This document shows positions 1-42,868 of a DNA stretch of 42,868 bases, piece after piece. A program made the position numbers and the translations under genes. The stretch comes from Candidatus Methanoxibalbensis ujae (lineage in GTDB: Archaea > Halobacteriota > Syntropharchaeia > Alkanophagales > Methanospirareceae). The stretch is taken from the NCBI GenBank assembly GCA_026134085.1, contig JAOQIN010000011.1:1-42868 (forward strand), read 5' to 3'. The notes beneath the pieces are model-generated. The model was given only the letters and a program-made list of their open reading frames with translations. It searched no databases and was not told the DNA's origin. Within the stretch, counting starts at the first letter, position 1; each line of letters starts with the position of its first letter.

Positions 1-7
1 CAAAGCT

Positions 8-362
8 ATGATAGCGATGGAGAATCTCAGGGGATTGCATCCTGTTAAAGGCAAAAATTCCAGAAAGAACAACAGAATGATCGGTAACCGGGTAAGAGGT
101 ATTTTTATTAAATACACTATCTACAAAGCAAAATGGGAAGGGATAAGAGTTAAGCTTGTTTCTCCTAGAAACACATCTAAGACATGCCATCTCTGCGCAA
201 GGTTTGAGAGCCGATGCAACTTTCTTTTGCGAACATTGCCGACACACCTACAACGCAGATTTCAATCTGCGAACATTGGCATTAGGGCGACGCTCCCTGA
301 TGCCAGAGGGTGCGCCTTAGGGCTTATGACCTATAACCCCGCGAAAGCTGGGAGTAGTTTAC
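8..362 (+). pseudogene. tnpB: 3' part of an IS200/IS605-family tnpB, frameshifted, with probable element right end
   Basis: Frame 2 gives RuvC-II IAMENLRGL, YKAKWEGIRVKLVSPRNTSKTCHLC. The second Zn pair and RuvC-III (FFCEHCRHTYNADFN, 222-266) are in frame 3, then SANIG returns to frame 2. GGAGTAGTTTAC (351-362) resembles an IS605-type right end. 5' part lies outside the window. Confidence 0.8.
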
Positions 363-429
363 CTACTTCTCGCTGCAGGACTGCGATAAGGAGTAGATGA
401 CTTCAAATTTCTCTCAGGGCAGACTGGAG

Positions 430-780
430 CATCAATCAGCGTAACGCATCGTTGAGCAGAACAGGTAGAGCGCCGCCATCTTGCTGAGGCTTGATGCGGA
501 AACCTGCATGCGCCTCAGGTTTTCCGCCTTTTCCAGCAACTGCCCGGCCTTGCTTTTCGTCTCCCCATCCCGGCCATCCGCCAGTTACGTTCATGAAGAA
601 GCTTGGCTGTGTTGCCTGTCTTATTGATCCTGTCTCACTATGGCTATGAACTTCTGCTTCGCCATATATCCTCCTCTGGCGTTTCATCGAAATCCGGTGG
701 ATGGAGCTCTCCTCAACCGACAGGATGCCCCTGGAGGTGCCTGTGGAGTTCCCTCCAGATGGCTGTCATATCACCTCCGC
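430..780 (-). pseudogene. decayed operon relic, possibly including a flavodoxin/iron-sulfur-flavoprotein-like gene
   Basis: Two strong RBS+ATG sites (GGAGGTGAT-ATG at 769; GAGGAGG-ATAT-ATG at 665) without intact ORFs. Fragments MAKQKFIAIV, KTGNTAKLLHE and LLEKAENL lie in different frames. Confidence 0.25.
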
Positions 781-1213
781 GAAGCCGAAGGCGAAGCTCG
801 CTCCCTGCAATCCCGTGCCTGCAGCGTCTGCCAGGAGCGTTTGTCACACTCTCTGATCTTCATCCGGACATGTTCCACCGCCGCTGGATCCGGGGCACTC
901 TCCCCTAATCGCCCACGATGCGTGCACTCCTTTTATACCTTTTGATGGTTATCTCCATCCGACCGCATGCGTATTTCTCCTTTATGTATGAGTCACATAA
1001 AACCAAAATGCCGCACCACAAAATGAGGCGTTAATTCTCATCATTTATCCCACGCTTACGCATGAACGCCAAAAAAAAGATGAATTGAAGATGAGCATGG
1101 TCATCCATCAATGTGGCAGCACCATCCATCAAGCTGGAAACTGCGCAGGCAGACCTGAATCCACTGCATGAGCCCGAAGCAATGTTGATGGTTGGAAGTT
1201 GATGGTCAAAGTT

Positions 1214-2437
1214 TCAGCGGGCAGATGCTGCCAGCGGCTGTTGTGTTTGAGACACTGACGAAGTGCATGCAGTCGCAAGTGCTTCATCAGCATCCACCCT
1301 GCCGAATCCGTATTCAATGTCCCACCCTGCGTTTCCGAGATCATCAGCGGTTCTCGCAAGTATCTTTCTGACATCCTGGTTGCGGAGAGATGCGTTCTGA
1401 GACCACACAAGCGCTGCAACGCCAGCAACAAAAGGAGTTGCCATTGATGTTCCGCTCATATACACATACTTATCGTCCGGATAAGTGGATAGGATATGCT
1501 CTCCCGGAGCAACAAGCTCCATTTGAGCGCCGTAATTGCTGAAACTGCATCTTTTGTTTTTCTCATCTATCGCACCAACGCATATAACCGTTCGGAACTT
1601 GGCGGGATAGCATATCCCCCGTCTGCCATCATTTCCAGCAGCGGCCACAAGTATACATCCTTCTTTCCATGCGTACAGACAGGCTTTTCGCAATGTTTTT
1701 GATGGTGTGTGGCTGCCGAGGCTCATGCTGATTATTTTCGCATCGCTCTGCACGGCGTGGACGATACCTCTCACAACATTCCATGTGCTTCCGATGCCCC
1801 ATCTGTTCAGCACTTTTTCCGCCATTATTTTGACCTGAGAGACTCCTGCAATGCCGAGACCGTTGTCCATGACAGCGGAAGCTATCCCCGCGCAGTGAGT
1901 TCCGTGTCCGTTGTCATCCATGGGGTCATCATCATTGTTCACCCAATCATAACCGCTGTCATCATAATTATCACGCAAATCCTCATGATTGTAGTCAATG
2001 CCTGAGTCAATAATTGCTATTTTCACACTTTTATCGCCCTTCTGAACATCCCAGGCCCTGTCTGCTTTTATTGAGGTAATGCCCCATTGATCGGAATATA
2101 AGGGATCATTGGGCGTGTATAATGCGTGCACAACGAGATTTGGCTCAACAAAACTCACGGAAGGCTCACGTATCATGCTTTTCAAAAAATTCCGATTCGC
2201 ACGCACTAGAACGCAGTTCAACACTGGCTCTCTTTCCAGGACAACACCTCCATGTCTTATGACAAGCATATCCTGTGCTGCAGCCGACACTCCATCCCTG
2301 AAACACACGATCACCTCTCCACTCGCAACTGCATTCGTCGCGGCTGGTGCAGCTGTTGCAGCACTGTGATGGGCTGCGTTCACGGCAATCGCAATAATCA
2401 CAACAAAAAGCCAGATCCCCAATTTTATATGTCTCAT
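1214..2437 (-). CDS. secreted subtilisin-like S8 serine protease (thermitase-like)
   Basis: Signal peptide and propeptide; catalytic motifs IAIIDSGID, HGTHCAG, GTSMATPFVAG; oxyanion AAAGN. ORF is open to 2503; start placed at MRHIKLG. Confidence 0.93.
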   Translation of the reverse strand: MRHIKLGIWLFVVIIAIAVNAAHHSAATAAPAATNAVASGEVIVCFRDGVSAAAQDMLVIRHGGVVLEREPVLNCVLVRANRNFLKSMIREPSVSFVEPNLVVHALYTPNDPLYSDQWGITSIKADRAWDVQKGDKSVKIAIIDSGIDYNHEDLRDNYDDSGYDWVNNDDDPMDDNGHGTHCAGIASAVMDNGLGIAGVSQVKIMAEKVLNRWGIGSTWNVVRGIVHAVQSDAKIISMSLGSHTPSKTLRKACLYAWKEGCILVAAAGNDGRRGICYPAKFRTVICVGAIDEKNKRCSFSNYGAQMELVAPGEHILSTYPDDKYVYMSGTSMATPFVAGVAALVWSQNASLRNQDVRKILARTADDLGNAGWDIEYGFGRVDADEALATACTSSVSQTQQPLAASAR

Positions 2438-2538
2438 CTCACTCAGCATTCCCGTTTCTGCTTTAACTTTAAATAAGTTGCGATATTCATGATTTTTTAT
2501 CAATCTCTCCTCTTCATCATTTCATCAATCTCTCAGAT

Positions 2539-3276
2539 TCAACGGGAGAATTTTGAGAGTGCAGATGAGATGATCTCATATAGTTTTACATCCACATCTC
2601 CGCGCTTGCGAAGCACAGCGGAGAGAAATGCGAGTATTATGAAGGAATATCCGAAGTATCTGCTCAGATCATCTGCCATAACTCCGTGCAGCTGTGCAAT
2701 GATGTTTGAGACCATGACTTCAGCCGCGTATATTGAGAGGATAAGCGGGATTGTCCATAGCCTCAATCTGAATTCTGAAATGTAAAATGCGAGGAGAAGA
2801 GGAGAAATGAAGAATGAAAATTTTGAGATCTCATATATGACAGCGCCAATTGGAGATGCGAGCATGCGTTCAACATACGCTTCAAAATCTGAAACACGAT
2901 GGGCACTGCCTATTATGAGTTTTGAGAATGACTCCCCGAAGAAGTCATATGCATGCCAGTCAACAAACCACTCAGTCACTGTATCATATATTTCCACGAC
3001 ATCATCCTTCACAAATGAATGCGGTGACGCGGATAACATCACATTTTTCTCCTGTGAAATTGGATTTTCAATGAGATACACAGTGATTTTCTCGCTCTCT
3101 TCTTCTCCAAAAATACTCCTCACATCCTCCGGTATTTCATCAATGCCTATCTCCCTGACTGCTGAAACCATATATATGCCCGCTTTCTCCGAATTTGAAT
3201 GTATGATATATGGAACAACAGACAGCGAATAGCATAAAAAAAACAGGAGCATCACAAACAGGCGTCTCTTGCTCAT
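2539..3276 (-). CDS. hypothetical membrane protein
   Basis: 245-aa ORF with N-terminal hydrophobic segment and 3-4 C-terminal TM segments; co-oriented and tightly spaced with both neighbours. Confidence 0.75.
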   Translation of the reverse strand: MSKRRLFVMLLFFLCYSLSVVPYIIHSNSEKAGIYMVSAVREIGIDEIPEDVRSIFGEEESEKITVYLIENPISQEKNVMLSASPHSFVKDDVVEIYDTVTEWFVDWHAYDFFGESFSKLIIGSAHRVSDFEAYVERMLASPIGAVIYEISKFSFFISPLLLAFYISEFRLRLWTIPLILSIYAAEVMVSNIIAQLHGVMADDLSRYFGYSFIILAFLSAVLRKRGDVDVKLYEIISSALSKFSR

Positions 3277-3291
3277 CCCGTCATCAACTCC

Positions 3292-4605
3292 TCATAATCT
3301 CTCTCCATCTTGGTCTTTTTTTCTGCTCATCACTGCACGCTGCCTGCTCTCAAGTTTCAATAATATCAGATATATGATGAACACGAGTGTAATTATGAAG
3401 ATACCTGCGTATATGTATTCGGAAGGGATGAGGGGTTTTGCAGGGAAAACGCTTATCTCATACACATTCATATTGGAGAATTTCTTCCCGAATTCGTCCT
3501 CGTATGATATGAGGATGTTAAACGCGTGCCTGCCGAAATGCACATCATCAGCCACTCTTATGCCGAATGCAACAGTATGCGTGTCATGAGGTGCTATCTC
3601 TCCGACGAACTTGAGACTTTCTGTCAGTATGTCGTCGCCACCTACAATGCGCACCTTCACATTTTCGGCGTTCAATATTCCTGTGTTCACGAGCGTGAGC
3701 ATGAACAGTCCTTCCGTGCCTGCTGTAAGCTGCGAGGGCTCAACTGTTATTTCCTGAATGAGCACATTCGGCAAGCCCCTCACCTCAACGCCTATGCTTG
3801 TGTTTTTTGAGAGGGAGGCGAAGTCGTCGCTGTATTCCATGACGAGAGGCAGCTCATAGTAAATGCGGTCTGCCACCTCAGATGCATGGTGCTCAACAGC
3901 AATATGAAATTCCGCAATGAATCTCTCACCAGGCGCTATTTCGCGGAAATGCACCTCCAGATCCCCGTTCAACGGTGTGAATGGCGTTCTTTCCGTCCTC
4001 AAAACAGCATTAAGTGTTCGTATTCTCGCTTTTCCAACATTCTGCATCTCAACCGTTATCCTTCCTGTGCCCCCGGGCACAAGAACCTCCGGATCCGTTG
4101 AGACATTCAATATATCTATCTCAGACTGCGCAGCCACTCCGCTCACACGCAGTCCAAAATACAAGATGTCGCTGCGTTCCGCGGTTTCACTTTCAAAATC
4201 GTTCGTCCAGTAAACACAGAGCGGGATCTCATACACAGTCGGCGTGGCATTTCGCTCAACGAAGAAATCAAATTCAACAGTCACTTCGCGATCCGTGCCA
4301 ACCGCATAGTAAGGATAATTGCCAACGCTTTTCCGAGCATTCCCCACGACCTTCACAGGCGCTCCCTTTAATTTTTCAGCGAGAACCTCCGCAGACACGC
4401 GATAAGCTGAACGATTTCCCATGTTTTTCAGTGTGATGCGCACAGTCGTTTTTTCAGATGGATGAAGCTCAGTTGGCGAAACACGCAATATGCAGAATTT
4501 CCCCTTTTCGATCTCAGGTGATGAAAGTGCCTGCTGAATCGCGGCAGCGGATGTGGCATTGCAGACCAGAAACAGCATGACGAGGGCGGCAGCCAGTCGT
4601 CTCAT
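3292..4605 (-). CDS. COG1361-type S-layer-domain/Ig-like (CARDB-like) membrane-anchored surface protein
   Basis: Signal peptide MRRLAAALVML; three repeated beta-rich modules (LKNMG, MQNVG, LVNTG); C-terminal TM plus basic tail. ORF is open to 4695. Confidence 0.8.
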   Translation of the reverse strand: MRRLAAALVMLFLVCNATSAAAIQQALSSPEIEKGKFCILRVSPTELHPSEKTTVRITLKNMGNRSAYRVSAEVLAEKLKGAPVKVVGNARKSVGNYPYYAVGTDREVTVEFDFFVERNATPTVYEIPLCVYWTNDFESETAERSDILYFGLRVSGVAAQSEIDILNVSTDPEVLVPGGTGRITVEMQNVGKARIRTLNAVLRTERTPFTPLNGDLEVHFREIAPGERFIAEFHIAVEHHASEVADRIYYELPLVMEYSDDFASLSKNTSIGVEVRGLPNVLIQEITVEPSQLTAGTEGLFMLTLVNTGILNAENVKVRIVGGDDILTESLKFVGEIAPHDTHTVAFGIRVADDVHFGRHAFNILISYEDEFGKKFSNMNVYEISVFPAKPLIPSEYIYAGIFIITLVFIIYLILLKLESRQRAVMSRKKDQDGERL

Positions 4606-4689
4606 GCTTAAAAGATCGTTCAAATGAAAAATAACTTTTTCTTGCCGCTCAAGCCACAGGTAGAGCAAAGCGCTGAGAGGTGAGCACCT

Positions 4690-5502
4690 GTGCATGTTTC
4701 AATCGTGATACCCACATATAATGAAAGAGAAAATATACGCATATTGATACCTGCACTTGTGAACATCATGCGTGAAAACAACATCTCGGGAGAGATTATT
4801 GTGGTTGATGATAACAGCGCCGACGGAACGGCGGAGGAGGTGGAGAGAATATCCAAGATATTTGCGGAGGAGTTCCACATACATGTGATTGTGCGGGAGC
4901 GAAAGATGGGAATTGGCTCCGCGTATAAAACAGGTTTTGCAAACACAACAGGAGATGTCATCTTTGAAATGGACGGTGACCTCTCACACGACCCTGCTAT
5001 GATACCCGAATTCCTCAAAATGTTGCGGACATACGATGTGGTGGTGGGCTCAAGATACATGCGTGGGAACTGCACAAACAATCAGAGCAACTTCAGACGC
5101 ATCATAAGCATCGGCGCGAACATGATTGCGAGAAAGTTGCTTCAGCTCAGTGTCAGAGATGCGACAAGTGGATACCGCGCATACAAAAGAAATGTCATAA
5201 AAAGCATAGATATGAACCATATCCACTCGGAAGGATATGCATTTCAGGTTGAAATGGTGTATAAAGTCGAGAAAAAAGGTTTTAAAATTGGAGAGATTCC
5301 CATAATCTTCAGAGACAGGACGGCTGGACGATCAAAACTCGGAACAAAAGAGGTTGTCAGATTCTTTCTGATAGTGTTAAAACTCGCATTGTTTGACAGA
5401 CGCCCCGGAGGCATCGTGCACAGCCGCAATGAACCTGTGTCGAAAGAAGAAGCGGATACGGTAAATGATAGGGTGATAATAATAGATAAAACAAACAAAT
5501 AA
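4690..5502 (+). CDS. GT2 glycosyltransferase, polyprenol-phosphate mannose synthase (DPM1-like)
   Basis: SIVIPTYNEREN, VVDDNSADGT, EMDGDLSHDP, VVGSRY, DATSGYRAY, GYAFQVEM, FRDRTAGRSKL; GTG start. Confidence 0.92.
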   Translation: MHVSIVIPTYNERENIRILIPALVNIMRENNISGEIIVVDDNSADGTAEEVERISKIFAEEFHIHVIVRERKMGIGSAYKTGFANTTGDVIFEMDGDLSHDPAMIPEFLKMLRTYDVVVGSRYMRGNCTNNQSNFRRIISIGANMIARKLLQLSVRDATSGYRAYKRNVIKSIDMNHIHSEGYAFQVEMVYKVEKKGFKIGEIPIIFRDRTAGRSKLGTKEVVRFFLIVLKLALFDRRPGGIVHSRNEPVSKEEADTVNDRVIIIDKTNK

Positions 5503-5563
5503 AAAAAATAAAATAAAAAAGAACTAAATAACAGAGAACGAAGGCAGCTGGCAAAAGCTATGA

Positions 5564-6013
5564 ATGAGTGACAAAGAGAAGATGCGGCAATATGTGAATC
5601 TTGAGAGTTTGAAGAGAGAGCTAGAGAGGCATGGCATATCTCCCACATTCCAGAGGCTTAAAATTCTTGAATATCTGAGGAAGAGCAAAAGCCATCCGAC
5701 AGTGGAGATGATATATGAGGCTCTTTCAAAGGATATTCCGACCATATCAAAGGCCACAATATACAACACATTACACATCTTTGCAAGAAAGGGAATAGTC
5801 GCAGAGCTCTCAATATGCGAGGAAGGCGCGAGATTTGATGCAAATACAGAACCTCATGCTCATTTCAGATGCGTGAAATGTGGAAACATATACGATGTGG
5901 ATTTTATGTTTGAGAGAATAGATGAAATTCATGGTCACAAGGTGTTTGAGATAATCATATGCCTCAAGGGCATCTGCAGGAACTGTGCTCATGAGAACCG
6001 TGCTGAGGATTGA
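5564..6013 (+). CDS. Fur/PerR-family transcriptional regulator
   Basis: TFQRLKIL, HPTVEMIY, ISKATIYNTL, PHAHFRCVKCG, GICRNC. Confidence 0.92.
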   Translation: MSDKEKMRQYVNLESLKRELERHGISPTFQRLKILEYLRKSKSHPTVEMIYEALSKDIPTISKATIYNTLHIFARKGIVAELSICEEGARFDANTEPHAHFRCVKCGNIYDVDFMFERIDEIHGHKVFEIIICLKGICRNCAHENRAED

Positions 6014-6204
6014 ATCTGATATTGTCGCTGCCGATTCCCGTCTTTTCATCTTTTCACATCTTTTCATAGAGCATGGGTGGCAGGTGGAAAATTATGGATA
6101 TGAGAGGCTCAGTTATGAGCGAGCGGGTGCTGTGGAGATTGAGCCTCCACAACTGCAAGACTGAAAGCGCCGGCTGTGGAAAGTGGTGAGTGTGAGTATG
6201 GCTG

Positions 6205-6246
6205 AATGATTCCTGCGACTTCAGTCGTAGTCGTGGGAGGTGTTCC
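6205..6246 (+). mobile_element. isolated IS200/IS605-like terminal hairpin relic
   Basis: TCCTGCGACT-TC-AGTCGT[AGTCGT]GGGAGG resembles the CCCACGACTTCAGTCGTGGGAG hairpin found at IS605-family ends, with a 6-bp internal duplication. Confidence 0.4.
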
Positions 6247-6439
6247 GATTCTAAAAGAAGGGGGCACCGCCCGGCATATGCTGTGTTGCGAAGAACTTTC
6301 TCAGTTCGGCTGGTGTTGCTATATGGATGTGTGTGAGAAGGCTGCGTCATGCCTTCAGCAATGGTTTCTGTGTCCAATGCGTCATTTCTGCGCTTTTTCT
6401 TTGGACACAGTCAGGCTTTTGTGCAGGCTGGCAATCAAT

Positions 6440-7831
6440 TCATGGAACGAGTCTGCGTCTGTCTCTTGGGAACAGTATGACCTCTCTTATGTTTTCAACA
6501 TTGAGCATTGTCATGAGCAGTCTTTCAATGCCGAGACCCCATCCTGAATGAGGAGGCATTCCATATCTGAACGCCTCGAGATAGAACCTGAAGCTCTCGG
6601 GGTCAAGCCCTCTCATCTCTATATTTTTTCGCAGGAGATTGTAATCATGTATGCGCTGAGAACCTGATGCGAGCTCCAGACGAGGATGCATGAGGTCAAA
6701 TGCGTTACATCTTTCTGATGATGCGTCTTTATCACAGCCTGCTGCAGCTGCTGGCATTGCGTAATAAGGCTTGATCTCACAGGGCCAGTCTGTGATGAAG
6801 TAATGAGCACCTATTATCTCGCCGAGTGTCTTCTCAGCGATCGTGCTGAAGTCATCACCCCATTCCATCTCAATATTGTGCTCACTGAGCAGTTCAATTG
6901 CATGGTCGTAAGTGATGCGCTCAAAAGGCTTTTTCGGAACTTCAATGCGAAAGTCCATTTTCTTTCTTTCGGTGTATTCCGCGATGCCCTCGTATATGAA
7001 CACAACAAGATCCTCAAGCAGCGACATCACATGCTCGTGATCGGCGAACGCAACTTCAACATCCAGTGATGTCGCCTCGTTGAGATGTCTCGTGGTGTCA
7101 TGCTCCTCAGCCCTGAATATTGGACCCATCTCATACACAGCATCAAAGCCGGATGCCATCATCATCTGTTTATAAAGCTGAGGGCTCTGATTCAGGAAGG
7201 CCTCCCTCTCAAAGTAGGATATCGGGAAAAGCGCTGCACCCCCCTCCGTAGCAGTTGAAACTATTTTGGGCGTGTTTATCTCAACAAAACCGCGGGAATT
7301 CAGGAATTCTCGTGCCAACCTCTGCACCTCGGCACGCACCATGAATATGTTTCTCACTCTCTCCGAGCGCAGATCCATGAACCTCGCATCAAGTCGCGTG
7401 TCGAGATTCGCATGAACTTTTCCCGTGGCATCCAGCGGAAGCTCAGCAGCCGCCTCGTTCAAAACCTCAAATGTGCGCGGCACTATCTCAAAACCACGAG
7501 GCGCCCTGCGGTCAGCCTTCACAACGCCGATAACCGCAACAACAGACTCACGACTGACTCCACGCGCACGCTCTATCATCTCTTCACCGACGGTCTCCCT
7601 CCTGAATGTCACCTGCACAATGCCTCCCCTGTCTCTTATAATGGAGAACAGAACGCCCCCCAAGTCCCTGCGCTCATGGAGCCAGCCAGCAACGCAGACC
7701 TCCCTGCCATCCTCATCCGCTGATATCTCGTCCGAATACCTCCTGCAAGACTGCAGAAAGCGAAGCATCTGATTCAGTTTTCCCACATCAACATCCATCA
7801 TCCCTCGCATCTCTCCATTATCAAGCCTCAA
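6440..7831 (-). CDS. aspS: aspartate--tRNA ligase (archaeal type)
   Basis: OB-fold [37 protein letters not shown]; motif 2 [14 protein letters not shown]; motif 3 [15 protein letters not shown]. True start may be downstream. Confidence 0.97.
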
Positions 7832-7868
7832 TCAACAATCATCCCCAATCATCAAGCTGAAGCGCACA

Positions 7869-8594
7869 TCAGATAGCACTTTCCCCGCCGCAGTCCTCGC
7901 AATTCTCATTTCTCCTCAGTTTTATCTCCTCCGTTCGTGCGTTCATGCCGTCCCACCACAGCATCCTGTTCTCAAGCAGCTCACCGCGCCCCAACACATA
8001 TTTCAGCACTTCAACCACTTGAATGCTTGCGATCACACCGCATGTCGCACCGAATACAGGTGTAGCTCCTTCCGGAGGTGGCTTCGGAAATATACAGCGA
8101 AGACATGCAGTTTTTCGGGGAATTATAGTCATCACTTCGCCCTCCAATCCATATACCGCTCCATGAAAAAGCGGAATGTTTTTGCGCAGTGCACATCTGT
8201 TGAGCAGGTATCTCGTTTTGAAATTGTCCATTGCATCAACTATCAGCCGCGCATCATCCACAACATCATCAATATTTTCCGCTGTTATGCTGTCCGCCAC
8301 CACCTCAATGCAGACCTCCGGATTCAGCTTCTCAAGCTTTTCTCTGGCTGATTCCACTTTCTTCCTTCCTATATCGGGGAAGAAGTGCAATATCTGCCTG
8401 TTCAGGTTGCTCTCCTCAACGATATCGTGGTCTGCAACTATGATCTCACCTATGCCAGCCGCTGTCAGATAGAGGAGAGAAGCGGAGCCAAGACCGCCAG
8501 CACCTGCAACAAATACCTTCGTGTCCCTCAACCGCCTCTGACCATCTTCGCCTATCATCGGTATCTGCCGCGCATATCTCTCAGCACTCATCAC
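7869..8594 (-). CDS. ThiF/MoeB/UbaA family E1-like adenylyltransferase
   Basis: ERYARQI, GAGGLGS, SNLNRQIL, DAMDNF, Zn pairs CLRC and CEDC. Confidence 0.93.
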   Translation of the reverse strand: MMSAERYARQIPMIGEDGQRRLRDTKVFVAGAGGLGSASLLYLTAAGIGEIIVADHDIVEESNLNRQILHFFPDIGRKKVESAREKLEKLNPEVCIEVVADSITAENIDDVVDDARLIVDAMDNFKTRYLLNRCALRKNIPLFHGAVYGLEGEVMTIIPRKTACLRCIFPKPPPEGATPVFGATCGVIASIQVVEVLKYVLGRGELLENRMLWWDGMNARTEEIKLRRNENCEDCGGESAI

Positions 8595-8606
8595 TTACCC
8601 TCTCCA

Positions 8607-8747
8607 TCACTCATAACTGCCACTTATCGCCTGCTGATCCCTCGCGATATCACGCACAAGATTCTGATAGCATTCCTCACAAAGCAGCTCCCTGCCAACC
8701 CTCTTCAGATTTTTCGCTTTCTTCCCACACTTATCACAGCTCACCAT
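8607..8747 (-). CDS. 46-aa CxxC...CxxC zinc-finger microprotein (below ORF-track cutoff)
   Basis: Hand translation MVSCDKCGKKAKNLKRVGRELLCEECYQNLVRDIARDQQAISGSYE; GGAGG RBS upstream; stop 12 bp before the thiF-like start. Confidence 0.75.
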   Translation of the reverse strand: MVSCDKCGKKAKNLKRVGRELLCEECYQNLVRDIARDQQAISGSYE

Positions 8748-8779
8748 TTTATCAATCCTCCTCTCTCCACCTCTTCCTT

Positions 8780-8845
8780 CACATTGACATCAATATTGAC
8801 ATTGACATCAACATCAACATCACCATCACCATCACCATCACAAAT
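8780..8845. repeat. low-complexity hexamer tract (ACATTG/ACATCA/CCATCA)n
   Basis: acattgacatcaatattgacattgacatcaacatcaacatcaccatcaccatcaccatca, intergenic. Confidence 0.7.
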
Positions 8846-8912
8846 CCACATGAAAGCTCATATCTCATCGATCCGCTCATACGGCACATCTCATCATCGG
8901 CTTCGACGATTC

Positions 8913-9167
8913 TCACAGGAATGGAAACGCTGCCCCTTCTGCAACAACACTCTTCACCTCATTCACCTTCGCCTTGATCGTCGTCTCAACGAAGTTTGTG
9001 AGTGTGATCTGACTGAAAGGACAGCCCGCGCATGCTCCTCTCAGCCTCACACGAACAACACCGTCCTTGACATCCAAAAGCTCTATATCTCCGCCCTCCA
9101 TCGCGAGTATGGGCTTTATCTCGCTCTCAATCACCTCACGCACTCTTTCCTCCAGACTCCTTTCCAT
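8913..9167 (-). CDS. NifU/Nfu C-terminal domain Fe-S carrier
   Basis: IKPILAMEGGDIEL...VRLRGACAGCPFSQITL; start MERSLEE. Confidence 0.92.
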   Translation of the reverse strand: MERSLEERVREVIESEIKPILAMEGGDIELLDVKDGVVRVRLRGACAGCPFSQITLTNFVETTIKAKVNEVKSVVAEGAAFPFL

Positions 9168-9365
9168 ACAGCTCTTATTTATTGAGCGGCAATTTATAGG
9201 TTGGCAGTGTTTCTCCATCTGAGCTCGCAGAATGGCGCAGAATGGGAAGCATTATATATATGTGATATGTGATTGAGTGTGTGATATTGAGTATGTGACT
9301 GAGTATGTGATATGAGCGTGCTGTAAGCGATGATGATTTAAAACATGCGATCTCTTTCAATAAGG

Positions 9366-10826
9366 ATGGATTTTGATGAGGAGATAAGGGCAGCAGCAGG
9401 GGTGATATTGGATAAAATAAGAAAGCATAATTTCGTGCGCATCTTCTCGCACTATGATGCTGATGGTCTGGCAGCTGCGGGCATCATGTGTAATGTGCTG
9501 TTTCGTATGGGCATACCTTTTCACACGAGCATAGTTCCGAAATTATCTCCTCACATGCTGCATGAGGAGGATGGCATGATATTCCTCTGTGATATGGGAA
9601 CCGCACATATAAACATGATATGGGAAACCCTCGGAGGAAGGGATGTCGTCGTCATAGACCATCATGAACCTCCAGTGAGCAGCATCTCAGCACATGAGCA
9701 GCAACACCTGGAACTGCCTCGGAAAGTGGTCTCATTGTTTGACATGGAAAGATCCTCCTCTCACAGCACTCTCACATACGATGACGCACGCACACGATCC
9801 GCGCTCATCCACATAAATCCAGTTCTCGCAGGGGATGATGACACCTCATGTGCGGCAAGTCTCACATACATGGTTGCAAGATATCTGACGGAAGATGGGA
9901 AAAAAGGCAACATAGACCTCGCAGGTCTCGCTATCGTAGGCGCACTCGGCGACTACCAGGAGATGAACCGCGGAATAAACAATCTTATCCTTGAGGAATC
10001 TCTCAAAGAAGGCGTGATATCAACGAGAAAAGGGCTGAAACTCGGCGACGGTGTGATAAAGGATGTGCTGCTTTATGCAACAGACCCCTATACAGAACTG
10101 ACAGGCTACCCTGACAGGATAGAGAAATTCATTCAGGACCTCGGACTGGACGCTCAAAAGAAAATGAGCGAACTGAGCGAGGAGGAACATCGGAAAATAG
10201 CCTCAGCACTCCTCTCCTCCCATACATCGTCATCAGATACAAAAAATGAGAACACACTCTTCGGAACAATATACATTCTGCATGAGGAAGTCGTGAAAAA
10301 CAGCTACGACCTGATGCGCATAATAGACACATGCGGAAGATTTGGAAAGGGAGGCATAGGCATCGCACTCTGCCTGCGTGATAATGGGATGCTTGATGAA
10401 GCTCTGAGATATTTAAGAAAATTTCAAGTAAAACTGATTACGGAATTGAAAAGAGCACGAGAAGATATACACGAAATGTCAGATATATATTATTTTTATG
10501 TTCGTGAGAGAGGGATAACTGGCACTCTGGCTGGTGTTCTCGCGAGATATATATTCACTGACAAACCTGTTATCGTGTTGAACAGGATAGGGAAACCGGA
10601 TGATGAGACCAAGGTATCTGCAAGATGTGGCAGTCATTTTAAAGGATCTGTTGATCTCGCGAGGGCAATTGAAATAGCATCAAAAAATGTGGGAGGATTC
10701 GGTGGGGGTCATCCAACTGCAGCAGGCGCTTCAATACCCGCAGGCACCGAGGATGAGTTTCTGTCGCTCATAAATCAGATAATCGGTGAGCAACGAAAAC
10801 AGTTCTTGCAGAAAGCCGTTAAGTAA
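9366..10826 (+). CDS. archaeal RecJ-like DHH/DHHA1 phosphoesterase
   Basis: SHYDADG, LCDMG, VIDHH, GALGD, VSAR, GGGHPTAAGA. ORF is open from 9345. Confidence 0.9.
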   Translation: MDFDEEIRAAAGVILDKIRKHNFVRIFSHYDADGLAAAGIMCNVLFRMGIPFHTSIVPKLSPHMLHEEDGMIFLCDMGTAHINMIWETLGGRDVVVIDHHEPPVSSISAHEQQHLELPRKVVSLFDMERSSSHSTLTYDDARTRSALIHINPVLAGDDDTSCAASLTYMVARYLTEDGKKGNIDLAGLAIVGALGDYQEMNRGINNLILEESLKEGVISTRKGLKLGDGVIKDVLLYATDPYTELTGYPDRIEKFIQDLGLDAQKKMSELSEEEHRKIASALLSSHTSSSDTKNENTLFGTIYILHEEVVKNSYDLMRIIDTCGRFGKGGIGIALCLRDNGMLDEALRYLRKFQVKLITELKRAREDIHEMSDIYYFYVRERGITGTLAGVLARYIFTDKPVIVLNRIGKPDDETKVSARCGSHFKGSVDLARAIEIASKNVGGFGGGHPTAAGASIPAGTEDEFLSLINQIIGEQRKQFLQKAVK

Positions 10827-11567
10827 CGGACTGTGAGATGAATCGGGGGATCCATCCGGTCCCTATTGTTGCCTCACCTGCTTGTTATATGCTACGATGA
10901 TTATGTGTTTTTCGGATTACAATGCACTTCCAAAGACTGAGTCAGTTTCTACAATTTTGCAAAATTTCCTCAGTCTTTGACAGATGGTCCATACTTTGGT
11001 TTCAGAATAATTTTTTCGTTCAATCTATTCTGCTTTATCTATCTTTTTCTGATTCTTTCATGTTTTTTAGTTTTTAAGTGTTTCTGTGTTTCTGTGCAGA
11101 AAAGAGATTATTGCGACGGGAGATGCTCTCCCAATCATTAAAGTCATATTCCGACCTCCGAACCTTCTTATTTGAACTGGATTCGGTTTTACTGCCCTCG
11201 CCACGCTTTCGCATGTTGAAACGGAAAGATAAAATTCAATATAGCACTCGGTGATGAGAGAATCGTTGAGAGTGCTGATGCAGTCTGGGATCTGGCATCA
11301 GAGGATGCCACTGGGGCACCGACAGTGCCTGGCAATGAAGCAGTGGCTGAGGAAGCTGTCACTTATAACCTATCTTTTGACCACCAATACGCCTGCTTGG
11401 TGATGTAATAGCCGATACCGTTTCTGACCTTAGATGCTGCTCGGCAGGATTGTGGGCAAGCGTTATGTTATGAGGATACCCTGACGTCTGCCTGAAAATG
11501 CTACTGAAATAATCAGTGGGCCGAGACAAAATATGAGGTTCTTGGATTTGATGACTCCGCCTTTTGA

Positions 11568-11830
11568 ATGAAACCCTTGATTTCCGATGTGACTGTAACA
11601 AACATCACATTGACTTCAGCAACTGTAAACTGGGTCACAGATGAGACCGCCGACAGCCCGGTCAAATATGGAACAGAATCTGGAAACTACACACCAAATA
11701 CGATTCCACGAACCTCTCATAGAATCTGATAGGGCTCCTGCCCAATACTACTATATTGTTGTTATATTGTTGTGAACAGTTCGGATTTGAACAGGAATTC
11801 AAACGAAAGCGCAGGATACAATTTCACCAC
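11568..11830 (+). pseudogene. frameshifted fibronectin type III domain of a decayed surface protein
   Basis: PLISDVTVTNITLTSATVNWVTDETADSPVKYGTESGNYT / LIGLLPNTT / VNSSDLNRNSNESAGYNFTT spread across frames; 11-bp duplication at 11752-11773. Confidence 0.7.
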
Positions 11831-12048
11831 ACATATAGACACCGCCATACACATCTGGATCAAAAGGCGCTTTGAATGCCCCTATACGAACATAACTGTT
11901 CATGTGTTTAACTGTTCATGTGTTGGTGCTGAGTCTGAGGTTAATTTGAGCACAGGGGTTAATTTGAGCACGATAACTGTGCCTTTAGAAGGTGATCACC
12001 CCCGAGTTTTCACAACATTCTTTTTTCTTGCATTTCCCCTCTACAAAC

Positions 12049-13110
12049 ATGAAATTCAGCATAAATTGGAACATCACGAGGCGTTGCAATTTGAGGTGCA
12101 GGCACTGCTACTTTGAGGCTGGCGAGCCACAAGCCAACGAGCTGAGCACAGAAGAGGCACTCGCAGTCGTTGACGAGATTGCGAAGACCTTCGGCGGAGG
12201 GGACGAAGGAGGCGAAGCCAACGAGGACGCTTGCGGAGAAGTGCGTGTGACATTTGGCGGTGGCGAGCCTTTGCTGCGAGAGGACCTCTTTGAAATCCTC
12301 GCCTACGGTAAAGAGCGGGGTTTGAGCATGTCCTTAGCGACGAATGGCACGCTTCTTGACGAAGAGACGGCATACAAACTGCGAGAGAGTGGCGTATCTG
12401 AGGTGATTATTCCGATAGACGGCACGAAACGCACACACGACTGGCTGCGTGGCAAGAACTCCTTTGAGCGTGCTGTGAGAGCTGCGAAAGCATGCAGGAA
12501 GGCGGGGCTTCGCCTTGTAATTGACCCCTGCATATTGCGAGAGAACGAGGCGGAATTTACGCAGATTTTAGACATTGCTGAACGCTTGGGAGCATCGCAG
12601 GTCAGAATTTTCCACTTCATCTCGCTTGGTCGCGGCATTGATGCGAAAGAGAGTGAGCTGAGCGTTGAGGAATATGCAGCGAACTTACAACGCATATACG
12701 AGGAGCAGGTGAGGAGGCGAGGAATTGAAATCTGCACGACGCAGGCATGCCAGTACTGGGTGATCTTGCGCAGGAAAGCATCGCAGGGCGCTTTCGTCCC
12801 GGATTTCTTTTGGAACGAGACACCTGGATGCAGAGCAGGAATAAGCATGCTCTCAATTAAACCCAACGGGAATGTTGTTCCGTGTCCTCTGCTTGAAATC
12901 TGTGCGGGGAATGTGCGTGAAGAGAGCCTTCGCAGTATTTTGAAATCAGAAATTCTCTCAGCACTGAGGCGTAGAGCGGTGAAAGGTCGCTGCTCAATAT
13001 GCAAGCATCGTGAGATTTGCGGCGGATGCAGGGCAAGAGCATTCGTGAAAAGCGGAGACTTCCTCGCTGAAGACCCCCTGTGTGGTGATTTCTTCTTTGA
13101 GCAAGAATGA
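12049..13110 (+). CDS. radical SAM/SPASM protein, NirJ/AhbC-AhbD-like (alternative heme biosynthesis family)
   Basis: WNITRRCNLRCRHCY, GGEPLLR, ATNGTL; SPASM region GCRAG...PCP...CSICKHREICGGCRARA...DPLC. The exact paralog cannot be assigned by eye. Confidence 0.85.
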   Translation: MKFSINWNITRRCNLRCRHCYFEAGEPQANELSTEEALAVVDEIAKTFGGGDEGGEANEDACGEVRVTFGGGEPLLREDLFEILAYGKERGLSMSLATNGTLLDEETAYKLRESGVSEVIIPIDGTKRTHDWLRGKNSFERAVRAAKACRKAGLRLVIDPCILRENEAEFTQILDIAERLGASQVRIFHFISLGRGIDAKESELSVEEYAANLQRIYEEQVRRRGIEICTTQACQYWVILRRKASQGAFVPDFFWNETPGCRAGISMLSIKPNGNVVPCPLLEICAGNVREESLRSILKSEILSALRRRAVKGRCSICKHREICGGCRARAFVKSGDFLAEDPLCGDFFFEQE

Positions 13111-13356
13111 ATCACCTACAGACCTTTCTATATCTACCGGGCTCTTCTCACCTTTCACAATAAGCTCACCTGTCAGTTCAATGTAATCAATATCTCTCTC
13201 ATTTAAGAGAGATCTTCTTCCGCTATGCCCAAACGGATTTTATATTATTCTCAACTTTGCTTCACTTGCTATGATCTTTCCGTCTTCATTATATTTTAAG
13301 CTCCATTCTCGCTGCACCTGGAAAGGGCATCCTTGGTGGTATGTCTTTTTATGTAT

Positions 13357-13842
13357 TTATTCCTCATTTTCATATCTCACACTCCAAATGGTAATTCTCA
13401 TCGGCAGAACAGGACCCAACTCATATTTCACTTTAAAAACCTGCCCAGGCTTAAGGTATAATACATAGCTAGGTCCTTCAGACACATATTCGGGCCATAG
13501 CCACCATGTTCCATTCTTCTCATCCCAATATTTGACATTTTGGAAATCCCCATAGATATTGTCCTTCCATGTAGCAATCACGGGATATTGACGGTCATTT
13601 CTCAGGTAAAACACTATGGTGTCCATCCTTTTCCGCTTTATTTCTTCCCAATTGATTTCTAAAAGTGGACGTGTGCAAGTTTCATCCTGCCATGCACTGA
13701 TATTCCCGTCGGTTATTATTAGCATCTGGTAGATTCTGGCCGGTTCATAGATTCTGGCGGGTTCAGGAGGGTGGTAGATGAAAAAGAAAGAAATTATCAC
13801 CATTATTACTACCGCCAACAATACTTTTTCCCGCATTCTCAT
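13357..13842 (-). CDS. hypothetical protein with N-terminal TM/signal segment
   Basis: 161-aa ORF, RBS GGTGGTGAGGT, AT-richer than its neighbours, duplicated EPARIY. Confidence 0.7.
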   Translation of the reverse strand: MRMREKVLLAVVIMVIISFFFIYHPPEPARIYEPARIYQMLIITDGNISAWQDETCTRPLLEINWEEIKRKRMDTIVFYLRNDRQYPVIATWKDNIYGDFQNVKYWDEKNGTWWLWPEYVSEGPSYVLYLKPGQVFKVKYELGPVLPMRITIWSVRYENEE

Positions 13843-14040
13843 TTACCTCACCACCACCTCTTCAACTCAACACATTGCTTGAACTCCCTGCCTGCACTAC
13901 CATCGTCCTCTCTTCTCCTCTCCTCTTTAACCTCTCTATACAAAATAAAACTCGTCGAACGATAGAGGATGAGTGTGGGAATGACGGGCTAAATACTGAA
14001 ACGACTGTCTCCAACGTCGGTTTATGTGAATGTTATCATC

Positions 14041-14916
14041 TCAGCATCCTGAGGAGTAGGAGCACCTATTGTTAATTTTACATTTTCGTACTTCAGCATC
14101 CCAGCCCATAGCGTTCCAAGAGTGTTCAACTTCACGAGCCTTCTCCTCACTTTCAACGAGTGCAACATAAGAAGGACCTGTTCCTGAGAGAGAGACGCCT
14201 TTCACGCCGCATTCAAGCGCAACGAGCATTGGCTCAGCTGAGAATCCGAGGGCTGCTGTGTATAAGAAGCCGTTGAGCGTCATCGCTTCTTCATATTTTC
14301 CGTGAAGTGCATCCTCAAATGCCTTTTCAACCCAATTGGCGATCGTTCTTGCACGAAGCACATTCGTCTCTGCGGTGAAAGCCCTCTCGTGAGGAATGAG
14401 CACCACCGCCGTAAATTCATGCTCATCCCTGCGCAAGAGCTGCATTTGCCTGTTGTCCGTCACAACGAATCCGCCGAGCATTGAGGCGCAAGCATCGTCA
14501 AACGCACCCGTGATAGAGACGCCGACTTCCTTTGCGACAATCGCTCCCAATCTGATGGCATCAAGCACATCAATATCGCACCCGATGGCGTCAAGTGTCG
14601 CAACAATGACAGCGTTCGCAGCTGCACTGCTGCTTTTGAGCCCGCTTCCCATTGGAATCTCGCTACTCGTCCTCACAAATGCGGAGAGCTTGATGCCGAA
14701 TTTCCGCAGAACCTCCCCAACACAACGCTCTATCAGCCTGGTGTCAGCATTTTGAAAGCCTGAGACCTCACAGTGTATCCCATGCATGTCCTCACCCACC
14801 TCCACCTCCGCATGCGTCCACATGTCTATGCCAAAAGCAGCGCCTCTGTATGTGGCGATCGCATTTATTATTGTTCCCGCACCGCTCGCTCTCCCATATC
14901 CCTTCCTCCTCACCAT
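14041..14916 (-). CDS. aroK: archaeal shikimate kinase (GHMP family)
   Basis: AGTIINAIAT, IPMGSGLKSSSAAANA, SITGAFDDACAS, SLSGTGPS. Confidence 0.95.
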   Translation of the reverse strand: MVRRKGYGRASGAGTIINAIATYRGAAFGIDMWTHAEVEVGEDMHGIHCEVSGFQNADTRLIERCVGEVLRKFGIKLSAFVRTSSEIPMGSGLKSSSAAANAVIVATLDAIGCDIDVLDAIRLGAIVAKEVGVSITGAFDDACASMLGGFVVTDNRQMQLLRRDEHEFTAVVLIPHERAFTAETNVLRARTIANWVEKAFEDALHGKYEEAMTLNGFLYTAALGFSAEPMLVALECGVKGVSLSGTGPSYVALVESEEKAREVEHSWNAMGWDAEVRKCKINNRCSYSSGC

Positions 14917-15231
14917 TTCCCCTATCTATACGACAGGGCGAACAAGATGCATAGTGCAATGGTGCCTCAGGCAGATCAGAAGTCAGCAGATCAAAAGGAT
15001 CAGAGATAGGGGAAATAAGTAATTGATTTGATTTTTTATTATTATTGTTATGATAGTTTTATTTTTAAATAGAAGAAAAATGTAAAAAAAATATAAAATG
15101 CTTGGCTCCTCTCACTCAGTTTGTTTATATTGCATGCGATTTTCCCGTCCGATGCTTGCGGCATCAAATCAGGCATCCAATCAAATTCATCGGAGAATTG
15201 CCTTCTCCTCTTTTCATTGAGCTCCTTTTCT

Positions 15232-15585
15232 CTAAATTTCTATGCAATTTTTCCAGAGGCCGTGCAGGTTGCAATATGCGAGTGCGCAGAACGCTTTAAA
15301 TTCTTTCACGGGCACCTGGAACCTCACATTCGGGTTCGTATATGTTGGTGCCAGCTCCACTCTCCCGATATCAACAACCTGCCCATCACGCTTCACACCA
15401 TATAGCTCTATCCACTTTATGTGGTGCTCCACTGTGTTCGGATGCGGCACCTCTTTGCCGACAACAATGCGCACCACATCCACATCCTCTCTTCCTCGCC
15501 CCTTTCCAACTTCAATATGCGGAACATGCTTCTCCTTACCTTCCGCCTCTTCTCCTCTCAACAATTCTCCAAATTCCATTTCCAT
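15232..15585 (-). CDS. superoxide reductase (neelaredoxin, class II SOR)
   Basis: EKHVP, HPNTVEHHIKWI, YCNLHGLW iron ligands; GGAGG RBS. Confidence 0.95.
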   Translation of the reverse strand: MEMEFGELLRGEEAEGKEKHVPHIEVGKGRGREDVDVVRIVVGKEVPHPNTVEHHIKWIELYGVKRDGQVVDIGRVELAPTYTNPNVRFQVPVKEFKAFCALAYCNLHGLWKNCIEI

Positions 15586-15753
15586 TCCTACCTCCTTTCA
15601 CATATCCGCTTCCTGTGCTCATATACCGATGCTCATCCACTGATGCTCATATACTGATATCCAACTTCATATACCGATATCCAACTGCGATGATGATGCT
15701 GCGTTTGCCGGGCGCTCTCTGTTTTTTTCTCTCCTTCCACCCAACTGCGGCCG

Positions 15754-16731
15754 TCAGATTCCCCTCACCTGCATATGCTCCTCAGGCTCTGATATGCCGC
15801 TCATCGCATCTCCCAATCCCTTTGAAATCTCAGCGATTTCCTTCGCATCGTCGTAATGATGGACTGCATCCACTATGGCACGGGCATATCCCTCAGGATT
15901 CGCGGATTTGAATATGCCCGAACCAACAAAAACTCCGTCTGCTCCGAGTTTCATCATTAATGCAGCGTCTGCAGGAGTTGCTATACCTCCAGCTGCAAAG
16001 TTGACAACAGGAAGCCTTCCAATCTTCTTCACTTCCAACAGCACATTATGTAATCCATCTGCAATTTCCTCAATCGTGAATCCCTCAAACACTCCCGCCT
16101 TCAAAGAAGTTCCCAGCTCCCCGCATACTATATCAGCAATTTTCCTGTAGGAATTCGCATATCTCTCCGCGACTGCATGTATCTCATAATCATCCATTGA
16201 ACCTATCATCTCTATTGCGAAATTTATCATACGCATGTGCTTAACTGCCTCAACCACATTTCCTGTGCCGGCTTCTCCCTTGGTTCTGATCATAGCCGCT
16301 CCTTCCCATATTCTCCTTACTGCCTCTCCGAGAGAGCGAGCGCCACAGACAAAAGGAACCTTGAACTTCTTTTTGTATATGTGGAAAAATTCATCAGCTG
16401 GAGTCAGGACTTCTGATTCGTCTATCATGTCAACGCCCAAGGCTTCAAGAGCAACAGCCTCCGCAACATGACCTATGCGGCACTTCGCCATCACCGGTAT
16501 TGTCACTGCATCCATTATCTCAACGATTTTCTCAGGATCTGCCATTCTCGCAACACCTCCTTCCGCTCTTATGTCAGCCGGAACCATATGAAGAGCCATA
16601 ACTGCTACCGCTCCTGCATCCTCCGCTATTTCAGCCTGCGATGCGTTCGTGACATCCATGATGACTCCGCCCTTCTGCATCTTCGCAAATCCTCGCTTCA
16701 CCAAATCCGTCCCGAACATAAATTCGTCCAT
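15754..16731 (-). CDS. pdxS: pyridoxal 5'-phosphate synthase lyase subunit
   Basis: [62 protein letters not shown]. Confidence 0.97.
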
Positions 16732-16923
16732 CGCTCTATTATTCCTCCTCAAAATAAAAAGAGCTTGTGGTGAGAAGCGCTTGCAACAGCACCTGTGGAA
16801 TGACTGTGGTGTCAGGGACGCAGACAAAAAAGCAAAGACAAATGCGGAAAGACATGCACAAATGCGATAAACCTTAACACCTTTTATCTCCTCTACATAT
16901 TCTCAAAGCATTTTAAAATATAC

Positions 16924-16939
16924 TTCACAATATTGTGAA
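16924..16939. promoter_or_regulatory. perfect 16-bp palindrome, candidate transcription-factor site
   Basis: TTCACAATATTGTGAA in the AT-rich region between the divergent pdxS and cytochrome genes. Confidence 0.45.
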
Positions 16940-17188
16940 ATTTTTTTGAGATATAAAATGCATTCAGAAGGCATGATAAATCAAATTTTTTGCATTAAAT
17001 TGTGCACATCTTTTCAATATTTGTGTTTATTTGAATGTTATTCGCTTGCGATTGCATATTTTTGTTCATCCGCAGTGAGGGAAAAAATGAGAGACCTCGC
17101 TTACTGTTTTTATTTTATACTCATATTGGAAAAAACCGAAAATATTTTTATGTGCAATCACCTACATATGAATGGAGGTGATACCTGA

Positions 17189-17962
17189 ATGAAGGGGAGT
17201 AATTTGGTGCTGATGACAATTGCAGTGGTCGCTGTAGGTATCATCGCTATGCCGAGCACAATCTCGCTGTTCGCAGGGCAACACACATGGTATGCAATAA
17301 ATGGCAGCAATGATCTTCCGTGCAGGAAGTGCCACGCAGATGTCTTTGCAGAACTTGAACAGAGCGCATTCCACAAATGGAATGGTTATGACTGGGGTGA
17401 GAATCCTGAGGGAGAACCTGACAACACCGCATGCTACGGCTGTCACAGGGCGAATGCGAGCATTACTTATGCAGATGTTGGAGCTAATGTGACAGATGTC
17501 ACACCCGGTACGAAGGCACACGCAGCTTCTACCGTCGCCTGCATGCTCTGCCACCAGTTCAATGCCAGTGATGCGGTCAATCCGCTTGAAGGAAAGAGTA
17601 TGCCCGGCTTTGCCGCAGGTGGATTCGATCAGCCAGCAGGCAGTCCATACAATTACACAGATGGCACACATCCGGGCGGTCATGCCGCTCACCAGGGGTT
17701 CATTCAGAGTGCGGTGAACGACACAAAGATGGAGGATGCGAATGAAGCATGCATAGCATGTCACACGCACATACCTGTTAAAATTAATTGGACGCACAGA
17801 TACAGCCTTGAGTTCAACTGCACACCTGAGTTTAATTTGCCGCCTACGCACTTCAATGTCACTGACTGGTCAATCAACGGCACATACACCATCACAGTAT
17901 ACGGATGGAGAAACGGAACCGGAGATACAAATATCACAGGATGGCCAGGAAGCTATCCATAG
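17189..17962 (+). CDS. secreted tetraheme cytochrome c, archaeal extracellular cytochrome nanowire (ECN)-like
   Basis: Signal peptide then PSTISLFAGQHTWY; CRKCH, CYGCH, CMLCH, CIACH; 12 N-X-S/T sequons; RBS GGAGGTGAT. Confidence 0.88.
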   Translation: MKGSNLVLMTIAVVAVGIIAMPSTISLFAGQHTWYAINGSNDLPCRKCHADVFAELEQSAFHKWNGYDWGENPEGEPDNTACYGCHRANASITYADVGANVTDVTPGTKAHAASTVACMLCHQFNASDAVNPLEGKSMPGFAAGGFDQPAGSPYNYTDGTHPGGHAAHQGFIQSAVNDTKMEDANEACIACHTHIPVKINWTHRYSLEFNCTPEFNLPPTHFNVTDWSINGTYTITVYGWRNGTGDTNITGWPGSYP

Positions 17963-18977
17963 GATAAAAGGAGAATTTTTCTCTTCTCTTTTTTCTCTTT
18001 TTTCCTTTGAGGTGAAAAGGAAGGTATGAGGAAATGGGGAGTGGTAATATGATATCCTTTTCTTTTAAGGTAAAAAAAAATAAAGGGAAGTGAGAGAAAA
18101 TGAAGAGCAATATTATACTGTTGGCTGTTGCGGTGGTTGCAGTTGGCATATTTGCACTGCCAAGCACCATATCGCTCTTCGCAGGTCAGCACACATGGTA
18201 TAATCTGACTGGAAATCAAAGTGTGCCATGTGAGAAGTGCCATGCGGATGTTGCGAATGAGATGGGCGCTCTGATTGGACCGCACACGGGAGAGACAGGC
18301 TATCAAAGGATGAGATGTGAATATTGCCACAGATATTTCCCCATCTGGCGCAGAAATTCAACATATGAAAACTATACATATGGTGATGTTGGCACTTCAG
18401 CCACAGATGTCACGCCAGGTAAAGAATCACACGCAGCTTCAACTGTTCCATGCATGTATTGCCATAGCGGAGATAAATATGGTGTGAGACATTCCAATGC
18501 AGTAGATTGGAACTGCTGGTCAGCATGCCATTGGGATCCGAGTATGAATCCTAACGGGAGACCCGCTCATGAAGGTAGATATAAAAATAACGAGGATTGC
18601 ATACGATGTCATGGAAATGCTCACACCGGACATATATACTATATTCCACCGGCAGGAGGCTTTAGCCTGACAATTGACTCTGAGGATACAGGAAGCAACG
18701 CTGCGCATAAAGCCTTCGTGATGGAGGCGATAAGCAATTCTGACATGGAGGATGCGAATGAAGCGTGCATAGCATGCCATACGAAAATACCTGTTATAAT
18801 TAACTGGACGCACAGATACAGCCTTGAGTTCAATGCAACGCCTGAGCTTGAATTGCCGCCTACGCACTTCAATGTCACTGACTGGTCAATCAACGGCACA
18901 TACACCATCACAGTATACGGATGGAGAAACGGAACCGGAGATACAAATATCACAGGATGGCCAGGAAGCTATCCATA
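17837..18977 (+). repeat. 125-bp perfect direct repeat (17837-17961 and 18853-18977)
   Basis: Base-by-base identity from TTGCCGCCTACG to AGCTATCCATA in both cytochrome 3' ends. Confidence 0.95.
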
Positions 18978-18978
18978 A
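18100..18978 (+). CDS. secreted multiheme cytochrome c paralog (5 CxxCH + 1 CxxxCH)
   Basis: Same N-terminal motif and C-terminus as the upstream gene; CEKCH, CEYCH, CMYCH, CWSACH, CIRCH, CIACH; 10 sequons. Confidence 0.88.
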   Translation: MKSNIILLAVAVVAVGIFALPSTISLFAGQHTWYNLTGNQSVPCEKCHADVANEMGALIGPHTGETGYQRMRCEYCHRYFPIWRRNSTYENYTYGDVGTSATDVTPGKESHAASTVPCMYCHSGDKYGVRHSNAVDWNCWSACHWDPSMNPNGRPAHEGRYKNNEDCIRCHGNAHTGHIYYIPPAGGFSLTIDSEDTGSNAAHKAFVMEAISNSDMEDANEACIACHTKIPVIINWTHRYSLEFNATPELELPPTHFNVTDWSINGTYTITVYGWRNGTGDTNITGWPGSYP

Positions 18979-18989
18979 AATAAGAAAAA

Positions 18990-19018
18990 ATTTTTTTCTT
19001 TTTCTTTTTTCTTTTTTA
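18990..19018 (+). terminator. T-rich archaeal terminator candidate after the second cytochrome
   Basis: Long oligo-T tracts just after the stop; a similar tract follows the first gene (about 17976-18008). Confidence 0.5.
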
Positions 19019-19097
19019 ATTTTAGCAGTTGCAGCGGGCATATTTACCATAATATCGCCTTTAGCAGGAGCACACTTTGTATGGTGAACTTTGTATG

Positions 19098-19415
19098 GTG
19101 AACTACCCCTTACGCATGGGACTTCTTGCTTCATGGAGGAGACTTGCTTCTCTCAGCCTTGTTACAGGGAGTAGAAGCCTCATCTCAACAGGCTCATAGG
19201 GTTCGACCCCCTTTTATTCTGCAGGCTGAAAATCTCTCGGCAGGTTGTCAAATGACAAAGACAAACATGGTCGGGCTCACCCTGACCGCTCTCATGTCAG
19301 CCTCGTATATTTGATTGAAATTTTCCCCAAGATGCGTCGGGCTTTAACCATGAATCCGTAAGTTTTCAACAACTGTAACATCGTGACATAGAATCCACTT
19401 ATGAAGGAAATCATA
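19098..19415 (-). pseudogene. tnpB: degenerate tnpB 3' half with right-end/omegaRNA region
   Basis: Fragments DFLHK, HDVTVVENLRI, MVK, YEADMRAVRVSP, EPVEMRLLL, MKQEVPCVRG; ends GGGGTAGTTCAC at 19098. Confidence 0.65.
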
Positions 19416-20010
19416 GGAGGGTAGGGAGTTGATTTTCCTGTTCGCCCTCCTTCCTTTTTTGTTTTTGTTTTTTCTAATGCCTTTCAGTTTGCCTATCGCT
19501 ATTATTGCGTTGTGCCTCTCTGCTTCTTCAACAATTTATTTCGCTATTCAATTTCTTTCGCTATCTTGTGAAGTTCATCATTCACGATCCTTCGCTCATG
19601 CCCAATCCTCTTTATCGCTCTGAGTTTCTTCTCCTTGCCAAGCTTCCTCCTGAGCCAGAAATATTTTTAAGCTCACCCTTTTGCCGTGGAACTTTGGTGC
19701 GGTGCCACAGATACGGCAACCCAGCGACCTCCCATATCGCCATAATGGAAGAGTATTTATTTCTGAGTTCAACCTCTCGGCCCCAGTATTGGCGAGTTTG
19801 TTATCTGTTTTACGAATGTCCATTAGATCTTTCCTTGAGAGGGTATTCCCTGCGGGGGTCAATGTTGAAAGCATATTCTCCGTTATGCAGTTCTCGCTTC
19901 CGCTTCGTCAGCCTGATGCATCTGACGACATTCATTATCGACTACCACCATTCCTTATACAGACTTCATAATCCCACCCGCCTCCTCCGATTCCGCCCTT
20001 ACGGACGGAG
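19410..20010 (-). mobile_element. tnpB: IS200/IS605 (IS1341-like) relic: left-end hairpin plus internally deleted tnpB
   Basis: ATG at 19935 MNVVRCIRLTKRKREL; REYPL, RKDLMDIRKTDNKLA; RuvC-I DMGGRWVAVSV; YFWLRRKLGKEKKLRAIKRIGHERRIVNDELHKIAKEI; AIIAIGKLKGIR...GRRANRKINSLPSY; hairpin TCCGCCC-TTAC-GGACGGA at 19992-20009. Confidence 0.78.
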
Positions 20011-20073
20011 CCTTCTCAGCGACTGAGGGTAAAAGAGGAGAGTGACAATTAGTCAGAGATCTCATACTGAGAT

Positions 20074-21081
20074 ATGGAAGAGGATCTCACGATTTGGTGG
20101 GACGATGAGGAAGGATGTGTCAGGATGATAGATCAGACACGCCTTCCTGTTGAACTGAAGGTGATTGCGTGCAGGACGCTTTCTGAGTTGAAAGAAGCGA
20201 TACTGCACATGCGCGTGAGAGGCGCACCGGCACTCGCCGTTGCAGGAGCTTTTTGTGTTGTGTTTGCATGCAGGGAGCGATGTGGAGATCTGGAGAAGGC
20301 TGCATATGAAATTGCGAACCTGCGACCTACGGCTGTCAACCTTTCATACGGCGTCAATCGTGCTTTATCCGCTGCGATGCGTGTTTATGATCGTGCTGAT
20401 GATATGTTTGCTGAGGCTCTCAACGAGGCGAAGAGGATGATTGCTGAGGATATAGATGTGAACAGGCGCATAGGTGAAAGAGGAGCTGCGCTCATTGAAG
20501 ACGGAGAGACTGTGCTCACGCACTGCAATGCGGGGAGACTTGCATGTGTTGGCTGGGGAACCGCACTCGGCATCATACGCACTGCGGTGTTCAACCATGG
20601 AAAGCGCGTTCACGTGTTTGCATGCGAGACACGCCCTCTCAATCAGGGCTCAAGACTCACGGCATGGGAGCTCATGCACGACAACATTGCAGTGACGCTC
20701 ATCACAGACAGCGCAGCTGCAAAGATTATGAGGGATGGTCTCATAGACAGCGTCATTGTCGGTGCTGACAGGGTTGTGAAAGAAGGTTTCTTCAACAAAA
20801 TAGGAACTTACATGCATGCGATCGTCGCCAAAGAACACTCAATCCCCTTCTATGTTGCTGCTCCCACATCTTCATTTGACCTAAAAAAGAGTGAGAAAGA
20901 TGTTGAAATTGAGGAAAGGGGGAGAGAAGAGATAATATTTGTGGGAAATGAGCAGATAGCACCGCTTGACATAGATGTGAGAAACCCTGCATTTGATTTC
21001 ACACCCCATCAATTTGTCTCCGCATACATCACGGAAAACGGAGTGTTCAGACCTGAGGAGCTGATTAACTCAGCGCTGTGA
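20074..21081 (+). CDS. mtnA: S-methyl-5-thioribose-1-phosphate isomerase
   Basis: MIDQTRLP, VRGAPA, RPTAVNL, LTHCNAG, ETRPLNQGSRLTAWEL, VGADR, NKIGTY, NPAFDFTP. Confidence 0.95.
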   Translation: MEEDLTIWWDDEEGCVRMIDQTRLPVELKVIACRTLSELKEAILHMRVRGAPALAVAGAFCVVFACRERCGDLEKAAYEIANLRPTAVNLSYGVNRALSAAMRVYDRADDMFAEALNEAKRMIAEDIDVNRRIGERGAALIEDGETVLTHCNAGRLACVGWGTALGIIRTAVFNHGKRVHVFACETRPLNQGSRLTAWELMHDNIAVTLITDSAAAKIMRDGLIDSVIVGADRVVKEGFFNKIGTYMHAIVAKEHSIPFYVAAPTSSFDLKKSEKDVEIEERGREEIIFVGNEQIAPLDIDVRNPAFDFTPHQFVSAYITENGVFRPEELINSAL

Positions 21082-21243
21082 GCACTGCCGTGCACTGCCA
21101 CGATTCACTGCCGAGACTGAACGAGAACGAATTCTTCTCATCTGTCTCCTCTCCCATCTTTATCTGTCTCAACAGATTTCCATTGGAAGTTGGTTGGGAA
21201 GCGAGAGCGTTCATCAGATGGAGATGAGGCGTGGTGATGAGAG

Positions 21244-22032
21244 ATGCCGTTTGAGTATGGAGATGTGGTCATTCTAACCGACAGCAGAGGAAAGAAGTAT
21301 AAGGTAATGCTGAGAGAAGGGGGCGTGTTCACATTTCATCGTGGCATGGTGAGACATGAAGATATCGTTGGATTGTATGATGGCAGCACTGTGAAATCCA
21401 CGAAGGGCGAGAACATGCTCGTATGGCGACCCACATATGCAGATTTCGTTCAGAAAATGCGCCGTGGCGCTCAGATAATATATCCGAAGGACATTGCAGC
21501 AATCCTGATTCTCGCTGATATATATCCCGGTGCTCGCGTGCTTGAGGCGGGAACCGGTTCAGGAGCGCTCACAATTGCGCTGCTTCGTGCTGTTGGGGAC
21601 AGAGGAATTGTTTTCTCATATGAGAATCGCAGCGACTTCCTTGAGATTGCAAAACGCAATATTCATACATTCTTCAAGCATGCATCAGGTGAAGTGGGGA
21701 TAGGAAGGCTTGTGCTGCGCCCTCGTGATATATATGAGGGAATCGCCGAGCGAAACCTTGATCGCATCATATTGGATCTGCCTGAGCCCTGGAAGGCGCT
21801 CCCTCATGTATCATATGCGTTGAGAAGCGGAGGCATCCTTCTGTGCTATCTGCCGACCGTTCTTCAGGTGTTCAAGACAGCGAAGCGCATATCACGCATG
21901 AAATTTGAGATCATGGGCATCTATGAGGTCCTGATGCGAGAATGGGAGATATCCGGCATCAGCATACGACCCGCCCACAGGATGATCGCACATACAGGCT
22001 TCATTTTCGTGGCTCGTAAACGCTCCTCCTGA
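21244..22032 (+). CDS. trmI: tRNA (adenine-57/58-N1)-methyltransferase
   Basis: [41 protein letters not shown]. Confidence 0.95.
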
Positions 22033-22100
22033 TCGGCAAATCGCTGATGGATGCAATAGAGACCGTGAATCATATATACATTGAGAGGAAGTTAGATCAT

Positions 22101-22526
22101 ATGAGCAAGAGGACTAAAAAGGTGAAATCAGCAGGCAGGTTTGGTCCGCGATATGGCAGGAAAATCAGGAAGGAAGTGGTTATGATAGAATCGCAGATGC
22201 GTCGCAAGCACAAGTGTCCGAGATGTGCGCGTTTTTCAGTGAAGCGCGCGGGCACGGGCATATGGCGATGCTCAAAGTGCGGTCTCGTGTTCAGCGGTGG
22301 CGCATACAGGCCTGTCACGGCAGCAGGCATAATTGCGGCGAGGAATGTGAGACTCGTGGTTGAGCGTGGAGCGCTGGCCGGGTCAAAAGAGATTTCTGAC
22401 AGCGGTGTCCCAATTTCAGGTGAAAGTGGCGGAGAAGTGGCGGTGGCAGGGGGAGCAGATGCGGCAGATATCGCGGAGACCTCAGAGACAAAAAGAGACG
22501 TGAAAGATGAGACTGTGGCTCGGTGA
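22101..22526 (+). CDS. rpl37ae: 50S ribosomal protein L37Ae (eL43) with C-terminal extension
   Basis: [32 protein letters not shown]. Confidence 0.95.
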
Positions 22527-22565
22527 TTGAGGGCTCAGTGATTGAGGGAGAGGAGGTGATCATGT

Positions 22566-22736
22566 TTGGGTTACTATTACTGCATGCGATGTGGTCGCAA
22601 GATGAAAATAAATGGTGAGCGCGTGATATGTCTGCATTGCGGTAAGGAGTCACAGGGACTGAAGTGCCCCGACTGCAACTATCGTGTGTTCAGAAAGGAG
22701 CGCCCGAAGGTTGTCAGGGTAATCAGGGCAGTATGA
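22566..22736 (+). CDS. rpoP: DNA-directed RNA polymerase subunit P (Rpo12)
   Basis: Hand translation from TTG after GGAGGTGA: MGYYYCMRCGRKMKINGERVICLHCGKESQGLKCPDCNYRVFRKERPKVVRVIRAV; conserved rpl37ae-rpoP-pcc1 synteny. Confidence 0.9.
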   Translation: MGYYYCMRCGRKMKINGERVICLHCGKESQGLKCPDCNYRVFRKERPKVVRVIRAV

Positions 22737-23047
22737 TCGAGCAGCAACCGCATCAGCGCCTCATAGAAGCCACATTTGAGGTTAAGGTTGCAACAAAATC
22801 CGATGCGGAGATCATATTCAATGCGGTGAAGGCTGAGCTTGCTGATGAAGGGCGTGAATCTATTTCAATTGATGTGCGGGATGAAAGTCTCATGATGAAT
22901 ATTGTCAGTGAGGATGTGGTGAAGTTGAGGGCAGTGTTGAACACATGGCTGCGCATTCTGAATGTCGCATCTGAAATGATTGATCTGAAGAGTGAGGTTG
23001 TGAGCGGGGAGGAGCGGCTGGAGAATTGTGAGCGGAGCAGGGTGTGA
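22733..23047 (+). CDS. pcc1: KEOPS complex subunit Pcc1
   Basis: ATGA overlap with the rpoP stop; AEIIFNAVKAE...IVSEDVVKLRAVLNTWLRILNVA. Confidence 0.88.
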   Translation: MIEQQPHQRLIEATFEVKVATKSDAEIIFNAVKAELADEGRESISIDVRDESLMMNIVSEDVVKLRAVLNTWLRILNVASEMIDLKSEVVSGEERLENCERSRV

Positions 23048-23170
23048 GCGGAGCAGGGAACGATATGTGAGATGAAAAAGGAGATGAGAATGAAGATGAA
23101 GACGAGGATGAAGATAAAAGAAATAGAGAAGACAGAGAAGGGATGAGGGAGATGGAATGGAGGATTTATC

Positions 23171-23362
23171 ATGACAGAAATTATGCTTTTGAAGGGAATA
23201 GTTGAACCGCCTGTGCTGTTGTTTTTGATCGGGCTTTTTATTGTTCTGCTGATTCTGTGGGTGATAGGTAAGATTCTGCCCTACATTCTGCTTGCTGTGG
23301 GAATCCTGATATTTATTCTTGTGATGTTGCGCATTTTTTTTGAGGGAGGAGTGATGCACTGA
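23171..23362 (+). CDS. small hydrophobic membrane protein
   Basis: 63 aa, two hydrophobic stretches, GGAGG RBS. Confidence 0.6.
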   Translation: MTEIMLLKGIVEPPVLLFLIGLFIVLLILWVIGKILPYILLAVGILIFILVMLRIFFEGGVMH

Positions 23363-23447
23363 CAGGTTGCGCACTGTCAGGCCGGGCATTGGACGGAGTG
23401 ATGTGATGGGGTTATGTGATAGGGTTATGTGACGGAGTGATGGAGAG

Positions 23448-25493
23448 ATGAAGGAAGCGTTGAGCAATGTTGACATAGCAGTCATTGTGGAGGAGCTGCA
23501 GGAGATTTTGGGTGCTAGAGTGGACAAGATATATCAGATAGGTGATGAGATCTGGCTGAAATTGTATGCTCAGCTTGACAGCCTTTCAGATGATTTTGGG
23601 GGTTCAGGGGCGGTTGATCTTGTTATTGAGGGAGGATGTCGCATTCATCTCACGAGATATAAGCGAGAAGCGCCTAAAACGCCGTCCTCATTTGCGATGT
23701 TTCTGCGAAAGTATCTGAGTGGCGGCAGGATAACAAGCATAAAACAGATGGATTTTGACAGGATTGTGGAGATATGTGTTGAGCGTTCTGGAGAGAGAAG
23801 ATTTCTGATTTCTGAGCTTCTGCCCCGCGGGAATGTTCTGCTTGCAGATGAGGAAGGAAAGATAATGCGTGTGATCAGGCGTGAGACATTTGCGACAAGA
23901 GACCTGAAATCAGGTGTCAGATACGAGAGACCTCCCTCAAAATGGAACCCGATCGCCGCGACCGATGAGGATCTGAGGAGATTTTTTTATGAGGATGCAG
24001 GTGCACGGCGTGATGTTGTCAGGGTGCTCGCCGTTGAAATGGGGCTTGGCGGATTGTATGCGGAGGAGATATGCGCTCGTGCCGGTGTCAGCAAGAAGAA
24101 GCGTGTTGATGAGCTTTCTGATGATGAAATAAATGCAATTTATGATGCCATGTCCGAGATTTTCGCTCCGATAAGGGAACATGATCTCTCCAAAGTGAAT
24201 GCGCACATAGTGCTGAAAAATGGAGATGCTGTGGATGTGCTTCCTTTTCCACTTAAAAAATATGAAAATTGCGATAAGGAGTTCTTCTCAACATTCAACA
24301 GTGCTGTTGATGAGTATTTTGCGAGGATTGCAGATAAGCGAATGCGTGAGAAAGCTGATGAATTGGTATCTGAGAGGGTTACAAGGTTGGAGCGAGTGCT
24401 CAAAGAGCAAAATGATGCGTTGGAGAGGTTCATGCTTGAGGAGAAGGAGTTGAGGAGGAAAGCGGAGACAATATATGAGAGATATGATGATGTTGAGCGT
24501 GCACTGCAGGAAGCGCGTGCCGCCGGTAAAAAAGTGGTGAGACTTATGTTTGGGGATGTTGAGCTCACGCTTGACACCTCATTATCGCCGTATAAGAACG
24601 CTTCTCGCTATTATGAGAGGGCTAAAGTGCTTAAGAGGAAGAGGATAAGCGTTGAAAATGCGATCGCAGTCACAAGAGAGAAACTTGAGAGGGAGCGTGC
24701 GGCAGCTGCTGCCTCAGCTGTAGTGCCTCAAAAACAAAAAAAGGAAAAGGAAAAGGAAAAGAAAAAGAAGAGGAGGAGAGAGGTTGTGAGCAGATGGTAT
24801 GAGCGCTTCAGGTGGACATTCACATCTCATGGGTTCCTCGTTGTCGGTGGAAGAGATGCAAAATCAAATGAGATAATCGTAAGGCGGTATATGGAGAGGG
24901 ATGACCTGTTCTTCCACACACAGGCAGAGGGGGCTCCTGTGGCAGTCCTGAAAACAGATGGTCGTGAAGTTCCTGATGATGATCTGGAGGAGGCAGCACA
25001 GTTCGCAGCTTCTTATTCAAGTCTCTGGAAGCTCGGCTTTTACGGAGGTGATTGCTACTGCGTCTCAGCGGAGCAGGTGAGCAAGACTCCCCCCTCAGGT
25101 GAATACCTTAAAAAAGGAGGATTTATCGTGCGCGGCAGGCGCAGGTATTTCAAAGTGGAACTGTCGCTCTCTGTTGGAATCGCTGGTGACGATATCGTGC
25201 ACAGAATATCATCAGCAGATGCTGAGGCAGATGCTGAGAGAGGTGGAGACAATGGCGCCATTCTCTTCATATGTCCGACAATGGCATACAGACGCAATAC
25301 CCAAATGCTGAGATACGGTGTTGAGATAGTGCCTGGCGATGTTCGCAAAGAGCAGCTCGCTCGCAGAATAATGGAAATTCTGCTGAATGAGGCCGAGAAA
25401 CACAGAGACCAGATAAATATCTCTCTTGATGACCTGCTGCGCATTCTTCCGCCGGGAAAAGGTGCGATAGCACAACAGCACTCCATGTTCTGA
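23448..25493 (+). CDS. rqcH: ribosome quality-control factor RqcH/Rqc2 (NEMF/NFACT family)
   Basis: LSNVDIAVIVEEL, FAMFLRKYL, QMDFDRI, WYERFRW, GGRDAKSNE, EQVSKTPPSGEYLKKGGF. Confidence 0.93.
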   Translation: MKEALSNVDIAVIVEELQEILGARVDKIYQIGDEIWLKLYAQLDSLSDDFGGSGAVDLVIEGGCRIHLTRYKREAPKTPSSFAMFLRKYLSGGRITSIKQMDFDRIVEICVERSGERRFLISELLPRGNVLLADEEGKIMRVIRRETFATRDLKSGVRYERPPSKWNPIAATDEDLRRFFYEDAGARRDVVRVLAVEMGLGGLYAEEICARAGVSKKKRVDELSDDEINAIYDAMSEIFAPIREHDLSKVNAHIVLKNGDAVDVLPFPLKKYENCDKEFFSTFNSAVDEYFARIADKRMREKADELVSERVTRLERVLKEQNDALERFMLEEKELRRKAETIYERYDDVERALQEARAAGKKVVRLMFGDVELTLDTSLSPYKNASRYYERAKVLKRKRISVENAIAVTREKLERERAAAAASAVVPQKQKKEKEKEKKKKRRREVVSRWYERFRWTFTSHGFLVVGGRDAKSNEIIVRRYMERDDLFFHTQAEGAPVAVLKTDGREVPDDDLEEAAQFAASYSSLWKLGFYGGDCYCVSAEQVSKTPPSGEYLKKGGFIVRGRRRYFKVELSLSVGIAGDDIVHRISSADAEADAERGGDNGAILFICPTMAYRRNTQMLRYGVEIVPGDVRKEQLARRIMEILLNEAEKHRDQINISLDDLLRILPPGKGAIAQQHSMF

Positions 25494-25507
25494 TCCGGGA
25501 TTTTTGA

Positions 25508-26062
<555 letters not shown>

Positions 26063-26836
26063 TGCAATGATGTTGCCCGTGTAATATGCGTTGTTGTTTT
26101 TGATTTTTTTGTTTTTTCTTGTTTTTTGTATTATTATTTTATTATTATATTATAGGTGTGTCATGAATAAGCATAAAATAAAATAAATAATTTTATGGTG
26201 ACGGTATAGAAAACTGATTGAGTTACTGAATGAATTTGACATTGAAAGGAATAAAATCATCCAGATGGTTTATCAGGGAATGCATTGACAGCCTATTCCT
26301 TAAGTGCCTGGTGTGAGGTTGAAGAAACCATTCTTGATAAAATAGAATATCGTTCATTAAATGAAAGCATTGGAGAAAGGAGCCTGGTTGAGTCTTCAGC
26401 TCTTTCAAACAGGGAGCCGAGATTTTTTGCTCCATAACAGTCAAGGAAGAGAGAGGAAGAGTTTGGAAGTTTGAGGTGCTATGGCTGGAACAGGTTATGC
26501 AGGATGTTCGCTCAACATGGTGAGGTGGTGTTACACGTCTTCAATTTATATTAAAGTTAAGGCAGTGTGCGGAATTTCTGCTGACTCTCTGATATACGAT
26601 CTCGCCCTCACATCTGCGCTCAGCATCACGGCTGCCAAGTTTCAGGCGGCTGGCGATGGGACAATCAGAGGAGAAAGCTCGCTTTCCCAACATGCCCCGG
26701 GCTGAGTGATATCTGAGTAGAGGGCTATCTGAGTGATATGACCGAATGAGGAATGTATGTGAGAGCATGCGCCGTGGGTGAGGCGAGTATGCTGAGTATG
26801 ATAACTGAAGATATTAATCAGGGAGAAGGGATTGAC

Positions 26837-27724
26837 ATGGCGATTGAGCGCGTATTTGAGCGGCTTCGGAGAGAGGGGGAAAGAGCACTGATAGGCTTTA
26901 TCACTGCCGGCTATCCATCAGCCGAGCTCACACCAGCCGTCGCATCAGCACTGATTGATGGTGGTGTGGACATCCTTGAGATAGGATTGCCATTCTCAGA
27001 CCCGATTGCGGACGGTGTCACAATTCAGCGGGCATCAGAGCACAGCCTGAAAGCAGGAATGAACACGGACCTGTATTTTGAAGTTGCCTCTCAGATAAAG
27101 GGCGTGGAGAAAGTATGCCTCTCATACTACAACCTCGTGCTCCGTCGTAAAACGGAGAGATTTATTGAGGAGTGTATTTCAGCAGGAATAAGCGGCATAA
27201 TAGTTCCTGATCTTCCAGTTGAAGAAGCATCTGACATGCTTAAAGCAAGCAAAAATTACGATTTTGATGTTATATTCCTTGTTTCACCGACAACAACCGA
27301 GCGAAGAATTGCAAAAATACTGAATGTTTCATCTGGCTTTATATATGTTGTATCGCTTCTCGGCGTTACAGGAGTTAGAGAGCGTCTTTCAGATGCAATC
27401 TCGCCAACTATACATCGCATACGACGCGTTCAATCAGCCGAGAAAATCTCAATACCTGTTGCAGTCGGCTTCGGCATATCAAGAGAAGATCATGTGCGTG
27501 CGGTATGTGAGATTGCAGACGGCGCCATCGTTGGAAGCGCATTCATAAAGATAATGGAGGAGCATATGCACTCTGGCGAGCTCAAGCGCGCAGATAAACT
27601 GCATGCATTTGAAGATACAAAAAATATGCTTGCCGATCTCAAGAACTTCGCGCAAAGATTGAAAAAGGCAACACATGTGGCACTGTGCTCTGATCAGGCA
27701 GCCAGAACAGCCGAGCAGCCATGA
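26837..27724 (+). CDS. trpA: tryptophan synthase alpha chain
   Basis: FITAGYP, LEIGLPFSDPIADGVTIQ, IVPDLPVEE, GVTG, AVGFGIS, ADGAIVGSA. Confidence 0.96.
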   Translation: MAIERVFERLRREGERALIGFITAGYPSAELTPAVASALIDGGVDILEIGLPFSDPIADGVTIQRASEHSLKAGMNTDLYFEVASQIKGVEKVCLSYYNLVLRRKTERFIEECISAGISGIIVPDLPVEEASDMLKASKNYDFDVIFLVSPTTTERRIAKILNVSSGFIYVVSLLGVTGVRERLSDAISPTIHRIRRVQSAEKISIPVAVGFGISREDHVRAVCEIADGAIVGSAFIKIMEEHMHSGELKRADKLHAFEDTKNMLADLKNFAQRLKKATHVALCSDQAARTAEQP

Positions 27725-27763
27725 TGGTTTGATTGTTGGAAGGAGAAAAGGAGGGGTGTTTGC

Positions 27764-29035
27764 TCAGTGTGATGAAATCAGTTTTTCTATGCGTGCCATG
27801 CCCTCCGAGATTTCTTCAATGGACGCGGCGTATGAGAAGCGCACATAATTTCTGCCTGCGTTTCCGAATGCGGAGCCCGGCGTGACAACGATATGTGTAT
27901 CACGCAGAAGCATCTCAGCGAATGCCACATCGTCTTTTTGTTCGTTTTGCGAGTTTGGTGATGATGCTGATGATGAAGTTGATGAGGATGTTGATGAGGA
28001 TGCTGATGAGGATGCTGATGATGAGGATGTTGATGATGATGTTGATGATGTTGATGATGTTGAAAGCGTTGAAATGCCCGCGAACACATAAAATGCGCCA
28101 TCAGGCATCTCACATGCAAATCCAATATCTCTGAGGCGTCTCACTATGAGGTCTCTGCGTCTTTTGAATTCGGACACCATCTCATACACGCATTCCTGTG
28201 AGCTTCTCAGCGCTTCAAGTGCGGCATATTGTGATATTGATGATGCGCAGGTCACCGAGTGCTGCTGTATTTTCAACATTGTATTCACTATTTCAACGGG
28301 TGCGACAGCGTATCCGACGCGCCATCCGGTCATTGCATATGTCTTTGAGAATCCGTTTATGATTATCGTGCGCTCTGACATTGCATCAAGTGATGCGATG
28401 CTCACATGTTTTTTTTCGTATATTATTTTCTCATAGATCTCATCAGACATCACTAAGACATTATGATCGGATGCGAACTCAGCTATCTCTCGCAGCTCAC
28501 GCTCTTCCATCACATATCCAACGGGATTGTTGGGACTGTTTATCACAATCATCCTCGTCTTCTCGCTCACAACACTGCTCATCATATCATAATTCACCGG
28601 TTTGTCCCTGCGCAGCAACCATATGGGCTTCCCACCTGCCATGCGGATCGCCGCTTCAAATGATACCCATGCAGGTTCAAGCATGATGACCTCGTCCCCC
28701 TCGTTGAGTATGCTCATCATCGCCGCGAATATAGCCTGCTTCGCTCCCGGCGTCACGATCACATTCTCAGCAGAAACATCAACACGGTTTTCCTCACGTA
28801 TTTTAATCGCTATTTCCTCCCTCAATTCAGGAATCCCGGCGCTCGGAACATAGTGCGTGAATCCGGCATCCATCGCTCTCTTCGCTGCTTCGCATATATG
28901 CGGTGGCGTTGAGAAGTCCGGCTCGCCCAATGAGAAATCAAGCACTTTTTTCCCCTCTTTCCTGAGCGCTCTCGCAAGCGCCGCCATCTTTATAGTTGCG
29001 GACTCTTTCACACCCTCCATTCTGCGCGAGAACAT
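27764..29035 (-). CDS. PLP-dependent class I/II (aspartate-type) aminotransferase
   Basis: GEPDF, TPGAKQA, NSPNNPVG, SDEIYE, NGFSKTYAMTGWRVGY, RFSYA. Confidence 0.95.
   Translation of the reverse strand: MFSRRMEGVKESATIKMAALARALRKEGKKVLDFSLGEPDFSTPPHICEAAKRAMDAGFTHYVPSAGIPELREEIAIKIREENRVDVSAENVIVTPGAKQAIFAAMMSILNEGDEVIMLEPAWVSFEAAIRMAGGKPIWLLRRDKPVNYDMMSSVVSEKTRMIVINSPNNPVGYVMEERELREIAEFASDHNVLVMSDEIYEKIIYEKKHVSIASLDAMSERTIIINGFSKTYAMTGWRVGYAVAPVEIVNTMLKIQQHSVTCASSISQYAALEALRSSQECVYEMVSEFKRRRDLIVRRLRDIGFACEMPDGAFYVFAGISTLSTSSTSSTSSSTSSSSASSSASSSTSSSTSSSASSPNSQNEQKDDVAFAEMLLRDTHIVVTPGSAFGNAGRNYVRFSYAASIEEISEGMARIEKLISSH
27958..28062. repeat. (GAT)-rich microsatellite encoding an in-frame poly-Ser/Thr tract
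   Basis: Units such as GATGAGGATGYT and GATGATGTT; reads STSSTSSTSSSTSSSSASSSASSSTSSSTSSSASS on the minus strand. Confidence 0.9.
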
Positions 29036-29473
29036 TCCTCAACTCCCTTAGTCACTCCGCCTTTATACAATTATTGAAAATGGCAGCATTGTTGTGCTGC
29101 GCTGTGATTGATTTTTTAAGCTGCCTCTTTTTTTAAGCTGCCTCTCATCAGAGAGGGAGAGGAGCGCCCAGATGGGATCATCTCCGTCATTGGTTGAGCA
29201 GGATATGGCAGGATGAAGCAGGGGCAAGATGAAGCAGGAACCTGTCTGGATATCCCGGTGAGTGGTGCAAAGAAAGAAAGAAAAGAAGAACAGAATACAG
29301 AAAAGAAAACAGAAAAAAGGAAGGGAAAGAAATAAGAGGATGCCCCCGTGTGATTAAGCGTGTGATTAAGCCACGGCGACCAGGAGAATGAGAAGTGGTA
29401 GATAAAGTGGTAGATAAATGAGAAGAGAAGAAGAAGAGAGAAAAAAGAAAAGGAATAAGGAAGGGGAGGTCGG

Positions 29474-29878
29474 ATGGCTGTCAGGAAGTCTCTGAGGAAT
29501 GCGCTGAGGAGGCATCGCAGGATAAAATTCAGGAGATACCTCTGGTATTCCAAGAAGAGCCTGGAGAAAAGTGGCTGGCGGAGACCGAGAGGCATACACA
29601 ACAAGCTGCGAAAGGAGAAAAAGGGAAAAGGAAGACTTGTGAAAGTGGGATACCGCATCAAGAGGGAATGGCGCGGTCTCCATCCGTCAGGACACCGTGA
29701 AGTGCTCGTTCACAATCTCAACGAACTGCTCAAAGTGAAAGAAGAAGTGGAAGAAGATATAAAAGAAGGCGAGGAAAGCGGAGTTGTGATACGCATCGCG
29801 AGCACTGTGGGCGCGAAGAAGCGGGAGATTATCGTTGCGGAAGCGGAGAAAATGGGTCTGCGCGTTTTGAATCCATGA
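29474..29878 (+). CDS. rpl32e: 50S ribosomal protein L32e
   Basis: KFRR, WRRPRGIHNKLR, VKVGY, RGLHPSGHREVLVHN, RIASTVGAKKR, RVLNP. Confidence 0.93.
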   Translation: MAVRKSLRNALRRHRRIKFRRYLWYSKKSLEKSGWRRPRGIHNKLRKEKKGKGRLVKVGYRIKREWRGLHPSGHREVLVHNLNELLKVKEEVEEDIKEGEESGVVIRIASTVGAKKREIIVAEAEKMGLRVLNP

Positions 29879-30059
29879 CGCACTCACAACGCACTCATAC
29901 ATGCAGGTCCTTCCTGACTTCTCCACTCAGGCTGACTTCTCCACTCAGGCATGGCTCGGATTTTGGGCTCAATTAGCCGACAGGAGCAGATGAAGCAGAT
30001 GAAAAATGAGAACAAAATAAGGGATAAAATGAAAAATCAAAAAACCAAAAAACAAAAGA

Positions 30060-32735
30060 TCACGAAGCGAGATCTATCTGTGGGTATATCTGTTTGTCCT
30101 TGAAACAGTTGAGTGATATAGCGCTTGATGGGCAGGAGCCCGCGCAGTTACCGCAGCCCATGCATATGCTTTCGTTTACTTTTGCCACTCTTCTCACAAT
30201 GCTTGTGTGAGTTTTGGCGGAGTATGTGATGGCGGGCACGCTCTCCTCAACGAGTTCAATTGCTCTCACAGGACAGACAGTCATGCATGTGCCGCATCCT
30301 GAGCAGGCTTCGGTGTCAACAACGGAAACTGCGCCTCCGCTCTCCATGAACTTTTTTGACAGTATTTCAAGCGCTCTCGCAGCTGCTGCCGATGATTGGG
30401 CGATGCACTCATCAAGCGTCGCTGGAAATATCGCAGAGCCGCACACGAACACTCCTTCTTTAAGGGTGTCAACGGGGGTTGTCCGCATTTTCGGTCGCTC
30501 GTTTGCGATTCTGAAGAAGCCCTTTTTCGTCGGAATGTGCAGCATGTCGGCGAGTCTCTCATTGTCCTCCGCCGGGAGAAGAGGCGTGCTCAGCACGACA
30601 ATATCGGGCTTTATCTGAATTTCATCGTTGAATATCTCATCAAACACGGTTATAATGCCGTTCTCATATTTGGGAGGTTGCTTGTAGCGCAGAAATATAA
30701 CGCCCTGCCGCCTCGCCTCTTTATAGAGGAGCTCCCATTTCCCGTATGTCCTCATATCCCTGTATAAAACGAGCACGTTCTTCGCAAATTTCTTCGCGAG
30801 AAGCGCGTTCTTCACAGCCTCAATACAGCACACCCTGGAGCAGTAGTCCACAGCATCACCCCATCCGACGCACTGAATCATCACCACAGTCTCAGCATCC
30901 AGTTTTCCGCTTGCGAGCATTTTCTCAAATTCAATCTGAGTTTTCACATTTGCATCACTGCCGTAGTTGTAGAATCCGGTTGGTGTGAAAGGACGGGTTC
31001 CGGTCGCGAGTATGCATGCGCCGAATGTTATCTCCCGCTCCTCTCCATCCTTCATTTTTATTCTCGCCCTGAAATCTCCCGGCCTTCCGGAAATCTCAAC
31101 GACCTCAGCACCGGTGAACACAGTTATGCGCTCTTTCCTCCCCTCTATCTCTGAGATCATCCTGTTCAAAATCTCTGATGCCTTCTCACCAGATGGCAGC
31201 ACATCAATCTCGCGCAGATATCCGCCGAGCTCATCGGATTTCTCAACAAGATACACATCATAACCCGCGTCTGCGATGTCAATCGCCGCTCTCATCCCTG
31301 ACACGCCTCCGCCTATCACGAGCGCACTTGCCACAACAGGATATTGCTCAATGACAACTTCATCAAACCGCATCACCTTCTCAACGCCCATCTCTATGAG
31401 ATTCTTCGCCTTCTCCGTTGCATCACCGACATCATGAGAACACTGCTCAAATCCTATAACCTCCATCATGAATGGATTCAATCCCGCGTCTGCACACGCA
31501 GTTCTCAGCGCCTTCTCATATTTGCGAGGTGAGAATCCAGCTACGATTATCCTGTTCACCCCCTCATCAACGGCACGGGAGATCGCACGCACAGCATCCT
31601 CATAGGACTTCACTCCCTCATCCACATACACAACATCCTTGAGGTTGCGCGCATGCTCAACAACCGCTGACACATCTATCGCATCTGATGCGCTGTTTAT
31701 TATGATGCCCGTGCGAGGTTTCTCCTCATATTCATATTCGCGAGCCTCAGGAAGAACACCGTCCCTCTCGCTCATCAATGCCGCTTTCATCGCAGCAGCT
31801 TCTGCAAACGCAACACTTTCACCCACCATCATCGGCGCTCTCGCCGCTCCTCCCACAAATATGCCCTCCACATTCGTCTCAACAGGTCTTTCAGATGATG
31901 TCCGCACGAATCCAAATTCATCACACTCAACACCCAACTTTGATGCAAGCTCACTCATAGTCTTTGATGGCAGCAGACCGACAGCAAGAACGACCATGTC
32001 AAATTCCATCCTTTCCACTGTCCCCTTCTCAAGATCCTCATATTTCGCAACCAGTTTGCCATCTTCCACAATTATCTCAGGAACTCTTGACCTCACATAC
32101 TTCACTCCCTTTCCCTTTATCTCCTCCACAATCTCATCATAACGCTGAAATGTGCGCACATCCATGTAAAATATGCATATATCAACATCAGGATAGCGGT
32201 CCTTCACTATCTTCGCCTCCTTCGCTGTGTATCCGCAGCAAGCTGAAGAGCAAATCTCATTTTGTTTGCATCTTGAGCCCATGCACTTTATGAAACACAA
32301 GCGCTCAACACGCTTTCCGTCAGATGGCCTTTTCAACTCACCCTTCTTCTCTCTCAATATCCTCTCAAATTCAAGCGATGTGACAACATCGGGATGATCA
32401 ATCGCATAGCTCTTGGGGATATCATCAAACACATCATAGCCCGGCGTCAGAACCACACTCGCAACATCAACCTCACGACCTGAGACCCGCAGTTTGAATT
32501 TTCCAGCACCGCCTGAAATTCCCTCCACCTCGCTTGAGAGCATCAGTTCTATGTTTGGATGTGCCTGAACTTCTGCGATAAGCGGCGCCAAACCCATCTC
32601 ACACTCAGCGAGCTCACCCATCTTCCCGCCTAACCTGCTCTCTCTCTCAATCAGATAAACCTTATATCCCGAATTTGCAAGAGTCAAAGCGGAATTTATT
32701 CCTGCAATTCCTCCTCCTATGACAGCAATAGCCAT
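30060..32735 (-). CDS. hdrA: heterodisulfide reductase subunit A-like protein with two FAD modules
   Basis: Two Rossmann motifs (IGGGIAG, IGGGVSG); two cluster motifs (CMGSR...CSSACC; CVGW...CSRVCC); C-terminal 2x[4Fe-4S] ferredoxin (CSGCGTC...CP, CMGCGNC...CP). Confidence 0.93.
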   Translation of the reverse strand: MAIAVIGGGIAGINSALTLANSGYKVYLIERESRLGGKMGELAECEMGLAPLIAEVQAHPNIELMLSSEVEGISGGAGKFKLRVSGREVDVASVVLTPGYDVFDDIPKSYAIDHPDVVTSLEFERILREKKGELKRPSDGKRVERLCFIKCMGSRCKQNEICSSACCGYTAKEAKIVKDRYPDVDICIFYMDVRTFQRYDEIVEEIKGKGVKYVRSRVPEIIVEDGKLVAKYEDLEKGTVERMEFDMVVLAVGLLPSKTMSELASKLGVECDEFGFVRTSSERPVETNVEGIFVGGAARAPMMVGESVAFAEAAAMKAALMSERDGVLPEAREYEYEEKPRTGIIINSASDAIDVSAVVEHARNLKDVVYVDEGVKSYEDAVRAISRAVDEGVNRIIVAGFSPRKYEKALRTACADAGLNPFMMEVIGFEQCSHDVGDATEKAKNLIEMGVEKVMRFDEVVIEQYPVVASALVIGGGVSGMRAAIDIADAGYDVYLVEKSDELGGYLREIDVLPSGEKASEILNRMISEIEGRKERITVFTGAEVVEISGRPGDFRARIKMKDGEEREITFGACILATGTRPFTPTGFYNYGSDANVKTQIEFEKMLASGKLDAETVVMIQCVGWGDAVDYCSRVCCIEAVKNALLAKKFAKNVLVLYRDMRTYGKWELLYKEARRQGVIFLRYKQPPKYENGIITVFDEIFNDEIQIKPDIVVLSTPLLPAEDNERLADMLHIPTKKGFFRIANERPKMRTTPVDTLKEGVFVCGSAIFPATLDECIAQSSAAAARALEILSKKFMESGGAVSVVDTEACSGCGTCMTVCPVRAIELVEESVPAITYSAKTHTSIVRRVAKVNESICMGCGNCAGSCPSSAISLNCFKDKQIYPQIDLAS

Positions 32736-32793
32736 TTCTCAACGCCTCCTTTATTCAGAAGATCACTTCACCTTCACTTCACACTTCACCTGA

Positions 32794-33657
32794 TCACTTC
32801 ACCTTATCAAGCACGCGCTTGGGAGATACTATCACCTTTCCAAGGCCAAGTTTTCCCTCAGATATTCCGAGTGCGAGACCGAGAAGCTGTGTGAAATAGA
32901 GCACGGGTATCCTGTATTCCTCATTATACTTCTCCTCTATGTCCTGCTGCTTGGCATCCAGCATCATCTGACAGAGAGGACATGCCACAGAGATGCAGTC
33001 AACATCAGCACGTTTTGCCTCATCAAGTATCATGCGAGTCATAGCATACGATATTTCAGGATTGAACATCATCAGGCCACCGCCACAGCACTTCGCCTTT
33101 CGCCTGAAATCCACCACCTCAGCACCTGCTGCCTCAAGAACGCGATCCATCGCAGTCGGGTCATCAGGGTCATCAAAGGCAGCATTTGAAGGTCTTCCGA
33201 TAAAACATCCGTAATATGGTGCGACCTTTATGCCGAGATTCTTCTTCACCTTGCTCTTTATTTTTTCCTCTCCAACATCATTCGCAATCACATCAAGTAT
33301 ATGACGCACATTCAGCGTTCCTTTGTAGTCCAGGCTTGCATCTATCTCGCTGATTTTTTTTCTCAATTCCTCGTTTTCCTTCAACTCTACATTTGTCCTT
33401 GCGAGGTTTATATAGCATGCGTTGCATGCTGCGACAACATCCAGTCCCTTTGTTCTCTCTCCTTTCTCAGAGAGCGCAAGTGTTCTCGCGTTAAGCGCAT
33501 ACAGGAGAAGTCCAGTAGCCTCCAAAGCCCCGCAGCAGTTCCAGTCCTCAATTTCAATCAGCTCTATGTCAAGCTCCTCACACACAGCGTGCACGGACAT
33601 CTCATATTCCTTTGAAGTTGTGTGGGCTGTGCATCCCGGATAATATGCATAACGCAT
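32794..33657 (-). CDS. hdrB: heterodisulfide reductase subunit B
   Basis: Two CCG domains: YYPGC, WNCCG, ACNAC; YYGC, KCCGG, ACPLC. Confidence 0.96.
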   Translation of the reverse strand: MRYAYYPGCTAHTTSKEYEMSVHAVCEELDIELIEIEDWNCCGALEATGLLLYALNARTLALSEKGERTKGLDVVAACNACYINLARTNVELKENEELRKKISEIDASLDYKGTLNVRHILDVIANDVGEEKIKSKVKKNLGIKVAPYYGCFIGRPSNAAFDDPDDPTAMDRVLEAAGAEVVDFRRKAKCCGGGLMMFNPEISYAMTRMILDEAKRADVDCISVACPLCQMMLDAKQQDIEEKYNEEYRIPVLYFTQLLGLALGISEGKLGLGKVIVSPKRVLDKVK

Positions 33658-33687
33658 TATATCTCACCTCTGTCCACTAACCTCAGT

Positions 33688-34314
33688 CTACTGTCGCCCC
33701 TCCGCGGTCTCAGCAGCCTCAGCAGCGATCTTCTCCTCATGTTCTCTGATCTTCTCAAATATCCGTGCGATCTCCTCTCTCCTTCTTATTTTATCTGGGA
33801 GGAGAGCTGTCTTTCCTTTGAGGAACAGGGCCATTCCGAGTCTCCGGTAATCTTTCATCATCTGAAGAATCCTTCCCTTGTAGAACTCACGCATCAGCCC
33901 CATCTCATACTGTCTGCCATATTTCCTGACCTGATTCAGGAATGCATGTGCGAAATCGGGCCTTCTGCTTCTTATCTCCAGTTTTCCTTTTTCAGCTTCC
34001 CTCTCAGCGATCCTGTGAATGGCACCCATAACCTCAGAGAAACGGACATCCTGCGGACACCACTCACGACATATCTGGCATGATGCGCAGAACCATATCT
34101 CCGGTCTTGAGAGGACCTGAGAACGAAGTCCGAGAATGCTCATCTGTATGACTTTTCTCGGATTATATTCAAAGCCTAGCTCCCTACCGACCTCGGTGAC
34201 AGGACAGCCGAGCGTGCATGTGGAACACTGATAGCAGTTCAGCAGATTCTCACCGCCGGGCTCTCTCATTATCTCATATTTGAAGTCCGGGTCTGTCTCC
34301 TCCCATCTGATCAT
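33688..34314 (-). CDS. hdrC: heterodisulfide reductase subunit C
   Basis: CYQCSTCTLGCP, IWFCASCQICREWCPQDV. Confidence 0.95.
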   Translation of the reverse strand: MIRWEETDPDFKYEIMREPGGENLLNCYQCSTCTLGCPVTEVGRELGFEYNPRKVIQMSILGLRSQVLSRPEIWFCASCQICREWCPQDVRFSEVMGAIHRIAEREAEKGKLEIRSRRPDFAHAFLNQVRKYGRQYEMGLMREFYKGRILQMMKDYRRLGMALFLKGKTALLPDKIRRREEIARIFEKIREHEEKIAAEAAETAEGRQ

Positions 34315-34355
34315 TATGCACCGCCTCCTTATGCACCGCCTCCACCTCACTGCAA

Positions 34356-35417
34356 TCAACGCAGATATTCCTCATACTCCTCCTCCTTGTATGTGGTGAG
34401 CGGAAGAGGCTCCTCAACGCTCTTTCCCGGCTCGTAGTCAAACATCTCCTGCACCTTCGCAGCGACCATCGGATATATTTTCGTGAGAGGAATCTCGCTC
34501 GGACACGCATCCTCACATGCACCGCAGCCAACGCATGTCGTGCACACATGATAAAGCCTCGTGAGATGATAGAACATCTGAACGGGCGATGGAACCCTGA
34601 GAACACCTCTCAACTCAGCAAGGTTGAGCAGATCACCTCCCTTCACATCACCGAGCGGCTGCTCAAAAAAGCACACCTTGCAGTAACAAACAGGACACAT
34701 GTCACGACAGTTCTTGCACAGTATGCACGATGCAAGCACATCATCAAGCTCCTCCACACTGCTTATGCGGGCGATCTCAGATTCCCTCTTCTTCGCTTCC
34801 TCCGCTATTTTTGCACGCTCACCCTCACGAGACACATCTTTGTCCTCCACAGCGAGTTCAATCGCCGAGATCGCATCCTCTCCCTTCTGTGATAGCGCAA
34901 CTATCTGCACCTTATCCGAATCAACACGCGCAATTCCGATGTCTCCATATTCCGCAAGCCGCTTGTCGCATATCTGACACGCTGTCCGCAGCTCAACTCC
35001 TTTCTTCCTCAGATCATCAACCTTTGACGCATCAAGCACATCACCGATCTCATCTGTATGCTCCGCATAGTCCTTCAGATTATACGCACCTGCACAGTCC
35101 ACACTGATCAAAAGAACGCTTTCAGGCGATATCTGCTCGAGCTTTATGAGCTCAATCGCCGCCCTTATCTCACATGGCTTCGCAACAATCCCCATCTTCT
35201 GCTCTATCGTCCATCCTTTCGCAATGTTCGCAGCACTTATCCCGAAAACTGGCACAAAGAGAACAGGTGAGCCCATTTTCTCGGGATCCCTGATAAGCAT
35301 GTACGTCACTGTTTTGCCCACCCTGAAAGGCAGCATCAGGCAGTCCACAACATTCTTCGCCAGAAGCTCCTTCAGAAAACCTTCCAATTCATTCACTCCA
35401 ATTTCAGCCACCTTCAT
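34356..35417 (-). CDS. FdhB/FrhB-family subunit (putative F420-interacting) with C-terminal 2x[4Fe-4S]
   Basis: VAKPCEIRAAIELIKLEQ, ISVDC, LRTACQIC, CILCKNCRDMCPVCYCKVC, CVGCGACEDACP. Confidence 0.85.
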   Translation of the reverse strand: MKVAEIGVNELEGFLKELLAKNVVDCLMLPFRVGKTVTYMLIRDPEKMGSPVLFVPVFGISAANIAKGWTIEQKMGIVAKPCEIRAAIELIKLEQISPESVLLISVDCAGAYNLKDYAEHTDEIGDVLDASKVDDLRKKGVELRTACQICDKRLAEYGDIGIARVDSDKVQIVALSQKGEDAISAIELAVEDKDVSREGERAKIAEEAKKRESEIARISSVEELDDVLASCILCKNCRDMCPVCYCKVCFFEQPLGDVKGGDLLNLAELRGVLRVPSPVQMFYHLTRLYHVCTTCVGCGACEDACPSEIPLTKIYPMVAAKVQEMFDYEPGKSVEEPLPLTTYKEEEYEEYLR

Positions 35418-35830
35418 AGGCGTCCCCTCAGAGGATTTGGTCCCAACTTCCTCACATAATCCACCATATCCTTCATAGTCCTCGCAAACTTCTCACCCTC
35501 CGCTGCTGATATCCACTCAAGCCTCACACGGTTGTCAAGCCCAAACTCCTTCAGTATCCTGCGCATCGCCGCAATCCTGCGCCTCGTGTAGTAGTTCGCT
35601 TCAATGTAATGGCACTCCCCCGGATGGCATCCTCCTATGAAAACGGCATCCGCTCCATTTAACAACGCACGAAGCACGAACATCGGATCCACCCGTGATG
35701 AACACATCACCCTGATTATCCGTATGTTTGGCGGATACTTCATACGAGATGTGCCCGCAAGGTCTATCGCCGCATATGTGCACCAGTTGCACGCAAAACC
35801 CACTATCTTCGGCTCAAACTCATCCGCCAT
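35414..35830 (-). CDS. mvhD: MvhD [2Fe-2S] adaptor subunit
   Basis: FEPKIVGFACNWCTY, IRVMCSSRVDP, GCHPGECHY, WISAAEG. Confidence 0.96.
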   Translation of the reverse strand: MADEFEPKIVGFACNWCTYAAIDLAGTSRMKYPPNIRIIRVMCSSRVDPMFVLRALLNGADAVFIGGCHPGECHYIEANYYTRRRIAAMRRILKEFGLDNRVRLEWISAAEGEKFARTMKDMVDYVRKLGPNPLRGRL

Positions 35831-36297
35831 TTGCTCTCCCAAAAGAAAACAGGCATATTTAAAGCTTTTTGTTTTTTGCGCATGTCCTCCCCGCTTGTTT
35901 TCCGTTTCCTCCTCCCCCTTCATCCCCGAGGGCTCAGCTTCTCATTTCTATATTCATCAGAGTCGGAGAGTCGGAAGGAGCGATGCCATCTCCTCATAGT
36001 CTGCTGCACCTGAGATGCAATAAATAATAATAAATAATAATAATAAAAACAATACTGAGCCAGTGTGTACACGCTATCTCCAATTGCTTCATCCTGCATC
36101 TGAACAACTTACTACAAAATCCATTCAGCCCGCTCGATGAATATCTGCAGCAGAAACATAACATAAAATGACATGCACAGATTCCCAAATAAATTCAGCA
36201 AATCCATGTTTGCTGATGGATATTCAGAATGGTGGAAAGAATGGTGGAAAGTATCTCCCCTTCAGAGAAAATAAAGATTTCCTCCTCACTTAAGGCT

Positions 36298-37536
36298 TTA
36301 AGGCTGGATGAAAGGGTCAGATCGGGGCTGATAACTCAACAGATGAACGATCACCTTTTCGCCCTTCTCAACACCCTCTTTCTCGTCTTCAATGAGGATG
36401 TATCCGTCCGACTTTGTCATGCTTGACAATATGCCCGAACCGCTCAGGCGAACAGGGGATGCATATATCATATCATCGCTCTCATACAACCTCACACGCA
36501 CGAAATCAGTTCTGCCTGCTGAAGAGGGTATGTTTCTCGCAGCTATTGCGGGAATTTTCATGCAGGTGTCGACACCACACATCAAAAAGGGCTTTACTAT
36601 CAGTTCAAACGCGGATATCGCAGCCACAGGATATCCGGGAAGCATGAAAACCGGTTTATCGCGGACAACCGCGAAGCCGACAGGCTCTCCCGGGCGAATT
36701 GCGACTCCGTGAAAAATGATATTGCCTCCCATGTTCTCAAGTGCATCTTCAACCAAATCTCGCTCACCAACCGAGCTGCCACCTGTCATGAGAAGCACAT
36801 CACAGCTTCTCAGCGCATCTGAAATCGCCACTTTCAAACGCTCAATTTCATCGGAAACAATTCCCAGAAGCTCAGGACGCGCAATTGATGAGAGCAACGC
36901 AGAAAGCACATAGGAATTTGAATCGGGTATCATCCCACCTGATCGCTCACCACCTGATCGCTCACGGCGCTCACGCGGGTCAAAAATCTCATCACCTGTT
37001 GCAAGTATCCCGACCTCAGGCATTTTACGCACTTTAACCTCAGTTTTGCATATAGATGCAAGCAATCCGATATCATAAGCATTCAATATTTTTCCGGATT
37101 TTATTATAATTTCACCCTTTTTCACATCTTCTCCCTTCAAAGACACATTTCTGCCGGGAGGAGTGGGCATAAAAACATCTAAAATCCCTTTGTGCTCCTT
37201 TGCATGTTCGAGCATTACAACTGCATTCGCGCCATCTGGCATTTTCATACCTGTCTGTACAGGCATGTATTCGCGCTCACGCACAAGACCTGATGCTCTG
37301 CGCAGTTTTATGGGATTTTCAGGAGAAGCGCCGAATGTGTCCTCCCCGCGCACTGCATATCCGTCCATCGCAGCCCTGTCAAAAGGAGGCACATCATGCG
37401 GTGAGCGAACATCCTCCGCAATAACCCTTCCAAGTGCTTCGTCAAATGCAACTGTCTCATACTCAGCAGCGCATTGCGCGATCGGCATTATTCGGCTGAG
37501 CGCATCTCGTAGTGAGATGAGCATCTTTGCCCTCAC
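36298..37536 (-). CDS. moeA: molybdopterin molybdotransferase
   Basis: PPFDRAAMDGYAV, TGMKMPDGANAVVMLE, ATGDE, TGGSSVGERD, LPGYPVAA, SGILSSM. GTG start after GGGGGTGA; ORF is open to 37596. Confidence 0.95.
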   Translation of the reverse strand: MRAKMLISLRDALSRIMPIAQCAAEYETVAFDEALGRVIAEDVRSPHDVPPFDRAAMDGYAVRGEDTFGASPENPIKLRRASGLVREREYMPVQTGMKMPDGANAVVMLEHAKEHKGILDVFMPTPPGRNVSLKGEDVKKGEIIIKSGKILNAYDIGLLASICKTEVKVRKMPEVGILATGDEIFDPRERRERSGGERSGGMIPDSNSYVLSALLSSIARPELLGIVSDEIERLKVAISDALRSCDVLLMTGGSSVGERDLVEDALENMGGNIIFHGVAIRPGEPVGFAVVRDKPVFMLPGYPVAAISAFELIVKPFLMCGVDTCMKIPAIAARNIPSSAGRTDFVRVRLYESDDMIYASPVRLSGSGILSSMTKSDGYILIEDEKEGVEKGEKVIVHLLSYQPRSDPFIQP

Positions 37537-37621
37537 ACGATCACCCCCTCGCCCGTTTTTTATCTGCGGGGAGTTTGTGGTTTGTGTTGTGAGCACATCT
37601 CATGTCATGCATGTCGGTTGC

Positions 37622-38104
37622 TCACCAGGCCTCCTCAAGCCTCTTTCCGCCACGCAGGCATATTGAGACAATTCCCTTTTTGCTCAATCGCTTTCGCAGT
37701 GATTCATCCATTGTGAGAACAGCTGCTTTCTCGCGCAGCGCAAGCTCAATTATGGCATCATCAGTGCTCTTCGCCCTTTCACCCGTCGCTTTCTCATGGC
37801 TCATAGCCCCATCATCATGCTCTCGCTGCTCGGCATTGCAGATGTCACGCAGCACACTCACGCGCAAAGCGCTATATGGCATCTCATTCTCATATTTTCT
37901 CAGAATGGAAATTGCCACATTCAATGCTCTCTTCTCTCTTCCCTTAAGCCCCTTCCGACGAAGCCGCTCAAGCTCCGCCACAACCTCCGCAGGCACGATG
38001 ATCTCGGTGTATCCGAGTCGCTCAATCTCTGAAAATATGTCAACTCCGAAGATCTCGGGGATGAAAAGCGCATTCGTGTCCAGAATGACCTTCCTCGGTC
38101 TCAT
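37622..38104 (-). CDS. PIN-domain protein (archaeal Fcf1/Utp24-like)
   Basis: VILDTNAL, VVAELERL, DDAIIELA, VLTMDESLRKRL. Confidence 0.85.
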   Translation of the reverse strand: MRPRKVILDTNALFIPEIFGVDIFSEIERLGYTEIIVPAEVVAELERLRRKGLKGREKRALNVAISILRKYENEMPYSALRVSVLRDICNAEQREHDDGAMSHEKATGERAKSTDDAIIELALREKAAVLTMDESLRKRLSKKGIVSICLRGGKRLEEAW

Positions 38105-38206
38105 CTCTCCACACTCTCAATCCGCATCAACATCACTGCTGCATATCACACACTGCATATCACACATCATCATAAATGAGTTGTTCATATGGAATGGAGG
38201 CGTGAA

Positions 38207-38920
38207 ATGCGATTTCCCGCGAGATACTCAAGCGGCTGCAGGAGCATAGATGAGCTGCTGGGCGGGGGATTTGAGTCGGGAACGGTGACGCAATTATACG
38301 GAGAGGCGGGCAGTGGAAAGACAAATATATGCCTTCAGACAGCCATAGAGTGTGCGAAAAACGGCAATATCGTCATCTTCCTCGACAGCGAGGGCTTATC
38401 ACCCGAGAGGTTCTTCCAGATTGCGAGCGCATGTGGCGGCGATGTTGAAGAAATCGCACAGCGCATATTCGTTTTTGAGGCTCACAGCTTCAAACAGCAG
38501 GCTTCATGCATCGCTGAAGTAGAGAGGATGATTCAGGAAAGAGCAAAGGCGAAAAACGGCAGGATAGCTCTCGTCATCCTCGACTCGGCGACTGTGTTCT
38601 ACCGCCTCGAACCTGATGAGGAAAGAAGCATGCTTATGCGCAGGGAACTTGCATCGCAGATACTTCATCTGCTTGAGATCGCCCGCAAGTATGATGTCGC
38701 GGTTATAATCACAAATCAGGTATATATGGATGTGGAAAACGGAAAACTCCGTGCTTCAGGTGGACTTGCCCTCGAACATCTTTCAAAAATCATAATTCAA
38801 CTTGAAAAAACAGGGGAGGGAAGACGCCGCGCAATATTGAAGAAGCACCGCTCAATGCCTGAAGGGCTCTCATGTGAGTTTATTATAACGGAAAACGGTG
38901 TTGAGGACATCAAAAAATGA
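38207..38920 (+). CDS. radB: DNA repair protein RadB
   Basis: IDELLGGGFESG, Walker A GEAGSGKT, DSEGLSPER, ITNQVY, RadB-specific KHR; no N-terminal RadA domain. Confidence 0.96.
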   Translation: MRFPARYSSGCRSIDELLGGGFESGTVTQLYGEAGSGKTNICLQTAIECAKNGNIVIFLDSEGLSPERFFQIASACGGDVEEIAQRIFVFEAHSFKQQASCIAEVERMIQERAKAKNGRIALVILDSATVFYRLEPDEERSMLMRRELASQILHLLEIARKYDVAVIITNQVYMDVENGKLRASGGLALEHLSKIIIQLEKTGEGRRRAILKKHRSMPEGLSCEFIITENGVEDIKK

Positions 38921-39086
38921 TAATGACTGCCTATTGTCAATACTCAGTCCATACTTCATCAGGAGGCTCGCTGAGCGAATATTAATGCTTCTCGGTGAAT
39001 TGCAGGGAGAGGGAGCGGGAGAATCTCACTCGTTGTGCATAAAACCGAAAGGTTTTTTTTAGATTATCGTGAGATTGGAAGAATAA

Positions 39087-39644
39087 ATGGAGGCGAAACT
39101 GATTGCTGGAATTGCAGCTGCAATAATTGTGATTGGAGCGATCGCAGGAGCGTTTATAGCACTGGCTCCTCCACCCTCTCCTGCACCTTCTCCCACACCG
39201 GCGCATTCACCAACTCCGACACAGAGGCCAACTCCTACGACCACTCCAACTCAGAGACCAACGCCAACACCTATGACACTGAGCTGTGATATGTGCCATG
39301 ATCGTGAGCGCACAGCTGCCTTAGATGCACACACGAAGGGAGGATACCTGATAAATGGGAAGCCCGGATGCTTTGACTACGAGAATTTAGGAGGCTGCCA
39401 CGGCGGTCCTAATGCAACTGTTCACACAGTTCACGCAGGCGTCGTGGGATGCACACAGTGCCACGGCAGCCCTGAACCGCATATACCCGAGAAAGGACCT
39501 GGAAACACAACATGTGAGCAATGCCACGGATATCCGAACTCTTTGGAGCCCTACACAAACCTCGTTGACATTCACCTGAAACGAGGAAAGCCCTGCACAG
39601 TATGTCACAGAGGTGAGATCTCAGAGATACACGGCATGAAGTGA
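39087..39644 (+). CDS. membrane-anchored multiheme cytochrome c with Pro/Thr stalk
   Basis: N-terminal TM; PSPAPSPTP...TPTP linker; CDMCH, CTQCH, CEQCH, CTVCH, plus a CX8CH (CFDYENLGGCH). Confidence 0.88.
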   Translation: MEAKLIAGIAAAIIVIGAIAGAFIALAPPPSPAPSPTPAHSPTPTQRPTPTTTPTQRPTPTPMTLSCDMCHDRERTAALDAHTKGGYLINGKPGCFDYENLGGCHGGPNATVHTVHAGVVGCTQCHGSPEPHIPEKGPGNTTCEQCHGYPNSLEPYTNLVDIHLKRGKPCTVCHRGEISEIHGMK

Positions 39645-39730
39645 AAATGAAAAATGATATTTTATTCCTATTTTTTGTTTTTTTTGTTTATTTTAACCCG
39701 GTCATATTCCACAGAGTTTATTCCACAGAG

Positions 39731-40819
39731 CTACTTAACTCTGCGAAGGAGATGAACAAGATAGGCGAGATAAGCGAGAAAGATAACCACAGTGGCGTTA
39801 AATAAAGGCAATTTTTTCCGCTCAGCATTTGATGATGCGCCCGGATTGGCGGTCTCATTGGATCCAGCAGATGTCTCAGAATCCGACATAGATGAAGAGG
39901 AATTTTCACTCTTTCTCACATATATGCCTTTCACTATATTTGAGCCGGATATTGTGATTTTATAGAACCCTATTTCATATAATTTGAGCTCAAAAGGAAC
40001 AGTTATTGTTGCATTTTCATTGAGTTTCACAGCAGCTTCTGCATATTTCTTCTCATTCACGAAAAGAGTTACATTATCTGTGCCAGAAGCTCCTTCATTC
40101 TTCACAACAACATAAACATAAACGCTCTCTCCAGGCTCAATTTCAAATTCGCTTGTTCTGACATCCAAAATGACGAACCTCGGCTTCAATTTCTCAGGTG
40201 GCGGTGATGGTGGAGCGCGCGCACGCTCAAGCGCTTCAAGTTCCTCCTTTGAGCACACACGGAAATACACCGTGCTATGCTCCCTTTTTGAATCCTGATA
40301 CGACTTTATCACATCTCCTTCCGAGCCCGACTCAAAAAACGATTTATAATAATCATATTTGCCCTCCTCAATTATTTTTGTTATGCTTGTCTCTCTGAAT
40401 TCTTCTTCTATTTCCCTTATTTTACTTGTATCTGCGCGATCATACGAATATATATCAAGTTCATATCTCCCATAAAGCCACCAGTTTGGTATTTCTTTCG
40501 TGTATAATATGAAAGCATTGTCATCATAATCCCTCCTTCTGACATCCATCTTATCCATTGAGACTATGTTGTCTCTCGGGTCTTTTATGATGAAAACGAA
40601 ATCAACGAAAACAAAACCATCATGATTCACATCTTTCATTTCCGCATACACTTTAAGTGTGTCGCCATGAGTGAATGTGATGTTGTTGCGCTGTGTGTAG
40701 TTCCCGTTTTCATCAGCATCCGCCACAATCACCGCCTTGAGCGCTGCTGTCGAAGGGATCGAAAACAGGAGTAGCAGGACCGCAGATGCGATGACCACCT
40801 GAACAGCATGCCCTCGCAT
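39731..40819 (-). CDS. surface protein with CARDB-like domain and C-terminal membrane anchor
   Basis: Signal peptide; VYVVVKNEGASG...LFVNEK module; Ser-rich linker; TM followed by RRVK. ORF is open to 40891. Confidence 0.78.
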   Translation of the reverse strand: MRGHAVQVVIASAVLLLLFSIPSTAALKAVIVADADENGNYTQRNNITFTHGDTLKVYAEMKDVNHDGFVFVDFVFIIKDPRDNIVSMDKMDVRRRDYDDNAFILYTKEIPNWWLYGRYELDIYSYDRADTSKIREIEEEFRETSITKIIEEGKYDYYKSFFESGSEGDVIKSYQDSKREHSTVYFRVCSKEELEALERARAPPSPPPEKLKPRFVILDVRTSEFEIEPGESVYVYVVVKNEGASGTDNVTLFVNEKKYAEAAVKLNENATITVPFELKLYEIGFYKITISGSNIVKGIYVRKSENSSSSMSDSETSAGSNETANPGASSNAERKKLPLFNATVVIFLAYLAYLVHLLRRVK

Positions 40820-41042
40820 ATCCTCAATACATCTTCCTGCCTTAATTAATTTTATGTATTGTGCATGTGTATTGTGCAATCCACCGCTCAACCATCGCTC
40901 AACATCTCAACTTATCCTCCCTCTCTCTCACACATCATTGCAAAGCATCATCGCAAAGCATCATTGCAGTGGCTTCCAGATGAGGGAGGGCAGAGGCCAG
41001 CAGTTTCTTCTTTTTATTTTTATAAAGTGATGAGAATAGGAT

Positions 41043-41318
41043 ATGGGAATGAGTGTGAAGGTGTATGTGCAGGAGCTGATAGATAAGAAGGTGGTGGATT
41101 CGGATGGGACGGAGATCGGGTCTCTGCACAGTATCACCGCAGATTCTGAGACGGGTTTTCTTCAGAAACTCCTCGTGAAGCCCTCAATGGCGCTTGATGC
41201 AAGCAAGTTTGAGAGATACAGCGATTTCATAATCATCCCTTTTGAGGCAGTGAAAGCGGTCAGGGATGTCATTGTGGTTGACAGCAGTAAAAGGCAAGCA
41301 CGCGGAAAGCGGGCGTGA
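41043..41318 (+). CDS. PRC-barrel domain protein
   Basis: ELIDKKVVDSDGTEIG...IPFEAVKAVRDVIVV. Confidence 0.9.
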   Translation: MGMSVKVYVQELIDKKVVDSDGTEIGSLHSITADSETGFLQKLLVKPSMALDASKFERYSDFIIIPFEAVKAVRDVIVVDSSKRQARGKRA

Positions 41319-41384
41319 CGGGATTCGAACCCGCGACTTGCAGCTTAGGAGGCTGCCGCCCTGTCCTGGCTAGGCCACACGCCC
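41310..41384 (-). tRNA. tRNA-Arg (anticodon CCT), intronless, CCA not encoded
   Basis: GGGCGTG/CACGCCC acceptor stem; anticodon arm GCAGC-CTCCTAA-GCTGC; T-loop GGTTCGAATCC. Confidence 0.97.
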
Positions 41385-41406
41385 ACTGAATATTTTGTTC
41401 TTCAAT

Positions 41407-41414
41407 TATTTATA
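41407..41414 (-). promoter_or_regulatory. TATA box of tRNA-Arg
   Basis: TATAAATA 23-30 nt upstream of the mature tRNA 5' end. Confidence 0.6.
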
Positions 41415-41879
41415 GCACTGCAACGTGAAGTGGGCAGATGCCATAACAGCGCATTACGGAACATCGCAGGAAGTCAGGGAGGGCGCATGCTGTGTTGCAT
41501 AAACGTCCTCGTATAGCTGTTCATCGGTGTCGTTTTAAGCATTCGTATCGTCTTTAGTTTTGACAAAGAACCTTTCCTCTCCCTCCTAAACGTCTTCTTA
41601 AAGGTTGCTTGATTACTTTTCCCGCCGTAATATTCTCTATGGGGCTTTTCAAGATTGTTTCCTCTTTCTCTCCAATCTCTTTCACCTCTCTTACTTCACC
41701 TCTCTTACGAAAGCTGATACTGTATTTCCTTCCGAACTTCTCAGATATCTGCAAGCTTATTCTCCTTCAAGATGTAAAACATCTCCTCGATAGGGAATTT
41801 GTTGTTTTCAAAGCAACTCAAGAAACACCTCTTTAACTATTAACTCATAATAATACCTTCACTTATTTTATTACGATGA

Positions 41880-42165
41880 AAAGATGAGCGAAAAAGAATA
41901 GCAACTTCGAGAGATTGAGGAGATTAAGAGCAAATATAGCGAGGGAAGAAAATGTTAAACCATTTATCGTTTTTATCGTTTTTCATAATTCCTAATTCCG
42001 TCCTAAAAGAAATAGCGACCAAGAAACCAACAACGAAGGAAGAACTGTTACTCATTAAGGGCATCAGTGATAAAAAAATGAAAAATAGAGAAATATAGGA
42101 AAAGGATTTTAAGTATGATTAAAGCTTATCTTAGTGAAAAAAAGCAAAGCGTAAATCAAAATGAT
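41880..42165 (+). pseudogene. HRDC-domain relic
   Basis: FERLRRLRANIAREENVKPFIVF[IVF]HNS / VLKEIATKKPTTKEELLLIKGISDKK / IEKYRKRIL; carries a 9-bp in-frame and a 7-bp frameshifting duplication (41966-41999). Confidence 0.8.
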
Positions 42166-42290
42166 AGGAGAGATAGTATGGTATATATAATCGAAATTTA
42201 TATAAGATCTCTGTGTTTGTATGTAAAAGGTGAAGTATGATACCTAAAATTTTTAAAAGTGTGGAAGAAAAGCTTAAGGGTGGTGTTTTT

Positions 42291-42789
42291 ATGGGATTGT
42301 TAGATAATCCTTTTGGTTTGAAATTGGTGGAAAAACCTCCAAAACCAAAATCGACGAGGAGGAATACTATAAGCAAAACGGAATGCGGAATGGGAAACCA
42401 CAAAAAGGACTTATGGGAATAAGTGCGTTCTCTGTGGGAAAACAGAAAAAGCTGTAGGAGAGTTACAAAAGGCGCATATTAAGGCAGCTTCAAAAGGTGG
42501 AACACAAGTATTACCTATGTGTCCAACATGTCATAGGAAATTTGATACGGGAAAATTAACGGATACGGAACTTAAAAAACTTGGACTGACAGGGACAAAA
42601 TATAATCGAATGATGCCCAAATCGGGCAAGAGAAAAAAGAAAAGTGCATCTTCCAAGCCTCAATCCACCTTTGATATACATTCGTTTACTCCATCTACAT
42701 TTACTCCTCCTTCGTTCAATTCACTTTTCGACACTACTCCAAAGAAAAAAGTCAAAAGAAGAAATGACGGTGATTTAAGAGGATTTTAA
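42291..42789 (+). pseudogene. HNH-type (His-Me) endonuclease split by one frameshift
   Basis: Removing one copy of CGGAATG (42379-42392) yields one ORF: ...ISKTEWETTKRTYGNKCVLCG...LQKAHIKAASKGGTQVLPMCPTCHRKFD... Confidence 0.8.
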
Positions 42790-42868
42790 TATTTAATATT
42801 GAAGCAGAAAGAAAATAGTTTTGAGAGTGCGAGCCATGCCCATAATATTTCTAATTACAAGAATTGAA

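Follow-up and report, generated by a model that had tools for sequence, protein, structure and literature searches.

A tandem pair of four-heme and predicted six-heme AvECN-family cytochromes in an ANME-1 archaeon, candidate major and minor subunits of one extracellular filament

The gene pair and its surroundings

The window, that is, the whole stretch of 42,868 nt analysed here, comes from Candidatus Methanoxibalbensis ujae. The host is an ANME-1 archaeon; its genome (1.99 Mb, 89% complete) contains genes with Ccm motifs and a single McrA, found by motif, whose best match (E 5e-294) is 3SQG, the ANME-1 enzyme. Two cytochrome genes, separated by 137 nt according to the ORF list, lie in tandem on the same strand of the window, together with the following features.

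17174..17181, plus strand: Shine-Dalgarno-like GGAGGTGA 5' of gene 1, from the sequence
17189..17962, plus strand: gene 1 (P0001), AvECN-family tetraheme cytochrome of 257 aa, by phmmer to 8E5G; putative major subunit
17189..17266, plus strand: predicted signal peptide of gene 1, residues 1-26, by hydropathy and alignment, cleaved presumably before LFAGQH
17267..17293, plus strand: N-terminal arm LFAGQHTWY of gene 1 with the conserved His32, by alignment
17765..17959, plus strand: C-terminal tail of gene 1 after heme 4, common to gene 2; predicted beta-strands in a low-confidence model
17837..17961, plus strand: 125-nt exact repeat, copy 1, likely a recent gene-conversion tract, by DNA comparison and sequencing-run depth
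17976..18008, plus strand: oligo-T tract 3' of gene 1, likely an archaeal terminator, from the sequence and a similar tract at the orthologous locus L043
18100..18978, plus strand: gene 2 (P0002), AvECN-family six-heme variant of 292 aa, by phmmer to 8E5G; putative minor subunit
18100..18174, plus strand: predicted signal peptide of gene 2, residues 1-25, by hydropathy
18466..18654, plus strand: insert of gene 2 between heme motifs 3 and 4, residues 123-185 (63 residues), carrying CWSACH, CIRCH, His131 and His157
18781..18975, plus strand: C-terminal tail of gene 2 after heme 4, by alignment with gene 1
18853..18977, plus strand: 125-nt exact repeat, copy 2, by DNA comparison and sequencing-run depth
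18991..19017, plus strand: oligo-T tract 3' of gene 2, likely a terminator, from the sequence

The protein encoded by gene 1 carries four CxxCH motifs and that of gene 2 five CxxCH motifs plus one CxxxCH (CWSACH); the first-pass annotation, which had described a 4-heme subunit and a 6-heme variant, was right about the four CxxCH of gene 1, the sixth motif of gene 2 being non-canonical. Four core motifs lie at AvECN positions in both proteins, and four additional histidines, recognisable from their contexts (GQH, one after heme 1, HAAST and AAH), are found at H32/62/111/168 in gene 1 and at H31/62/111/203 in gene 2. PSTISLFAGQHTWY is common to the two proteins, as is the arm LFAGQHTWY, which is identical at the protein level with three of its eight codons silently different. 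Both chains have a single hydrophobic stretch, at the N-terminus (KD19 2.3 in gene 1 and 2.5 in gene 2), and beyond residue 30 the KD19 maximum is 0.8 and 0.6, respectively; a signal peptide and no C-terminal anchor are predicted for each, both calls being made from hydropathy alone. Sequons for N-glycosylation number 12 in gene 1 (shuffle mean 2.4, with none of 5000 shuffles as high) and 10 in gene 2 (shuffle mean 3.1, with about one shuffle in 5000 as high). The signal peptides, the shared sequence, the four aligned CxxCH and His, the sequons and the lack of an anchor had been listed in the first-pass annotation and reappear here; the shared C-terminus, also listed, proved to be stronger than stated, 68 of 73 residues being identical and the DNA containing an exact repeat of 125 nt.

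An assembly artefact, considered as the source of the identical tails, was rejected on two observations: in run X1, possibly the source sample, the repeat forms one 125-nt unitig of depth 381, twice that of its two exits (177 and 175), and a single contig of run X2, from another study, links the last part of gene 1 with the beginning of gene 2. Since the tail of gene 2 differs both in run X2 and in the 96% identical homolog P0003, the exact identity of the 125 nt is strain-specific and likely recent.

No processing operon was found beside the pair, whose neighbours are a pdxS-like gene (PF01680), a likely IS remnant and an IF-2B-family gene; the degenerate sequence at about 19080-19400 of the window, 3' of gene 2, presumably resembles an IS200/IS605 remnant. 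The Rfam scan of the window returned tRNA only, and a scan for bacterial sigma-70-type promoters and terminators, which is unsuited to archaea, stayed at chance level (7 vs 5.4 and 0 vs 1.7). Elsewhere in the window, a cluster at 29116-35923 on the minus strand encodes an HdrA-like flavoprotein, 4Fe-4S proteins and MvhD (FlpD), and subtilase (S8) and CARDB-domain genes at 1214-4695 likely form a secreted surface cluster. At 39087-39644 there is a 185-aa protein with four CxxCH motifs, an N-terminal hydrophobic helix and a Pro/Thr linker, giving no Pfam match at 1e-5; a protein of similar build, with a weak match to the family HMM, is encoded near the nine-heme gene of Archaeoglobus veneficus (L110, 9569-10138).

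Relation to AvECN and the inserted heme module

In a phmmer search of all PDB sequences, the protein of gene 1 matches 8E5G (AvECN, UniProt F2KMU8) over residues 1-257 with E 1.4e-67, and that of gene 2 matches the same chain with E 3.2e-47 in two stretches on either side of residues 126-192, so that the four-heme core of gene 2 is intact around its insert. 8E5G is the sole PDB chain found at E<=0.001 for either protein, bearing out an assignment to the A. veneficus-type family that the first-pass annotation had made from motifs; identity amounts to 130 of 247 aligned residues (53%) for gene 1 and 119 of 230 (52%) for gene 2. All eight Cys and four motif His of AvECN align with the pair; of its distal His, H32, H108 and H165 correspond to His in both proteins and H64 to a His in P0001, and two additional tail His are common to the pair and AvECN. 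The two proteins gave no match at E<=1, among PDB sequences, to the solved Geobacter nanowire subunits (OmcS, OmcE, OmcZ) or to PcECN (8E5F), the Pyrobaculum calidifontis tetraheme filament whose heme stacking is as in AvECN (PMC12954529); of the comparison with AvECN and PcECN proposed in the first-pass annotation, only the AvECN half yielded a relation. Pfam gives generic multiheme matches only. On sequence grounds, the two genes are members of the AvECN family; for gene 2, the nearest named homolog comes from Ca. Methanospirare jalkutatii (68%).

The AlphaFold2 apo models contribute little to this assignment. The P0001 model (pLDDT 48.1) retrieves 8E5G first in a fold search (E 2e-9), a match which, given a TM of 0.26 and an rmsd of 22, is driven by sequence; fold searches with the P0002 model, a poor one (pLDDT 57.7), returned no match. 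The only confident part of the latter is the insert, with block means of 78-91, although the models do not fix where it sits on the core.

That one or both proteins are non-filamentous, acting as soluble or surface-bound glycosylated carriers in the envelope or matrix, has a precedent in OmcT, only OmcS of the omcS-omcT operon being known as a wire-former (PMC12977616); moreover, the solved filaments include none of an ANME-1 protein, and the Methanoperedens ECN homolog is only tentatively tied to a filament (PMC13748539). This alternative is nevertheless regarded as quite unlikely, as the two proteins are 53% and 52% identical to a solved filament subunit along almost their entire mature length, retain its N-arm and tail, and have no membrane anchor.

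The inserted module was followed in a set of 122 proteins (the two queries plus the best 120 of 540 matches), 94 of which make up alignment A3. Among the 71 six-motif rows of this alignment, drawn from those best 120 of 540 matches, His131 is present in 64 and His157 in 70, and a free His stands ahead of each inserted motif in 67, as it does ahead of the inserted motif in all 16 five-motif rows. As far as the alignment can tell, the insert is likely to bring its own distal ligands, with His131 and His157 as candidates, the four His of the core being left in place (the four distal His of gene 2, H31/62/111/203, are kept in 70-71 of the 71 six-motif rows, H62 in all 71). The insert alone has no match among PDB sequences below E 0.89.

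The six hemes of gene 2 are a prediction, the count requiring one non-canonical motif, CxxxCH; the homolog P0003 has CWSCH where gene 2 has CWSACH. Variation at this position is frequent: among the 122 proteins, the first inserted motif is Cx2CH in 61, CxCH in 27, Cx3CH in 11 and Cx4CH in 2, while 6 proteins have one inserted motif and 15 are without insert motifs. The contracted CxCH is seen, for instance, in P0019, P0023, P0027 and P0030, and many proteins annotated as 'five-heme' may, to judge from their motifs, be six-heme proteins with an unusual one.

Arrays, gene order and tail homogenisation

The first-pass annotation had considered the pair the best candidate for a new system in the window, an overstatement: the AvECN locus has the same layout, and family matches occur, often as arrays, in 28 of the 61 genomes searched around the host. 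They are also present in 32 of the 92 genomes of the family of an Archaeoglobus locus, and named loci with members include Methanophagales, Syntrophoarchaeum and Archaeoglobaceae. The pair, as family searches indicate, is not a new system, such arrays being common in ANME-1, Syntrophoarchaeum and Archaeoglobaceae, and AvECN homologs in ANME and Methanocellales are already in print (PMC13748539; PMC11176372; PMC13046784).

AvECN shares with the pair the signal peptide, an LFxGQHxWY arm, four CxxCH motifs, the distal His and the tail. Next after its gene (262 aa, L104), across a gap of 171 nt, comes an insert paralog with a matched tail, P0111, with five hemes, that is, one extra heme motif where gene 2 has two; the A. 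veneficus genome also encodes a six-heme paralog and a 3+9 pair. The pair differs from AvECN in its ANME-1 host, in its 10-12 sequons and in that AvECN was solved as a homopolymer of the four-heme protein. Other systems are less close. MmcX (Met12, Methanocellales) and ECN-Mv (Ca. Methanoperedens vercellensis) are reported AvECN homologs with four hemes, highly expressed or detected extracellularly (PMC13748539; PMC11176372), which are treated as single proteins, with no insert variant or array discussed in the portions available of these papers. The Geobacter omcS-omcT-GSU2501 genes are likewise tandem paralogs of nanowire cytochromes; unlike the pair, they have six hemes throughout and no inserted heme module, and tail homogenisation is not reported in what was available of PMC12977616; the PDB search found no sequence relation. 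OmcZ and the predicted five-heme OmcE-like 'leaky' wires resemble the pair in having an extra heme off the linear chain (PMC12954529; bioRxiv 2025.10.22.684050); their folds are unrelated, and the branch heme is in every subunit of the homopolymer rather than, as proposed here, in the product of a rarer separate gene.

The host has seven family members at four loci: besides the window pair there are another 4+6 pair, a pair of the 6+9 type and a single short form. The second tandem pair (C80:1-1824) has its own matched arm, LFAGQHAWY, and its own tail, which is 71% identical within the pair and 58% identical to that of the window genes; its first 20 residues are the same, at the DNA level, as the signal peptide of gene 1. 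At the third locus (C67:29769-31885; L002 5770-7886), a six-heme gene with a core 76% identical to that of gene 2 and a different, short tail overlaps a 423-aa gene for a nine-heme protein, which consists of the AvECN core plus five C-terminal hemes. The short form (C19:2702-3304, L003) is a divergent four-heme member without the GQH arm.

The array set comprised 130 non-redundant members with arm and core motifs from 103 loci. A three-motif variant, with one of the first two heme motifs missing, accounts for 13 of the 130 and often heads arrays (loci include L014, L038, L049, L054, L057, L065, L085, L090 and L098). In the loci compared, a short-tail gene lies directly upstream of all 19 non-redundant large members (7-10 motifs), in three cases with a variant tail; conversely, 11 of the 12 short-tail members stand before a 7/9-heme gene, the twelfth being truncated by the locus end, and no such neighbour follows any of the other 87 members. 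This module, present also in A. veneficus (L110), is a candidate for an adaptor with its end piece.

In the window pair, the heme 1-3 core is identical at 36 of 70 residues (51%) and heme 4 plus tail at 68 of 73 (93%), with silent differences at 18 of 35 shared degenerate codons in the core and 6 of 64 in heme 4 plus tail. AvECN and P0111 behave in the same way: the core is identical at 29 of 68 residues (43%) and heme 4 plus tail at 75 of 76 (99%), and silent codon differences are 15 of 28 and 11 of 71. For a wider comparison, use was made of those 99 of the 130 members that combine four core motifs with a full tail, 9 short-tail ones then being removed by pattern. Tail identity exceeds core identity in 11 of the 15 adjacent pairs of a plain and an insert gene (median +22 points; four are negative), several of these pairs being kin and not independent; among 1885 between-locus pairs the tail exceeds the core in 17% (median -12). 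N-arms are likewise matched within arrays, and in all 15 mixed pairs the plain gene precedes the insert gene.

Trees were built (LG+G4) from 45 rows, that is, 43 of the 99 members, chosen from loci with mixed arrays and short tails, and the two A. veneficus genes, with only 81 columns for the core and 72 for the tail. Heme class changes 4 times along the core tree and 14 times along the tail tree; for locus the figures are 31 and 19. With the core data, the AU test rejects a clade for the window pair (p 0.036) and for the A. veneficus pair (p 0.032); the tail tree joins the window pair (SH-aLRT 97), and the tail data reject clades made up of the core sisters (p 5e-80 and p 3e-6), groups that were defined once the core tree had been seen. 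Tails follow arrays and cores follow class, which shows that gene conversion has repeatedly homogenised the tail.

In the literature searched, which did not include Baquero et al. 2023 (reportedly on AvECN homologs in alkane-oxidising archaea), no account was found of arrays of AvECN genes, variants with the insert, conversion of tails or filaments of mixed composition, nor of the short-tail/nine-heme module. Tail homogenisation, the plain-first order and the contrast between 4-heme and 6-heme transcripts (see below) were not found in print for this type of pair.

Conversion of the tail may have been selected to keep subunits compatible; it can also be neutral between tandem duplicates. The main rival to a reading of the two products as major and minor subunits of one filament is that they form two separate homopolymers, an insulated four-heme wire and a rarer, 'leaky' six-heme wire, the shared tail reflecting neutral conversion or a common signal for secretion or assembly. 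All solved cytochrome filaments, AvECN included, have indeed been described as homopolymers (bioRxiv 2023.06.12.544705; PMC11936953); gene 2 retains every core motif, the N-arm and the tail, the insert gene stands without a plain neighbour at some loci (among them L037, L040, L042 and L055), and conversion as such is documented by the low silent divergence. Against two homopolymers speak the fixed order in 15 of 15 pairs, the recurrence of tail matching across ANME-1 and Archaeoglobaceae and the matching of N-arms within arrays too; furthermore, products of one cell with the same arm and tail would be hard to segregate if the contacts are located there. Separate wires are, on these grounds, a possible but rather doubtful explanation.

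Transcript levels and a possible division of labour

The sequencing runs listed include no RNA run with this strain, and transcript levels were taken from relatives; three tiny 'metatranscriptomic' runs, probably DNA and covering only coding parts of relatives, were left out. Locus L043 of isolate AOM70-1 (contig c_000000000222) holds the orthologous pair, its gene 1 being identical to that of the window at 228 of 257 residues (89%), and its coordinates coincide with those of MW690_000115-118 (PMC9539880, Table S4). In the AOM70-1 assembly both genes (L043 5854-7681) are split, one by an in-frame stop and one by a frameshift, likely as a result of long-read errors; because of these splits, each of the '3-heme' cytochromes published as top-expressed is one half of a four- or six-heme gene of the AvECN family. 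The table gives mean CLR values (log2) of 5.94 and 5.52 for the pieces of gene 1 and 2.97 and 3.30 for those of gene 2, next to 8.04 for mcrA and 1.7 and 3.2 for flaB, and MW690_000115, a piece of gene 1, tops the 12 rows of the cytochrome sheet (PMC9539880). In the AOM70 pair the four-heme transcript exceeds the six-heme one 4.7-7.8-fold (about 5-8-fold).

The BLAST column of PMC9539880 links the L043 genes to C4B56_09100 (6.57) and C4B56_09095 (1.84) of PMC5947290, the table of which also lists C4B56_09090 (3.54) and a nine-motif gene (0.28). On these rows the G60 four-heme transcript exceeds the six-heme one 8-27-fold, and the nine-motif row is about 78-fold below the plain gene; the G60 rows were assigned to the family via that BLAST column, length and motif count only, the nine-motif row by length and motif count. 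The oligo-T tract 3' of gene 1, present in the window and in L043, might cause partial termination, read-through then yielding less transcript of gene 2.

Filament length per subunit is about 3-4 nm. A lower expression of the six-heme gene, as in the orthologous pair, would also be expected if its product were an end piece (initiator, base adaptor or tip) located at one end of the filament and passing electrons through its extra hemes, a coupling role which would suit them and for which the matched tail would permit one-sided docking. However, transcript ratios of 5-8-fold (AOM70) or 8-27-fold (G60) imply a share that is high for a protein present only once in a filament made of hundreds of subunits, and a better candidate exists elsewhere in the short-tail gene plus 7-10-heme gene module, the 9-motif row of which, membership being inferred, is the one about 78-fold below the plain gene in G60; the end-piece explanation is accordingly considered unlikely.

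The data on the pair point to a relation of major and minor subunit rather than to an even mix of the two proteins, which the first-pass annotation had pictured as co-polymerising. Given the matched tails, the fixed plain-first order and the unequal transcripts of the orthologous pair, the reading to which we lean, though at somewhat less than an even chance, is that gene 1 encodes the major subunit and gene 2 a minor, branch subunit of one filament. Both proteins would be exported by Sec, receive their hemes from the Ccm apparatus and be N-glycosylated; they would then polymerise head to tail into a heme-stacked filament, as in 8E5G, the product of gene 1 being the abundant subunit of this secreted structure and that of gene 2 entering the four-heme filament as a minority subunit. 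If subunit contacts are held by the N-arm and the tail, the interface role of the latter being assumed, gene conversion of the tail would keep both subunits compatible while core and insert diverge. The two extra hemes of gene 2 would lie off the four-heme axis as points of entry or exit for electrons; for five-heme OmcE relatives, extra solvent-exposed hemes on an intact core have been predicted (bioRxiv 2025.10.22.684050). The final acceptor would be a sulfate-reducing partner cell: the host being an ANME-1 archaeon, known ANME-1 physiology makes a partner bacterium more likely than a mineral, the two having been left side by side in the first-pass annotation. Heme-stained filaments do sit between ANME-1 and partner cells (PMC5947290), and ANME-1 are without the giant S-layer cytochromes of ANME-2 (PMC9012536), OmcZ being rare in them (PMC13748539).

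Several points weigh against the major/minor reading. The solved filaments are described as homopolymers, and yet a matched-tail paralog adjoins the AvECN gene itself; conversion may be neutral, and the pattern is missing in 4 of 15 arrays; the heme 1-3 core, only about 50% alike in the two proteins, may also form contacts. In addition, ECN filaments have been neither observed in attachment to a cell nor demonstrated to conduct respiratory current (PMC13748539).

In a broader form, which is possible though on balance doubtful, AvECN-type wires would be multi-component, like pili, with a four-heme shaft, minor subunits bearing one or two branch hemes in a plug-in loop and kept compatible by tail gene conversion, and a dedicated adaptor with a short tail together with an end piece of nine hemes; genes for all of these parts exist in this genome and in A. 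veneficus, and the structure would be the wire of ANME-1 to its partner.

The pair bears on how ANME-1 pass methane-derived electrons to sulfate reducers, for which it supplies concrete wire candidates; the '3-heme' protein with the highest expression among the cytochromes of an ANME-1c culture, left unplaced when published, proves to be part of an AvECN-family gene, one that shares 89% identity with gene 1. Should the products of insert paralogs be built into the filament, nanowires would not be simple homopolymers and would contain genetically encoded taps, and the question of the minor subunit can be tested in the cultured A. veneficus, in which a gene pair of the same kind includes the solved AvECN.
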